A stretch of 64,000 nt of DNA from Parasitella parasitica NRRL 2501 (lineage: Eukaryota > Fungi > Mucoromycota). The position numbers were made by a program, and so were the translations under genes. Below, one piece after another: positions 1 to 64,000 of the stretch. Every line of letters starts with the position of its first letter. Position 1 is the stretch's first letter. Location: the NCBI GenBank assembly GCA_025201805.1, contig MU619334.1, positions 60,888 to 124,887 of the forward strand. Direction: 5' to 3'. The notes beneath the pieces were generated by a model that made no database searches, was not told where the DNA came from, and worked only from the letters and a program-made list of their open reading frames with translations.

Positions 1-303
1 CCCATGCTTCAGGGTTAAAAAAAAAAATAAGCTGATGGCATTAGGTTTGTATTTCGGGGCACTTGCTTAAACACTGGGTATCTGAAAAACGTTTGGTGAT
101 GCATACATTTCAAACCAAGTTTACGAGTGTATACTTGTATATCAGACTGGGCAAAGATCTGAACAAGCGTCTTTATTCATCATAAAGGAGAAAAATTGGT
201 ATATATCATAGTTTTTAAAAGCAAGTTTTTTGATTATTTTTGAATAAGAGAATGGGATATGTTTGTGTGCGTGTATAATGGATGTGCGTTGCAACAATGA
301 TTT

Positions 304-1525
304 TTAATCTTGCATATCATGAGCATCGCCTCCTTGAGACTTGTTTGTCTTTGCCCATCGTAAACCACACGCATTGCATAAACTTTATATTTACAATTAA
401 AAAAAAAAACCAAATATGACATGAAATCAACAACTTACGTCTTGGGGCCTCTGGGACCTCTTCTCCACTCAGGAGCGTCGGTTCTTCCACAGTCTGTGCA
501 AATGCGCTCGACAGCATCTTCATTGTTACGTCTCTGAATGGAAAGAAAGGTAAAAAAAAAAAAAAAAAGTCAATTGCATGTAGCACTCGGATGTAAAGTT
601 ACGCTCATACCTTTTTGCCACCTCTCAAGTTTTCAGTTTCATTGATAGTAGCACCCTCTTCGCCAATGGAAGGAGCAACCAAGGTATTGAACAATTCACC
701 TTCAAGACCCATAGAGATACCACGAGAACGCTCACCCAAATCAAAGTGGAGACCAGTGAAGAGAGAAACTGATTCAGAAACGCCATAGGTATTAAGAACA
801 CCTTGAGTGTAAACATTAGCAGATGGTGCAAAGAGCTCTTCGAAATCATCTTCATATTCCTCGTCGTCGAATTCATTCTCACCAAACGAGGCATTGTTGA
901 CAGAATCATCGCGAACGCTGCTACCGGGGGTGTTTGTCAATGTTTCTTGAGGAGAAGGTTCTTGGTGCATGGGTTGCTTGGGAGCAGCTCTGCCTTGACT
1001 AGCATTGGCCTTGGCAATAGCAACCTTGCGCTTCAATATCTCGTTCTCCATCTTGTAATCCAAGAAGGTATCCATCATGCGGGTCATTTCAGCTGGCACA
1101 CTGCGTGCAGAGCCAAAAAAGCCTTGTTTGAAAAAGTGGCCTCGAGTTTCCAAGGTAGTATACTTTCCATCTTTTCTCAAGAAACGATAAATAACACGCA
1201 TTATTGAACCGTTTGCTTGGGCAGTACGGAATTCACGGCTGAAAATATCGACATCATCGACATGGATGTATTCCGAGAAGCTGTGGCCCATCAATTCGGC
1301 TGGCTGATAACCAAGGAACTCGCGAGAGGCAGGAGAGCAGTACAGCACATTCAAATCAGAGGACAAAACATGGATTACATCTCGAAGCTCCTCTAAAACG
1401 TTTTGAGACCAGTTTTTTCTGCGAGTGAATTCGGCTGGGCCGTTTGACATGGCATTAGAGTTTCTTGTGGTTAAAGCTTGAGAAGCAAACTTGTTGATTT
1501 GCATAACAGATTGTCCTGATTCCAT
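304..1525 (-). CDS. White collar-2-like PAS domain + GATA zinc-finger transcription factor (3 exons)
   Basis: Exon 1 encodes a PAS domain (LRDVIHVLSSDLNVLYCSPASREFLGYQPAELMGHSFSEYIHVDD). Splicing exons at ~534-439 and ~382-304 gives [32 protein letters not shown], a C-X2-C-X18-C-X2-C GATA finger. This is the WC-2 architecture. Confidence 0.9.
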
Positions 1526-1724
1526 TTTTGTTTTGGTTTGTTTTTATTATTGCACGAAAAGTAAAAGAAGAGTAAAGAACCAAAAAAAAAAAAAGAAAAA
1601 AAAAGGGCGAGATGGCAAATAGCTATTTATTGACTAGTGCCAACTGAATTTTTTTTTTTTTCCATGTCAATTTTCACTTTATACACATGATAAATTCCGC
1701 CTCCCAGGATGTTGTACCTGCCCC

Positions 1725-1747
1725 TTTGTTGTTGTTGTTGTTGTTGT
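1725..1747. repeat. (TTG)n microsatellite
   Basis: About 7 TTG units seen directly. Confidence 0.85.
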
Positions 1748-3089
1748 GTTGTGCTGTTATCTCCTTACTTGAATCCTCTCCTTTTTGTCATTTTAAAGCA
1801 GTTGGATTTCAGACATCATCTTTAAATAAGGGCCAAGATCATATGAGACACAACTCTCCTTGTTTTCCTGCCTAGTCAATCTCATATATGCCTTGTCAAA
1901 GCACTTGGCTACATTTGCCTTGTTTGGCAAAGCAGGAGCAAAGGCGTTGAAAGCTGATTTTGTTTGTATTCTAGATTGATCTTTTTTTCTTATTAAGGTT
2001 AGGTTGCAACAAGCAAGATAGAATTGATGTGAATCCCGGAAGTGATGCGCATCAAGGAGAATACAGCTTATATTTTATTTCCATTATAATACCACATCTT
2101 TTTATTTTTATATACGTATACACGATAAATTATCTGTCCTCTGCGACCTTTCCCTGACAGATTTTACATCTATGTCATATTTGATAAAAGCTCGATTGAT
2201 TTGTGCGACAGGCGTGGTTGCACTTGTATCTGTGTGAAAAGAAAACTCCATTGCTGTCTGATCAAAACCTTACAACTTTATGCATAATAATTAGACGATT
2301 GTTGTTGTTGGTTTTTTTTTTGTTTTCCCTGTAGTGGCAAATGTGAAAGGGGGGGGGGAGGGGAACGGTCCGTCTTTAAGTTTATCAAAATAGACATTCC
2401 TATACAGCTTGTACCTCCTTATATGGCACACATAAAAAAAAAAAAGATTGAACTAGAAGTTTCTTTGATCTTGTTTATCAGACTAAAGTTACGAATTAAT
2501 CAAAAATGCAGCTCAAACTTTGGTATATATGGTGCTATTTGGGAATCCTGGGTATATATGATATATAAAAACCTGATCATTTGTGTGGGATGTTGAGATA
2601 AGCTAACTGCATGCTGATTTAGATTGAGCACCAGGTAATGGGCATAGATAAGTGCTGGGATAATCCGCAAGTCCTAAATTGCTTGGGTTATATTTCCTAT
2701 TACAGTGAAAAACAACAAGTGCAACGTACTATACAGGCTTTTCATATGCTGTTGTTTCATCGAACTATGGCCTAGTCATTCCAAGCTCTTTTATGGATCA
2801 ACCCGCTACATAAATACACTTTTTTTTTTCGCCACCTTATATTGGTTTCAAAGAGATTTCGTGGCATAAATCAGGGATCGTCCACTATGCAGCCTCATTT
2901 ATATTTACAGTGTCAGACACTTTTTACATGTAGATGCTTTTTTTGTTTTTGTTTTTTACCTTTTGACCGGTGTGTGTGAGTAAAGTTATGCATCAAACCT
3001 ACCAGTAGACGGTCGCAAAGTGCTCAGCGCTGCTTTGAGTAGCCCATTAAGCTAGGAAAGTGGGCAAAGTATAATGAATAGACTAACGT

Positions 3090-3810
3090 ATTCTACTGTT
3101 AGCTACAGCCCTTACTTGGGTTCATAAATTGAGCATGTTGAAACCAAGATAATTCATTGCAGCAGTGCGTATTAGGAGTTAATCCTGCAAAATCACTCAA
3201 AATTGTCGTTTTCAAATCGCCATATCTCGTTAGCAAGTTGCTTTTTCGGCCTGAAACTAGCAGATTCCTCTTCTTCGACAGAGAATTAGGGATAGGAACG
3301 TTTTTTAGCAATTTTTAGGTCAAAAAAAAAACCATTGATTTTTCTCAGATTTTGCCTTGCATCTATAAGGACCAAACTGATCAATTTCGTAAAAGGCAAA
3401 CTTTCACCTCAAAAATTACATTTTTTACTATAGGGTTTCTAAGCTCAAATGATCCTAAAGCCACGTTTTTTTTATTCAAAAGCTTTATATCACCCAGCAA
3501 CTATGCAATATGTCGACTTTTTTCCAAAAAACATAAAACATGTTTTTTCAACGTAGCTCCCTCAAAAATGAGCAAAACTTTTTTTAATTTGTACCATCAG
3601 AAAGATTGCTTTTCTGTGCATCTAAAAGATTATACTCTCAAGTAACGCATTTGTATCAAAATATTTTCTAAAATGTTCTCGAAGCCAAAGATGCCAAAAT
3701 TGAATAAAAAAAGTTCTATTTTGAAGATTATCAACTTCAATACCCGACAGGTACATTTCTACAAGCGCCTACGGCATTCAGTGAGCAAAATTACGAGTAT
3801 ATACCTTTAC
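3090..3810. mobile_element. Probable decayed non-autonomous DNA transposon
   Basis: Non-coding and AT-rich. It ends in TTACGAGTATATACCTTTAC, and a similar motif (TTACGAGTGTATACTTGTA) occurs at ~121-139. It carries an ATATCTCG motif whose complement recurs in the 41-43 kb repeats. Confidence 0.3.
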
Positions 3811-3911
3811 AATAAATAAGTTCATAGACATTCAAATACAAAATATCTGTTCTTTTTATTTATAGAAAACATGTATTTAAGCGTCTTTTTGAAATTGATT
3901 GAGCCGAGAAT

Positions 3912-5864
3912 TTAATTTTTTGCCTGCTCCCATACTAGCTTTTGTTGCGCATTATTAGTGATAGCGAATTCCTCCACATGTTCACACTTGATCCAGATGA
4001 GAAAGTTGCTTTCGGTCCCCTCATTGACATGTTCGCTCTTTGGGACTTTCCCAATGCTTTTGTTACCTTTTCTATAACTCCAGAACGTGCCTTGGGACGA
4101 CTCAATCTTCAGAATGTAATTTCCCTCTGGGGATGTTGCCTCTAATAAAAACTTGTTATCCACGCTCGTACTCTCTTGCTGCGAGTCGAAATGGAACGGT
4201 GCAAACACTATGCCTATTCTGCGCAATCGGGTAGACGGCAAGAAAATCTTGAGCGTGTAAAGATCGTTATCTGCCAGAATCCAGCTGGAATTGATCATCA
4301 AAGTGTCAACGTTTTTCAGTCTGCGAGATAGCGTCGGCAGCACTTTGTTGTATATAATCGACTTTCGGATCTCGACACATGAAAAGGAGGCTGAATTGCC
4401 TCCTTCAAAACCAGGCAGGGAGGGCTCATCGCACAGAATCATCTCTCCCATCGATAATGTTGAGCCTTTCCTGCCCTTGAAAGCAGAAATCGCATCGTCC
4501 AGAAGCTTCCAGCTTTTATCCATAGCAAGCCATGCAAAGCGTCTTCTAGCAAAAGCCACATTCGCATATTCTGGCAAGTGCTGCGCGCTTAGCAGGTATT
4601 CGTAATGCTCGGCCATAAGTTCGATGTTGTGTAATCTTACGTCTGTAGGTGAATACAGCTGCAGCCAAATAGCAATGTCGTCTAACAAACAATCGCGATC
4701 AGCAAAGTCTTCTTCAGGTTCGACTTTGACCCAATGGAGCTTAATGGACTTTGATTTCTTGGTCCTGTCCAACTTTACACGCCAATTTGATGCCATATAG
4801 TCTCTTTCTTGGTAATCTGGGTACACAGGTGCCACACAGTCAAAGTCTACTTGAAATTCCTTAATCTTGCGCGGCTCCTCCTTCTCCTCCTCCCTGATCG
4901 AGCGCCTGACCAAATTATCCACTCTGTTGCGGATAGGATCATCATTTTTGATAGCAATGCATACGCTATAGTTTGCGATCGAGGCACAGAGGTCCAAGTA
5001 TTGATCATCTAGCTCTGGTGAAAAAAGAGCTATAGTTACGTCAAAACTCTCTAGTGCTTTGAATTTAAGATATATGTATTTAAGATGTAATGCACCCCAT
5101 CTGGCGCTATTCGTTATTGCGATTTTCTTGATGGTAGTATTCGCGATAATTTTGCTGTAGTCCATGTCATTGCCGACGGCATCTTGTTGAGTATGCAGAA
5201 ACTCTATTGCGCTTACCGTTTTAGGCACAATGTCAATCACAGGATCTGTGTCTTTGGTGTTATGAAGTAGGCTGATAATAATACGATTCAGTGACTTGAA
5301 CAGTGGAAGGCGACTAACCAAGGTTTCTTTCGAGTCGTAGTCACCAAGGTAGAAATCACAATCCAGGTGGATTTCCGTCAAAGTGTCTTTGTACTTGAAC
5401 ACTACAAAAGGGTACGTTAAGAGTGCCTTTTGATTTTGCAGATTCTCGTCGATCCTCTTGAGATTTTTAAATCTGTCAGTCAGGAGCAGATGGCAGTATA
5501 ATTCTGGCTTTTCAGCTTGTCCTTCAGCAATGATCTCCTCAATGTTGAGGCAGTTGCTCTCGAAATAGGTAAAGTATCTTGGAACATCGAACACAATGGA
5601 TTCTGAAATTTTAACTTTTTTCACTAGAGACCCAATGGAAGGATTGTTTTCGATTGTTTTCATAAATTTCATATGATGACTTTGGCCGAGAATGATTTCA
5701 CTGTAGAGCAATTTCTGTGCTGATTTACTCCAACTCTTGCATACAAGCTGACAATTAGCTAGGCTCTGCTTTTTTCGGTCATAATCGACGTCTTCAGTAG
5801 CATATTGAAAGATCTGGAGAGCTATCTCAAACGGGATTTTCTTCCAACAAGCAACATGAGACAT
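3912..5864 (-). CDS. F-box domain protein (Mucorales expanded type), single exon
   Basis: N-terminal F-box-like WKKIPFEIALQIFQY...LANCQLVCKSWSKSAQKLLY. ~650 aa open frame from ATG 5864. Confidence 0.85.
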   Translation of the reverse strand: MSHVACWKKIPFEIALQIFQYATEDVDYDRKKQSLANCQLVCKSWSKSAQKLLYSEIILGQSHHMKFMKTIENNPSIGSLVKKVKISESIVFDVPRYFTYFESNCLNIEEIIAEGQAEKPELYCHLLLTDRFKNLKRIDENLQNQKALLTYPFVVFKYKDTLTEIHLDCDFYLGDYDSKETLVSRLPLFKSLNRIIISLLHNTKDTDPVIDIVPKTVSAIEFLHTQQDAVGNDMDYSKIIANTTIKKIAITNSARWGALHLKYIYLKFKALESFDVTIALFSPELDDQYLDLCASIANYSVCIAIKNDDPIRNRVDNLVRRSIREEEKEEPRKIKEFQVDFDCVAPVYPDYQERDYMASNWRVKLDRTKKSKSIKLHWVKVEPEEDFADRDCLLDDIAIWLQLYSPTDVRLHNIELMAEHYEYLLSAQHLPEYANVAFARRRFAWLAMDKSWKLLDDAISAFKGRKGSTLSMGEMILCDEPSLPGFEGGNSASFSCVEIRKSIIYNKVLPTLSRRLKNVDTLMINSSWILADNDLYTLKIFLPSTRLRRIGIVFAPFHFDSQQESTSVDNKFLLEATSPEGNYILKIESSQGTFWSYRKGNKSIGKVPKSEHVNEGTESNFLIWIKCEHVEEFAITNNAQQKLVWEQAKN

Positions 5865-6225
5865 TGCTGTGAATTTGAGAGGAAAAAAAAAAAAAAAAAA
5901 AAAAAAAGTGAGAAATGTGAAGAGCCAGTTGTAGTGTGCTTGCCACAACTATTATCATGACTGGGATTTCCATGTTGAATAACGCAGCTCAATCATTAAC
6001 GTCAATGGGATTCGTATCGAGATTATTGCTCTAAAACTAGACTTTCTGCATATCACCCATATGCAGAATCCATGATTGTTCAGTGAATGGTTTGCAAAGT
6101 AATCTATGAAAGCAAACCACATTTTAATTGGTGAACCATTCTCCCAGCAGGGAAAAATAAGCCTGTACTTTTGCGATTAAAAATTTCATTCTTCTCTTTC
6201 ATCAAAACTTTTCAAATCACACAAA

Positions 6226-6257
6226 ATGAGTGCCTACGGTGCAGGAAAAGCCGTGAG

Positions 6258-6294
<37 letters not shown>

Positions 6295-7079
6295 GAAAAA
6301 AAAGAGACGAGAGGCTCTACAGCAATCATCATACTGACAAGAATTTAATAGAAAGATACAGACTTTAGACGTACTTGGAATAAGGAAGAATACGCAGCGA
6401 AAGCAAAAGCTCGAGAAAATCGCGATCGTTTTGCAGAGAAGAACGACGAACGCAAGAAACTAGGCCTTCCTCCGTTGAAGGCACGGAGAGAAATTGTGGA
6501 TGATTCGTCCAAGGAAGCATTAAAAGCTCGTGAGGAGAAAGTGGATATCGAGTCTAATGTGGGTAAGATCCAAGTTGTTCAAGCTGCCGATTCAAGGAAA
6601 CAACCTGGTTTCTACTGTAAGGCCTGTGATATCACAATCAAGGACAGTGTTACCTGGATCGACCATTTGAACGGTAGAAAGCGTAAGTTTGCTTAGGTTG
6701 CCAAGTGTTTAGCTCGATATTCAACCATTGGGTTAGATTTAAACAATATTGGCGTGTCGAGTAAGGTGGAGAAAGCCAATTTGAGTTCAGTCAAGGAGCG
6801 ATTAGCAATGTTGAAAAGAAAAAAGGAGAACCCTGAAAAAGAGGAATACAGTAAGCTGAATTATGTTCTGTTGCGGGTTGGTGCGGCTAACAGCTCCATG
6901 TAGACCTGGATGATAGATTAGCAGCGATAAAGCAGCAAGAAGATGAGGAACGACAAAAGAGGAGAGACAAAAAGAAGCAAAAGAAAGATCACAAAAAGAA
7001 ATCTGCTGCTAATGATGATGGCGACGATGAGATGGCCAAGATGATGGGATTCTCGGGTTTTGGATCATCGAAAGCATAA
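6226..7079 (+). CDS. SNU23: U4/U6.U5 tri-snRNP zinc-finger protein Snu23/ZMAT2 (4 exons)
   Basis: DFRRTWNKEEY, the matrin-type finger GFYCKACDITIKDSVTWIDHLNGRKH, and C-terminal MAKMMGFSGFGSSK. Confidence 0.9.
6259..6293. repeat. (AAT)n microsatellite in Snu23 intron 1
   Basis: About 11-12 AAT units just after the GTGAGT donor. Confidence 0.9.
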
Positions 7080-7465
7080 AGCATAGTGTTCTGTAAATAG
7101 TCTTTGAATAAACAGCTGCCAAGGGAAGCATCCATTTTTTATTTTTTTTCTTTGCTCCCCAACCGAGCTTTAACCATTCAAAGACGAAGATTATCAGGCC
7201 GCATTGATGAAAAGGACCACCTTAAGTCAAAGTGTGGTGAGTGGCATCGTCTTCATACTTGATACGAGTAAATTATAGCGAGGGTTATCTTGTATCAAAT
7301 ATGCCAGTTGGACATCAACAGAAACAATTTCTTCCAGAGTCCTACATTTAAAGCTTTGATAAAGGCGGCCCTTTTCTCCATTCTCCAGCAGTAGATTTTA
7401 CGCATTTTACAGCAAGCTTAAATACCATCCAAGCATTGGCATTGATAGTAGAATATGTGTACATT

Positions 7466-8339
7466 TTATTTCTTACGTGCAATGACATAATGGTTATCTC
7501 TATCATAACCTGTTGTTTCGATCTCCACACCTTCTACCTCTCTAAATAGATCATCCAGTTCACCTTGTTTGAAAAGATGGTAATATCTATTCAAATACAT
7601 ACCGTCAGCATATATCAACTGCAATTTCGGACAGCTGCTCTACCTGTTGTATACCGCACTGCTGGCCTCCTCCTCCTTTTGTCCCTTCTTGGGTGTGAGC
7701 TTCCAAGGCACAAACACATCCTGCTGCCCAGGTTCAAAGTTTCTCTTGCTGAATTTTGTCTGTTCCAGCGCCCACACAAATACCAACACTCTTCCACCAG
7801 GTTTTATGATCTTGAATATATCCTTAATTGCCTGTAATCTTCTCTCGGGGCTAGCAAAGTGATGGATAACAGCGATAGAGATGGCGAAATCCTACCACCC
7901 ATAGTTCTTTAATGCGGGAATACGAATATAAATGTAGAACTCTCTTACAAATGAATTGTCTCTGTACGGTAAATTCAGTCCATCTGCAACCATGCCTTCA
8001 AGTCCACGATCATGAACGATTTTGATCAAGTTTGCGCTCCTTGTCTTGCGAATTAGTCGTCATGATGGTGTTCCCGTATAGCATTTACCTGTCAGAGCCC
8101 ATGATCATCAACTTGGGATTGACCCCAATGTATTTTCCATTGCCACAGCCAACATCAGCGCCCAAACTCCCAATCTCCAGGCCGTTCAAGAAATCCTCCA
8201 CTACGGGCCATGGTTTATAACGGGTATCGCTAAAGTGCGAGGCAATAACTTCATACACTTCATGCACATTCTTTTGCTCATAGTCTGTTTCGTTTTCCTT
8301 GGGTGTTTCTACTGCAATAGGCTGTGGTTTGCTTGTCAT
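7466..8339 (-). CDS. TRM9: tRNA wobble-uridine methyltransferase Trm9/ALKBH8-like (multi-exon)
   Basis: YEQKNVHEVYEVIASHFSDTRYKPWP, SAM motif DVGCGNGKY, ISIAVIHH, QDVFVPW, and C-terminal YYHLFKQGEL...GYDRDNHY. Confidence 0.9.
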
Positions 8340-8493
8340 TGTTGATAAAATGGATGGAAATAAAAAGAGAGAGATCAGTGTCAAAAATTTTCTTTATTTG
8401 AATCACAGTTCTACAGTGGTGATAGACATTGCCAGCAAACGCAACATTTGCCGTTAGAAAAAAAAAACAAATGATTTACGTGCAAGATGCAGT

Positions 8494-8739
8494 TTATTGC
8501 TGGTTTTTCTCTGGTGTTTGCTCTTGGGCCATTATTTTCTTTAATCTTTCCTCATCAGAGGGTATAACCCAGGTGCCATTTGTTTCTCTGTTGTCAATTC
8601 AGTATGTAATTGGCTTGTGTTGTGAAAAAGTTTCAACCTACTGCTCGTACTCCTTCAACAATGGCTTAAACACATAGACTCCGGTGCCAATACCAACACC
8701 AACAGCAATGCCTAGTCGGATTAATCTGTCTGATATCAT
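8494..8739 (-). CDS. 63-aa single-TM microprotein, PIGBOS1-like (2 exons)
   Basis: Splicing the GTAGGT...ACAG intron gives MISDRLIRLGIAVGVGIGTGVYVFKPLLKEYEQETNGTWVIPSDEERLKKIMAQEQTPEKNQQ. Confidence 0.7.
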
Positions 8740-8968
8740 AGCTTGGTGATTGCAATCCGAGACAAAAAATAAAATATAACAGGGATAGTAGGGGTAGATT
8801 GGGTTGACAAGATGGAGGGTGTTGTGATAGGGCTGTTTGCAGTCACCTGGGGGGAGAGACAACCTCGCCATGAAAATTCATGCAAAATTCGCCTCGGATC
8901 AAAAAGACATGTCAAATAAAAACCATTGAGCGATGCAATTTTACTCTGCGTATTTTTCCTTTGTGCAA

Positions 8969-9370
8969 ATGAGTAGCAATAAAAGTAATTCTCTTGATTC
9001 AGCAGACGAGGAATTGGCAGCCATTCGTCAAGGAGAAGACTCCAATGGGCACTTGAATAACTCTACATCAGGCGACAGTATTACGGACTTTTCAGAGCCA
9101 AACCACATGGACAGCCGAAACCACGGAGACCACGATTTCACGGGTAGATTTAATCCTATGGGCGGGTTTCCTCCCACACATGGCCAGCATTTTGCTCGTC
9201 AATTAGCTCCCATCTTGGATGGCAAACACGTCGATCAAGAAGAGGTGGGCAAAAATCCCATCGTAGACCCCTCTATCCAAGCTCCAAAGCTGGGCGACAA
9301 AAGACAAGACGAGCCAGACCAAGATAGAGTTGGACTTGATCCTAGTCAAGGCAAGTTAAAGTTAGATTAA
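8969..9370 (+). CDS. Hypothetical hydrophilic protein (~133 aa)
   Basis: Clean open frame with coding-like composition and AATAAA after the stop. No recognisable domain. Confidence 0.65.
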   Translation: MSSNKSNSLDSADEELAAIRQGEDSNGHLNNSTSGDSITDFSEPNHMDSRNHGDHDFTGRFNPMGGFPPTHGQHFARQLAPILDGKHVDQEEVGKNPIVDPSIQAPKLGDKRQDEPDQDRVGLDPSQGKLKLD

Positions 9371-10146
9371 TGCTAGATATTCGATAACAATATAATAAAG
9401 AAAACACGTGAAAAAACCCATGTTACCAGCAGGTTCAAATTGCCTTGAGCTCTCTGTAAGCCTTTATACATATATATATATATATATATCTGAACATGGA
9501 GAGAATGTGCCCAAGTGCTTGCTGATGTCTACCATCACTTGCTTTGTTGAGCGTCACGAGCTTAGATTGACCACGTTCTGCTTTGTGTGTGGGGCAGTAT
9601 CAATGCGTGTGGACTATGGGTAGCCGACATTTGAGGGGATGTCTATATCAGTATCACTCAGCGGCTGCCAAAGACATTACGCATAGGTGAGTTATAAGAC
9701 AAAGGGCGATAAACCAAGATGGTCTTTTATTGTTGTTAAATGGCTTGGTTCCTACCGATAACAATTTCGAGCAAAAGTCTATCCATATGCTATTGTCTAC
9801 GTCAACGACAAAAAAAAATACTCGAGTCAAGACCAAAAAGAACAGGTAAATTGCACAGATTGCCGTTTACTAGTGCTGGCATTCTGATACAGTGTGCTTT
9901 CTCAAGAATTATAAATCATCGTTCATCAAAAGCTCTCTGTATCCAGCTATTCCAGGAAATATGCAGCCATTACAGATCTACTGCACGCTTATGAACAGAG
10001 GAAATTGTGGACTACAAGTGGCAGTAAATAGCCTTGTGCCAAGGGGGGGGGGGAGCATCCTTTGATAAGAGACGGATTAGCGAGGAGATTTAACTCGAAA
10101 AAAAATAAAAAAAACTTGCCGAACATGCTTTTCTTCTCGTGAAAGT

Positions 10147-13100
10147 ATGACACCTACAAGCAGTAAAAGAGATGGAGAAATACCAGCTGTGATTTGCTTC
10201 GTTACTGGTATTGCGGCCGTGCTGATGGGATATTCAGTATATTCCCATCTAAAGACATTACATGATCGTAGTTCAGCACCCAGAAAAGCAGCTACCAACA
10301 AACCTGGAAGCAAACTCGAAGATTCCATTAGGCTCAAATCATTAGCCTATCTGACTCAATCACACAATGTGAACATTCAAAGCAGGTAATGGTGGATATT
10401 GCAGTACTTGTTTATCACTCATCCAACACTGAAATCTACACCCACGCAGTTCAATCAAGATTATATTAGAGAGAGCCATGTCAGGTATATGCCGTTGCAG
10501 CCATGACTTTATTCGATAGACATTTAAACCTAGTATTGTCTGATTATTATAGCTACCTACTTGCCAAAGATCATTGCTGCATGCGATAAAGGTCAGCCCA
10601 TAGAAATCAAATCGAAAGCACTGCCATCATTGCAGTTGCTGACTAGAAAGGGTAATATTTATTTCATGAGCGGAATTTGCGGTTTTTTACTAAACATTTC
10701 TGCAGAGAACAATAAAACTACATTGTTGGAGGCTGGTGCATTGAATGTGCTTGTAGACGCACTAAAATGCCAGGACCCAGCTATGAAAGAAGTAACTCAA
10801 CGATACGTGGCAGTGGCAATCTGTGATTTGATCCAAGGCAGTGGTAAAACACGGCGTTACATGATTTGGTTTTCTTGCCTTTTGCTAATCCCCTCCTTTT
10901 AGACGCCAACAAGTACTGTATACTGGAATTAGGCGTACTGGATCCCATCAAGCGCATCTTGACTTCAGACGATATCCGCAACAACGAGCTAAAGTATTGG
11001 ACATTGATGATACTATATCAGATTTCTCTCAGTGGTAAACATTAGGCAATCAACTCCCAACAGCACATGCTAAATGAACGCAACGGTTTCTGTTAAAAAA
11101 AATAGATCCACTCCCAAAAGTCCTGATTCAAAAGGGATTCGTCAGACTGCTGGCTCGCATGGCACGAATGACCTATGGCAATACCAACATGCCCAAATTC
11201 TGCATGCAGAGCCTAGTCCGAATAGCAGCTAATGTCGATGTGTCTGAAGCGAAAAAAGTGCTAAAGGAGCTACTCGATTACAACATTGTAGACCTGATTT
11301 CCAATTGCCTGAGAGGGGACGATGTCGAGTTGATATACTGGGCAGCAGGGCTCATGCATGAGTTTGTGCTAAAGGACGTGGCCGCAGACAAATTTCGAAA
11401 GATCAAAGGGATCCACGCTATCCTAGCAAGCCTTCTATCAGCAGAGGAAATGTACATTTCACGTGTCATATTAAGGACAATCAAGTTTATGGCGTTTGGT
11501 CAGGAAAAGTTTAGGCGGGAGATGGTGAGATCGGGAATGGTCAAAAAGATCATGCATTGCCTGTCGCTGGATGATGACGATGTTCGATACTGGGCCATCT
11601 TGTGCATACATGTCGTGGCAGGGCAAGTAGAGTCTCATCAAGATATCATCTCTGCGGCGGAATTTGAGATCTTGCTGGATCTTGCTTTGTCGTCAAAGAT
11701 CAAGGTAGCCATCTTTGTGTCTGATATTTTATCCTTGATCTGCTGTATTTGTAAGCTTTGATTTGAATCATTTTAGTCTGTATTTGCATGGCACTAACCG
11801 CAGTTCTATGATAGCAAGCAACAGCACACATATGGAACCAAATATAGCGCTGATCGTAAAGACTCTGAATGTACTGTTGGTAGAGGGAGAAATAGACGTC
11901 CAATATAACGCTGCAGGCGCCATATTCAACGTCATGACCATGACCCGTAAGTGTCTTTTGATAGATTGTTCTAAAGTCTTTTGAAGCCCAACGACTATTT
12001 TGACAGATGCGTTTGCCAACAAAGTGCGTGATACCTGCTTTGACGCACTTTTAAGCATAAGCAGAACTGCATCACACGAAAGAGTCCAGCTGACATGTAC
12101 TAAAGGAGCACTGATGGTTGCTATCAAGAATCGCTTTCTTGTCCCAAACGTCAATATTCAAATTGCAGAGCCACTGGTCGAAAAAGTCAACTCTATATCT
12201 CAATTGAGTCTGCCTGTTATGATTACGCAGGCGCTTTTACGAGCAACCAAACAAGAATCTGGTGCTGCTGCCTCTTTGTCCACAAAGACGTCTTCAACGG
12301 CAAAATCGGGGTTTAGCATCCACGATGCCATGCAGCATGATGATGACGAAGAAGAGCGAGATTTAGAAGAGATGATGGAGGAAGAGGAGGACGAGTATCC
12401 GCAAACACCAGAATACATTGACGTCAGTGAGCAAGGGACAATATCTAATGCTTCTCGTCTCGATCGGGTGCTTTTAAAGGACAAGAGAAAGCACAAATTA
12501 TCGAATAAATCATCGCCGACACTGACTAGCGCTGACATTTCCTACCTGTTTGACACAAACATCCCTTCAACTCAACGGGAAATCCTACTGATGAATTTTG
12601 AGCTGCCTCTAGATACTACAGACACACTCGCAGGCGCATTGACCGCGCTCAACATCCTGCTTGAAAACGAGCAAATTATGCGCAACATGGTTTTTGGGGC
12701 CGGATTCAACCATGCCAATGGTGCCATGATGGAACACTTTATGATGGATATCGACGACGAGTACTACACCATGGCCAAAAGCAACACAAAGACGTCGGCT
12801 GCATCTTCATCTGAATCTTCATCCGGATTCCCTGCGTTCCCCGAAAACATTTGTCGACTACTCCAGAATCTTGTCCAGCTGTCTGCTTATCCTGCTTTGG
12901 ATGAATGGGCTTCACTGCATCACCGTGAATACCCTTTGAGTACAATTAACGAAGCAAAGGCAATCACTATGTTAAACAACGTGATTGAATGGATTTGCTC
13001 GTGCGCTGAACTGCCAAACACATTCGACCATCAAGGCGAGTCCAGTGATCAAGACATGAGCAGCTGCAGTAATGACAGCGACTATGGCACAGACAAAAAA

Positions 13101-15409
13101 CGCTCTGTATTTGTCACTGTCCACAAACAGCAATCATACAAAAAACGACAAACCTACCATCGCCGTCATCGCCGCCGTCGCCATAATAGATACAACAGAT
13201 ACAATAGGCAGACATTGTTCTTCCATAGTGATGATGACGTTGATGATGATGGCAATGATGATGAGAGTAGCCGCAGCACAATCAGCTATGAAGATTCAGA
13301 AGATGATAATGATCGCCGAATGTTACCGGCTGCTTCTAATGCTACTGCCTCTACTGCCACTGTTTACCCCCGACGACGAAAGGTTGAGTCTGCTGCTGAA
13401 AGAATGGGGGAAACGAGAAGAAAAGGTGAGCATTTTGATCTGGATGACATTCTGCTAGTCTCTCATGCCCCCGAGTACCATGTAGGTTTCGCGAATCGAG
13501 CACTTGTCTTGCTGAATTCCCTAACAAAACACGGTGAGTTGTATGCTGTTACAAGTACTATGGCAATTTTTTATTTACTTTTTTGTTGATTTATTTTTCA
13601 AATGCTTTTACAGCTTCCATCAAACAATATCTGGTCCATCAAGCACATTTTATTCCAATTCTAGTCTACTTGTATGAAGAGTATAATAGCCTGTCCGATC
13701 GAGTCATGGCTTGTTTAGGCGGCTTATTTTCCACTTGCAATAGAGAAAATACTATTGACATTCCGGAATCAGCGTTTCGTTTACTCGCCATACTCTTGTG
13801 GCGTGATAGACGCTCTCCACTCGTCCGAAAGCAATCTTGGCTGTTCTACAGTCGCCTAGTATTGGCTTACTGCAGTCGATCAATAAGCCAGAATCTTTCG
13901 TCAAACAATGCTAGCAGCACTGCTTTTGTAGAGATCGATTTGTCGTCCAAATCAAAGTATTGCCTGGTCAACCAGCTTCAAGTGCGCAATGATTCATGGA
14001 CGTTCGAAACTATAAGGGCTACACACTATGTTCCTGCTCGATTGGAAGACACAGACACCAGCAATAACAAATATGCTTTCGAAGTCGTATTGGAATCTAG
14101 TGGGCTGATGCAAGTTGGTTGGGTTACTGATCATTTTGAATTTGATGCTGAAGGTGGCCAAGGCGTAGGTGATGACGCATTTTCTTATGGCTATGATGGC
14201 AACCGATCCAAGAAATGGCATGGTCGCTACACAAGCATGAGGACTTCATATGGATTGAAATGGGCTGAAGGAGATGTCATTACTTGTGCTATCGATATGG
14301 ATAATGCCGAAATCAGGTACTACAAGAATGGAAAGGATATGGGCGTGGCATTTTGTGGTATTCTTGTGTCTCGCAATTGGTATCCAGTAAGTCGATCTGT
14401 CACAATCACTAGGTATTTTTGTTGTGCTGACTACTCGGTTACAAAAATAGGCTATGTCTCTTGCCACTGGGCAACAGTGCAGGTTCCAATTCGGTGGTAC
14501 AGTCGACCCGTTAAAGTATTTGCCTGATGGTTATACTTCGTTGGCCTCTTTAGCACAAAACACTCCTGCCGGTATTGAACTGCCGCCTCCCCAAGTAACT
14601 ACAGCCCAGTCGCCTTCACTAGTGATTAGTCCCACCACAGCCGAAGAGCCTGAGATTATCGATTTGTCTAAAGCACTTGCACAAATGTCTGTCGACTCTA
14701 CAGTAAATTTATCCATGTCGCACCAGAAGAACAGCAAATTTAACGCTTCTCCATCTGCTTCTGTGGATGTCGGAAACACTGAACCCGACCTGAAGCCAAT
14801 CGATTCAACTGTAGCAAGAGAAAATCACGCTCTAAAAACCAATGTCAGTATATCCAACACACGTCAGTATCAGGCTTCTTTGATAGTAGAGAAAATAGAT
14901 GTTTATCATAAACCGCTTCCATCTCTTTATTTCGAGACAACTGCGACATTCTATCATAGACAACATATACCCAATGAAAGGTAAAATAGTAGAAAACATG
15001 AGAAAGCAAGCAATGACGGATTATATTTGATAGTATCATCGCATTTGGCTTGCAGAGCTTGAATCCAGAAAGCAGCTTTCACTTTGAATACAACCGACGA
15101 AACGAATCATGCTGTTTGATATTTGGCAAACGTTTTCGCTCTAAATCATTCCAACTGCCCATTAAGGAAGGTGATATCATCGGTATTTTGTACATTGATG
15201 AGAGTAATGAAGTTGGTTTGACCATCAATGGCAATATCAGTGTGTTTGTCTACCTTGATGATAAATCAACCCCGTATCTGCCATTTACTAGTGGATTTGT
15301 AAAGAGCGACATCAACTACGGCGAACGCTCTTATACTTGGAAATATGCTGAAACTTTGGCTTGCAGAAATCGCATGTCAAAGTATTTTGACAAGTTGTTG
15401 AGAAACTGA
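10147..15409 (+). CDS. N-terminal TM + armadillo repeats + RSPRY1-type SPRY domain protein (multi-exon)
   Basis: TM segment VICFVTGIAAVLMGYSVY, several ARM-like helical repeats and an acidic linker. SPRY: VRNDSWTFETIRAT...FEVVLESSGLMQVGW...GQGVGDDAFSYGYDG...GDVITCAID. A second degenerate SPRY-like segment sits at the C-terminus. Confidence 0.8.
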
Positions 15410-15805
15410 GACCCTCCTCGTGTATATATATAAAAATAATTGAACGTACTACTTTTAAATTATGTTGCATGTATTGCAAACACTACACTGTACATCAATA
15501 AAAGGAATGATATTAATCAACGTCTTCGCTGCAAGCCCGGGCAATGAGCGTGATGAGGAAAAACAATGCTTCGTATTCAATACATGCTCGTCACTTTCGA
15601 CAGTATGTATTATATTACTAAATTTATCTTTTTATACAATCTTGAGCAATGAAATAGTTGGTGGTTTGAGTCTCACGAAAGGCTACTTAGGATGTATTAA
15701 ATTAAGAGATTCCCCTTTGAACTCCGTGTTAACCTGTATTAAGCAACGAAAAAAAAAAAAATTCCCTTCATTTTGCCCTTCTTTTCAATAGTTGGAGATA
15801 TACAA

Positions 15806-16735
15806 ATGTCTGGCAAAACACCCAATGACATATTGCAGAAAACAGACTCCCGTCATGCAAAAAGCCGGATATCAAAGAAAAATACTCAGCCAACAAGAAC
15901 ATCTACACGTTTGAGAGATGTTTTTGTCAACAGTGCCCAACGTGAGGAATTGATGACTGCATGTTCAAAGGGAGATCTATCCAGAGGTAAATACTTGGAA
16001 ATATACTATATGCATTTGGAACAACGCATATAATATATACTGATTGGTCCATCTTGTACATTCAGTCTCGTATTTATTACAAGAAAAGAAAGCAGGCATC
16101 AATCCAGATCTAATCAGAGATTCAAAATTGCGTACGCCATTGCTAATTGCTTGCGCTGGAGGTCATGCAGGCGTCGTGAGACAGCTGGTAAGGTTTGGAG
16201 CAAATGTAAATAATCCCATGGGAGATATAGTGGGTAATAAACCGCTCGATTTGGCAGTGATATCGAATGATGTAGATACCGTATTGGCTGTATTGGAAGC
16301 CGGAGCAGAAGTATCCAAGTACGATCATCATCACCATAACATCGCTGATGATGGATTGCCTTTAGAAGCTCGCCGTAGGGTAGCAACAAGGACACCCTTA
16401 GACCTTGCCAACTCCAGGCTAGAATTGCTTATCAAGCAATCCGAATCAAACGGATCAATTAAATCCACTACAATGGACCAAGTCAAGCAGGTAAAAAATG
16501 CATCTTACTGTGTGGATCCGTATATATATTTTTTATTTGTTTGTCCCATTGATAGATCATCAAGCTGCTAACTCACTTTTTACCACCAACGACAGTGGAC
16601 GAACTAAACGAACTGACGGATAAGTTATCATCTATTGACATAACAAGCAACAGTCATTGTGAGTCGCAGAAAGACAATGAAAACATTTTTGTCATGAAAA
16701 GCCTACGAGATGTCATTTCCAAAATACAAATCTAA
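15806..16735 (+). CDS. Ankyrin repeat protein (3 exons)
   Basis: RTPLLIACAGGHAGVVRQLVRFGANVN, GNKPLDLAVISNDVDTVLAVLEAGAEV and RTPLDLA. Confidence 0.85.
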
Positions 16736-16738
16736 GTC

Positions 16739-17652
16739 TCACAATACGGCATCATGGATAGACATTTTCCCCTTTGTTTTGAAATGTCCATCAAACTCGG
16801 AATAATCTTTTTGCGTAATGAATAAAAACGTATCGGTACCAGACCATAAGCACAGCTCAAATTCAACATCCTGATCGCACAATTGCTTGAGAATATCAAC
16901 CGCTTCCTGTGTCCACACGTAACTGATTAGATTCGACAATCATACAGACAACATAGCACGTAAATGGTGTGTATACCTCTTGAGATAATCCCATTATTCT
17001 CGCCAATTCCCTGACATCGCACAGCTTTTTTTCCTTCACCAGTTTCTTTAGCTTTTCACTGTATTTACTGAATTGAGATTGTCGCTTTTTCGCATCTTTT
17101 TCCTGCAATTTTTGCAGCTTTAATTCCTCTTTTGCGTCTGCTTTAGCTTTCCTTTCCTTTTCCTTTTTGCGCCTTTCCATCTCATCGGTTCTTTTGATAG
17201 ATTCTTCCATCTTTTTCCGTCTAAATTCTTCGTCGTATATTTCTTCTTGCGCCCTCCTTAGATCTCTTTGGTGGTCCATGTACTCTCTATATCGTCTCAT
17301 TTCTTCTTTTCGCCTCAACTTTTCTCCTCGTTTTTTCCCAACTTTCTTGACGCGAACTGCTGTTGAGGATCCTTCACCGTGATCGTCGTCCGATTCGTCC
17401 TCTTGCTCATCTTCTTGCATGGCCTGCTGCTCAAATGTTTGTTGGTGGGTATCGTTGAGTGCTATTTAAAATCAGTTATGAAAAGGCTTGCTTTGCGAAT
17501 TAAAAAAAAAAAAACAGCATTTTGCTACCGTATTGGGGGTTTCTCTGTCTCTGTCGAATGTCTAGCAACGCTAGAATGCCTATAACGCATAGTATAATAG
17601 GTATAAATACAACCAGAGGTATTCCTTGGTCTTCTTTATTCGGTGAAGCCAT
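16739..17652 (-). CDS. DDRGK1/UFBP1-like protein (N-terminal TM, charged helix, PCI/winged helix; 3 exons)
   Basis: TM segment IPLVVFIPIILCVIGILALL and KKVGKKRGEKLRRKEEMRRYRE. C-terminal KEKKLCDVRELARIMGLSQEEAVDILKQL...FLFITQKDYSEFDGHFKTKGKMSI parallels the DDRGK1 winged helix. Confidence 0.7.
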
Positions 17653-18413
17653 ACTTTTCTGGCTTGTGTTTGATTTTGAAAAGGCTAAAAAAATCAATGG
17701 AAAGTCGAAATCATCCAACAATTACAACACCCAACCAATGTCTGTGATTGGCCATGTTCACTTTTTTTTTCATGTTCATAAAAAAGACGTATAAACACAC
17801 ACTCTGTGATTTTCTCCGGTTGTCCCCCAGAAAATTGGTATACAGCTTTCTTATTTGGGATGTGGAGGCTGGTATGGTTAGCAAATGCACAACCATTCAA
17901 ATAACTACTATGTGTATTATGTCATGTATGTTCAAGTGATGTATATGTCAGCCTTCCAAATTCATACTAATATAATGATCAATGACGATTTTGAAAGAAC
18001 GGGATTACTGCAAATGAAGTAAATTGGGTGTTTGATAGACAAGTTCAATTTACACTTGATGCTATACGCTTCATTTGCATTTGTGATAGATTTGAGGGGG
18101 GTAAAAAAGCCTCTAGTTAAAAGGCACGTATATAATGCTGTTAGGTAGCGACTCTGTTAAGCATAATTGCGATTAAGCATTTAATGCATTTAGGCATCAT
18201 ATAAATAATGGGGCAACAATGCGTGGGTGAATAATAGCAAAAGATCGATGGTACAAGACGCAGCGATTTCCTTTTAAAGATGAGATCAAATCGTCATTAC
18301 CGGTGTGGATGGATTATTAACTTCTCATGCTCCTTGTATTTCCTTGCTTTTTTCTTTTGTTTTTGTTTTTCTCGGCCGTTATATTTTGCTCTTTCTTTCT
18401 TGTCCATAATAAA

Positions 18414-20202
18414 ATGATGGTAAATGCGTTTCATAGCAACACATTAGCTTTTACACCCGAGTGTTCTGGTGCGCCAACCCCTCGAAGACTATCTCAGACA
18501 ATCACAGACATTGTAACCGGGTCAAGTCTCTACACGACTCGCAGTAGATCAGGATCTAGCGCAAGATCTCCATCGCCTGTGCATGAAGAAGCACAACTAG
18601 CAACGAAGCTTAGCATTCAATTTGAAGGCGGAACACAAATAATTGTTAGGCCAAATCGCCTTATTAGAGGTATGTATAACAAAGGAGGGGGGGGGGGAGC
18701 CAAGGAGGTATACAGACGTGCGTATTAATATGATCCAGGCACTGTCTATCTTAAAAGTTCAACACAGGTCCAAGCAAGTCAGATTAGAGTCAGAGTATGG
18801 TTTATTGGATCTAGGGCGTGATATTTGCAGGCGCATTAATCCCATATTGTTTAGTTTCGTGCAGAGGAAACCGCTACGGTCAAAGTAAAGGAACATGGCC
18901 TGGAAAGCAAAATCGAACGCATTGATCAGTCTACAACCACCTACTTTGACGTGAGCACAAAGGTGTGGGGAATCGAGACCAGTGGTAAGTGCGCTACTAT
19001 GTCTTATGAAAACTTTTTCCCAGATTACTCAATTTTTTTATTTTTTATTTTAAAGCATATTTGATGAGCCCGTGGGAGGTAATTGAGCCGGGAGAACACG
19101 AATACCCATTCGCATTAAAGGTGAGAAACGACATTATATACACATATACCCGTACGCTCAGTCATGTGACGCCATTTTGCACAGTTTCCCAACGTCAATT
19201 TTCCCCCTTCGACAGACGATCCTGCTGGGTTTTCCATACGATACATCTGGTCTGCACATTTGGATGCTCCTGCATTTAATCCAGGTATTCGTTCCAAAGA
19301 ATACATTATACCATATAGACCCATCGTGTGCGCTCCTCCTACAAAGGAATGGACATTCACTCAGACAACGTATCATTTGGACAAGAGAACCCCGCTTGCC
19401 AATGTAAAAGCCATGCTACCCCGACGTGCATTTTGTCCAGGTACTGTTGTAGTGTTAGTATGTGTTGTTATTCGTGTCTCGGCTTACAAACGATTGTGCA
19501 GATGAAGACGTTGATATGGACTTGTGTCTGGATAGCATTCCAAACGATCTGGTTGTATCCAGCGTGAATTTTACGCTGAATAAATGCTACACTGGCCAAC
19601 TTCAGCTACAAAGAGGTCTTGCTCGCAAGTCTAAGATCAGGAGGATCCTTAGCGGCTGTGTGCCTGTGGCAGGCCATAAAGGAACCCTCCGTCTGCCCAT
19701 CAATTTCCATTTACCCACAAGGCTAGTGTCACCCTCATTTTGCTCCCGTCATATCCGGGTGTACTATGAAATGGTGTTCACCATCCAGTTCACCAACCAC
19801 GGAGGCCTTCTCAAGTCAACGCCAAGTACCGAATTCACTGTACCCATTGGTATCACTAATTTGCCGCATAATCATCTCTTGAATATCCCACATTTGACCT
19901 CTGTACAGTCTTACCTAGAGTCCAAGGCAGCACCCGTCTTTTTCGACCCATTTTTGGAAGAGCCCCCTTCCCAATCTAGTATTCCAAGTGAATTGTGGGG
20001 CCCGTTGACAGCCGCATTGACAACACCCCCTATTTCATCGCCACCCAATTACTTTAGTTTACCAGATTTGCCACCACAGTTTATCCCAAGAGACCGAGAA
20101 GAGCGCACGACATTTACAAGTCGACTGGTCAAGCCTGGTATGGCTCAAGAGCTAGGAGATCCGATTGCTATTGTCTCTGAAATCAAAGATTACGAATGGT
20201 AG
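18414..20202 (+). CDS. Alpha-arrestin (arrestin N and C domains, PPxY motif; multi-exon)
   Basis: IEPGEHEYPFALKFPNVNFPPS, LPRRAFCP, LVSPSFCSRHIRVYYEMVF and PPNY near the C-terminus. Confidence 0.85.
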
Positions 20203-20399
20203 ATATATATATGTATATACATATTAAAATACCCATCAGCTTTTTGTAAATATATACAAAGTATTATAAATTGGATAAAATCAGAGGCATTTATATATGA
20301 TCCATAGATTGGGATATTTATTGAGTTACATGTGTGCGTGTGTGTGCCAATTGAGACACACAAAACACAAATGGCTTGGAGTAAAACTGAACATTTAGA

Positions 20400-21179
20400 A
20401 ATCTTTGGATTGTATGCATTGGACGTGGAAGAATCGTCCAACTGCATGGCATGGGGCCTAATGTGGCAAGGAGAAAGTCGCCACCGTAATCCTGGAAGCT
20501 GTTGCTTCTTATGATTTAAGGATCTGGCATGCTTTTTTTTTTTGGCCTTCCAGGTACTCTTAATGACATTAATGTCCTTGATCGTTCTCCTTTGTTTGCA
20601 TCTGCACAGATTGGTTGAGGTCCTTCTACCAGCTTCAGAGTTAATGGTCACCATTACGAGTTTGGATACTATTTGGTAAATGGCATTTATCCAAACTATA
20701 GTACTTTGATTCCTGCTGTTGCTGAGACTTTTACTCAGAAAGAGAAAGTAATTATAACGCACATGTGTACATAATCCAAACTAATACATGCTCAAATATT
20801 ATTTATGTATATCTAGCTGTTCACGGAAGTTCAGGAGAGTTACCGCATAGATGTTGAAAGAGCCTTTGGTATTTTACAAGCTCGCTGGAACATTGTAGCA
20901 GGCCTTGCAAGACAATGGTCTCTTATTGATCTTGATTTCATAATGAAGACTTGCATCATATTGCACAATATGATTGTAGAGGATGAACGGGATGAAGGTG
21001 ATCTTGGTGATGATTACTATGTTGATCCTGGTTCAAAAACTGGAAGGGTACCGCCTACCAAAAGCGATGCGCCCAGAGATTTCGCTTGTAGATACGATCG
21101 TATCAGAAATGCTGGTATTCATAGTCGTCTTCAAAAAGATATTGTTGATCATCTTTGGGAAAATCATGGGAATCAATAG
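20400..21179 (+). pseudogene. Harbinger DDE transposase remnant
   Basis: LDCMHWTWKN.PTAWHG, VILEAVASYDLRIWHAFF, NDINVLDRSPLF, GYYLVNGIYP, DVERAFGILQARW and IMKTCIILHNMIVEDER, with stops, frameshifts and no N-terminus. Confidence 0.9.
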
Positions 21180-21269
21180 GAAAACAGAACTGTGTATAGT
21201 TGTAATAAATTAAATATACATTAACATATATATAACTAACAAGATTTGAACAAAATAAATTATTGATTT

Positions 21270-22190
21270 TTATTGAATGTTATTGTTGTCTTTTTCTTTG
21301 GAATATTTCATCCTCTTGAATTCCAGCATGATTTTGAATTTTTCTTTTTCAAATTCAATGAAATCTTCTATTTGCTTGAATCGTTTTTCTTGATTTTCAA
21401 GCAACAAGAGTTGACGAGATGCCAACTCCTCATACACCTCTTCCAAGCGACGCTTCTGCTTTCCCTAATCTTTGGCCTGCTCGCGTCCTTCAGGATGTTG
21501 GAAAGCATTATCAACGTCTTCGCCGATCTCCTCGGCAGCAGCATTCGACCGACGAGCGGCACGTTGTGAGTAAGCACTCACAGTATCACTCTACTTTGGA
21601 GATCTAGAAAGGATGTTGTAACAGTGCATCAAGTCAAATGACTTTTTGAACTCGTTGGCATAGAGTTCTAATGCTTTGTTTTGCTATTGCAGGGAAAAGA
21701 AATTACTAGCTGCCCCTGTTTATACTGTATAGAATACTTACAACATCCTCTTCATTCTCTCTACTTCTGGAAATTTGGCTACACTGGGCCAAGAACCTGC
21801 AATACTTTGAGACATACTTCGAAACAACTCTCCAGCGAGACTCTAACGAAGTGGTACTTCTTGCAGTACCAAGAATTTGTTCCTGATAATGGTTGAAGAT
21901 ACGCTCCCACCAAGTCCTTCCTTTTTGGGTATTGCCGACAATTGGATCAATAGAAATAAACAACCATGATTTGCATAGTTGTTTATCTTCAGAAGGCAGA
22001 GATTTTTTGCCTCTACCCTTACCAGTTTTCTCTTTTTCTTTGCCTTCTCTGCTAGAAGAGGAGGCAACAATGGGATTTTTGTATCGTCTAAAAAAAGGTG
22101 AGTAAAACATTTTAAAATAACTTTTATTGGTCTACAAAAGAAACTAACATTTTGTCTCATACAGTGTCAAGAAACCGGTTGTAATGACGC
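21270..22190 (-). pseudogene. Harbinger second ORF (Myb/SANT-trihelix DNA-binding), disrupted
   Basis: EDKQLCKSWLFISIDPIVGNTQKGRTWWERI...RSTTSLESRWRVVSKYVSKYC, then FDLMHCYNILSRSPK followed by a stop. Confidence 0.8.
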
Positions 22191-23192
22191 TCGTCTTTCA
22201 CCATTCCAGCGTTCTGAATCAAAAGAATAATTGCAAGCATTGTGTGTCATTGATATTACTCTTTGATACGCCATGGGTATTCGGTTTATCCTATACACCA
22301 TTACAGGTGAATAAAATTGTCCAAAAAAAAAAAAAAAAAAAAAAAAGTATCATCCTCACCAATTTTCTTTTGGAAGTTTTGTAAAATTAGCATCTCCGTT
22401 GGAAAATGCTCTTGGATATTATTGTTAGTATATAAACGTGAAAAACTTTTTCAAGTGATGTTATCAGGGTGATCTATAAAAGGTGTAATAGGGTATGACA
22501 AGTTCTTGGAAATGAACTCTGTGTATAAACGAAATGATTGAATCCAGGTTGATGACAAGTGTTTCCAGATGTTAGAACATGAGCGAGCCAAGTGCAACAA
22601 ATACGACAAGTGCAAAGATGGGGTCTTTTGTGGACACTGGGGTGGTCGAGGATGACTGCCTTGGCAAAAGAGGGTTCACCGACGATCGCCCAAGTATAGT
22701 GCTATTTTGCGAGCGAGAGTTGGTACTGATCGATTGCTGATGTTGCGCCTATGCAAGAGAAATCCTCAGTAAACGGTGTGTCTGATTTCGACATGTTTAT
22801 ATACCTACATTTACGACTGCTAGTATGAATAAAATTGGAGCGAAAAGAGCTGAAAAACGCATTTTGATAGTTTACGAATAAAGAAAGAAGAAATGTAGAA
22901 GAAAAACTACTAGCTTTATTTATTTGTATGATCCACGTAGCTACACTGAGGCTTTTTTTTTTTTATCAATGTGGTACGATCATGACGTTAAGATGCCCTT
23001 CTTTGTTTGCGCCGTTGTAATTTTAGTTGGATTTTAACCTTCCCATCTCTTTCTTCGTCGCTTCCCTTTTTCCTGTGCTAAACGCATTTCGCCACCCTTA
23101 AAATCAGTGAGATACAGCATATTCAAGGGTAACTAGCATAAACTATAAAATCCTCAAACCTAACTTGACTCACGGTCGCCAGAGCAACAAAA

Positions 23193-25005
<1,813 letters not shown>

Positions 25006-25147
25006 TGGGTACTTTAAATTATAATTATTCCTATTTCTTGTTAGTTTATAAAAAGAGTGTTTTATTTTATCTATATATTGATTATACATATGATATGGGA
25101 GAAAAAATTAATAATTTAATGGTACAAGCAATTAAAAGATTTATAAA

Positions 25148-27137
25148 TTATGCAGATAGTTCTGTCTTTCCAGGGCCACCGTGATCTTGGTTGATCTTGT
25201 TTTGAACCTCGTTCATGATCTGAGCATCACGAATTGCAGACTGGCCACCAAAAACTTGATCCATATCTTCTAGTGAGCGTCCCTTTGTTTCTGTTGCATG
25301 ATACATGTATGAATAAATCTAATGGCACAATAAATAAAGAGTAAAAATCTACATACCTGGAACAAAGATCCAAACAAAGAAAAACGACAAGACCAAGAAG
25401 CAGGCAAAAAAGATGTAGGTGCCATATGTGATTTTCTCCAACATGGTAGGCACGATGAGGCCGATAATAAAGTTACACATCCAATTGGCAGAAGTCGTAA
25501 CAGACATGGCTTTGGCTCTGCTTCTCAAGGGGAAAATCTCAGCAGGAATGACCCAACAGATGGGACCCCACGCGTAGGCAAAGTTTGCAATAAAAATGTA
25601 TATAAATGCAACACTGACCCAGCCCTCGCGCTCGTGGCTAGGCCAGTCGTGTTGGAAGAGCGCAGTGATGATGGCAACAACAATCATACAGATAGCCATC
25701 ACAACAGACGCTACCATCAGGGCAGATTTACGGCCAACAATATCGAGCAAAAAGACAGTAGGAATCGTAAAGACAAAGTTGATGATGCCTACAACACCAG
25801 TAGCCAAGAGCGACACCGACTCACCAGTTAAACCGACAGATTGAAAGATTTTGGGCGCATAGTAGATCAATGCGTTCATACCTGTAAACTGCTGAAAGAA
25901 CATAAGAGCGCATCCGATAGAGAGACGATTGAAGATCCCTTTGCGAAACAAATCACGGTAACCCATCAGCCCAATCATGTTGGTTCTGCCTTGTTCAACA
26001 TATTCAGGATACATTTGGCGTTCGACTTGACGGTCGAATTCAACAGAGGTCTTGATGTCCCTCCACTCTTCCAAGACAAGAGGATGGTCTTGAGGAAGAC
26101 GACGTATTTTAGACAGCACTCCAAGGGCCTCATCGTCTCTACCTTTGCCCATGAGCCAGCGGGGAGAAAAAGGGAAAAAGAGAATGCCAAACCCGAGTAT
26201 AAGGGCAAATACAATCTGGATACACAGGGGAATACGCCATGAAGCCTGACCTTGGACATTGGTAAAACCAAAATCAATCCAGAACGATATCAATATGCCA
26301 AAGGTGATACTGAGTTGTTGCAAGGATAGCAAACCTATTTTTGACGTATATACATGCATCAGTAGATAGTATCAACTATTACAGCGTGGATTGTATGTAG
26401 CTTACCTCCACGTAATTCAGGGGGAGCAATCTCAGATTGGTAAAGAGGCCTATGTTTACAACAAATGTCAGTCAATGTCTAGATCACCGTATATATTCTT
26501 TCCCCTGTATATAAATATATATATATGTGTGTATGCACAGAATACTTACACTAACAAACTAAGAGCACCAACAGCCATACCAGTGACAAACCGACTGCCC
26601 AAGAGCATTTCAATATTTTGCGCTCCACCTTGCAAAGCACTGCCCAGCAGAAAGACGACAGTAGACAAGACGATCGAGTATTTGCGGCCAATTCTATCAG
26701 CAAAATAACCGATAATCCAACTACCTGCCCAGGCCCCCAATTCCAATATCGATACCATAAAACCAACCTGCGTCGAGTTCATTGGAAACTTGTTTACAAA
26801 GTCAGGCATCTCTTGCACTCCAGAAATGACGCCTTGATCGTCTGTATATGGTGGTATTGTTAATATTATACAAGTTTGCAACAGTCTTGTCCAACTTACA
26901 TCCAAAGAGGATACCACCAATCGAAGCGAAAATGCAAGTAAGAAATACGTAGGGGTTTTTGACAAATCCGGCAGCACCAGCCTTGCCTGGACGACCTTCA
27001 GGAAAATCATCCATCTCGTTGTGGCAACTCGAGCCAGATGTGTCGACTTCCTTATTGTTATGATTATCGTTTGTAACAGCTTGATCTGTCACTACTTCTT
27101 GATAATTGTCAACTTTTTCAGAGTTTTGATTACTCAT
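25148..27137 (-). CDS. MFS sugar porter family transporter (multi-exon)
   Basis: GGILFG(Y)DQGVISG, ADRIGRK, YQSEIAPPELRG, PFSPRWL, FFQQFTGMNALIYYAP, WGPICWVIPAEIFPLRSRAK and PETKGRSLEDM. Confidence 0.95.
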
Positions 27138-28583
27138 TGTTTTTTGAAATATTGATGTGATGTAGCCAAGGGGGAGAAGAACATGAAAAAGTAGAAAAAA
27201 AAAAAGAAGATCTAAATCATCAACGAACTCAAATGTTGTTTATATATATACACCATGCAACCATAATATAGTGTATAGTTTAGTACCAAAGTTGAGCTGC
27301 AATCAGGATCCCCTTGATTTTCTAATGGTTGCTGACAATTGGTTTCAAGTATGGCTTGCAGGAGTCTTTTGCATACAAAAATATCCTTATGATATTTTGC
27401 TCTCTTCTCAAGCATTATAAGACAACCGTATAATGTATTACTCTCAAGAGTATACACATGCGGTAATGATAGATGAATAATATCATGACATGACGCAACT
27501 GTTTTCGTTTTGTGCGTTGGTAAATTAAGTAAACCGCACAAACTAACGTCATACAGCTGATACAGCAAGCACAGTTGCAATCCTGGAGTAGCTGGATTCC
27601 TCATAAAGTATTATCAGTCAACGGCAGGGAAGAAGAACATCTTGTATCAATACCATATAAACCTACATGCGATAGTGAAGGAGTTGATGTTGGGCTTTAT
27701 TTATTGTTTGTGCAGCAACAGCACTAGTACCTGTGGGTACCCTAGAGGTTAGTGTGACAAACTGTGGGATATCAAACTTGAACATCCTCACCAGTACCAT
27801 ATAAGCTACCTACTAGTATGAAAACCACTAATTTTTAATGATTACGACAGCTTACTAAATTGTCTGAATTTACGATTTCAAAGGCTTTGGGCAAAGCGAA
27901 ATTTTATGGCGATGAGACCCTTTCCCCTCGTCATACATAAGAGCCAACATATTCTCAAAGCTCAATATGCCTGTAGCCACTGTGGCAGCAACTACCAAGA
28001 CACCCATCCAAGTTTCACAAAAAGCAACAAGTCCACAAACTTTTATGATCTTAGGAATCAATGATATATCTGTTTAGTCTCGAATGCATAGATCAGTATA
28101 TCAGCATTACCGCTGTAGTAGGTCTGAATCGTCTCAATCCAAAATTTTCAATGTTCAAATAAATTGTCTTTTGGCTTCCACCACATCAAAGCCACTCTAG
28201 TCTATGTTCAGCAGTGATAATATACGAGAATCCATCAGCATGAACCCAAAGAAAGATATATTGCGAATTCGATGGCTGATGATTATGATCTCAGCAGTTG
28301 TTTATGACGTTTGGGTAGCATAGTCCTCATTTCACTGAACACTGAATATGCTTGTTACAATTTTTGCTGATATATAAAAAACCGACAAGAATGTGTGCTT
28401 GGGTGGTGCAGCAGCAGTGCTCACCCATGAGTCATCCTCGGACAAGATATCAAATTCGGGGGTCCCAAACATCTAATATCTACATTTTCTCTGTCAGATT
28501 GCAAGTCTCAATTTTGGGGCTATTTAAAGGCTGAAAAAGTGTCGAGCGTTTGTTCGTGTTGGTTTTTCCGTTCTCAAAACATA

Positions 28584-30085
28584 ATGTCTATATTGCAAAA
28601 GGGTCGTCTTTCTGTTGTCCTTGGTGCTCAATGGGGTGATGAGGGTAAGGGCAAGTTGTCCGACATCCTTTGTGGTGAAGCTGACGTCTGTGCTCGCTGT
28701 GCTGTAAGTCCAATGTATATTGCGGTAAGATTTTGCGACCTCTAATGTTTGTGGTATGAAATAGGGCGGTAACAATGCTGGCCATACTATTGTTGTCAAC
28801 GACATCAAATATGATTTCCACATGCTGCCTTCTGGTAAGCCTATGCGCTGCGTTTGTATACGCCATGCGCTAACATTCCTTTTTATCTTTCAGGTTTAAT
28901 CAATCCCAACTGCACTGCTTTGATTGGTAACGGTGTTGTCGTCCATTTGCCCTCATTTTTTGAGGAAAAGGCCAAGCTTGAAGCTAAGGGTAAGTTTTCA
29001 TTGCAGGAAAATTGTGCAAAAGGAGAAAAGAGAGCTGGAAAATGTATATAGCTTATTCACCACATGCTTTTTAAATAGGCCTCAACTGTGAAGGTCGTCT
29101 CCTCCTGTCCGACCGTGCACATCTCGTTTTCGATCTCCATCAAAAGGTAGATGGTCTCAAGGAGATCGAGTTGGGCCGTGGCAGCATTGGCACAACTGGT
29201 AAGGGTATTGGCCCTACCTACTCTGCCAAGGCTTCGCGTTCTGGTATCCGTGTCCACCATCTTTACGACTTTGAAGAGTTCTCTGCTCGTTTCAGAACCA
29301 TGGTTGAAAACAAGCACAAGCGTTACGGTGATTTTGAGTACGATGTTGAGGCCGAGCTCAAGCGTTACAAGGAACTCGCTGAACGTGTTAGACCTTATGT
29401 CATTGACACCGTCCCTTATCTTCATAAGCAAATCAAGGATGGCAAGCGCATTCTCGTCGAAGGTGCCAATGCTTTGATGCTCGACATCGATTTCGGTACT
29501 TATCCTTATGTCACATCTTCTGCAACCTCAATTGGTGGCGTATGCACTGGTCTCGGCGTTCCACCTAGCATGGTTGATAAGGTCATTGGTGTTGTGAAGG
29601 CTTATTGTACTCGTGTTGGCGGCGGTCCCTTCCCCACTGAGCAATTGAACAAGACTGGAGAGCATCTCCAGACCGTCGGTTTTGAAGTTGGTGTTACTAC
29701 TGGTCGTAAGCGTCGTTGTGGATGGTTAGATCTTGTCGTTGTCAACTACTCCACTATGATCAACGGTTATACTAGTTTCAACTTGACCAAGCTCGACATT
29801 CTTGACCAGTTGCCTACTATTAAAGTCGCTGTTGCATATCATTTGGATGGCAAGAAGCTGGATTCCTTCCCTGCTGATCTTTCTCTTCTTGAGAAGGTTG
29901 AGGTCGAATACGTTGATCTTCCTGGCTGGGAGACTGACATTTCAAAATGTACAGAGTATAAAAACCTTCCTGAAAACGCAAAGCGCTACATTGCTTTCAT
30001 TGAAAAGGAGACTGGTGTCCCAGTTGAATGGATTGGCGTCGGTCCCGGCAGAGAAGCCATGATTCACAAGCCTGTTTCCAACTAG
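28584..30085 (+). CDS. ADE12: Adenylosuccinate synthetase (4 exons)
   Basis: [52 protein letters not shown] and [14 protein letters not shown]. Confidence 0.97.
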
Positions 30086-30474
30086 AGAAAGCGGCAACAA
30101 CTACCATATACTACACCATCGTTTTTGCACATAGATTAACTTTTTTTTTATCACTCTCCTTAAAACACTCATTGTCATTTTTTTTTAATAATTGTATACA
30201 TCCAGTGTAAAGAATCGACATCTTACATCTTTAATGGTTACTGGTGACTTGATTTCGTGCCTCAACAAGGGTTATGGTTCGATACGGTATTACATAATTA
30301 CACATTGGCATGTGAAAACTTTACTAAACAATTGACAAATAATACCTTTTCATTTATATTATTCCTCGCTTTTTTTTTCCCATCTTAACTTATACCTGCA
30401 ATATTATTATCATAATTAATTCAATTGTCAAAGCTAATTTAAAATAGTTAGACATACAGAAATAAAAGAAAGCC

Positions 30475-31384
30475 ATGGCCTCAGCAGTAAACAAACCTAC
30501 AGGAACACTGAGAAACTCAAAGTTATTACCCTCATGGCTTTTGAAATTAATTGGAATCACCTCTTTGGCAACTGCCATAATAAGTTTTGCAGTATATTGG
30601 TTTAAAAAGTACCCCCCACGCCGTAAAATTGGTTCTAGTGATGATGAGGAGCCCAGCAACAATACCAACAACAATCATACTAATCTAACAGAGGTATGTA
30701 GATTGTCACTCCTCACGCCTAATTATTATGACTCATCTTATATTTTGTTTGTACAGAATCCCACAAATAGATGGAGCAATAAGCTTTTGAATAGCTTGAA
30801 ATCAAAGGTTCGAAAGAATAGAAAAAGAATGACCATCTCATTAAAAAATGTAAGATCACCTTTAGTTCCAAATTTAAGAGGATATGAATTAACCTAAAAC
30901 TTAGACTGTACTTTGGAATCCGTCGCCTGATGTAGAGACACCCATCTATGCATTCCAAGAACACAGCATCCAACTACTAAATGGATTATCCTGTTTATAC
31001 GACATTCATGTTATTGTTCATGTCAATTCAAAAGAAGAGCAATCTCACATTGAAGAATTGTTGGGGAATGCTGCCGTATTTTCAGATTTACTCGATCATC
31101 GTAAAGTCATATACTGTTCAGAAGAAGAAGGCAAAATCCATATTATTCGACACATTGAACCGCATATCCATATCGAAGGCGGTTGGGAAAAGGATGATGG
31201 CGAGGATATTGTTAAAGCATTGAAACCCCATGTCTCCAAAATCATTTGGCTGATGACAAAGAGAAGACGGGATTCGTTTAGACCTGAAAATATAAAGCAA
31301 GAGGACCGCTCCATAGTAGGTACGAACGTCGAATTGTCAGACTCACTGATAAATACATCCATTGCGCAAGAAGTTATACAATAA
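30475..31384 (+). CDS. Pex22-like peroxisomal membrane anchor (N-terminal TM + HAD-like fold; 3 exons)
   Basis: TM segment LIGITSLATAIISFAVYWF, KRMTISLKNTVLWNPS, and HRKVIYCSEEEGKIHIIRHIEPHIHIEG resembling the plant-type PEX22 C-terminus. Confidence 0.65.
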
Positions 31385-32200
31385 AAGATACATGTATTTC
31401 TCAGCCGAAATCTCTCTTATACTGTTTAAAGTGCTCAATGTGACATGTGTTGCATGCAGAATAATTAAGTTACATTTTGAAAGGCAAGGTCCCAATTCTA
31501 GATGAATATTTTGACGACGGATGTTTCACCCTGAGATCTGACATCTTTTTAGGCCTAATGGATGCATATTGGCATTTTAACCCTTCCTGCTGTTGTCCTT
31601 TTGTGTAATGACCTTGCAGAAATTCTTTGTTTCCTGATTTGAATAAAGCGAGTGTCACAAAAATCCTAAATGCCTGCATCCATTTAGTTTGAGAGAAGTT
31701 TAGCAACAGCAAAGAAACAATTATAGACAATGGTTACGTTCATATTCATTTTATAACAATAATATATATACGCGAATAACATTAATAATCCACGAAAACC
31801 AATGGAGATTCATATTTGCATTCATCACGTCGACTCCTTTACGTGCGCATGATTTGATTATGTAGAGTGGTACTGCATCACGAGTTAATGATGCCTCCAC
31901 AGAACTTATAATTTCATACAAAAACTACCTTCGATTGCATAAAAAAACAATTTGATAATAAAGACTTGCAATGATTGTATTTTTCAAAAATTTATGCATT
32001 CTGTTTAAGCTGTCTTCTTGGAGGAGCTATCAGCTCCTGTATCAAACATCATCGAACAAAGAAAGAAAGGAAAGGAGGTGGTACATGGTAATACTTGCTC
32101 TTTTTAGTATTCAAATCAAAACATTTAACTATAAATTTTGCATGCTCATTGTTGCATTATTTTTATTTTCTCATTTTCTTTTTATTACAACGTATTCAAT

Positions 32201-33670
32201 ATGCAATGCTGCTTGGGCCTATTATTGTTGACCTCTTTAACTACAAGTGCACTAGCAGATAAAATAATAAGGTTTCCCATCATTGAGCAACCTACTCCAC
32301 AGATAGCAAAAAGAGACATAGGAGTCGCTTCATTGTTCAACTTCAATGCTAGAGAATACATCATCGAAATTGGTTTGGGCACACCCGTGCAAAAATTTAA
32401 CGTAACTCTTGATACCGGAAGGTATATATTAAACAAAAAAAACCCTTCATGTCTGTCGAATACTAATTAAGATATTTAAAGTTCAGGGCTATGGGTTCCT
32501 TCATCCACATGTCCAACGACAAACTGCCTATATTCAAGATTTAACGAGAAAAATTCATCTACACTGAACCAAACAGGGAAAGCATTCGACACTCAATATG
32601 GCAGTGGGTCAGCCAAAGGACTGTTGGCGTACGAATCTATTACTGTAATCAAAGTAGAAAATCAAAATGACACTATTACCAACTGGACCTCGCCAAATCA
32701 TCTCATCGGGCTTGCAAACACTACATCGGGGATGTATACTTCACCTTCAAACACAAGAGTCAGCGGTATCTTGGGTCTTGGTTTGAGAGGCCTGCAAGGG
32801 GATCCGTCAGAGTTGTCATTCGTAGAAAAATTGTATAATAATGGCGTGATTGATGATGCTGTATTTTCTATTTTTTTGAACAAACAGGCTAACCATGGAT
32901 ATACTGGCGAGATTGTTTTTGGTGGCCTTGATGAGGGACGGCTTGTGGGTAACAATGTCAGCGCTATAGATTTGCTTAAATACAACAGAGAAGGTCGACC
33001 TAATATCGGCTTATCATACCGAAAGAATACCACAGATATGACATTCAAATATTGGGCAGTTGCTGGTCAGGGTGTGTCAAGCAACAAAATCAAACAATCC
33101 CAAATCTTCAAAACCAAATATAAAGACGTTGTGCCAGTAATATTAGATACAGGAACCACACTTTCGTATCTACCAGAGCAGGATGTAATAGGCATACTCG
33201 AGACAATCACCAAAGACTACGTGCCTCTTGAGCTCAATGGAGGAGCATCTCAAGGCTATCAAGTGAACTGCAGTGATTTCACCAAGCAAGACATGTGGTT
33301 TGACTTTGGCCTCACAGAGGCCAGAGGCTTTACTGATGAGCCAGCTATTATTCGTGTACCCCTCGTAGAAATGGCTTTACCCCAAGACGCAGAAGACATT
33401 AATTCAGCAACTTCATGTTTATTTGGACTTGCACCTATTTCTAATAATTCTCCTCATGGTTATGGATGGATTCTCGGACAAACAGTTTTGCGAAGTGCTT
33501 ATGTGGTATATAACATGGCGGATTATACGGTGTGGATTGGACAAGCTGAAAATAACTATACTATACCTGATGTTTTCCGATCATTGTCGGTTACTAATCT
33601 TGCATGTCATGAACACTATTACATGGTGATCTTGTCCCTTTCAATCATTATAATGAGCAATTTTGTTTAG
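32201..33670 (+). CDS. Secreted A1 (pepsin-like) aspartic protease, possible GPI anchor (2 exons)
   Basis: Signal peptide, KR propeptide site, VTLDTGS, GILGLG, ILDTGTT, WILGQTVLRSAYVVY and a hydrophobic tail. Confidence 0.92.
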
Positions 33671-34070
33671 CTAGTGTATCATGACAATGACCCTTTTTAT
33701 ATATTAATAAATTGCGATAACTATATTTAGCTTTTTTTTTTTTTTATTATTTTTTTTTTCTGTATCGCCAAGCGAGAGAATGAATGTAAAATGTTAAAAC
33801 TCATTTGGTTTACATACAACAACAAAGTGAGGCAGAAAGGATAAAAGATATCCACAGACAATTCTCTTGGCAAACAACTACCGTAATTTTTTAAAGTTAA
33901 TAAATTTTAAACTAAAGAAATTGACGTCTTTGTTGTCATGGTTTCCTAATGTGATGATCTTCGTTGGGCTCATTGCCCAACAAATCCATTTAAAAACCTT
34001 GAGTTCTTGCTTTTTGTCTTCTAATTTGTTTCCCCTTTTCTCTTTCTTGTATCTATTTTTTTAATTCATT

Positions 34071-35688
34071 ATGTACATCAGCTCTAATTTCGCTACGCTA
34101 CTGCTTATCAGCACCTCTCTAATGACTGGATACACAGACGCTGCTCCATCAAACGTACATGCCAACAAGATAATTCGATTGCCTATTCGCCGACAAGCGA
34201 GGCCCGACCCTGTCATTTCATCAATGCAGCAGCAGACTGGCTTGAGTAAAAGAGACCCATCCGCTGCTGCGTTATACAATGAGGCTGGCTCACAGTATCT
34301 TGTTGATGTAAGCATAGGCACGCCTGCGCAGAATTTCTCTGTGACATTGGATACTGGAAGGTGTGTAGAACAGACTTTTTTTTTTGTAAATAGTATGCTC
34401 AATTAATTGATTGTCTAATAGTGCTGATTTGTGGGTTCCAGGTTCTTCTTGCTCACAAGCAGATTGTCCAAACGGTCATTTTGATCAAACTGCCTCGACC
34501 ACATTCAAATCCCTCGACAAAGACTTTGCGCTTGTGTATGGCATCGGCGCTGTCAATGGCACATATGTAACTGACACTGTCACAGTAGCTGGTGCTACTG
34601 TGCATAATCAGCAGTTTGCATTAGCTTCCACAACATCCCAACTCTTGACAAACACGAACCTTATCACCGCATCTCAAGCTAGATCGAATGAATCGCTGAG
34701 CACACGAGCACTAGCTTCCACTGCTACTACTGAAAACCCCGTAGCAAACGGTATTCTTGGCCTCGGTTACCCAAAATTGACCGGTTCATCAAGCAAAGGT
34801 CTAGGCGTGTACAACCCCTTTGTATTCAACCTGGTAGCAAATGATGTTATTTCAGACCCTGTTTTCTCCATTTACCTAAACAAGGCAAGCCCTTACGGCT
34901 GGGTAGGCGAAATCATCTTTGGTGGCGTCGATTCCACAAAATATACAGGAAACCTAACCTATCTTCCTGTTGCTTCTCTTTCCTCCACAAAATCATCGGG
35001 CAAGAAACGGGCCTCTCTTCCCGACAATGATAGTAATTACTACTGGATGGTTGGAGCCCAAGGTGTCGCCGTAGCAGATTCCTCCTCTGCTGCTGCCCCC
35101 AATACCACTGCAAATAGCACTGAGTCCAATGTCGTTCTTGACCTTCCCTTTTCTTCCCCTAGCGCTTTCATTTTAGATACTGGAACCACCTTGACTTACT
35201 TGCCATCTGCTATGGCTCAAAAAATTGTTGAAGCATTCGCTGGACAAGACTACTCTCTTGATGAAAATTCTGGCACTTATATTGTCAACTGCGAAGCTGC
35301 TAAATCTACTGCTCAGCTGGAACTGAAGATGGCATCTTCAGCAACTGCTGAACCTGTTGTCGTATCTGTACCTGCCTCTCAGCTGGTCCTTCCCTTGGAT
35401 GGTGCCTCTGCTGAGAGTGCCATGTACTGCTTCTTTGGCGTTGCTCCTATCGCCACTTCGAGCATTGGAAACAATTTGTATTTAGTGGGTGACTCTGTGC
35501 TGCGCAGTATATACATGGTTTACGATCTGGGCCAAAATAGAGTCGGTATTGCTGCTGCTGCTGGTGTAGCTGGTTCTGTTAAAGGCATTTCTAATGTGTC
35601 TACGAGCAGCAGCTCCTCGTTGCCGAAAGAAAATCACATTATGATTGCTTTGGTCAGCTGTTTATTCGCGGTTGTCTTGTCCTTCTAA
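34071..35688 (+). CDS. Secreted A1 aspartic protease, possible GPI anchor (2 exons)
   Basis: VTLDTGSADLWVP, NGILGLGYP, ILDTGTT, LVGDSVLRSIYMVYD, a Ser-rich omega-like region and a hydrophobic C-terminus. Confidence 0.93.
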
Positions 35689-36678
35689 AAAATTCATCTT
35701 TTTTTTGTTGTAAATAATAATATGTACAAGTGTAAAATGTAAACATAACATAATTCGAGAGTAAATAAAACTGGGAGTGTTTTTTTTTTTTTTTTTTTTT
35801 GCTTATAACTCATATTCCTATACAACCTTTTTTCACACAAGCATTGCAGCCAAGAGCTGTCATTGTCATCATACAGTAATAGGTGGTGGTGAAAAATTTC
35901 AAACCCGGTCTGCCTTTATCATATACTGCCTTTGGTCAGTCGAGTCAAGTAGATTTAAAAAAAGATTTGGATGTCTTTGGAGCTTTTACTTCAACAACTT
36001 TAAATTTTATTAATAAAGCACACATTGTATGTTTGTAAATTTTTGTCAAGAATTTGAATACATATCTGATGGCATAGTATAAACTTGATTTGCATCAAAA
36101 AATCTGCGTTTGGAGAGAATTTTTTTTGCTTAAAATGGCAATTTCACATGATGAAACTTTAAAAAATACAAACCTATCGATCCTGCCTGTAAATGCATCA
36201 GTTAATAACTACGAATATTTCATTGTTCAAAAAAGTCAAGCTTCAGGTGGGCAAAAATTGATTTTCACCAATAAAGTTTAGGTGGTTAAGACTATTAATA
36301 AACATTAATTATACGCAATTATAATCTAAAGCATACTAAAATACATTGTCTTTTCATTGATGCAATGTGCTTACATTAAGGACTTTTTTCGATGAGTACT
36401 GATAATTAAATTAATGAGTGTAATAATAGAATGTGAGATTTCATTGTTTAATATATGGTGGCAGAAACAAAGAAAAAAAAAAACTTGACAAATAGAGCAG
36501 CAAATACGGGCTACAATAAGGATGGCATTGATATAAATTATGTTCAATGTAAAAATGTTATTTTTGCATCATATGTAGATGCTGTAGTCATAGCACCAAT
36601 CAAAAATTTATCTAAAGGCAAAATCAACAAAATCGTCATGGCAACCAACATTTGGATCAAGAAACTGACAGAATTACT

Positions 36679-36721
36679 ATAGCAACCAAACAGATAAATT
36701 GCTATGGAGTTTGGTTGCTAT
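36679..36721. promoter_or_regulatory. 13-bp inverted repeat of X-box-like half sites upstream of BMS1
   Basis: ATAGCAACCAAAC...GTTTGGTTGCTAT is a perfect inverted pair. Related motif GTCATGGCAAC at ~36635. Confidence 0.35.
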
Positions 36722-36845
36722 GATCTACAAGTGAATTCGATCAACCGGTGACTGTTTTAACCCAAAAAAAAAGCTTCAAAAAAAAAAAAAAAAAAAAATT
36801 TGACACATTTTGCACCTTTCAACTTTCAGTTTTTCTATATCAAAT

Positions 36846-39800
36846 ATGGAGGAAAGAACTCAAAAGCCGCATATTAAGAAGAAGACTGGAAAGAAAATTG
36901 AGCGCAAAAAGGAAAATAAGTTTTCCAATGCTAAAAAGTCAAGCAATCCCAAGGCATTTACCTTTCAGAGTGCTGGAAAAGCCGAGAAAAATGTTCGAAG
37001 AAATAATGATCTTGGTGAAAAGAAGCTTCATGTTCCTATGGTGGATCGTACACCTATTGAATCGCCTCCTGTTGTCATTGCTGTTGTTGGTCCTCCCGGT
37101 GTAAGTCTATTTTATTCAATATAACTTGCAATAACTCATTAATTTTCTTGTTGAAAGACTGGTAAATCAACATTGATCCGTTCTTTGGTTAAACGTTATA
37201 CAAAGCACAATTTGAATGAAATCAAGGGCCCCATTACTGTTGTTAGCGGTAAAAAGAGACGCTTGACATTTATGGAGTGTAACAACGATATGAATTCTAT
37301 GATTGATGTTGCTAAAGTTGCTGATCTTGTCTTGTTGATGATTGATGCCAGTTTTGGGTTTGAAATGGTAAGATTCTTGTAAATCACAGCATCCATTGTT
37401 TCGAGTGTCCTTAATTGTAGCTTTTTCTATAGGAAACCTTTGAATTTTTGAATATTTTGCAATCTCATGGCTTCCCCAAAGTTATGGGCGTCCTTACTCA
37501 CCTGGATAAATTTCGCAACAACAAAACACTCAAAACTACCAAGAAGCGTTTGAAGAATCGTTTTTGGACTGAAATCTATCAGGGCGCCAAGTTGTTTTAT
37601 CTCTCTGGTATAATCAATGGCAGATATCCCAACATGGAAATCCAAAACTTGTCTCGTTTTATTTCTGTCATGAAGTTCAGACCTCTTGTCTGGCGCAACA
37701 CACATCCTTATATAGTTGTTGATCGTATCGAAGATTTAACCGACCCTGAATTGCTGCATCGTAAACCTAATTGCGATCGAACCGTTACCTTGTACGGTTA
37801 TTTACGTGGAACCAACCTCAAGCCCAACATGCGTGTTCATATTCCTGGTGCCGGTGATCATTATTTAGCTGATGTTTCTATACTGCCAGATCCTTGTCCC
37901 TTGCCTGATAAGGAGCGTAAGCGTCTGGATGAAAAGAATAAGCTGATCTATGCTCCCATGTCTGACGTTGGTGGTGTCATGTATGACAAAGATGCTGTTT
38001 ACATTAACGTTCCTGGACATTTCACAAAGAAATCGGCTTATGCTCCTGTGGAAACTAATGAGGATGGCACAGAAGAACTAGTTGAACAAGAAGACGAAGA
38101 AATAATTCCTTCTGGCACTGGTGAGAAATTAGTAATGAACCTTCAAGATGCTCAGGATACATTAGCCTCTCAATTGGAAGACTCTGAATTGCGTATCTTT
38201 TCCGGCGCTGCTCCTGTCAGAGCTGCGGATGTCAAGGAATCTTTGGAGGAAGATGACAGTGGTAGAACTCGTAGACGTGCTGTATTCGGCAATGAAGAAG
38301 AAGATGAGGAAATGGACGATGAAGATGATGATGAGGATGATGATGACGATCTCATGGATGAAGGGGATGATGATGACGATGACAACGATGATGATGAAGA
38401 AAATACTCCACACCGTGGTAAAGCATTGAGTAAATTTGATACTAGAAATATTCCCAAGAAAAGTGACAAGGACGAAAAAAAAGAAGATGGTCAAGAGCCT
38501 GATTTTGAGTTTGCCGACAGCGATAGTGATTTGGGTGGGGATGATGACGATGACGAAGAGATGGTTATGGTAAATGGCCGTCGAAAGAGAAACTCTGATG
38601 ATGAGGATGAAGACCTTGCTGGTGAACTTCGTTGGAAGGCTGACCTCCAACAAAAAGCTAGTGAAATGTTCTCTAACCATAGACGTACCAACTTGATGTC
38701 ACTGATTTACAACAACCTCGAACTCACACCAGAAGATATCCTTAAAGGAAACTATGGCGATGAGGCTAACCAAGGAGAGGATGAAGCAGAGAATGCGGAG
38801 GATGAAGAATTCTTTAACCTGAAACGTGAAAGCGCAAATACGACCGAAGTCATCGATAGTACTCGTGATCCTATTGATTTTGAGGAGTTAGAGGAATGGG
38901 ATGATGAAGATACGTTAGATTCCATTAAAAATCGCTTCATTACTGGTGACATAAATACTGGCAATGGTGAAAGTGCATTTGCTCCTGAAGAAGATGAGGA
39001 GGAGGGCGATTTTGAAGATCTCGAAGCTGGGGACAACGACAAAGAGCTTGGCAATGAAGATGTCGGTAAAAGCAAGAAGAGAGATAAGGAAGCTATGATC
39101 CGCGATCCCATGATGGTTGAACGTGAAAAGATTGCTAAACGAAAAGAAGAACTTCGCAGAAAGTACGAAGAAGAGTTTGGTGATGAGGACGATGGACCCA
39201 AGATGGACTTTTATGAGAAGAAGAAGGCTGAAATAGAGCAGCAACTAGAAATGAATCGCATTGAATTCGAGAACGACGATCCTCAAACCAGAGCCATGGT
39301 ACAAGGTTATAACCCTGGTAGCTATGTTCGTCTTTTGATCAAGGAGATGCCTTGTGAATTTGTGGAAAACTTTGACCCCACTTATCCTGTGCTTGTTGGT
39401 GGCCTCCTAACTACTGAAGATCAATTTGGTTGGGTCCAAGTTAGAATAAAACGCCATCGTTGGCATCCAAAGATCCTCAAGACTAATGATCCTCTTATTT
39501 TCTCAATGGGCTGGAGACGTTTCCAGAGTATTCCCATCTACTCCCTTAATGACGGTACTCGTAACCGTATGTTGAAATACACACCTGAACATATGCATTG
39601 TCTTGCTACATTCTATGGTCCTGTACATACTCCCAATACTGGTTTCTGCGCTGTACAAAATGTTGCCGATAGTAAAGCTGTATGTATTACATTAAAAATC
39701 CCCCAAAATGTCGATACTAATGACAATTGTTAGGCATCCTTCCGTATAAGCGCAACAGGTGTTGTTGTAGATATCAGTCAATCTGCCGAGATTGTCAAAA

Positions 39801-40656
39801 AACTAAAATTGACTGGTCATCCCACGAAAGTCTTTAGAAATACAGCATTTATCAAAGATATGTTCACATCTTCACTGGAAGTTGCTAAATTTGAAGGCGC
39901 CAACATTCGAACCGTTTCTGGTATTCGTGGTCAAGTAAAAAAGGCATTGCCTAAGCCCGAGGGTCATTTCCGTGCTACATTCGAAGATAAGGTGTTGATG
40001 AGTGGTACGATATGATCAATAGTAGCATTGAAGTGAACGGTGAAAACTAATATTGTTTCCTAGATATTGTATTCTTGAGAGCTTGGTATCCAATTAAGCC
40101 TCGTAAATTTTATAATCCTGTTACATCTTTACTACTATCTTCCAAGCAGAAATGGCAAGGCATGCGTACAACTGGTCAAGTTAGAAAGGAATTAAGTATG
40201 CATGCCCCTCAAAATGTAGACTCGATATACAAGGTAACGTTATTTGCTGTCATTTTTGTTGCTTGACCATACCAACAATTTTTTGTTCAGCCTATCGTAA
40301 GAAAGGAACGCAGATTCAACGCATTGAAGGTCCCTAAATCACTCCAAGCTGATTTGCCATTTGCAAATAAACCCAAACAAGCAGCGAAGAACAAAAAGCA
40401 ATCTTATTTAAGCAAGAGAGCTGTTGTTCTCGAGCCAGAAGAAAAGAAGATTGTCACATTAATGCAACAATTAAACACACTTCGGAATGAAAAAGATCGT
40501 AAGCGTAAGATCAAAAATTCAGAACGTCTTGAGATGGTCGAAAAGAAGAGAGCAAAGATTGCTGAAACCAATGAAACGAAAACCAAAGAGCGTCGTAAGG
40601 ATTACTTTCGTAAAGAACAGCAAAAAACCACTAGAACTGCCAATGCTACTCGATAA
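36846..40656 (+). CDS. BMS1: Ribosome biogenesis GTPase Bms1 (multi-exon)
   Basis: [70 protein letters not shown] and [14 protein letters not shown]. Confidence 0.97.
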
Positions 40657-41116
40657 ATTACTGAAGCATTTGCATTTTATAAATAATTTCGTGTTTCAAT
40701 AAAAACACCATTGAAGGTGAAGGCAAAAAAATTATATACAATCATTAAATGAGCCATGAACCGACGTATAGTTTACAGTATCTATACTTCAACGGTGTTA
40801 ATTTTTTTCTGGATGAATCAAAGATTAATTTTTAGGGGATATGTTTACCTTTGACAAAGAGGATTAAACGATGCAAATTCTTATTGTGTTCCCGCAACAT
40901 ACTGCTGAGATTGAATTTACCACGGCGAATATAGGCCTTCAGCAGTGAAGCACCAATTTCAATTGAGGAGCAAAACATAAAGTTCATAAGCAATATGATT
41001 ATACCTTTATATGAATAAATATCCAATAAGCTGTAAAATATTGCCTCAGAATTTTTTTACGTAGCTTCATGTTTTGGTTAATATAAACGCCACCTAATAA
41101 TGGCCATCACCTTTTT

Positions 41117-42866
41117 CTCCGCTTAAAGGCTTATAATGCAATCTCTGATATCTTTACAGACTATTAAGTGATAGACACAACCTTCAGCCAACGCTTTCTT
41201 TTTTTGCAACATTCTACAACATATCCGAGTTTCATGCATCCCTGAACATTTTACAGATTTTACTTTGTTTGGACCCCAAACCTCAGATTTGATTTTCAAT
41301 TTTCGACCTCGAGTCGATCTTCAGGGTCATTTTTAGTTACGGATTTGGGGTCCAAACTAAGAATATAAGCTCATACTAGTATGATAAGTGTACCTCATTA
41401 CGTCTTCCGATTCTCGATATCTATCTTTGCTGTCGAGATATTGCCAAAACTAGATTTTGCAGATTTTACAGCATATGTTCCTATGACAAGTACCAAATTT
41501 TGCTATTGAACCATGTTTAAGTTCCTAAGTCAAGTAATAAAGCAAGTTTTGGTATGCCTACTGGTATTAAATATGTCGTATGTAAACTCGAATTACACAA
41601 GCTTGAGCCAATTTTGTCTTTTTATGTTAAACTTTGTTCCACTGTTTCTCAACAAACTACTAGGACACTTTGGCTTGAGTGATTATTAAAATCTTTTTTA
41701 AACCTAATTTTCTACTAGATGTATTTGTTTTTAGATGGATATGTGAAACAAATTTTTTTTCATATGTTTTTAGCAGAGGCTTGAGTTATTTTCATAACTT
41801 TCAGAGCAATAAATAATATTCAAAGATACATGATATAGCAACAAAACAATAGAGATACAACATAGCTACTGAATTGTTTTTGTTTGGTCAAAAAATGCCG
41901 ATTTTTGAGCGAGATAATCACAAAAAACAGAATTTGGTTTTACCCTTTTGAATGGCTCCAATTTGGCCCTATGAGTCTAGGGACGAAAAAATGTTGATTG
42001 GTTTTGGTCAAGACAAAATTTTAATTTTTGGCACAAATAATAGAGCTAACTTTATGAAAAAAATATTGACGTGTAGGTATTGATATGGTGGTTTGTTTTA
42101 TTAACATTATAGAGCTTTAAGTGCTCAAAGCATGCTCACTTTTGCTCAAAAACTATAAAATATAGCGTTTTTTGAATATTTGAAAATTGGTAGTAAGAAA
42201 AGGTATTTGATAAGCCTTGTAATCTATATAGTTAAATGCAGAATTTATTTTTTGTTATAAAACACTTAATACGCAAATCCGATATACCTATTACGTTCTT
42301 GAGATATCTAGCAATGTACAATGCTAGAAAAAGCTCAAAACTGGTTTGGATCAAATGGAAACATAGTGCTGAGATTCAATCTACAGCCTATTTTTTTTTT
42401 TCGCTGTAAATGAGTGCACCATCTATTTTCAATGGAAGAGCAAAGCTTGATTTTACTATGCCTCAATATGAATCGATAGTTGAGATACTGTCTAATATGG
42501 GCACAAAAACCATATTTGTATACCTTCATTTTTTAGATGAAATAATTTCCACCAAATCTGAAATATTACCTTTTCCCCCGCTTAAAGGCCTATCATGCAA
42601 TCTCTGACATCTTAAATGATTGAGATACAACCTTAGCCAAATTCTCCTTTTTTTGCAACATTCTACAAATAATGTATCTGAGACCATTTTTCTGTTTGGA
42701 CCCGAAACCTCATATTCAATTTTCAATTTTCAACTTTGGGACAACCTTCAAGGTCACTTTTAGGTAGGTATTCGGGGACCAAGCTAAGGGTATATCTTGA
42801 AACTAGTACCTCATCACGTTTTCGGATTGTCAATCTGTACCTTGTTGGCGAGATATCACCAAAAAA
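41117..42866. mobile_element. Non-coding repeat region with two diverged direct copies (~41117-41450, ~42578-42865), probably non-autonomous transposon remnants
   Basis: Both copies begin CCGCTTAAAGGC.TAT.ATGCAATCTCTGA and share TTTTGCAACATTCTACAA, TTTGGACCC.AAACCTCA, TTTTCAATTTTC, GTACCTCAT and CGAGATAT. Confidence 0.6.
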
Positions 42867-43865
42867 GCAAGCACAGACTATGACAAATGATCATCATCTA
42901 AGCTCCTAAAGCAGTTTTAAACATCTCTGTTAAAAATATCTTTGGAAAGGTCAAACTCAAAAAAGCTGAAAGAGCCAACAACTTTGCCTATTTACACAAG
43001 ACCATTTCAGGTTATAAATAAGCAGGCCATTATGATACTTTGTCTTCAGCCATAAATAAAATCTGTTTGTGTTCTGATTCTCTTCTTGCAGATGTGCACA
43101 TTTGCGATGGATAATAATATGAGTATTTTCGTATGTTTTTTGGCAGTGTTAGGATGAATTTTCTTAAATTTGAAAGCAATGAAGAAATACTTAAGATAAA
43201 TGTTGGCAACAGACATAAAAAGCAACTAGCTAGGCTCAAGAATACAAAAATTATTCTGATAGCTATACTCTTTTGGATGACCTGTAATCCCAATCCGAAG
43301 GAGACAAACTTTTGAGAAATAATAAAGCTAAAGTTGTATATAAAATATGAATGGGAAGGTCTTGACGTGATGCATCGTGTGATCGACGCTACAAACTGAT
43401 ATACAATTGCTTTCATAAAAAAAAATTGAGAGAACTTGATAGAGCAAATTTGAAAACTGTTAGTACAAAAAATCTCAGTAAGCCATAAAGTTCGAAAAAA
43501 TTACCATCCTTATCCAATACATCTGTTACTTGTTCAAATCTGTATAATCAAGTGAATGTCTAATTTCAATCAAGGAGTAAAACATGATTTCAATAGATAA
43601 CTTGCAAATACACTCAGAATAGCTACTAGCAACTGCAATGATAATTATCTTGGTGTTTAGGTTGGTGATTTAATCCAAAGAACAATCTAGACTTTTAACT
43701 TTTATGCTTTAATATTGAACGGCGAAATAAAGTGTAAATCTTAGCCTCTCACGATGCTTAATCCAAGACAATAGTTTATGATATAAATCTTGGCAATTAT
43801 CACAAAGCATATTACTAATAGGCTACAATTCAAATAAATTTCTTCCTTTTTTCGACAGCCAAGAT

Positions 43866-44690
43866 ATGAAATGGGTGCTTGTACAGAGCATGTTATTATG
43901 TTTAACCTCACAACTAATCAGTACGCAAGCTATACCTTTGAAAGGTAGCGTCAGAAACAAAACAGCACGATTACCTTTCTAGAAAATTAGGTTTTCCAAC
44001 AACAACAATTCACTCCTGCATAAAAAATCTTATTAAGGCTTAACCTCAATTTACAATGACAACCAAGTCCAATATCTGGTCAACATGGAAGAAGGTTCTT
44101 CTTCTCAAACGTTTGCTGTTGTAGTAGATACTGGAGGTTAACTATATAGGCCGAAAAAACAACACAAAAAAAAAGATAATCAGTACACTTTTGGAAAGTT
44201 CAAAGTTCTGGGTGCCTTCCGTGGACTGTCCCGCATCACAATGCCCTCTACCAGTTAAATGCGTCAGGATCGTCATCATTTACAGATTTTTATACCGAAT
44301 TTAGTATTATCTACATAGATGGTTACGCAAGAGATAGGCTGGTGGCAGATCGTATCAGATTAGCTGGCATAAAAGTAGAAAATCAAGCCTTAGGTTTGGT
44401 TACATCAACGGAAGAAACTGTTACAGTAAAGGAAAATTATTACGCTTATACAGATGAGAACGATTTTGACGTGATCTTTTCGTTCTCTCAGTCTGATGGT
44501 GATAAAACCACCCACATAGCTATCCCTATCAATTGATAGAGCCAGTAGATGATATGGATTTTCGATCGCCAGAAGATGTGTTTTTTCGCCGTGCCCATCA
44601 TCATCGTTGATTATGCTGCTGAGAGATTCGATTATTCGAACTCTTTAATTACTATTTGATATGGAGAACAAGCGAATGGGATTTAAGCCA
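43866..44690 (+). pseudogene. A1 aspartic protease pseudogene
   Basis: MKWVLVQSML signal, in-frame TAG and TAA, QYLVNMEEGSSSQTFAVVVDTG, KFWVPSVDCPASQCP, NQALGLV and terminal LFDMENKRMGF. The second lobe is largely deleted. Confidence 0.85.
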
Positions 44691-46779
44691 TCCTTGCATA
44701 TGCAGAGCACAGTCTACCAGCAATGAATCCCTTATATTATCTATAAAATAACTGTGTTTCCACGCCCAATTTACGGCTAATATGACCAAATGTTTAAACC
44801 TAATTTGCTCAGCAGTTTAAACAAATTTGACTTGCAAAGGTTTTTTATTCAAATATCTAAAGAATATATTAATCAAGTATTGGACTGCATGTTTTCAATA
44901 GCTATCTTCAGTTTCACTTGTGGAAATTGTTCCTGCGTCTGTCAATTTACCACTTTTGACTCGGTCAATGATTGGCGATTTAAAGGCATAGCGACCCCTA
45001 AGAGTGCAAATTAGGTTACTTTATCCACTCTTGACGGTCAAACCCGAAGATGGCGTTCAGAAACTATATCTGACGATAACCCAACCTTTCCAACAGCAAT
45101 TAAGTTCCATCTACACTTTACGTCCATTGGCACAATTGCCAGTGATGTAGTCGCAATAAGGAAGAAGCATGGTTGAAGTCTATAACATATGGTACCAGCT
45201 AACATCGGGATTCGCAAACTTATGAAACTGATTGTTCCGTTGGATAAGTTTGGGATTAGTATTAAAAGCGTATGTAATGGCCCAGCAGTCTTATAACATG
45301 TGAGAATACTTTAATCTAGATGCTATGCTACAAATACACAAACGTACTCGATTAGGTGCTCATAATATAGTTTTTCAAGAAGTATTCAATATGCACAAGA
45401 CCCTTGCAAAAAATAATAATAATGTCAAATTACAAGCTCTTTAATTCGTTAGTCAAACAGTAGCTGAGGTATTTAGTAATAGCATTAAGGTAAAAAATTA
45501 TACATACAGTGATGTACAGTTGATCTTTTTTAAACTATTGCGCAGTTTCTTTGTATTTAAGTGTTTTCTTCTTTAAATCTCACCAAGAAACTATAGAATA
45601 TGTAAAAGCAAGGTCAAGGTGCCGGCTTGAACACTTGCCAAAGAAGAGAGAAGAGAAAATAATGAATCATGACCTTGACGTACCATTTTAGAACTATTAC
45701 ACCTTGGTAAATTGATGAAATTTTTGTCTTTTATTCACCTTGGTCGTCCGTCTTTATGCAATATGCCTCGTTTATCTTTAACTGAATATTTAGGCAAAAT
45801 ATGAAATCTTTTCAGTTCGATGCGAGGTCATTGAGAACGTACTCGCAATGAAGCTCAAATGTGCTTTCAAGAACTTGCAAAGTGAAAAAATTCTAACAAA
45901 AGAACCATAAATTCAATCAACTGTGATAATAGTTCCTAAAAACTATCGAATGCAAGGATTACTGGTGCTCTTATTTATCAGCAATAAGAAACCGATGAAA
46001 ACTTGCAAGTAGATTCCAGATCACCTTGATTTACTAATTTTAAGTTATTAAATAGAGTAACAGTGCATATTTAACAGTTTCTTTCGGAAAGCATGCTCCA
46101 ATAATATCTACAATTGTTTGCGAGACAAGGAACAATTCCAATACGACTAAAACCCTGGCTGACGCAACTTCGAGATCTCAAAGTAAATATTGTATGATTG
46201 ATAGAAAAGCTACATACCATCTCATCTTTTTCTTTTTCGTTTACGTTTACGTTTGGCAAGATGGAAAACACTGGTACATCAAAGAACTGTTGGATCAAAA
46301 GAATTATTGATTTCAAAATATTAGTGTTAACAATATAATCAACACGAAAGATGTATATATGCATTTTTCTATGAGACGAAAATGCATATTACGTATATGA
46401 ATTTTCGGCCTTATTTGCTTGAATTTGGTCCTACTAAGATGGCTAGAAAAGTCTTTAGAGACCCAGCCAGAAGTGGTATTGACAGATGCAGAACTACTTT
46501 CCGCAATGGGAACTGAAGACGGTGAGGGTTTTCCAATTGAATACATGTAAGGTTCATCCAAGCTCTTGGTGGATATATTCTCTAAATATATGAATAAAGA
46601 ACCTTAATATTTGATCAAATTGTTTTGCCAAATATGTAATCATTCATTACAACTAGTGCCATTAAAAGCAAGTTTCATTGTTTGTTCCTCATATCCAGTA
46701 AGTGTCATGATAAAAGCGGCTATTCTCCCTGTCGCACGGTGCACACTTCTTATTTCTTGTCCCATTTGTTGTACAAATT

Positions 46780-46781
<2 letters not shown>

Positions 46782-46865
<84 letters not shown>
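46782..46865. repeat. 84-nt poly(T) homopolymer
   Basis: Direct count. Confidence 0.95.
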
Positions 46866-46866
<1 letters not shown>

Positions 46867-47192
46867 TTTTTTTGTTCAAGTGTATAGTGTATAATTTCTT
46901 GTTTTTTTTATATATTAGCTGTCTACAGTTGCTTTATAATATTAAAATCTCTTGGCTATTCTTTTTTGTCCAGTGTGTAACAGAACCCATGTCTCGAACA
47001 ATTCCTTTGACATACAGTATGATAAATTACTCATCACTTAACCTTAACGAGATTCACAGACCTCGTTTCATTGGATAAGATGGTCTCAAGTCAATTTAGC
47101 TGAATGACATTCATAGATCGAAGAACATATAAAGGGCCCATTGCTTCTCTACTTTTTTCCTTTCCCTTCTCTCTTTATTGTATACCCAAAAG

Positions 47193-48486
47193 ATGGTGCA
47201 CGCAACCTACGTTTTTGCTCTCGTTTCTAGCACACTCATTCTAATGAATGATGCCAAACCCATTGTAAACAACCCTATAAAACTGCCTCTAATCAGAAGG
47301 TCAACACCGCATCATAGAAAGAGGTTAGCTACCAGCAGCAAATATATTTTATACAATCAAGATCAGATCGAGTATTTAACAAAAGTCAACATTGGAACAC
47401 CTCCGCAAGAATTCCTGGTTACTGTAGACACTGGCAGGTAATATTGATGGAAGAATCAGGCGAACTTTAGTCTATAGGTATTCTAATATGATATTTGTAT
47501 TTAGCGCCGATCTTTGGGTGCCATCTAATTTATGCCCTCATGATGAATGTCCGTACGTCAATTTCCAAAAAAATAAATCATCAACCTATGAATCGATGGA
47601 TTTATCGTTTTCAATTCAGTATGGAGCTGGCTCTATTGAAGGAAGCTATGCCAAGGAAACCGTCAATCTAGTAGGCGGGGATAATCATGAAATAAAAGGC
47701 CAACCTATAGGTCTGGTCGACTCTGCCAAAGACGATATTATATCTTTATCTACAAAAGCCAACGGTATTCTGGGTTTGGCATTCCCGGCACTGACCGCAA
47801 ATAGTGACACAGATCAAGCCTATGAGCCATTTATGTTCAAATTGGCCCGCGAAAGGCTTATTCCAGAACCTGTCTTTGCTATTTCCCTTGATCAAGAGCA
47901 AATGATGATTGGTGGCATTGACAATGAACAGTATACTGGTGATATTCAATATGTTCCTGTAGTCAAGAATATAAACCCCAAGACAAACCAACTAGACTAC
48001 ACATTTTGGTCAGTTGATTTAGAAAATGTCGCCGTGAATAATAGAAATAGTGGCATTGTAACAAAAGCAAAAAAGAAACCTGTGATCTTGGACACTGGCA
48101 CCACACTTAGCTATGTCAACAAGCAATTAGCGGATGAAATTGTGAAGGCGGTCACCAACAAGACCCCAGTGTCGGTAGATTTGAGCTCGAATCTTTACAA
48201 AGTGGATTGCAGCCTCAAAGATAGCGCTGTAAAAGTAGAATTGGCATTTTCTGCAGCATCAGATCGAACAGTACGACTCGAATTAGATCTTCAGGAACTG
48301 GTCTTACCTTTAATTGGCACAGATGATTCGGAATGTGCATTTGGCATTACCTATCATTTCGATGAAGCCGACACATTTGTATTTGGTGGTTCTATTTTAA
48401 GATCTGCTTATTTTGTGTATGATATGGGACAAAAGCGAGTAGGATTGGCAACTGCCATTAACTCGAAAAGTCAAATAAAGATATAG
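47193..48486 (+). CDS. Secreted A1 aspartic protease (2 exons, no GPI tail)
   Basis: Signal peptide, VTVDTGSADLWVP, NGILGLAFP, ILDTGTT and FGGSILRSAYFVYDMGQKRVGLA. Confidence 0.93.
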
Positions 48487-49121
48487 CTACTGCATGTATG
48501 GCCTGTGCTTTGGCGTTGCTTCTTGAGCATTTATTGGTCTGAAATACCCCAACCTCTTGTCACTCATCAGGTGCCTTTGTCTGAAAGGGGTCTTTGTGGG
48601 GTTGGGGAACGACATATTGTGTTGAATGACTGAAATATGTATTTTTTATGTTGTCATAGTAATCAGAAACTGTCTGTTCCCCTGAATATAAGATTTTTAC
48701 TGCGAAAGGCTATTCGCTTAGTTCCGAAAAAGCATTCTTTTGACTACATCTAACAGATCAATGAATCAAATATCCTATAGCTCACAGTTATAGCTTATTT
48801 TGAGATAAAAAACTCAATCGACCGGCATAGTAAGCGAATGTTTAGACACTTTCTTCCTTCAGAAGCGTACGTCGCGAGTATCTGAAGGTACAACACACAA
48901 CACCCTCGCTTAAAAGGTACAGGTCAGGCGGTAAAAAAAAAAGACAAACCCCCTATTTATTTACCAAAGCATTTTTTTCTCTTTCTTTTCTCATTATACC
49001 ACTTTGTTTTCTTTTCTTTTATTTATTTGGTCCTCTGCTATTTGATTGATATACAGGAAGTCGACTCAGTTGAAAAATATACAGAACTTGAAGCAACAAA
49101 TCAACTCACAATTAAGCGAAA

Positions 49122-50616
49122 ATGAACACCTTTCGAGAAGCCACTAATACTACAGACTTAATTGATCGCATTTTGTCATCAAGTTCTCAGAAACTTCACC
49201 AGCCAAGAAATGCACCTGAAATTCCTCTTCTAAAAAATATTTTCATCAACAGGTAATTTGGTTTGAATTAAATCTATAGCAAGTAGTGCACTAAACATCT
49301 TATCTTTTCCTTTTGCTAGACTTTGCCAAACTGCTATGAGAATAAAACACTATATAACATCCAGACAAGGAACCCCACAACCTGAAGCTCCGCCATTGGC
49401 AGAAAATGAAGTTTATGCCGCAGATGCTCTAAACACGTTCAGCCAAGATCAGCAAGCAATTGTTTTCAATACACTAAGTCATAATCAAGGAGAAAATGTC
49501 TACAGCACGCCTAATTCTAACCATAACAATAATTGGTGGCTTGAAGATAATGACGACGAAGATTTCTACAGTGATGAAGATGATGAGGATGACGATTTGA
49601 GCACCTATTTGGACCTAGAAAACCTTCTTGCCAATGCAAACGATTATTCTCAATCTCCACTATTATCTTCAGTAGCTGGCGCCACAGTCATTGATTCTAA
49701 TGATGGCTCTAACCAATCCACTAATGCCACTGATGATAGGTATCCTCTTGCGCTTTTAGACACTCATTCCACAGACCACAATGCTAGCCATACTGGACCA
49801 CAAACGCCAATTACAGTTGAAGTTATCTCAAACGTGAACAAAAATCAAGACAGCAATCAAGAAGCATTCGGCAATATCAATGATAACATATATCTGAACT
49901 CCCCTTTGAATTCCCTTTCCGAACATCCTGAACATCAAGAATCACCTACTAAAAAACTTGATCCTTTATTCATTGATTACAGTGACGACAGTGGAGATGG
50001 AGAATTCTGCATTGCCCAGGATAATAAACAAACATATGTGTCTTGGAAACCCGTTTTTCCAGATCAAGAAAATAACGATGCATCAACCTCAGCAGCCAGT
50101 GTCTTGGTCGCTAATAACGACAATGGTAGCGAAGAGAATTGCGGCAGTGCCAACAATTTGGAATCGTTTTCTAGCAGCCTTTCCCCAGACTATGAGCCCC
50201 AAACACCACCCTCAGCTGCGACCTCATTAGCTGTATTGTCACAATGTAGTAGCAAATCAACTTCAAATGCGTTGACTGTAGTAGTAAAGGGCGAGCAGTG
50301 CTCCGCAGCCTCACTTGAAGACGGAACTACCGATAAAGATGACTCAAGCTTCAATATAGGTGCGCCTTTGAGCTCTAAATCTAGACAGATAAAGCGTTAC
50401 AATGGTATTCCCGTCGCTTCTCTTGACCCTGTTTCTCATCATTTTGTTGTTTACACTGCCAGTATTCAGGAACCCGCTGCTTCAACCAAGCATCCAGCTC
50501 TAATTAACAAAGAGAATTTCTTTGCTACAAAGTCAGTGCTCGGAAAAAGAAAACGAGGGTTTGAAATACAAGATGCTAACCCGAGAAAAGTCCTCAAAAT
50601 AATAAGAGACTTGTAA
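49122..50616 (+). CDS. Low-complexity acidic protein with short N-terminal helical motif and C-terminal NLS-like segment (2 exons)
   Basis: Exon 1 MNTFREATNTTDLIDRILSSSSQKLHQPRNAPEIPLLKNIFINR splices into the long 49336-50616 frame. GKRKR...RKVLK at the end. Confidence 0.7.
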
Positions 50617-51478
50617 AAATGCAAAAATGCAAAAAACTAAAAAGTATGCGTATTATGAAGTTATAAAATAATAATTAAAGTGAAAAAGAAAGGAATTGTG
50701 GAAATAATTCTACCATTATGAGGATATTTACTTTACAGGTTCATTTTTAAGTGAAAACTATAAGCTTTTCTACGTACATTTGCTAAGATAAGCCAAAATG
50801 ATACAGCTTTGATTTGTGCCTGTGCTTAGTTTTGCCATTGGTTCTAACCTCAAGGGTTGCTGTATATATTACTTGGCCGCCACCAGGGCTCTATACTTAA
50901 AACTGATTTATTTTATATTTGTCTGATTCACAAAAAGTTGATCTGTAGGTATTGATACTAACGGTATTCAAACAGCAAGAGTTAGTTTCTATGTAAATGA
51001 CCATTTCGATGCCAATTTCTAAAGTATCTTCCACCACAAACACACAGTATTCTTCTATCGACTAACAAAATTTGCTGAAGCCCCTCATTGAAAGGGCCTA
51101 TAATTCAATAACCAAAGCTATTTACGAAAAGCTAGGAACTGGGAGGCAGTCGATTATGTATGTTCAGTTGTCTGTGCTCGTTGGTTTGTTTGTTCTATTT
51201 AGCATATTGTACAGACAAAGATGACAGCTTCAATCCATGCACGTGGTCGCAACCTGATGTAAAGTTTAATTTTCATGCAAATACAGAGACTAGTATATGG
51301 ATATGATTGCATCAAGATATGCCTACATATACACCTTCTCTTTTTAGAATTTTGATATTCAGGATCATTAAAACAAATCATAAATATCACTCAGTTTTAC
51401 TCACTTTCTACTTGCTATTTTTTTTAAAAATGATAATGATAATAATAATAATAAGTATAGAGTACAATTTTATTTTAC

Positions 51479-52485
51479 TTATAATCTGGCAGAAGACACA
51501 AGAGCACCACCGTCAACCACAATGACAGCACCGACTGTATATTGGCCAGCACGAGAAGAAAGATATATACATGTACCTGCAACATCTTCAGGGGAGCCAA
51601 CTCTTCCAACAGGGACAGCACTAATGATGGCATCACCACGTTCTTTGAGAGTTGCTGCCATCATCTTGGAGGGGAAAGAACCAGGAGCAATAGCATTGAC
51701 AAGAATGTGTTCTCTACCCATTTTACCAGCTAAATGACGGGTCAAGTGATGAATAGCAGCCTTGGAGGCAGAGTAAGCGTACGTTTCTAAACCAGGAGGC
51801 TATTTTTCTTTGTAAGTAGACAGTTTCTAATCATCAATAACCCAAGTGACTTACTGCTTCACCATTGATGGAGCCAATATTGATGACACGAGAAGGAGTG
51901 CCCTCGGTAGCATTGTTTCTCAAGAGGGGAAGGCAGGCTTGGGTCAAGGTAAAGATGCGAGTGACATTGAGATTCATGACCTTTTGAAAAGCGGCATCAG
52001 GATATGAATCTAGAGGAGCACCCCAGGTAGCGCCAGCGTTATTGACAAGGACGTCCAAATCTATTTTACGTTAGCATGTACATAAATGCAAAGTTAATCG
52101 ATTCGATTTACGTACGAGTTTCACGCTTGCTTAATTCACCAACGAGCTTCTTGATATCTTCTACGTTTTGTAAATCGGCAGGCAAAGCAATACATTTTCC
52201 GGGGCCTAAAGTAGTCAGTTTGGTAGCAACCTATTCCATTATCTTTAGCATGTAGTCCACTCCTCTGTGTCAACGTTACTTACCTCATCACAAGCTTGAG
52301 CAGAGCGGCTGCTAATGTAGACTTTGGCACCCCCTTGAACAAAGCCCTATTATATATCAGTATTTACTGTAATTCCAAAGAGGCAGAGTAAAAATTACAG
52401 TGGCAATCATCTCACCAATACCACGAGAACCGCCTGTAACGAGGACCACCTTATCCTTGACACTGAAGAGATTTTGAACATCCAT
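51479..52485 (-). CDS. Short-chain dehydrogenase/reductase (RhlG-like; multi-exon)
   Basis: VVLVTGGSRGIG, DVLVNNAGATWG, INIGS, YAYSASKAAIHHLTR and NAIAPGSFPSKM. Confidence 0.93.
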
Positions 52486-52986
52486 TTTTAAAATTTATTT
52501 GGGAAAGAGAAAGGAAAGAAAACTGTGGGGAAAATTTATGGTTTATGCCAATCTGGCAGTGAAAAAAACGCTGACTAAGAAGAAATGAGCATAGGAAACT
52601 TGGTGTAAAAATAATGAATAATGCAATATACTTGTACGAGTTTCAATTTGACGATGGATGATATAGAGGTAGATCCAATTTAGGTTCGTTTTTAAACAAA
52701 AGTCTCAAGGTTGGTTGCAGTAGAGGCGTATATTGGGTGATTTTGCGAACAATTGTGCATTTTAGACATTTCTTTGGTGGAATTCCTGCTTCTTTAGGTT
52801 CTTCCACATCATGATATGGATCTGCTGTATCAAATAGCTTGGATACGCTGGCGTTTATACAATCTTTCAAGTAATAAATCGACATTTGATGGACATGATT
52901 ATACAAACCTACGCATAACACTCCCCTTTTTATAATTACCAAAGGGCTCTTTATTCATGGACAACAAAATTGCAGCGACCAAGCGC

Positions 52987-54528
52987 TCAAGAGTCAAAAG
53001 ACCATGATCTGATCAAGGGACCTCTTGACAAAGTCAAAATGGCAACAATTTTGTCTTCGTCAAATCCAATTGTATTAATTTTGGCGTCTGGTAGCTCTGA
53101 CATGTCAGATTGATCTGTATAGTTCTCTAATGTAGCCTGACATTCCCCTGACTGTGTTGATAAATCCCATATTTTCATAACAGATCTATCACCACTGACC
53201 AGTCTTCGTTTTGATGCATCTATAGCCAATGCATCCACCCGGAAAGTATGTCCATACAACGTTTGTTTGAATAGGATTTCCAGCGAACCCTTGACGTTTT
53301 CTACTACATAGTGTTTCATTGTGTTATTAGCATGCGCTGTAATGAGTTGGGGCGGTGAATAAGTCATTGCTGTAATCTTGTCTGAGTTACTCCTAGAGCA
53401 ACCACCACTTGAGGATGAAACTATCATAGGCTCTGCATTCAAAGCAAATCCATGCCTTGACGACACAATGGAATTTAAGGACAATATAATTTCCTGCTTG
53501 TAAATTAATACCTCGTGTTATATACAGTCGACGTATCAAACTTGCCTGTATACCAACTGATGTAGTGTAATTGCCGCCTGATAAACCAAAGCATAATACT
53601 ACCTTCCATGAATCTATCTTGCTCGTTGGGTATCTCTGAATATCGATAGAAACAGGAAACCAGTTCATAGGGCTTTTTAATTGATGTACCAATTTAAAGC
53701 AGCTTTTATCCATTTCTATTCGGAATATAACGAGTTCCCCGCTTTCCGTACACACTGCAATCATTGGGAGTTCCATGCCAATAGATACGACCTTGCCAAA
53801 TTGCACTGTAGGTATATAGTGTGCCACCTCAGTAAATTTTGTGGCCGATACTTGCCATAATGTAAACCCGCCATTTGAATAGCCAGCTATCAAATGTTTT
53901 TCATGGTCTTCAGCGCCAGTCAATTTCATAAATGTTATTTGGGTATTTTCAGATTGTTCTGTAGCTTGTAATTGATGGATTACATGTGGCGATGATGTCT
54001 CTTTTTCGTATTTCCAAACATTAATCTGTGGTATATTTTCATCTGCTGTGAATATAATATCATGTATGAACTGGAGGTGGTTTGGAGAAAGCGATATGGG
54101 ATTACTGACAACATCATTGATGAGACAGTTGCCTAGTGTCCAGTTGTGGTGTATACGATACTTTTTCTTCCAGCTTCCATTATACCGTGATGTAGAAGTT
54201 TGTCGCTTATTATACAACATATATTTCTTGTCTCCTCTGTAAGGTTGATCTGTAAACCTCCTGATAAACAACGGTTTCCATAACTGCCATTTGACTATTA
54301 AGTTTAATTTTATAGCAACATTATTTTTCTTTTTACCATTTCATCGTTCGATATACGAGACCAATGTGGACTAACTGCTGTGCATTGCACCAAGTCTTGC
54401 AAAGATAAGAAGCTAAATACTTTAAGCACCAGCTCTTTAGAAAACGATACAGTAACAAAGTCAATTCCTTGCCCTGTGGCTATACAACTATCCTGTTTCT
54501 TTAAACGTTTACTTGGAGGTGGTCCCAT
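52987..54528 (-). CDS. F-box + WD40-like protein (3 exons)
   Basis: FSKELVLKVFSFLSLQDLVQCTAVSPHWSRISND, WKKKYRIHHNW and LYGHTFRVDALAIDASKRRLVSGD..MKIWDL. Confidence 0.85.
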
Positions 54529-54635
54529 TGATAGATTGCTCGTGAATACAAAGAAGACCTGCATCAAAAACGGTCATGATACAGATGGCATTTTTTTTAG
54601 ACGGGAGACAAGCGCATATCAAATGTTCCCATGTT

Positions 54636-55515
54636 CTATTTATTGTATTTATTGTATTTATGATATAAAAACTCTACGGCAACGTTGGTGATGTCCTTTG
54701 AAACTGCATCGCCTGTGTCCAGCACTTGAATGGTTGGGTCTCTGGTTTCATCATGTAATAAATGGTCATTCCAAAGGATATATTGAGGCCAAACAATCCG
54801 ATCAAAATAGCCCGGAGGATCTACCCAGTAGCCCTGCAATGTAACGTATCCTTTTCGGCTTTCTCTTCTCATTTTCAAAATTTGTTTGGATGCCTTTACA
54901 AAGAATTTGTTGTCCAAATTATCACAAACATTCTGGTCACAGAACAAAAGAAATCCTTCGACAATGACGAAAATAATACTCTCTAGTGCATCCAATTTTG
55001 AACCAAGTTCATTGAAATCTTTGAGAGATAATGAGTCTGATCCGTGATGATTGTTCTGCAATGGCCTTTCACTTTTGGCTAGAAATGAATATGGATCCTC
55101 TCGTGCTTTATTTATAACCCTATTCAGACTTTCAAAGTCTACTGCACTTGGTGAATCCCAATTGATTAACCCAGTCTTTTCATCGACGGGAATTCGATCG
55201 TCTGGCTGTCCAATTTTCGCTATTACTCTTTCTGCTCTCAAAACCTTCTGCGTATATTAACCTTACCTTAAAAAATTCGTCTTGATTGATAACAATTACC
55301 TTACTCAGTAGCTTCTTTAGCAGTAGGGCCAATGTCTATTTCCAAGTAATTATTAGCTATCCTAAATAATCAATGGCCAATACTCACTGTTTTTCCCGAA
55401 CAAGAGGGCCCACTTTTATTATGTTTAATTTGTTTTAGTATTACAATATAAATAGACTATATCAATAAAAATCAACATACCTTATTCCAATTGTAACCAC
55501 AAGAGGCGTCGACAT
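54636..55515 (-). CDS. NRK1: Nicotinamide riboside kinase (4 exons)
   Basis: IGISGPSCSGKTT P-loop across introns, QDEFFK, NWDSPSAVDF, IVEGFLLF and RRESRKGYVTLQGYWVDPPGYFDRIVWP. Confidence 0.92.
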
Positions 55516-56509
55516 CTTGAGGTTATTTTTGGTTTTATTTTTTAACAGGCAAGAATGTGAAGAAAAGAAAAGAAAAGAAAAGAGAGAGCAAGAAGCTTTT
55601 AAAGAATTCATCTTTTTTATTTGAGGTGACACATTCACAAATGTTGTAGTTTATTTCTCTGTGGTAGCGTTATTAAATATTTGTTCAAGCTATCACTCTA
55701 ATGATTTCGATGAAGTACTGCGTAAGAACATGTAAAGTAAATCAACTTGAATACCATGTACTTCAACAGACTTGGCACAGCCCAAGAATAAACAACAGCA
55801 CATTGCTGGCCACCTTCGCACACCCATTGAGCTAAAAGAGCATTTCCTCTTAAAGTAGTTGTATACTTTACATTATTTGCCTATTTTAAGTATGAAATGC
55901 TTGGAAAGCCATTTAAATTGTTATATCAGATCCGATTAAGTCTTGATATGTTAAAAGGTGCCATAGAACAAAGGCAACTGATGATTTTTGCTATAAACTA
56001 TAAACTATATATTATCGTTATCGATGTTAAAGTTTGACATATAATAAAACTATACTATCAAATCTTTTTGACACTAAACATTATGACTTATACATTGTCT
56101 CAACCCCTAATTTATTAATCAAGGTTCACGCATATTTGTATCGATGCTTTCAATAATATCTGCAAAAAGTTATCAGCAAAAAACATATAGTTTCGTATGA
56201 AAATTGCATTAATGGCTTAAGCTTCGATAAAAAGCAAAATAAAGCCTGCTTAATGCGCCATTAAAACAAGCATGATAATCGCTATATAAACACAACATGA
56301 TTTTCACTTAGTGGGCGATATTTTTATGAATATAAGAAGATTACTCTATATCTTCTGTCCGATTACACTAAATAATAACTGCGAATCATGTTGTGCTTAA
56401 ACAGAAGTCAATCATGCTAGTATCTAAATCCATATTTGAAGAGGTTAGTATATTATTGAGAATCTACATAATATGAAATAATTAATACTCTTTATGTTCT
56501 TGTTTATTA

Positions 56510-57925
56510 GTCCACATCGCCAAGCTCTTCTAGCCAAGTGAAGGAATCCCGTTTCAAAACATTACTGAAATCGAAAAAAGCAGAGGTCCGCAAGCAAGAT
56601 CCTTCCGAGGAAAAAGTCTTGACAAAAAAACTAATCAAAATGATGATCAAAATGATGAAGACTTTGTAAGTACTCTGTGATGTATTCTTGTCAATGCATA
56701 TTGACATGATCTGTTCTAGTTCTGAAACAGCTTGATTTATCAGAAAAGTTTAATAGAAATTAATCAGGTGAAGATCCGTTTATTACATTCAAAAATAGAG
56801 GGTTTATATACTTTCTATGAACTGGGTGAAGCGATGTGAAGATAAAGGTTTTAGTGATGAGATCCGGGAGATAGGGCAGACTGTATCTATCCTAAATGTC
56901 ATGTCATATTATTTTATGATATGATGTTTTAGAATTGAAACATCACTATCCACAAACAGATAGAAAGATCAGCCATTACCCAAATCTTGCATCGTTGAAA
57001 CGTCTCAAATTGTATGGAATCCAAGTTTACTGTAAGTCTCTACTTCATGCATGCCAAAATTGACTGATATACGCGCTAAAACTCTTGTGAAAAAATATAG
57101 TAAATCAAATAATTATCTACAGCCTTTCAAGAACATCATCGTCGTACTGGGTGTTCCTTCGCGAGCAAAGCATATGCATACCTTCCATTAGCGCGTTATT
57201 TCAAAATCAGCTGCGGTTATTTGTGGTCTTTGAACGAAATGCTTAAAGAAGTCGATTGTAATTTTCAGGAGTTTTTGAAGGAAAGCAATGAAGAGCACAT
57301 TTCATCTTCTGATTCCGAGTGTGTCTTGCCCGAAGTATCGCCAAGAAAAAAATAGAAGAACAAAGCATAGTTGTATTGTTTTTATTTTTCATCTTCTGCC
57401 TTTCCTTTTTTTTTTTTATATATCATTTCATTCTATATCAACTCTTTTTATCATTTCATATATAAAAGCAAGTGATGTATCAATTATATACAATACTCAA
57501 TAAAACCCATTCAATTTGCTAAATCTGAACTTATCTTCCTTATCAACTCCAAAATGAAAACAGAGAGCAGTACATTGGATTACAAACTCATTTAATATTA
57601 TAGTCTTATTTAAAATGGCAAACAATTGTCTTTTTAGGTCAAGTCAAATTGGCTTTCCTAAGGGTTATTGTCGGCTACGCTGAGAAGCTTTAATTCTTTC
57701 TTTTCATTCTTATAGCTAACTAGTATGGTAAAAAACACTTTTTTTTCAATAAAGATGGACAAAACAATGTCTATAATGAAGAGAGAGAAAGAGTCTTTGA
57801 TCTAATGGAAGGTATGTTGACCGAAATCGTTGATCCAAACATAGTACTCGAGCCAAAAGTCCTACCTGAGTCTCAATACCAGCAGACAATGACCAGACCA
57901 GCAAGGTATTTATCGACCGAATGAT
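56510..57925 (+). pseudogene. Degraded coding remnants of unknown family
   Basis: Short coding-like patches with intron-like signals and many stops (NQNDDQNDEDF; FQEFLKESNEEHISSSDSECVLPEVSPRKK; DGQNNVYNEERERVFDLMEGMLTE). Confidence 0.3.
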
Positions 57926-58193
57926 AGGGGCCGCACGGATTTTGGTAAAATGTACACCTCATTACAAATTAAGAAGCCTAATGATATTGGCTATTCTTCG
58001 TTATGTGATTTAGTTACTTTCATTTGCATAACGGACGAAAGCAAGATGATGCCATCCACTCATCATGATAATGAGTCCCACAACAACAGCCCAGCCTTGC
58101 ACAAGAATACGCACGTACACGGGCAGCAACAGCAACAAGGTCTTGGTTTTGTTAGATATACATATTTAATGATGAGATGAATAAAGCAAAGAC

Positions 58194-60053
58194 TTATCCT
58201 TCAGCATGGACAACAGAGCTTGTTCTTTTTTGGCCTTTGGATGGAGAGAAATGCACCGGCACATGATTGACAGTGTTCCTTGGCGGGGATGATGAACGAT
58301 AATCAAGAATGTCATTGCTTATGTCTACAAGACCATAATCTTCTTCGGCTTTTGATAGTTGGACGATCACTTTTCTTCCATTGTCTATGGTACATTTCTT
58401 CCAATTGTACAAAGCGATCAAGGAAAAACGGAACTGGTCTAATCCGATAAAACTCTCTGGGATAGTAAACGACCCAACTTTATAAGCAACAGAGCACCCA
58501 TCAAAACTAAACAGCTGCGAAATGTAGGCTCGTCTTCCAGAAAAGTCGAAATAGTTGATACGAGTGTTGGTGTTGCCAAGGAGAAGATTGATATCATTGG
58601 AAATACAGGCGTTGATACGGAGGTTTTTGCTCTGTTGATGAGTCAGTACATCAGTCGACACACTTGTCTTCTTGAATTCATTTGAACAAAGGTCGTATTG
58701 TTCTTTGGCTTCTTTACTTCTCACAATCAAATCAATTCTGCGGCCGTATTCAGATTCATCTTCCGTGAGTATCTTCATTCTTTTGGTTGATCGTGATACC
58801 GTTTCACCGTCGTAAAAGGTAATGTTGGTATCTTTCATTAACAAGTCATCAAGTAACTGGGAAAACATTCTGAGGTGAGTGGCTTCTGATAGCCTTTGTT
58901 CGTTTTTGTATACTTTAAAGCATCTAACCCTACATTGTAAATGTAAAATTAAAAAAACGGGTTACAAGTCTTAGGCTAGTATACTTACAGAGAACTAACA
59001 ATACATAAAATTGCGTATCTTTCAGATCCTTTGTTTGTGATTTTGGCCTTTTCATTATCCAAGTACACCAAGATGCGGGAAATATCTTCACTAAATATTG
59101 TCATAAAAAAAAGGCCTTGATTCCCATTTACACCCCCCCCCATTTCTTTACTCCATACTTACTCGAATTGGAACTGATTCAAATCATCAAATATTTGATT
59201 TATCATTTCCTTTGTTTCTGCTGGACAGCTGGTTTGATATTCGCTTTTATTGACATTGCATGAGTTGCAAATCTGTCGGAAAATACTTGGCGAAATGACT
59301 TTTTGATACAATTCTTTATATCTGTCACTCAATAAATTGATACATGAAGAATTGAGCAGCTTTAAGAATTCTATTTCAACAGTCGAACTGCCCAATTTGA
59401 GGCTTCCTGCGTTCGCCAGCATTAAAGATTTGAGTGAGAACTTGGCTTCTTTCTTTTTGTCGTCTTTATCATCAGCCTCCTCATTGTCAGCCTCCTCATT
59501 GTCAGCCGCCTCATTGTCAGCTTCGTCATCATCGTCAGCCTCCTCACCATCGCCAGCTTCATCATCATTGTCAGCCTTGTCGTCTTCATCTTCATTGGCG
59601 GCGGTATTTAATACATCAGCAGCCCCTTTGATGTTTGTCAGTCTGAGAGAACGAATGGCCTTCCTCTTCAGTTTATTAGAGCATGTTAGCGTACCAACTT
59701 GAGATATAATATGATTAGGCATACTTTGGCAACTACAATCTGATGAATATACTTGAATGTAGGGCTAGTTTTCTTTATCCTAAATGGATGTTAAAAAATG
59801 TTTAAAGAGTTGAAGTAGCCCGTACTTACATTCCAACCAGCGGTTTGCCTGGTCTGACAATGACCACGGAATTGTTGTACGCCTTTGCCCAAGCTCGTTC
59901 CAATGATATAGCTTTATCATTTGATGATAGCTTTACAGATATATCTTCAATCTTCCTCTCGTTCATTTTAGTGAAATGTTTGAAGGTGGGTTTGCTATGA
60001 AGCCTCAAGTAGTTGGCTATAAGCGTGTTTTGTCTTTCCATCTTGATTTGCAT
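58194..60053 (-). CDS. PD-(D/E)xK restriction-endonuclease-fold protein of a Mucoromycota-expanded type (4 exons, apparently intact)
   Basis: The last exon has SEA, DGETVSRSTK, GRRIDLIV, LCSNEFKK and QQSKNLRIN (E...D...ExK pattern). GT-AG introns at about 59829-59780, 59162-59089 and 58989-58931 appear to keep the frame. Start is 60053 or 60041. Confidence 0.7.
59470..59595 (-). repeat. Coding 15-nt minisatellite giving (ADNEE)-type acidic repeats
   Basis: TCAGCCTCCTCATTG units on the + strand. Protein reads ADNDDEAGDGEEADDDDEADNEAADNEEADNEEADD. Confidence 0.8.
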
Positions 60054-60180
60054 TGAATAAAAAAAAAAGATGACAACTGCATATTTTTTTTTGGCGTGTT
60101 GAAATATGACAAAAATTGCGTCACCAATTGACGCTTCAAAAAAAAGACGTTTTATTCTCGGAAACTTCTGTAGCTTCTTG

Positions 60181-61197
60181 GTGTCTTGCAATAATGACAT
60201 TTAGACCTTAGGCTATGTCGGTAGCAGCCTTAGGCAGCGCTCTTAGTGAAAATGTAGTTGTACTCTTGAACTCTATTGAGGGAAACCACGTAAGCACTAT
60301 ATGAGTAGCGTAATTATTGCAAGACATCATTTTAATAATATGATTTTCAAGTCGAGGTAAGCATTACAATAGAAGCAAGTATGACCTAAGCTAATCATAT
60401 TGTTAGTTTTCTTGGTTTGGAGTATATATGCACGTTAGTGTCTTGCAATAATGTAGGAATCTGACATTTAGACCTTAGGCTATGTCGGTAGCAGCCTTAG
60501 GCAGCGCCCTTAGTGAAAATGTAGCTGTGCTCTTGAACTCTATTGAGGGAAACCACGTAAGCACTATATGAGTAGCGTAATTATTGCAAGACATCATTTT
60601 AATAATATGATTTCAAGTCGAGGTAAGCATTACGATAGAAGTAAGTATGACCTGAGCTAATTGTATTTTTTATTTTCCTTATTTTGGAGCAAATACAGAC
60701 ATTAGTGTCTTGCAGTAATGTAGGAATCTGACATTTAGACCTTAGGCTATGTCGGTAGCAGCCTTAGGCAGCGCCCTTAGTGAAAATGTAGCTGTGCTCT
60801 TGAACTCTATTGAGGGAAACCACGTAAGCACTATATGAGTAGCGTAATTATTGCAAGACATCATTTTAATAATATGATTTCAAGTCGAGGTAAGCATTAC
60901 GATAGAAGTAAGTATGACCTGAGCTAATTGTATTTTTTATTTTCCTTATTTTGGAGCAAATACAGACATTAGTGTCTTGCAGTAATGTAGGAATCTGACA
61001 TTTAGACCTTAGGCTATGTCGGTAGCAGCCTTAGGCAGCGCCCTTAGTGAAAATGTAGCTGTGCTCTTGAACTCTATTGAGGGAAACCACGTAAGCACTA
61101 TATGAGTAGCGTAATTATTGCAAGACATCATTTTAATAATATGATTTCAAGTTAAGGTAAGCATTACAATAGAAGCAAGTATAATCTGAGCTAATCG
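60181..61197. repeat. Tandem array of ~3.8 units with a 267-bp period
   Basis: The ATGTCGGTAGCAGCC landmark recurs at 60215, 60482, 60749 and 61016. Each unit contains TGTCTTGCA(A/G)TAAT...ATTATTGCAAGACA. Confidence 0.97.
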
Positions 61198-62060
61198 TGT
61201 AATACTGATTCCATTAAAAGAAGTAAACAACGTCGGTCGCTTCAAGCTTCGAGTAAGCTATCATCGCTTGGATCACTACGGCAATTCACTCTTCCGCAGA
61301 ATGGGAAACACTTGGTGGCAATGAAGACATTCATATTTGAAGTATCTAATGCTATCGATTATCTTCCTCAGCTGTATTCTGCTGCTATCATTAACGCTGC
61401 TACTACCATTATATTTTCATTACAAGCTAATTCCTAATTGTCCCCATCTTCATCCCGAACAGTGGAAGAAAATGATGGTATCATCTGTCTGGCGTCTCGG
61501 ACGGGCGTGGCTGCGTACATATCCCAAAAATTCTAATGCACATATCTCAAACTCTAAATGCGGAAACAAGTTGTTCGTAGTCAAAATGCATTCATTATTG
61601 TGATGGTAAATCTTGTATACTTGAAATTTAAACTATACAGAAATAAAAATTATTAGTAAATACGGCATGTAGTTGAAATTCTAGTACATGGTGGAATAGA
61701 TCGATAATTTTATGTAGAAAAAGAAACCAAAAGCAAAAGTCTTTTTTAAAGAGAAAAAAAGACATAGCCTTCATTAAAGCTATATTATATTTTACAGGAT
61801 TTCGAAAAAATAAAAAAAGGGTTATTATTATGTGTGAACGTTCGCTCACGTATGCTGTAGTTGAGATTTAGACACCACATAGGGTTTGAAAATAGATACA
61901 TAAGTTGTAAATAATACAACCGAAAAATAAGAAGCAATAGCTAAATGTGTGGATTGTGCTAATGAGACATACAAACAATGACCGTTTTCAATCAATGACC
62001 AATTCGGGATCGATTGTTCTACTTTTGGAAGAGACAAGATCCAAAACACATACTTTTCGC

Positions 62061-63536
62061 ATGGTAGAATCACAACAGCAACAGCAACAATCTTCTAGCG
62101 ATTCCAACAACAGGAGGCCCATGTTATGGACCCATGTTGTCAAATCTCGAAAAAAAGGCAAAAATCAAAAGGAACAGATTGTTTCTTTCAACCCAACCTT
62201 GATAACGAGACCAGTAACTGAGGCAGAGTCGACTCAGAATGCACTCAACGGCGCTACACCTCCGGCTCCCATGGCCGTTATACGTCCGTTCATTAAAGGA
62301 ATGGAGCAGGATTCTATATTAATTGACCTTACGACTATCAAAGATAGATCGCTCTTGAACAAAGAACTTCTCAAGTTCAACGAGGAAGCTGAAAAACATG
62401 GCCTTACTGAAGAATTTTTGGGTTATCGACGCCAAACCCGTAAATATCTTGGACATGAATTCCTCGAAACGATGTGGACTCCTTCTTCTCCTAGCCGCCA
62501 GACTATCATTGACTCTGGTATCACTCTTGAAGATGGCACCTTTGTTAAAGGTTTCCCATCCTACAACGCGGACGCCACCATTGTTCGCTTGAAGTTGGAA
62601 AACCTTCCTTTTCTTCCAGCAATGGAACTAAAAGACGAAATGGCAAAACGTTTGTCTGATTTTGGCAATGTTTTGGACCATGGCATCTCTAAAGCAGATG
62701 GCATCTTTCATGGGGAAGGTTATGCTACCTTAAACCTCACCGTCAAAAACTCTGCTGAGAGTCAGTGTCAGGAAACACACACTCATGGATCATCTTGTTC
62801 GCGCTTCAACCAATTGGAGCAGCTATCTCGGGTTATTATTTGGGACCCTCTTGCAATTGATCCTCGCAAGATTCTCTTACAATGGGATACTATGCCTAAC
62901 TTTTGTCGCAACTGTCAAGCTTCTGATCACTGCCGTGCGGATTGCCCGGATTACAAAAAATGGGTTAGATGTTACCATTGCAACAAACATGGGCATGTTG
63001 CCAAAAACTGTGACCGAAACAATTCTGAGTCAGTGCCAGCAAAAGTGAGGGTTGTGGAATCCTCCCCTTCCAAAACCAAGGATCGCAAAAGCAATAAAAC
63101 TACTGCCTCATACAAAGCGAATACCCAGTCATCAGTTGCTACTGGTACTGGTACTGATATTTCCAATTCGAATTATGTTAGCATCGACGGGAAAGAAGAG
63201 GACCAGTTGATGGGCGAAGTTTCTCGCCCACCCTATGAGACAGCAGACGAGCTAATGGGAGTATCACTAGATTCTGCTGCCACGGATACATCGAATGAGG
63301 GTTTTGAGGATACCCTTCCTAAATCCACTTCTGTTATTTCTGATGCTATGGCATTAACCCTTGTCTCCCGTGATATACCGACGGATCGATCTTCTACTGT
63401 GGATCCTTCCAAACCAGCCTCGAAATTTGCTAGAAGAAACAGTTCTTCTGATATTAGTTCCATAAGAAATCAAGTTAATGAACAGAGCAGCTTGCTTCCT
63501 GCCTCGCCAGGATTCCAACCTCCGCTTAATCAATAA
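62061..63536 (+). CDS. LINE ORF1 (Gag-like, RRM-like region + two CCHC knuckles)
   Basis: LKLENLPFL...LSDFGNVLDHG...FHGEGYATL, CRNCQASDHCRADC and CYHCNKHGHVAKNC. The frame is open from 61947, so the start codon is uncertain. Confidence 0.88.
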   Translation: MVESQQQQQQSSSDSNNRRPMLWTHVVKSRKKGKNQKEQIVSFNPTLITRPVTEAESTQNALNGATPPAPMAVIRPFIKGMEQDSILIDLTTIKDRSLLNKELLKFNEEAEKHGLTEEFLGYRRQTRKYLGHEFLETMWTPSSPSRQTIIDSGITLEDGTFVKGFPSYNADATIVRLKLENLPFLPAMELKDEMAKRLSDFGNVLDHGISKADGIFHGEGYATLNLTVKNSAESQCQETHTHGSSCSRFNQLEQLSRVIIWDPLAIDPRKILLQWDTMPNFCRNCQASDHCRADCPDYKKWVRCYHCNKHGHVAKNCDRNNSESVPAKVRVVESSPSKTKDRKSNKTTASYKANTQSSVATGTGTDISNSNYVSIDGKEEDQLMGEVSRPPYETADELMGVSLDSAATDTSNEGFEDTLPKSTSVISDAMALTLVSRDIPTDRSSTVDPSKPASKFARRNSSSDISSIRNQVNEQSSLLPASPGFQPPLNQ

Positions 63537-63540
63537 TTTA

Positions 63541-64000
63541 ATGAATATTATACACCATACAGTTAAAATCGCCACCCTTAATTGCCGTGGCCTCAAAAAA
63601 TCAGAAAATCCAAAAAAAAGACAACAATTCATTAGATATCTTAGAACACTAGATTACGATATTTTAGTGCTCCAAGAAACACACGCAACAGACTCTATTA
63701 CCATGGATCTTTTAAATAATCATTTTCAAAGCAAGTCGAGCCATTGGACTCAACATTGCGGCATCGTATCTTTATCCACCAAATTTTCAATTCATCCTAT
63801 ATCTGAAGGCATTGATGGCGGTCGTTATATCCTAGCATCCATTCATTTGACACAGGACTATGAACAATCAACTACTACGCCTCCACTAGCAACTATATTA
63901 AACATTTATGGTCGATCAGCCCTTCATTCTGTTCGATCAGCTTTTTATTTAGAATTACTTGACATTCCCATTGTCAAAGACACTATTACATCAACACCCA
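63541..64000 (+). CDS. LINE ORF2 N-terminus (APE endonuclease), partial
   Basis: MNIIHHTVKIATLNCRGLKK...YDILVLQETH...WTQHCGIVSL...GGRYIL...ILNIYG, open to the window end. Confidence 0.92.
   Translation, partial: MNIIHHTVKIATLNCRGLKKSENPKKRQQFIRYLRTLDYDILVLQETHATDSITMDLLNNHFQSKSSHWTQHCGIVSLSTKFSIHPISEGIDGGRYILASIHLTQDYEQSTTTPPLATILNIYGRSALHSVRSAFYLELLDIPIVKDTITSTP

Follow-up and report, generated by a model that had tools for sequence, protein, structure and literature searches.

The question raised by this locus is what connects a nuclease-like gene with the array of repeats that begins immediately upstream of it. The locus lies in a window of 64,000 nucleotides from a contig of Parasitella parasitica NRRL 2501 (MU619334.1), in which a 267-bp tandem array of four units (60180-61197) adjoins an intact gene on the minus strand. 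A sequence-only reading had seen here a PD-(D/E)xK nuclease gene next to conserved structured cores with variable segments, and had compared the arrangement to RNA-guided systems or, alternatively, to a mobile unit with repeated ends.

Organisation of the locus

The nuclease-like gene, whose exon structure was worked out by hand from the sequence, consists of four exons with 544 codons (1635 nt in frame), separated by GT..AG introns of 97, 72 and 59 nt. The single uninterrupted frame agrees with its earlier description as an intact gene. Its exons are as follows.

59830-60056, minus strand: exon 1, with a small N-terminal helical domain; GTAAGT donor at 59829
59163-59732, minus strand: exon 2, supported by tblastn conservation; acceptor TTGTAG ending at 59733, donor at 59162
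58989-59090, minus strand: exon 3 (34 codons); acceptor TTTAG ending at 59091, donor at 58988
58194-58929, minus strand: exon 4, with the predicted PD-(D/E)xK domain (family alignments, homologue model) and the stop codon

The likely start in exon 1 is the ATG at 60056-60054 (MQIKMERQ...); a second candidate ATG is at 60044. Exon 1 is conserved at 73–75% in the loci L017 (Pilaira), L018 and L022 (tblastn), and matches the N-terminus of the full-length homologue P0041. In exon 2, a stretch of acidic low-complexity sequence precedes a conserved helical region, and short tandem repeats of 9–30 nt are present (59460-59576). Exon 3 shows 74–86% identity in orthologues (tblastn), and exon 4 carries the motif residues E42, D66, E84-x-K86 and Q98 (exon-4 numbering).

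The array starts 124–136 bp upstream of the gene, depending on the ATG chosen (60056 or 60044), in good agreement with the ~130 bp given earlier. The four 267-bp units were borne out by three approaches: TRF reported a single array at 60195-61195 (period 267, 3.7 copies, 96% matches), a repeat search found four in-register copies starting at 60133, 60400, 60667 and 60934, and a covariance model placed four RNA cores across 60180-61135. The near-invariance that had been ascribed to the core holds, but not its length of ~190 nt, since each unit consists of an invariant core of ~165 nt followed by a conserved tail of ~60 nt. As had also been described, the segments following GCTAAT differ between units. 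The elements of the array and its upstream region are listed below.

60057-60179: shared divergent intergenic (putative promoter) region, ~125 bp, with TGACGTCA-like motifs at ~60117-60134
60180-60334, plus strand: RNA gene copy 1, covariance model 165 bits; a 10-nt deletion removes the conserved GUAGGAAUC junction
60335-60436, plus strand: spacer 1 (the 'variable segment' of unit 1), conserved RNA 3' tail, then a duplicate of the 5' flank
60437-60601, plus strand: RNA gene copy 2 (reference), covariance model 198.9 bits
60602-60703, plus strand: spacer 2, identical to spacer 3
60704-60868, plus strand: RNA gene copy 3, covariance model 196.7 bits
60869-60970: spacer 3, identical to spacer 2
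60971-61135, plus strand: RNA gene copy 4, covariance model 196.7 bits
61136-61197, plus strand: conserved 3' tail that follows RNA copy 4, with unique flank beyond GCTAAT

The GUAGGAAUC motif is otherwise invariant among the cores, and RNA copy 1 is probably impaired, because the deletion in unit 1 spans this motif. The tail and flank at 61136-61197 can be aligned with sequence flanking the Pilaira locus L017, where the RNA is single-copy, as expected from the earlier caveat that the segment of unit 4 may just be flank. Judging from its sequence, 60057-60179 would be the promoter region; motifs similar to the TGACGTCA-like ones found here occur upstream of the RNA copies in Mucor hiemalis, Thamnidium, R. 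stolonifer and on contig C24.

Predicted fold and catalytic motif of the protein family

For the database searches the exons were used separately, and P0041, a natural homologue of full length, represented the whole protein. No significant match to the exons of the window was found in Pfam, NCBIfam or, by sequence, the PDB, and neither these exons nor the family members had a Pfam match to RuvC/OrfB-type domains. Among 149 family members there were sub-threshold matches to PDDEXK_4 in two (E 0.0023), to DUF3799 in one and to RE_AlwI in one. The family comprises 766 clusters, and all members with a checked source come from Mucorales.

An AF2 model of P0041 (pLDDT 81.9) shows the core alpha-beta-beta-beta-alpha-beta fold of the PD-(D/E)xK superfamily, formed by the elements H349-363, E369-377, E399-408, E411-421, H427-452 and E458-465. 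Comparison of this model by VIA-align gave Z scores of 9.3 with DrdV, 8.8 with BpuSI, 8.0 with TT1808, 7.5 with HsdR and 7.2 with 9y1l, the matches at Z 7.5–9.3 having an rmsd of 2.9–4.4 over 119–157 residues; Foldseek returned no significant match for the same good model, and the fold is seen by VIA-align only. The E...D...ExK motif is located on the strands expected for this fold, with E42, D66, E84 and K86 of exon 4 corresponding to E375, D401, E419 and K421 in the P0041 model. Within the 149 family sequences these residues are retained in 110/121, 128/134, 126/131 and 128/132 cases, respectively, i.e. 91% for the first E; D, E, K and also Q are conserved in 95–98%. A model of exon 4 itself, built with 18 sequences, was poor (pLDDT 55; its Foldseek matches are meaningless), and for this reason the fold of the protein in the window is deduced via the family alignment. 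On the basis of the P0041 model, the C-terminal domain appears to have a PD-(D/E)xK restriction-endonuclease fold with an intact-looking motif, and nuclease activity is predicted. The earlier designation as a PD-(D/E)xK nuclease is in accordance with both the fold (Z 7.2–9.3) and the conserved catalytic residues.

A structured RNA encoded by the array core

Helices were called from the inverted repeat, from RNAalifold and from pair counts. With copy 2 as reference, they include P1 (60439-60452 with 60580-60593, a perfect 14-bp inverted repeat), P2 (60461-60467 with 60482-60488) and the long-range helix P5 (60519-60524 with 60564-60569). Compensatory changes were found in three RNA helices. Plus-strand pairing is kept wherever P1 (six pairs) and P2 (four pairs) vary, mostly as G.U and in one case by a CG-to-UA change, while on the minus strand five varying P1 pairs turn into C.A or A.C mismatches. 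This strand asymmetry of the G.U pairs argues for an RNA rather than a DNA element. In a MAFFT-only alignment of eight diverged RNA copies, 92% of cells are paired, and double changes occur in 17 pairs, compared to 7.9±2.0 in shuffled alignments (0/500 reach 17) and 1–6 in slid controls. P2 is fully compensatory in the RNA copy on contig C93, and substitutions in the core track base pairing rather than codon position. The core is 81–97% conserved across genera and has no hypervariable guide-like end. Both the covariation and the strand-asymmetric G.U pairs uphold the earlier suggestion of a structured repeat core, and at the level of comparative analysis they demonstrate a structured RNA of ~160 nt, encoded by the array core on the plus strand and divergent from the nuclease gene.

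A Pol III gene was considered as a possible reading of the RNA; a run of four to six T residues comes directly after the 3' arm in M. hiemalis, in L018 and in the window, and is absent in Pilaira, Thamnidium and the paralogues. GTAAG motifs resembling 5' splice sites are conserved within the core and ~35 nt past it. An Rfam search of 57000-64000 gave no relevant match at E<=1, and with the core alone, at E<=10, only a chance-level match to DUF3800-V (14 bits, minus strand) was obtained. Literature searches retrieved no description of this RNA or of an RNA-nuclease pairing. A first pattern scan of metagenomes gave no match; a second one yielded three 20-mers in unrelated DNA (L030-L032), which were rejected as chance matches.

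Linkage of the RNA to the nuclease family

The RNA adjoins the orthologous gene in Pilaira, Thamnidium, M. hiemalis and two further assemblies. One RNA copy is present in M. hiemalis and one in Pilaira (core identity 97%, versus 82% for the coding sequence), two in Thamnidium and three at the orthologous locus of JGI 3300077052, while R. stolonifer has an RNA remnant; the contigs of L019 and L020 end inside a repeat unit. This adjacency persists across genera in which the other flanking genes differ. The spacing between RNA and ATG is very short and conserved (~110–230 bp); the distance to the gene is 3.4–3.7 kb in M. hiemalis and on contig C65 of the Parasitella genome, and at L034 RNA and gene are on the same strand. 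No homologue of this RNA was found within 8 kb at L022, L033 (Backusella) and the P0041 locus.

In the same genome, diverged RNA homologues were identified upstream of and divergent from paralogues on C24, C65 and C194. On C24 the RNA lies ~110 nt from the ATG of the paralogue, and is still well folded (92 bits). A genome-wide covariance-model search, in which 150 first-look candidates were scored, led to five RNA loci that are deeply diverged from each other, a scope within which copies far from nuclease genes may be missed because only these candidates were scored. Four of the five loci found in 32.8 Mb adjoin a family gene, always upstream and always divergent, and by simple arithmetic, from ~16 paralogue sites over these 32.8 Mb, the chance of an RNA locus falling within 4 kb of one is ~0.4%. 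For the fifth copy, on C93, no paralogue was detected in the examined part of the neighbourhood. At about ten further paralogue loci no homologous RNA lies within 8 kb, and the arrays upstream of the paralogues on C63 (period 257) and C103 (period 350) showed no demonstrable RNA homology with the covariance model, even with filters off. All three RNA-linked paralogues look like pseudogenes, so there is no obvious joint decay of RNA and gene. The joint presence of RNA and nuclease gene at the orthologous loci and at three paralogous loci of the same genome is the outcome of the co-occurrence check proposed in the sequence-only reading.

Proposed function and alternative explanations

Since the RNA also adjoins relatives of the nuclease elsewhere, RNA and nuclease look like one inherited unit. 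Furthermore, the family appears to be selfish, because it has many diverged copies and pseudogenes and because the flanking genes differ between genera. We propose a Mucorales-specific two-gene module, consisting of a nuclease-like protein of 544 residues and a structured RNA of ~160 nt, encoded on opposite strands across a shared intergenic region of ~125 bp. The RNA is a multi-helix junction, closed by a terminal helix of 14–16 bp and with invariant unpaired motifs. In the present locus, the RNA gene with ~45 bp of 5' flank and ~60 bp of 3' tail has been tandemly amplified to four copies, and the so-called variable segments are less constrained spacers between the RNA copies. RNA and protein presumably work together, most likely through binding of the protein by the RNA, which would serve as cofactor or as controller/antidote, and the module may well belong to a selfish, duplicating gene family. 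We give an even chance to the general form of this proposal, i.e. a co-inherited and probably selfish module whose RNA binds the protein or controls it. Its more specific form is put forward only tentatively: the nuclease could require its own RNA as a targeting or activating cofactor, or be restrained by it as an antidote, the two forming a selfish addiction or homing pair that duplicates as a unit.

Alternatively, the RNA could be an independent non-coding RNA gene with an unrelated cellular job, which shares a bidirectional promoter with the protein gene and is copied passively with the region. This explanation is doubtful, albeit the best of the alternatives. It would account for the better conservation of the RNA than of the protein in the comparison with Pilaira, for the well-folded RNA beside pseudogenised paralogues (as on C24), for the RNA standing alone on C93, and for the many family members without such an RNA. 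However, four of the five RNA loci are found upstream of and divergent from a family gene, and this adjacency is kept across genera despite different flanking genes. For a housekeeping RNA one would expect a stable locus that does not depend on the gene.

It is improbable that the RNA is merely a cis-acting regulator, i.e. an upstream antisense transcript or the first exon of a lncRNA that tunes expression of the nuclease-like gene. The short and conserved spacing to the ATG, the TGACGTCA-like motifs in the shared intergenic region and the GTAAG motifs in and after the core are in line with such a role. Yet transcripts associated with promoters do not as a rule retain a covarying multi-helix junction and invariant unpaired motifs, the RNA persists at kilobase distance from the gene in M. 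hiemalis and on C65, and conservation of the inter-unit 3' splice sites does not extend to L018.

Very little speaks for a core that is not an RNA gene at all, but a series of tandem coding micro-exons or else a DNA element, for instance a MITE whose termini are 14-bp inverted repeats. Each unit does contain a 29-codon open reading frame and GTAAG donors, the annotation of L017 has a 159-residue gene at 2225-2835 that starts within the core, and the 14-bp inverted repeat is perfect. A coding role was ruled out because, as read from the alignment, the 29-codon frame is frameshifted (and stopped) in L018, and substitutions follow pairing instead of codon position. A MITE was ruled out because the unit is restricted to one locus in the genome at the BLAST level and the arms change in the manner of RNA, with strand-asymmetric G.U pairs; target-site duplications are absent as well. 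Nor did the earlier idea of a mobile unit with repeated ends hold, as no long inverted repeats flanking the module were found and there is one such locus at the BLAST level.

Least tenable is a guide-RNA array in which a constant scaffold with variable targeting segments programmes the nuclease: although a tandem array adjoins a nuclease gene and the segments after GCTAAT vary among units, these segments are 85–100% identical (85% between spacer 1 and the other two, so that they are still alignable, as had been cautioned), lack any further genomic match at E<=10, are homologous to the array spacer in L018 with the duplication junction included, and end in one that is flank, while Pilaira and M. 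hiemalis carry one copy each. The scaffold-and-guide analogy was abandoned accordingly, the segments being diverged homologous spacers.

Even a conservative interpretation, which leaves the function of the pair aside, yields a well-supported new family of structured RNAs that is absent from Rfam, a large and uncharacterised Mucorales-wide protein family with an intact nuclease motif, and a clear genetic link between RNA and protein that can be put to the test. The host fungi include human pathogens and genetically tractable species, e.g. Mucor lusitanicus.

Comparison with known systems

The proposed module resembles 5S rRNA and snRNA arrays in its head-to-tail repetition of whole gene units with promoter-proximal flank and 3' tail, in a copy number that varies by species, and in RNA ends that pair in a terminal helix. 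It differs from them in having no Rfam match, and in that the loci found lie mostly beside one protein family. With DrdV, BpuSI and HsdR, which are restriction enzymes of type IIL/IIG and type I, and with Uma2/TT1808-like proteins the predicted nuclease shares the restriction-endonuclease fold (Z 7.5–9.3) and the placement of the motif. Unlike these, however, it is a eukaryotic, spliced protein with long helical N-terminal domains, with no detectable sequence homology to them and no methyltransferase or helicase partner. The best structural match by VIA-align was to chains of the human mitoribosomal large subunit (3j7y_5/7a5f_s3, Z 10.7 over 210 residues), and spans both the helical and the nuclease-like domains, with no sequence similarity detected; these chains illustrate that such a fold can be an RNA-binding subunit of a ribonucleoprotein.

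In the bacterial type III toxin-antitoxin system ToxIN, 36-nt RNA repeats are co-transcribed with, and on the same strand as, an endoribonuclease toxin by which they are processed. Common to both is a tandem array of structured RNAs immediately upstream of a nuclease gene, and neutralisation of the protein by the RNA is plausible here too. In contrast to ToxIN, the units described here measure 267 bp and are on the opposite strand, most species have one RNA copy (Pilaira, M. hiemalis), and the ToxIN toxin has another fold.

OMEGA/Fanzor systems combine a nuclease of the TnpB or IscB type with an adjacent omega-RNA, and Fanzor occurs in fungi, including Mucoromycota. In both cases a nuclease gene has a structured RNA gene of its own, a genome contains several diverged copies, and the pair looks selfish. 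In the present case, however, the fold is PD-(D/E)xK instead of RuvC or HNH, the RNA is divergent from a shared putative promoter instead of overlapping the 3' end of the gene, and no variable guide segment or transposon ends were found. Set against RNA-guided systems in general (CRISPR, OMEGA/Fanzor, TIGR-Tas), the linkage of RNA and nuclease across copies is shared, whereas guide segments and an effector of the RuvC, HNH or Nop type are not. To our knowledge, no PD-(D/E)xK enzyme of a eukaryote has been described as having a partner RNA of its own. If RNA and protein do act together, they would constitute the first eukaryotic module of a nuclease and its partner RNA built on the restriction-endonuclease fold, and a counterpart both of the bacterial RNA-antitoxin and RNA-cofactor systems and of Fanzor.

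The nuclease-like gene and the adjoining array

The nuclease-like gene was read by hand from the sequence and the listed donors, and lies next to a single tandem array:

60056-59830, minus strand: exon 1 of the nuclease-like gene
59732-59163, minus strand: exon 2
59090-58989, minus strand: exon 3
58929-58194, minus strand: exon 4
60195-61195: tandem array, period 267, 3.7 copies, 96% matches (TRF)

The gene is intact, with exons of 227, 570, 102 and 736 nt adding up to 1635 nt (544 codons plus stop) and three introns (97, 72 and 59 nt), all GT..AG. In exon 2, imperfect 9-30-nt tandem repeats (59460-59576) encode an acidic D/E/A/N-rich low-complexity stretch, the length of which varies among orthologues. 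At the Rhizopus stolonifer (L023, 6169-6883) and Mucor hiemalis (L021, 6179-7265) loci the exon-4 matches lie in several frames or are partly duplicated, which suggests that these orthologues are frameshifted or rearranged, i.e. pseudogenised.

A repeat search found four in-register units, confirming, together with TRF and the gene read from the sequence, that an array of 267-bp units adjoins an intact nuclease-like gene. Each unit consists of a core, a conserved 3' tail of about 60 nt up to GCTAAT and a copy of about 45 nt of the 5' flank, and contains a perfect 14-bp inverted repeat with arms 127 nt apart; in unit 1 a 10-nt deletion has removed the GUAGGAAUC motif. The first copy starts 124 bp upstream of the ATG of the protein gene. 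No second site of the array unit was found in the 32.8-Mb genome at the BLAST level. TGACGTCA-like (CRE/bZIP-type) motifs are present at 60117-60134, in the short region common to the RNA and protein genes, and recur upstream of the RNA at four other loci (L021, L023, L024 and L043); the internal units of the array are without them. Further along, a 529-residue ORF with a CCHC zinc knuckle (61947-63536, plus strand; Pfam zf-CCHC, E 2e-4) has the appearance of a gag-like ORF from a retroelement; it starts at the end of the homology with the Pilaira flank and is therefore probably an insertion.

A structured RNA encoded by the repeat core

Comparative analysis identifies the repeat core as the gene of a structured RNA family, encoded on the plus strand. 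The core has no match in Rfam, and is found at orthologous loci in other genomes:

RNA copies at orthologous loci
Pilaira anomala: single copy; identity 97% in the core, 82% in the coding sequence, 69% in the flank
JGI assembly 3300077052: array of three copies (period 281)
Thamnidium elegans: array of two copies (period 268)
Mucor hiemalis: one copy, at 3.7 kb from the gene
Rhizopus stolonifer: decayed remnant
L019 and L020 (two further loci): contigs stop within the RNA unit

Read on the plus strand, all varying pairs of the terminal helix P1 and the hairpin P2 remain paired, mostly via G.U; read on the minus strand, these changes become C.A mismatches. Covariation was examined in eight diverged copies aligned by MAFFT alone, without model fitting. 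Compensatory changes were present in each of P1, P2 and the long-range helix P5 (AUGUAG with CUAUAU), and 92% of the cells were paired. Double changes occurred in 17 pairs, compared to 7.9+-2.0 in shuffled alignments, a value reached in 0 of 500 shuffles, and slid controls gave 1-6 such pairs; numbers from a model-fitted alignment were similar. Inside the junction, P3/P4 and P5 are alternative candidate pairings. Invariant unpaired motifs (GUAGGAAUC, UAGACC, GGUAGCAG, CCUUAGUGAAAA and AGUAGCGUA) are likely to be protein-binding or tertiary-contact sites.

The nuclease-like protein family

Sequence-family searches, in which the exons of the window gene were used one by one, gave no match in Pfam, NCBIfam or PDB sequences for any exon. 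A word search matched only "hypothetical" Mucorales proteins, from Pilaira, Rhizopus, Mucor, Thamnidium, Backusella and a record labelled Phycomyces nitens. Profile searching of 1.84 billion representatives yielded 766 clusters (E<=1e-3); full-length members have 450-600 residues and carry the matched domain C-terminally, the named members are spread across Mucorales, and the ESM Atlas clusters are from Mucoromycota only.

A shallow alignment gave only a poor model of window exon 4 (pLDDT 55). For P0041, a natural full-length homologue, 149 sequences gave a full-length model with pLDDT 81.9 and pTM 0.73, which was compared with 48,161 chains by VIA-align. Nuclease matches cover residues ~325-523: DrdV (Z 9.3, rmsd 2.9, 143 residues), BpuSI (Z 8.8), TT1808 (Z 8.0), HsdR (Z 7.5) and 9y1l, a putative restriction-endonuclease domain (Z 7.2); NgoMIV, Can2 and EcoRI matched less well. 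With Z 10.7, a protein chain of the human mitoribosome matched across both the helical and the nuclease-like domains. The window residues E42, D66, E84-x-K86 and Q98 are kept in 91-98% of the 149 family sequences, and fall on the strands expected of a PD-(D/E)xK site in the P0041 model. Both the fold of a nuclease and its catalytic residues, well conserved, are thus present in the modelled family, and the assignment of an intact PD-(D/E)xK gene by the sequence-only reading is borne out, as a predicted nuclease, for both fold and motif.

Linkage of the RNA and protein families

Diverged RNA copies were detected in the window's own genome with covariance model R1 (orthologues only) on contigs C93, C65 and C24, and with a second model, R2, also on C194. 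In three of the four cases a paralogue of the protein gene is nearby, with the RNA upstream of it and in divergent orientation:

Diverged RNA copies next to paralogues
C24: ~110 nt from the paralogue ATG, upstream, divergent
C65: 3.4 kb from the paralogue, upstream, divergent
C194: ~0.5 kb from the paralogue, upstream, divergent

Near the C93 copy no paralogue was detectable in a neighbourhood partly read as N; about 1.5 kb (L055 3138-4600), 2.5 kb from this solo copy, is read so. With some 16 paralogue sites in 32.8 Mb, we calculate a chance adjacency within 4 kb of about 0.4% per locus, and the three adjacencies are therefore not due to chance. RNA and gene also stay together though other flanking genes differ between genera. 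Co-occurrence of the two, a check proposed earlier, was found at orthologous loci and at the C24, C65 and C194 paralogous loci, and at the sequence level these comparisons establish genetic linkage of the RNA and protein families.

Other tandem arrays, with hairpin-rich units, directly adjoin two further paralogues on the upstream side, divergent and on the strand opposite to the paralogue: C103 (L051 3983-4882; period 350, 2.6 copies) and C63 (L053 5681-6194; period 257, 2.0 copies). These may likewise be partner RNAs that have diverged further; the covariance model did not show homology to the window RNA.

We consider the chances about even that RNA and nuclease-like protein form a functional pair. 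Both genes would be expressed from a common bidirectional promoter, and the RNA would bind the protein as a cofactor or as a controller or antidote; by its behaviour, the nuclease-like family may be a selfish, duplicating element. Several observations stand against strict coupling: the RNA was not found at about ten paralogue loci, L022, L033 (Backusella) or the P0041 locus, the RNA-linked paralogues look like pseudogenes, and at L034 the RNA is on the gene's own strand. An RNA gene unrelated to the protein, passively co-duplicated with it, is possible, though rather unlikely; that the RNA is an antisense or long non-coding transcript with a cis-regulatory role seems improbable.

The L034 copy is without its 3' hairpin region, and between it and exon 1 (6440-6690) is a fragment (...FHCETNWIERYW...) which resembles the C-terminal part of a transposase, seemingly inserted between RNA and gene. 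At L022 (labelled Phycomyces nitens, GCA_025531835.1; compared over window 57626-60144), the block matching window 57939-60144, exactly the nuclease-like gene and its putative promoter, is inverted with respect to the left flank (57626-57926) and no RNA copy lies within 6 kb; the gene cassette thus appears capable of rearrangement independently of the RNA.

Spacers and comparison with known systems

A scaffold with variable guide segments had been proposed for the array. Spacers 2 and 3 are identical and spacer 1 shares 85% identity with both, in line with the caution that the segments of units 1 and 2 still align; the suspicion that the unit 4 segment is flank was likewise justified, as it aligns with the flank of the single-copy Pilaira locus. 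Homology of the window spacer to the array spacer of a relative (L018) extends across the duplication junction, and the tandem arrangement is thus older than the split of the two species. Searched against the rest of the genome, spacers 1-3 had no other match, even at E<=10. Judged from these comparisons, the segments are not guides but the ordinary spacers between small-RNA genes repeated in tandem, and a guide array is very improbable. Hardly more credible is a core that acts as coding sequence or DNA element; its 29-codon ORF carries a frameshift in L018, and the core is therefore taken to be non-coding.

No paper describing this RNA or an RNA-nuclease pairing of this kind was found in the literature. 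Fanzor/OMEGA and type III toxin-antitoxin systems are the closest analogies to the locus, and its assignment to either fails on features that define them, namely the fold of the effector, the guide segment, the strand and co-transcription.
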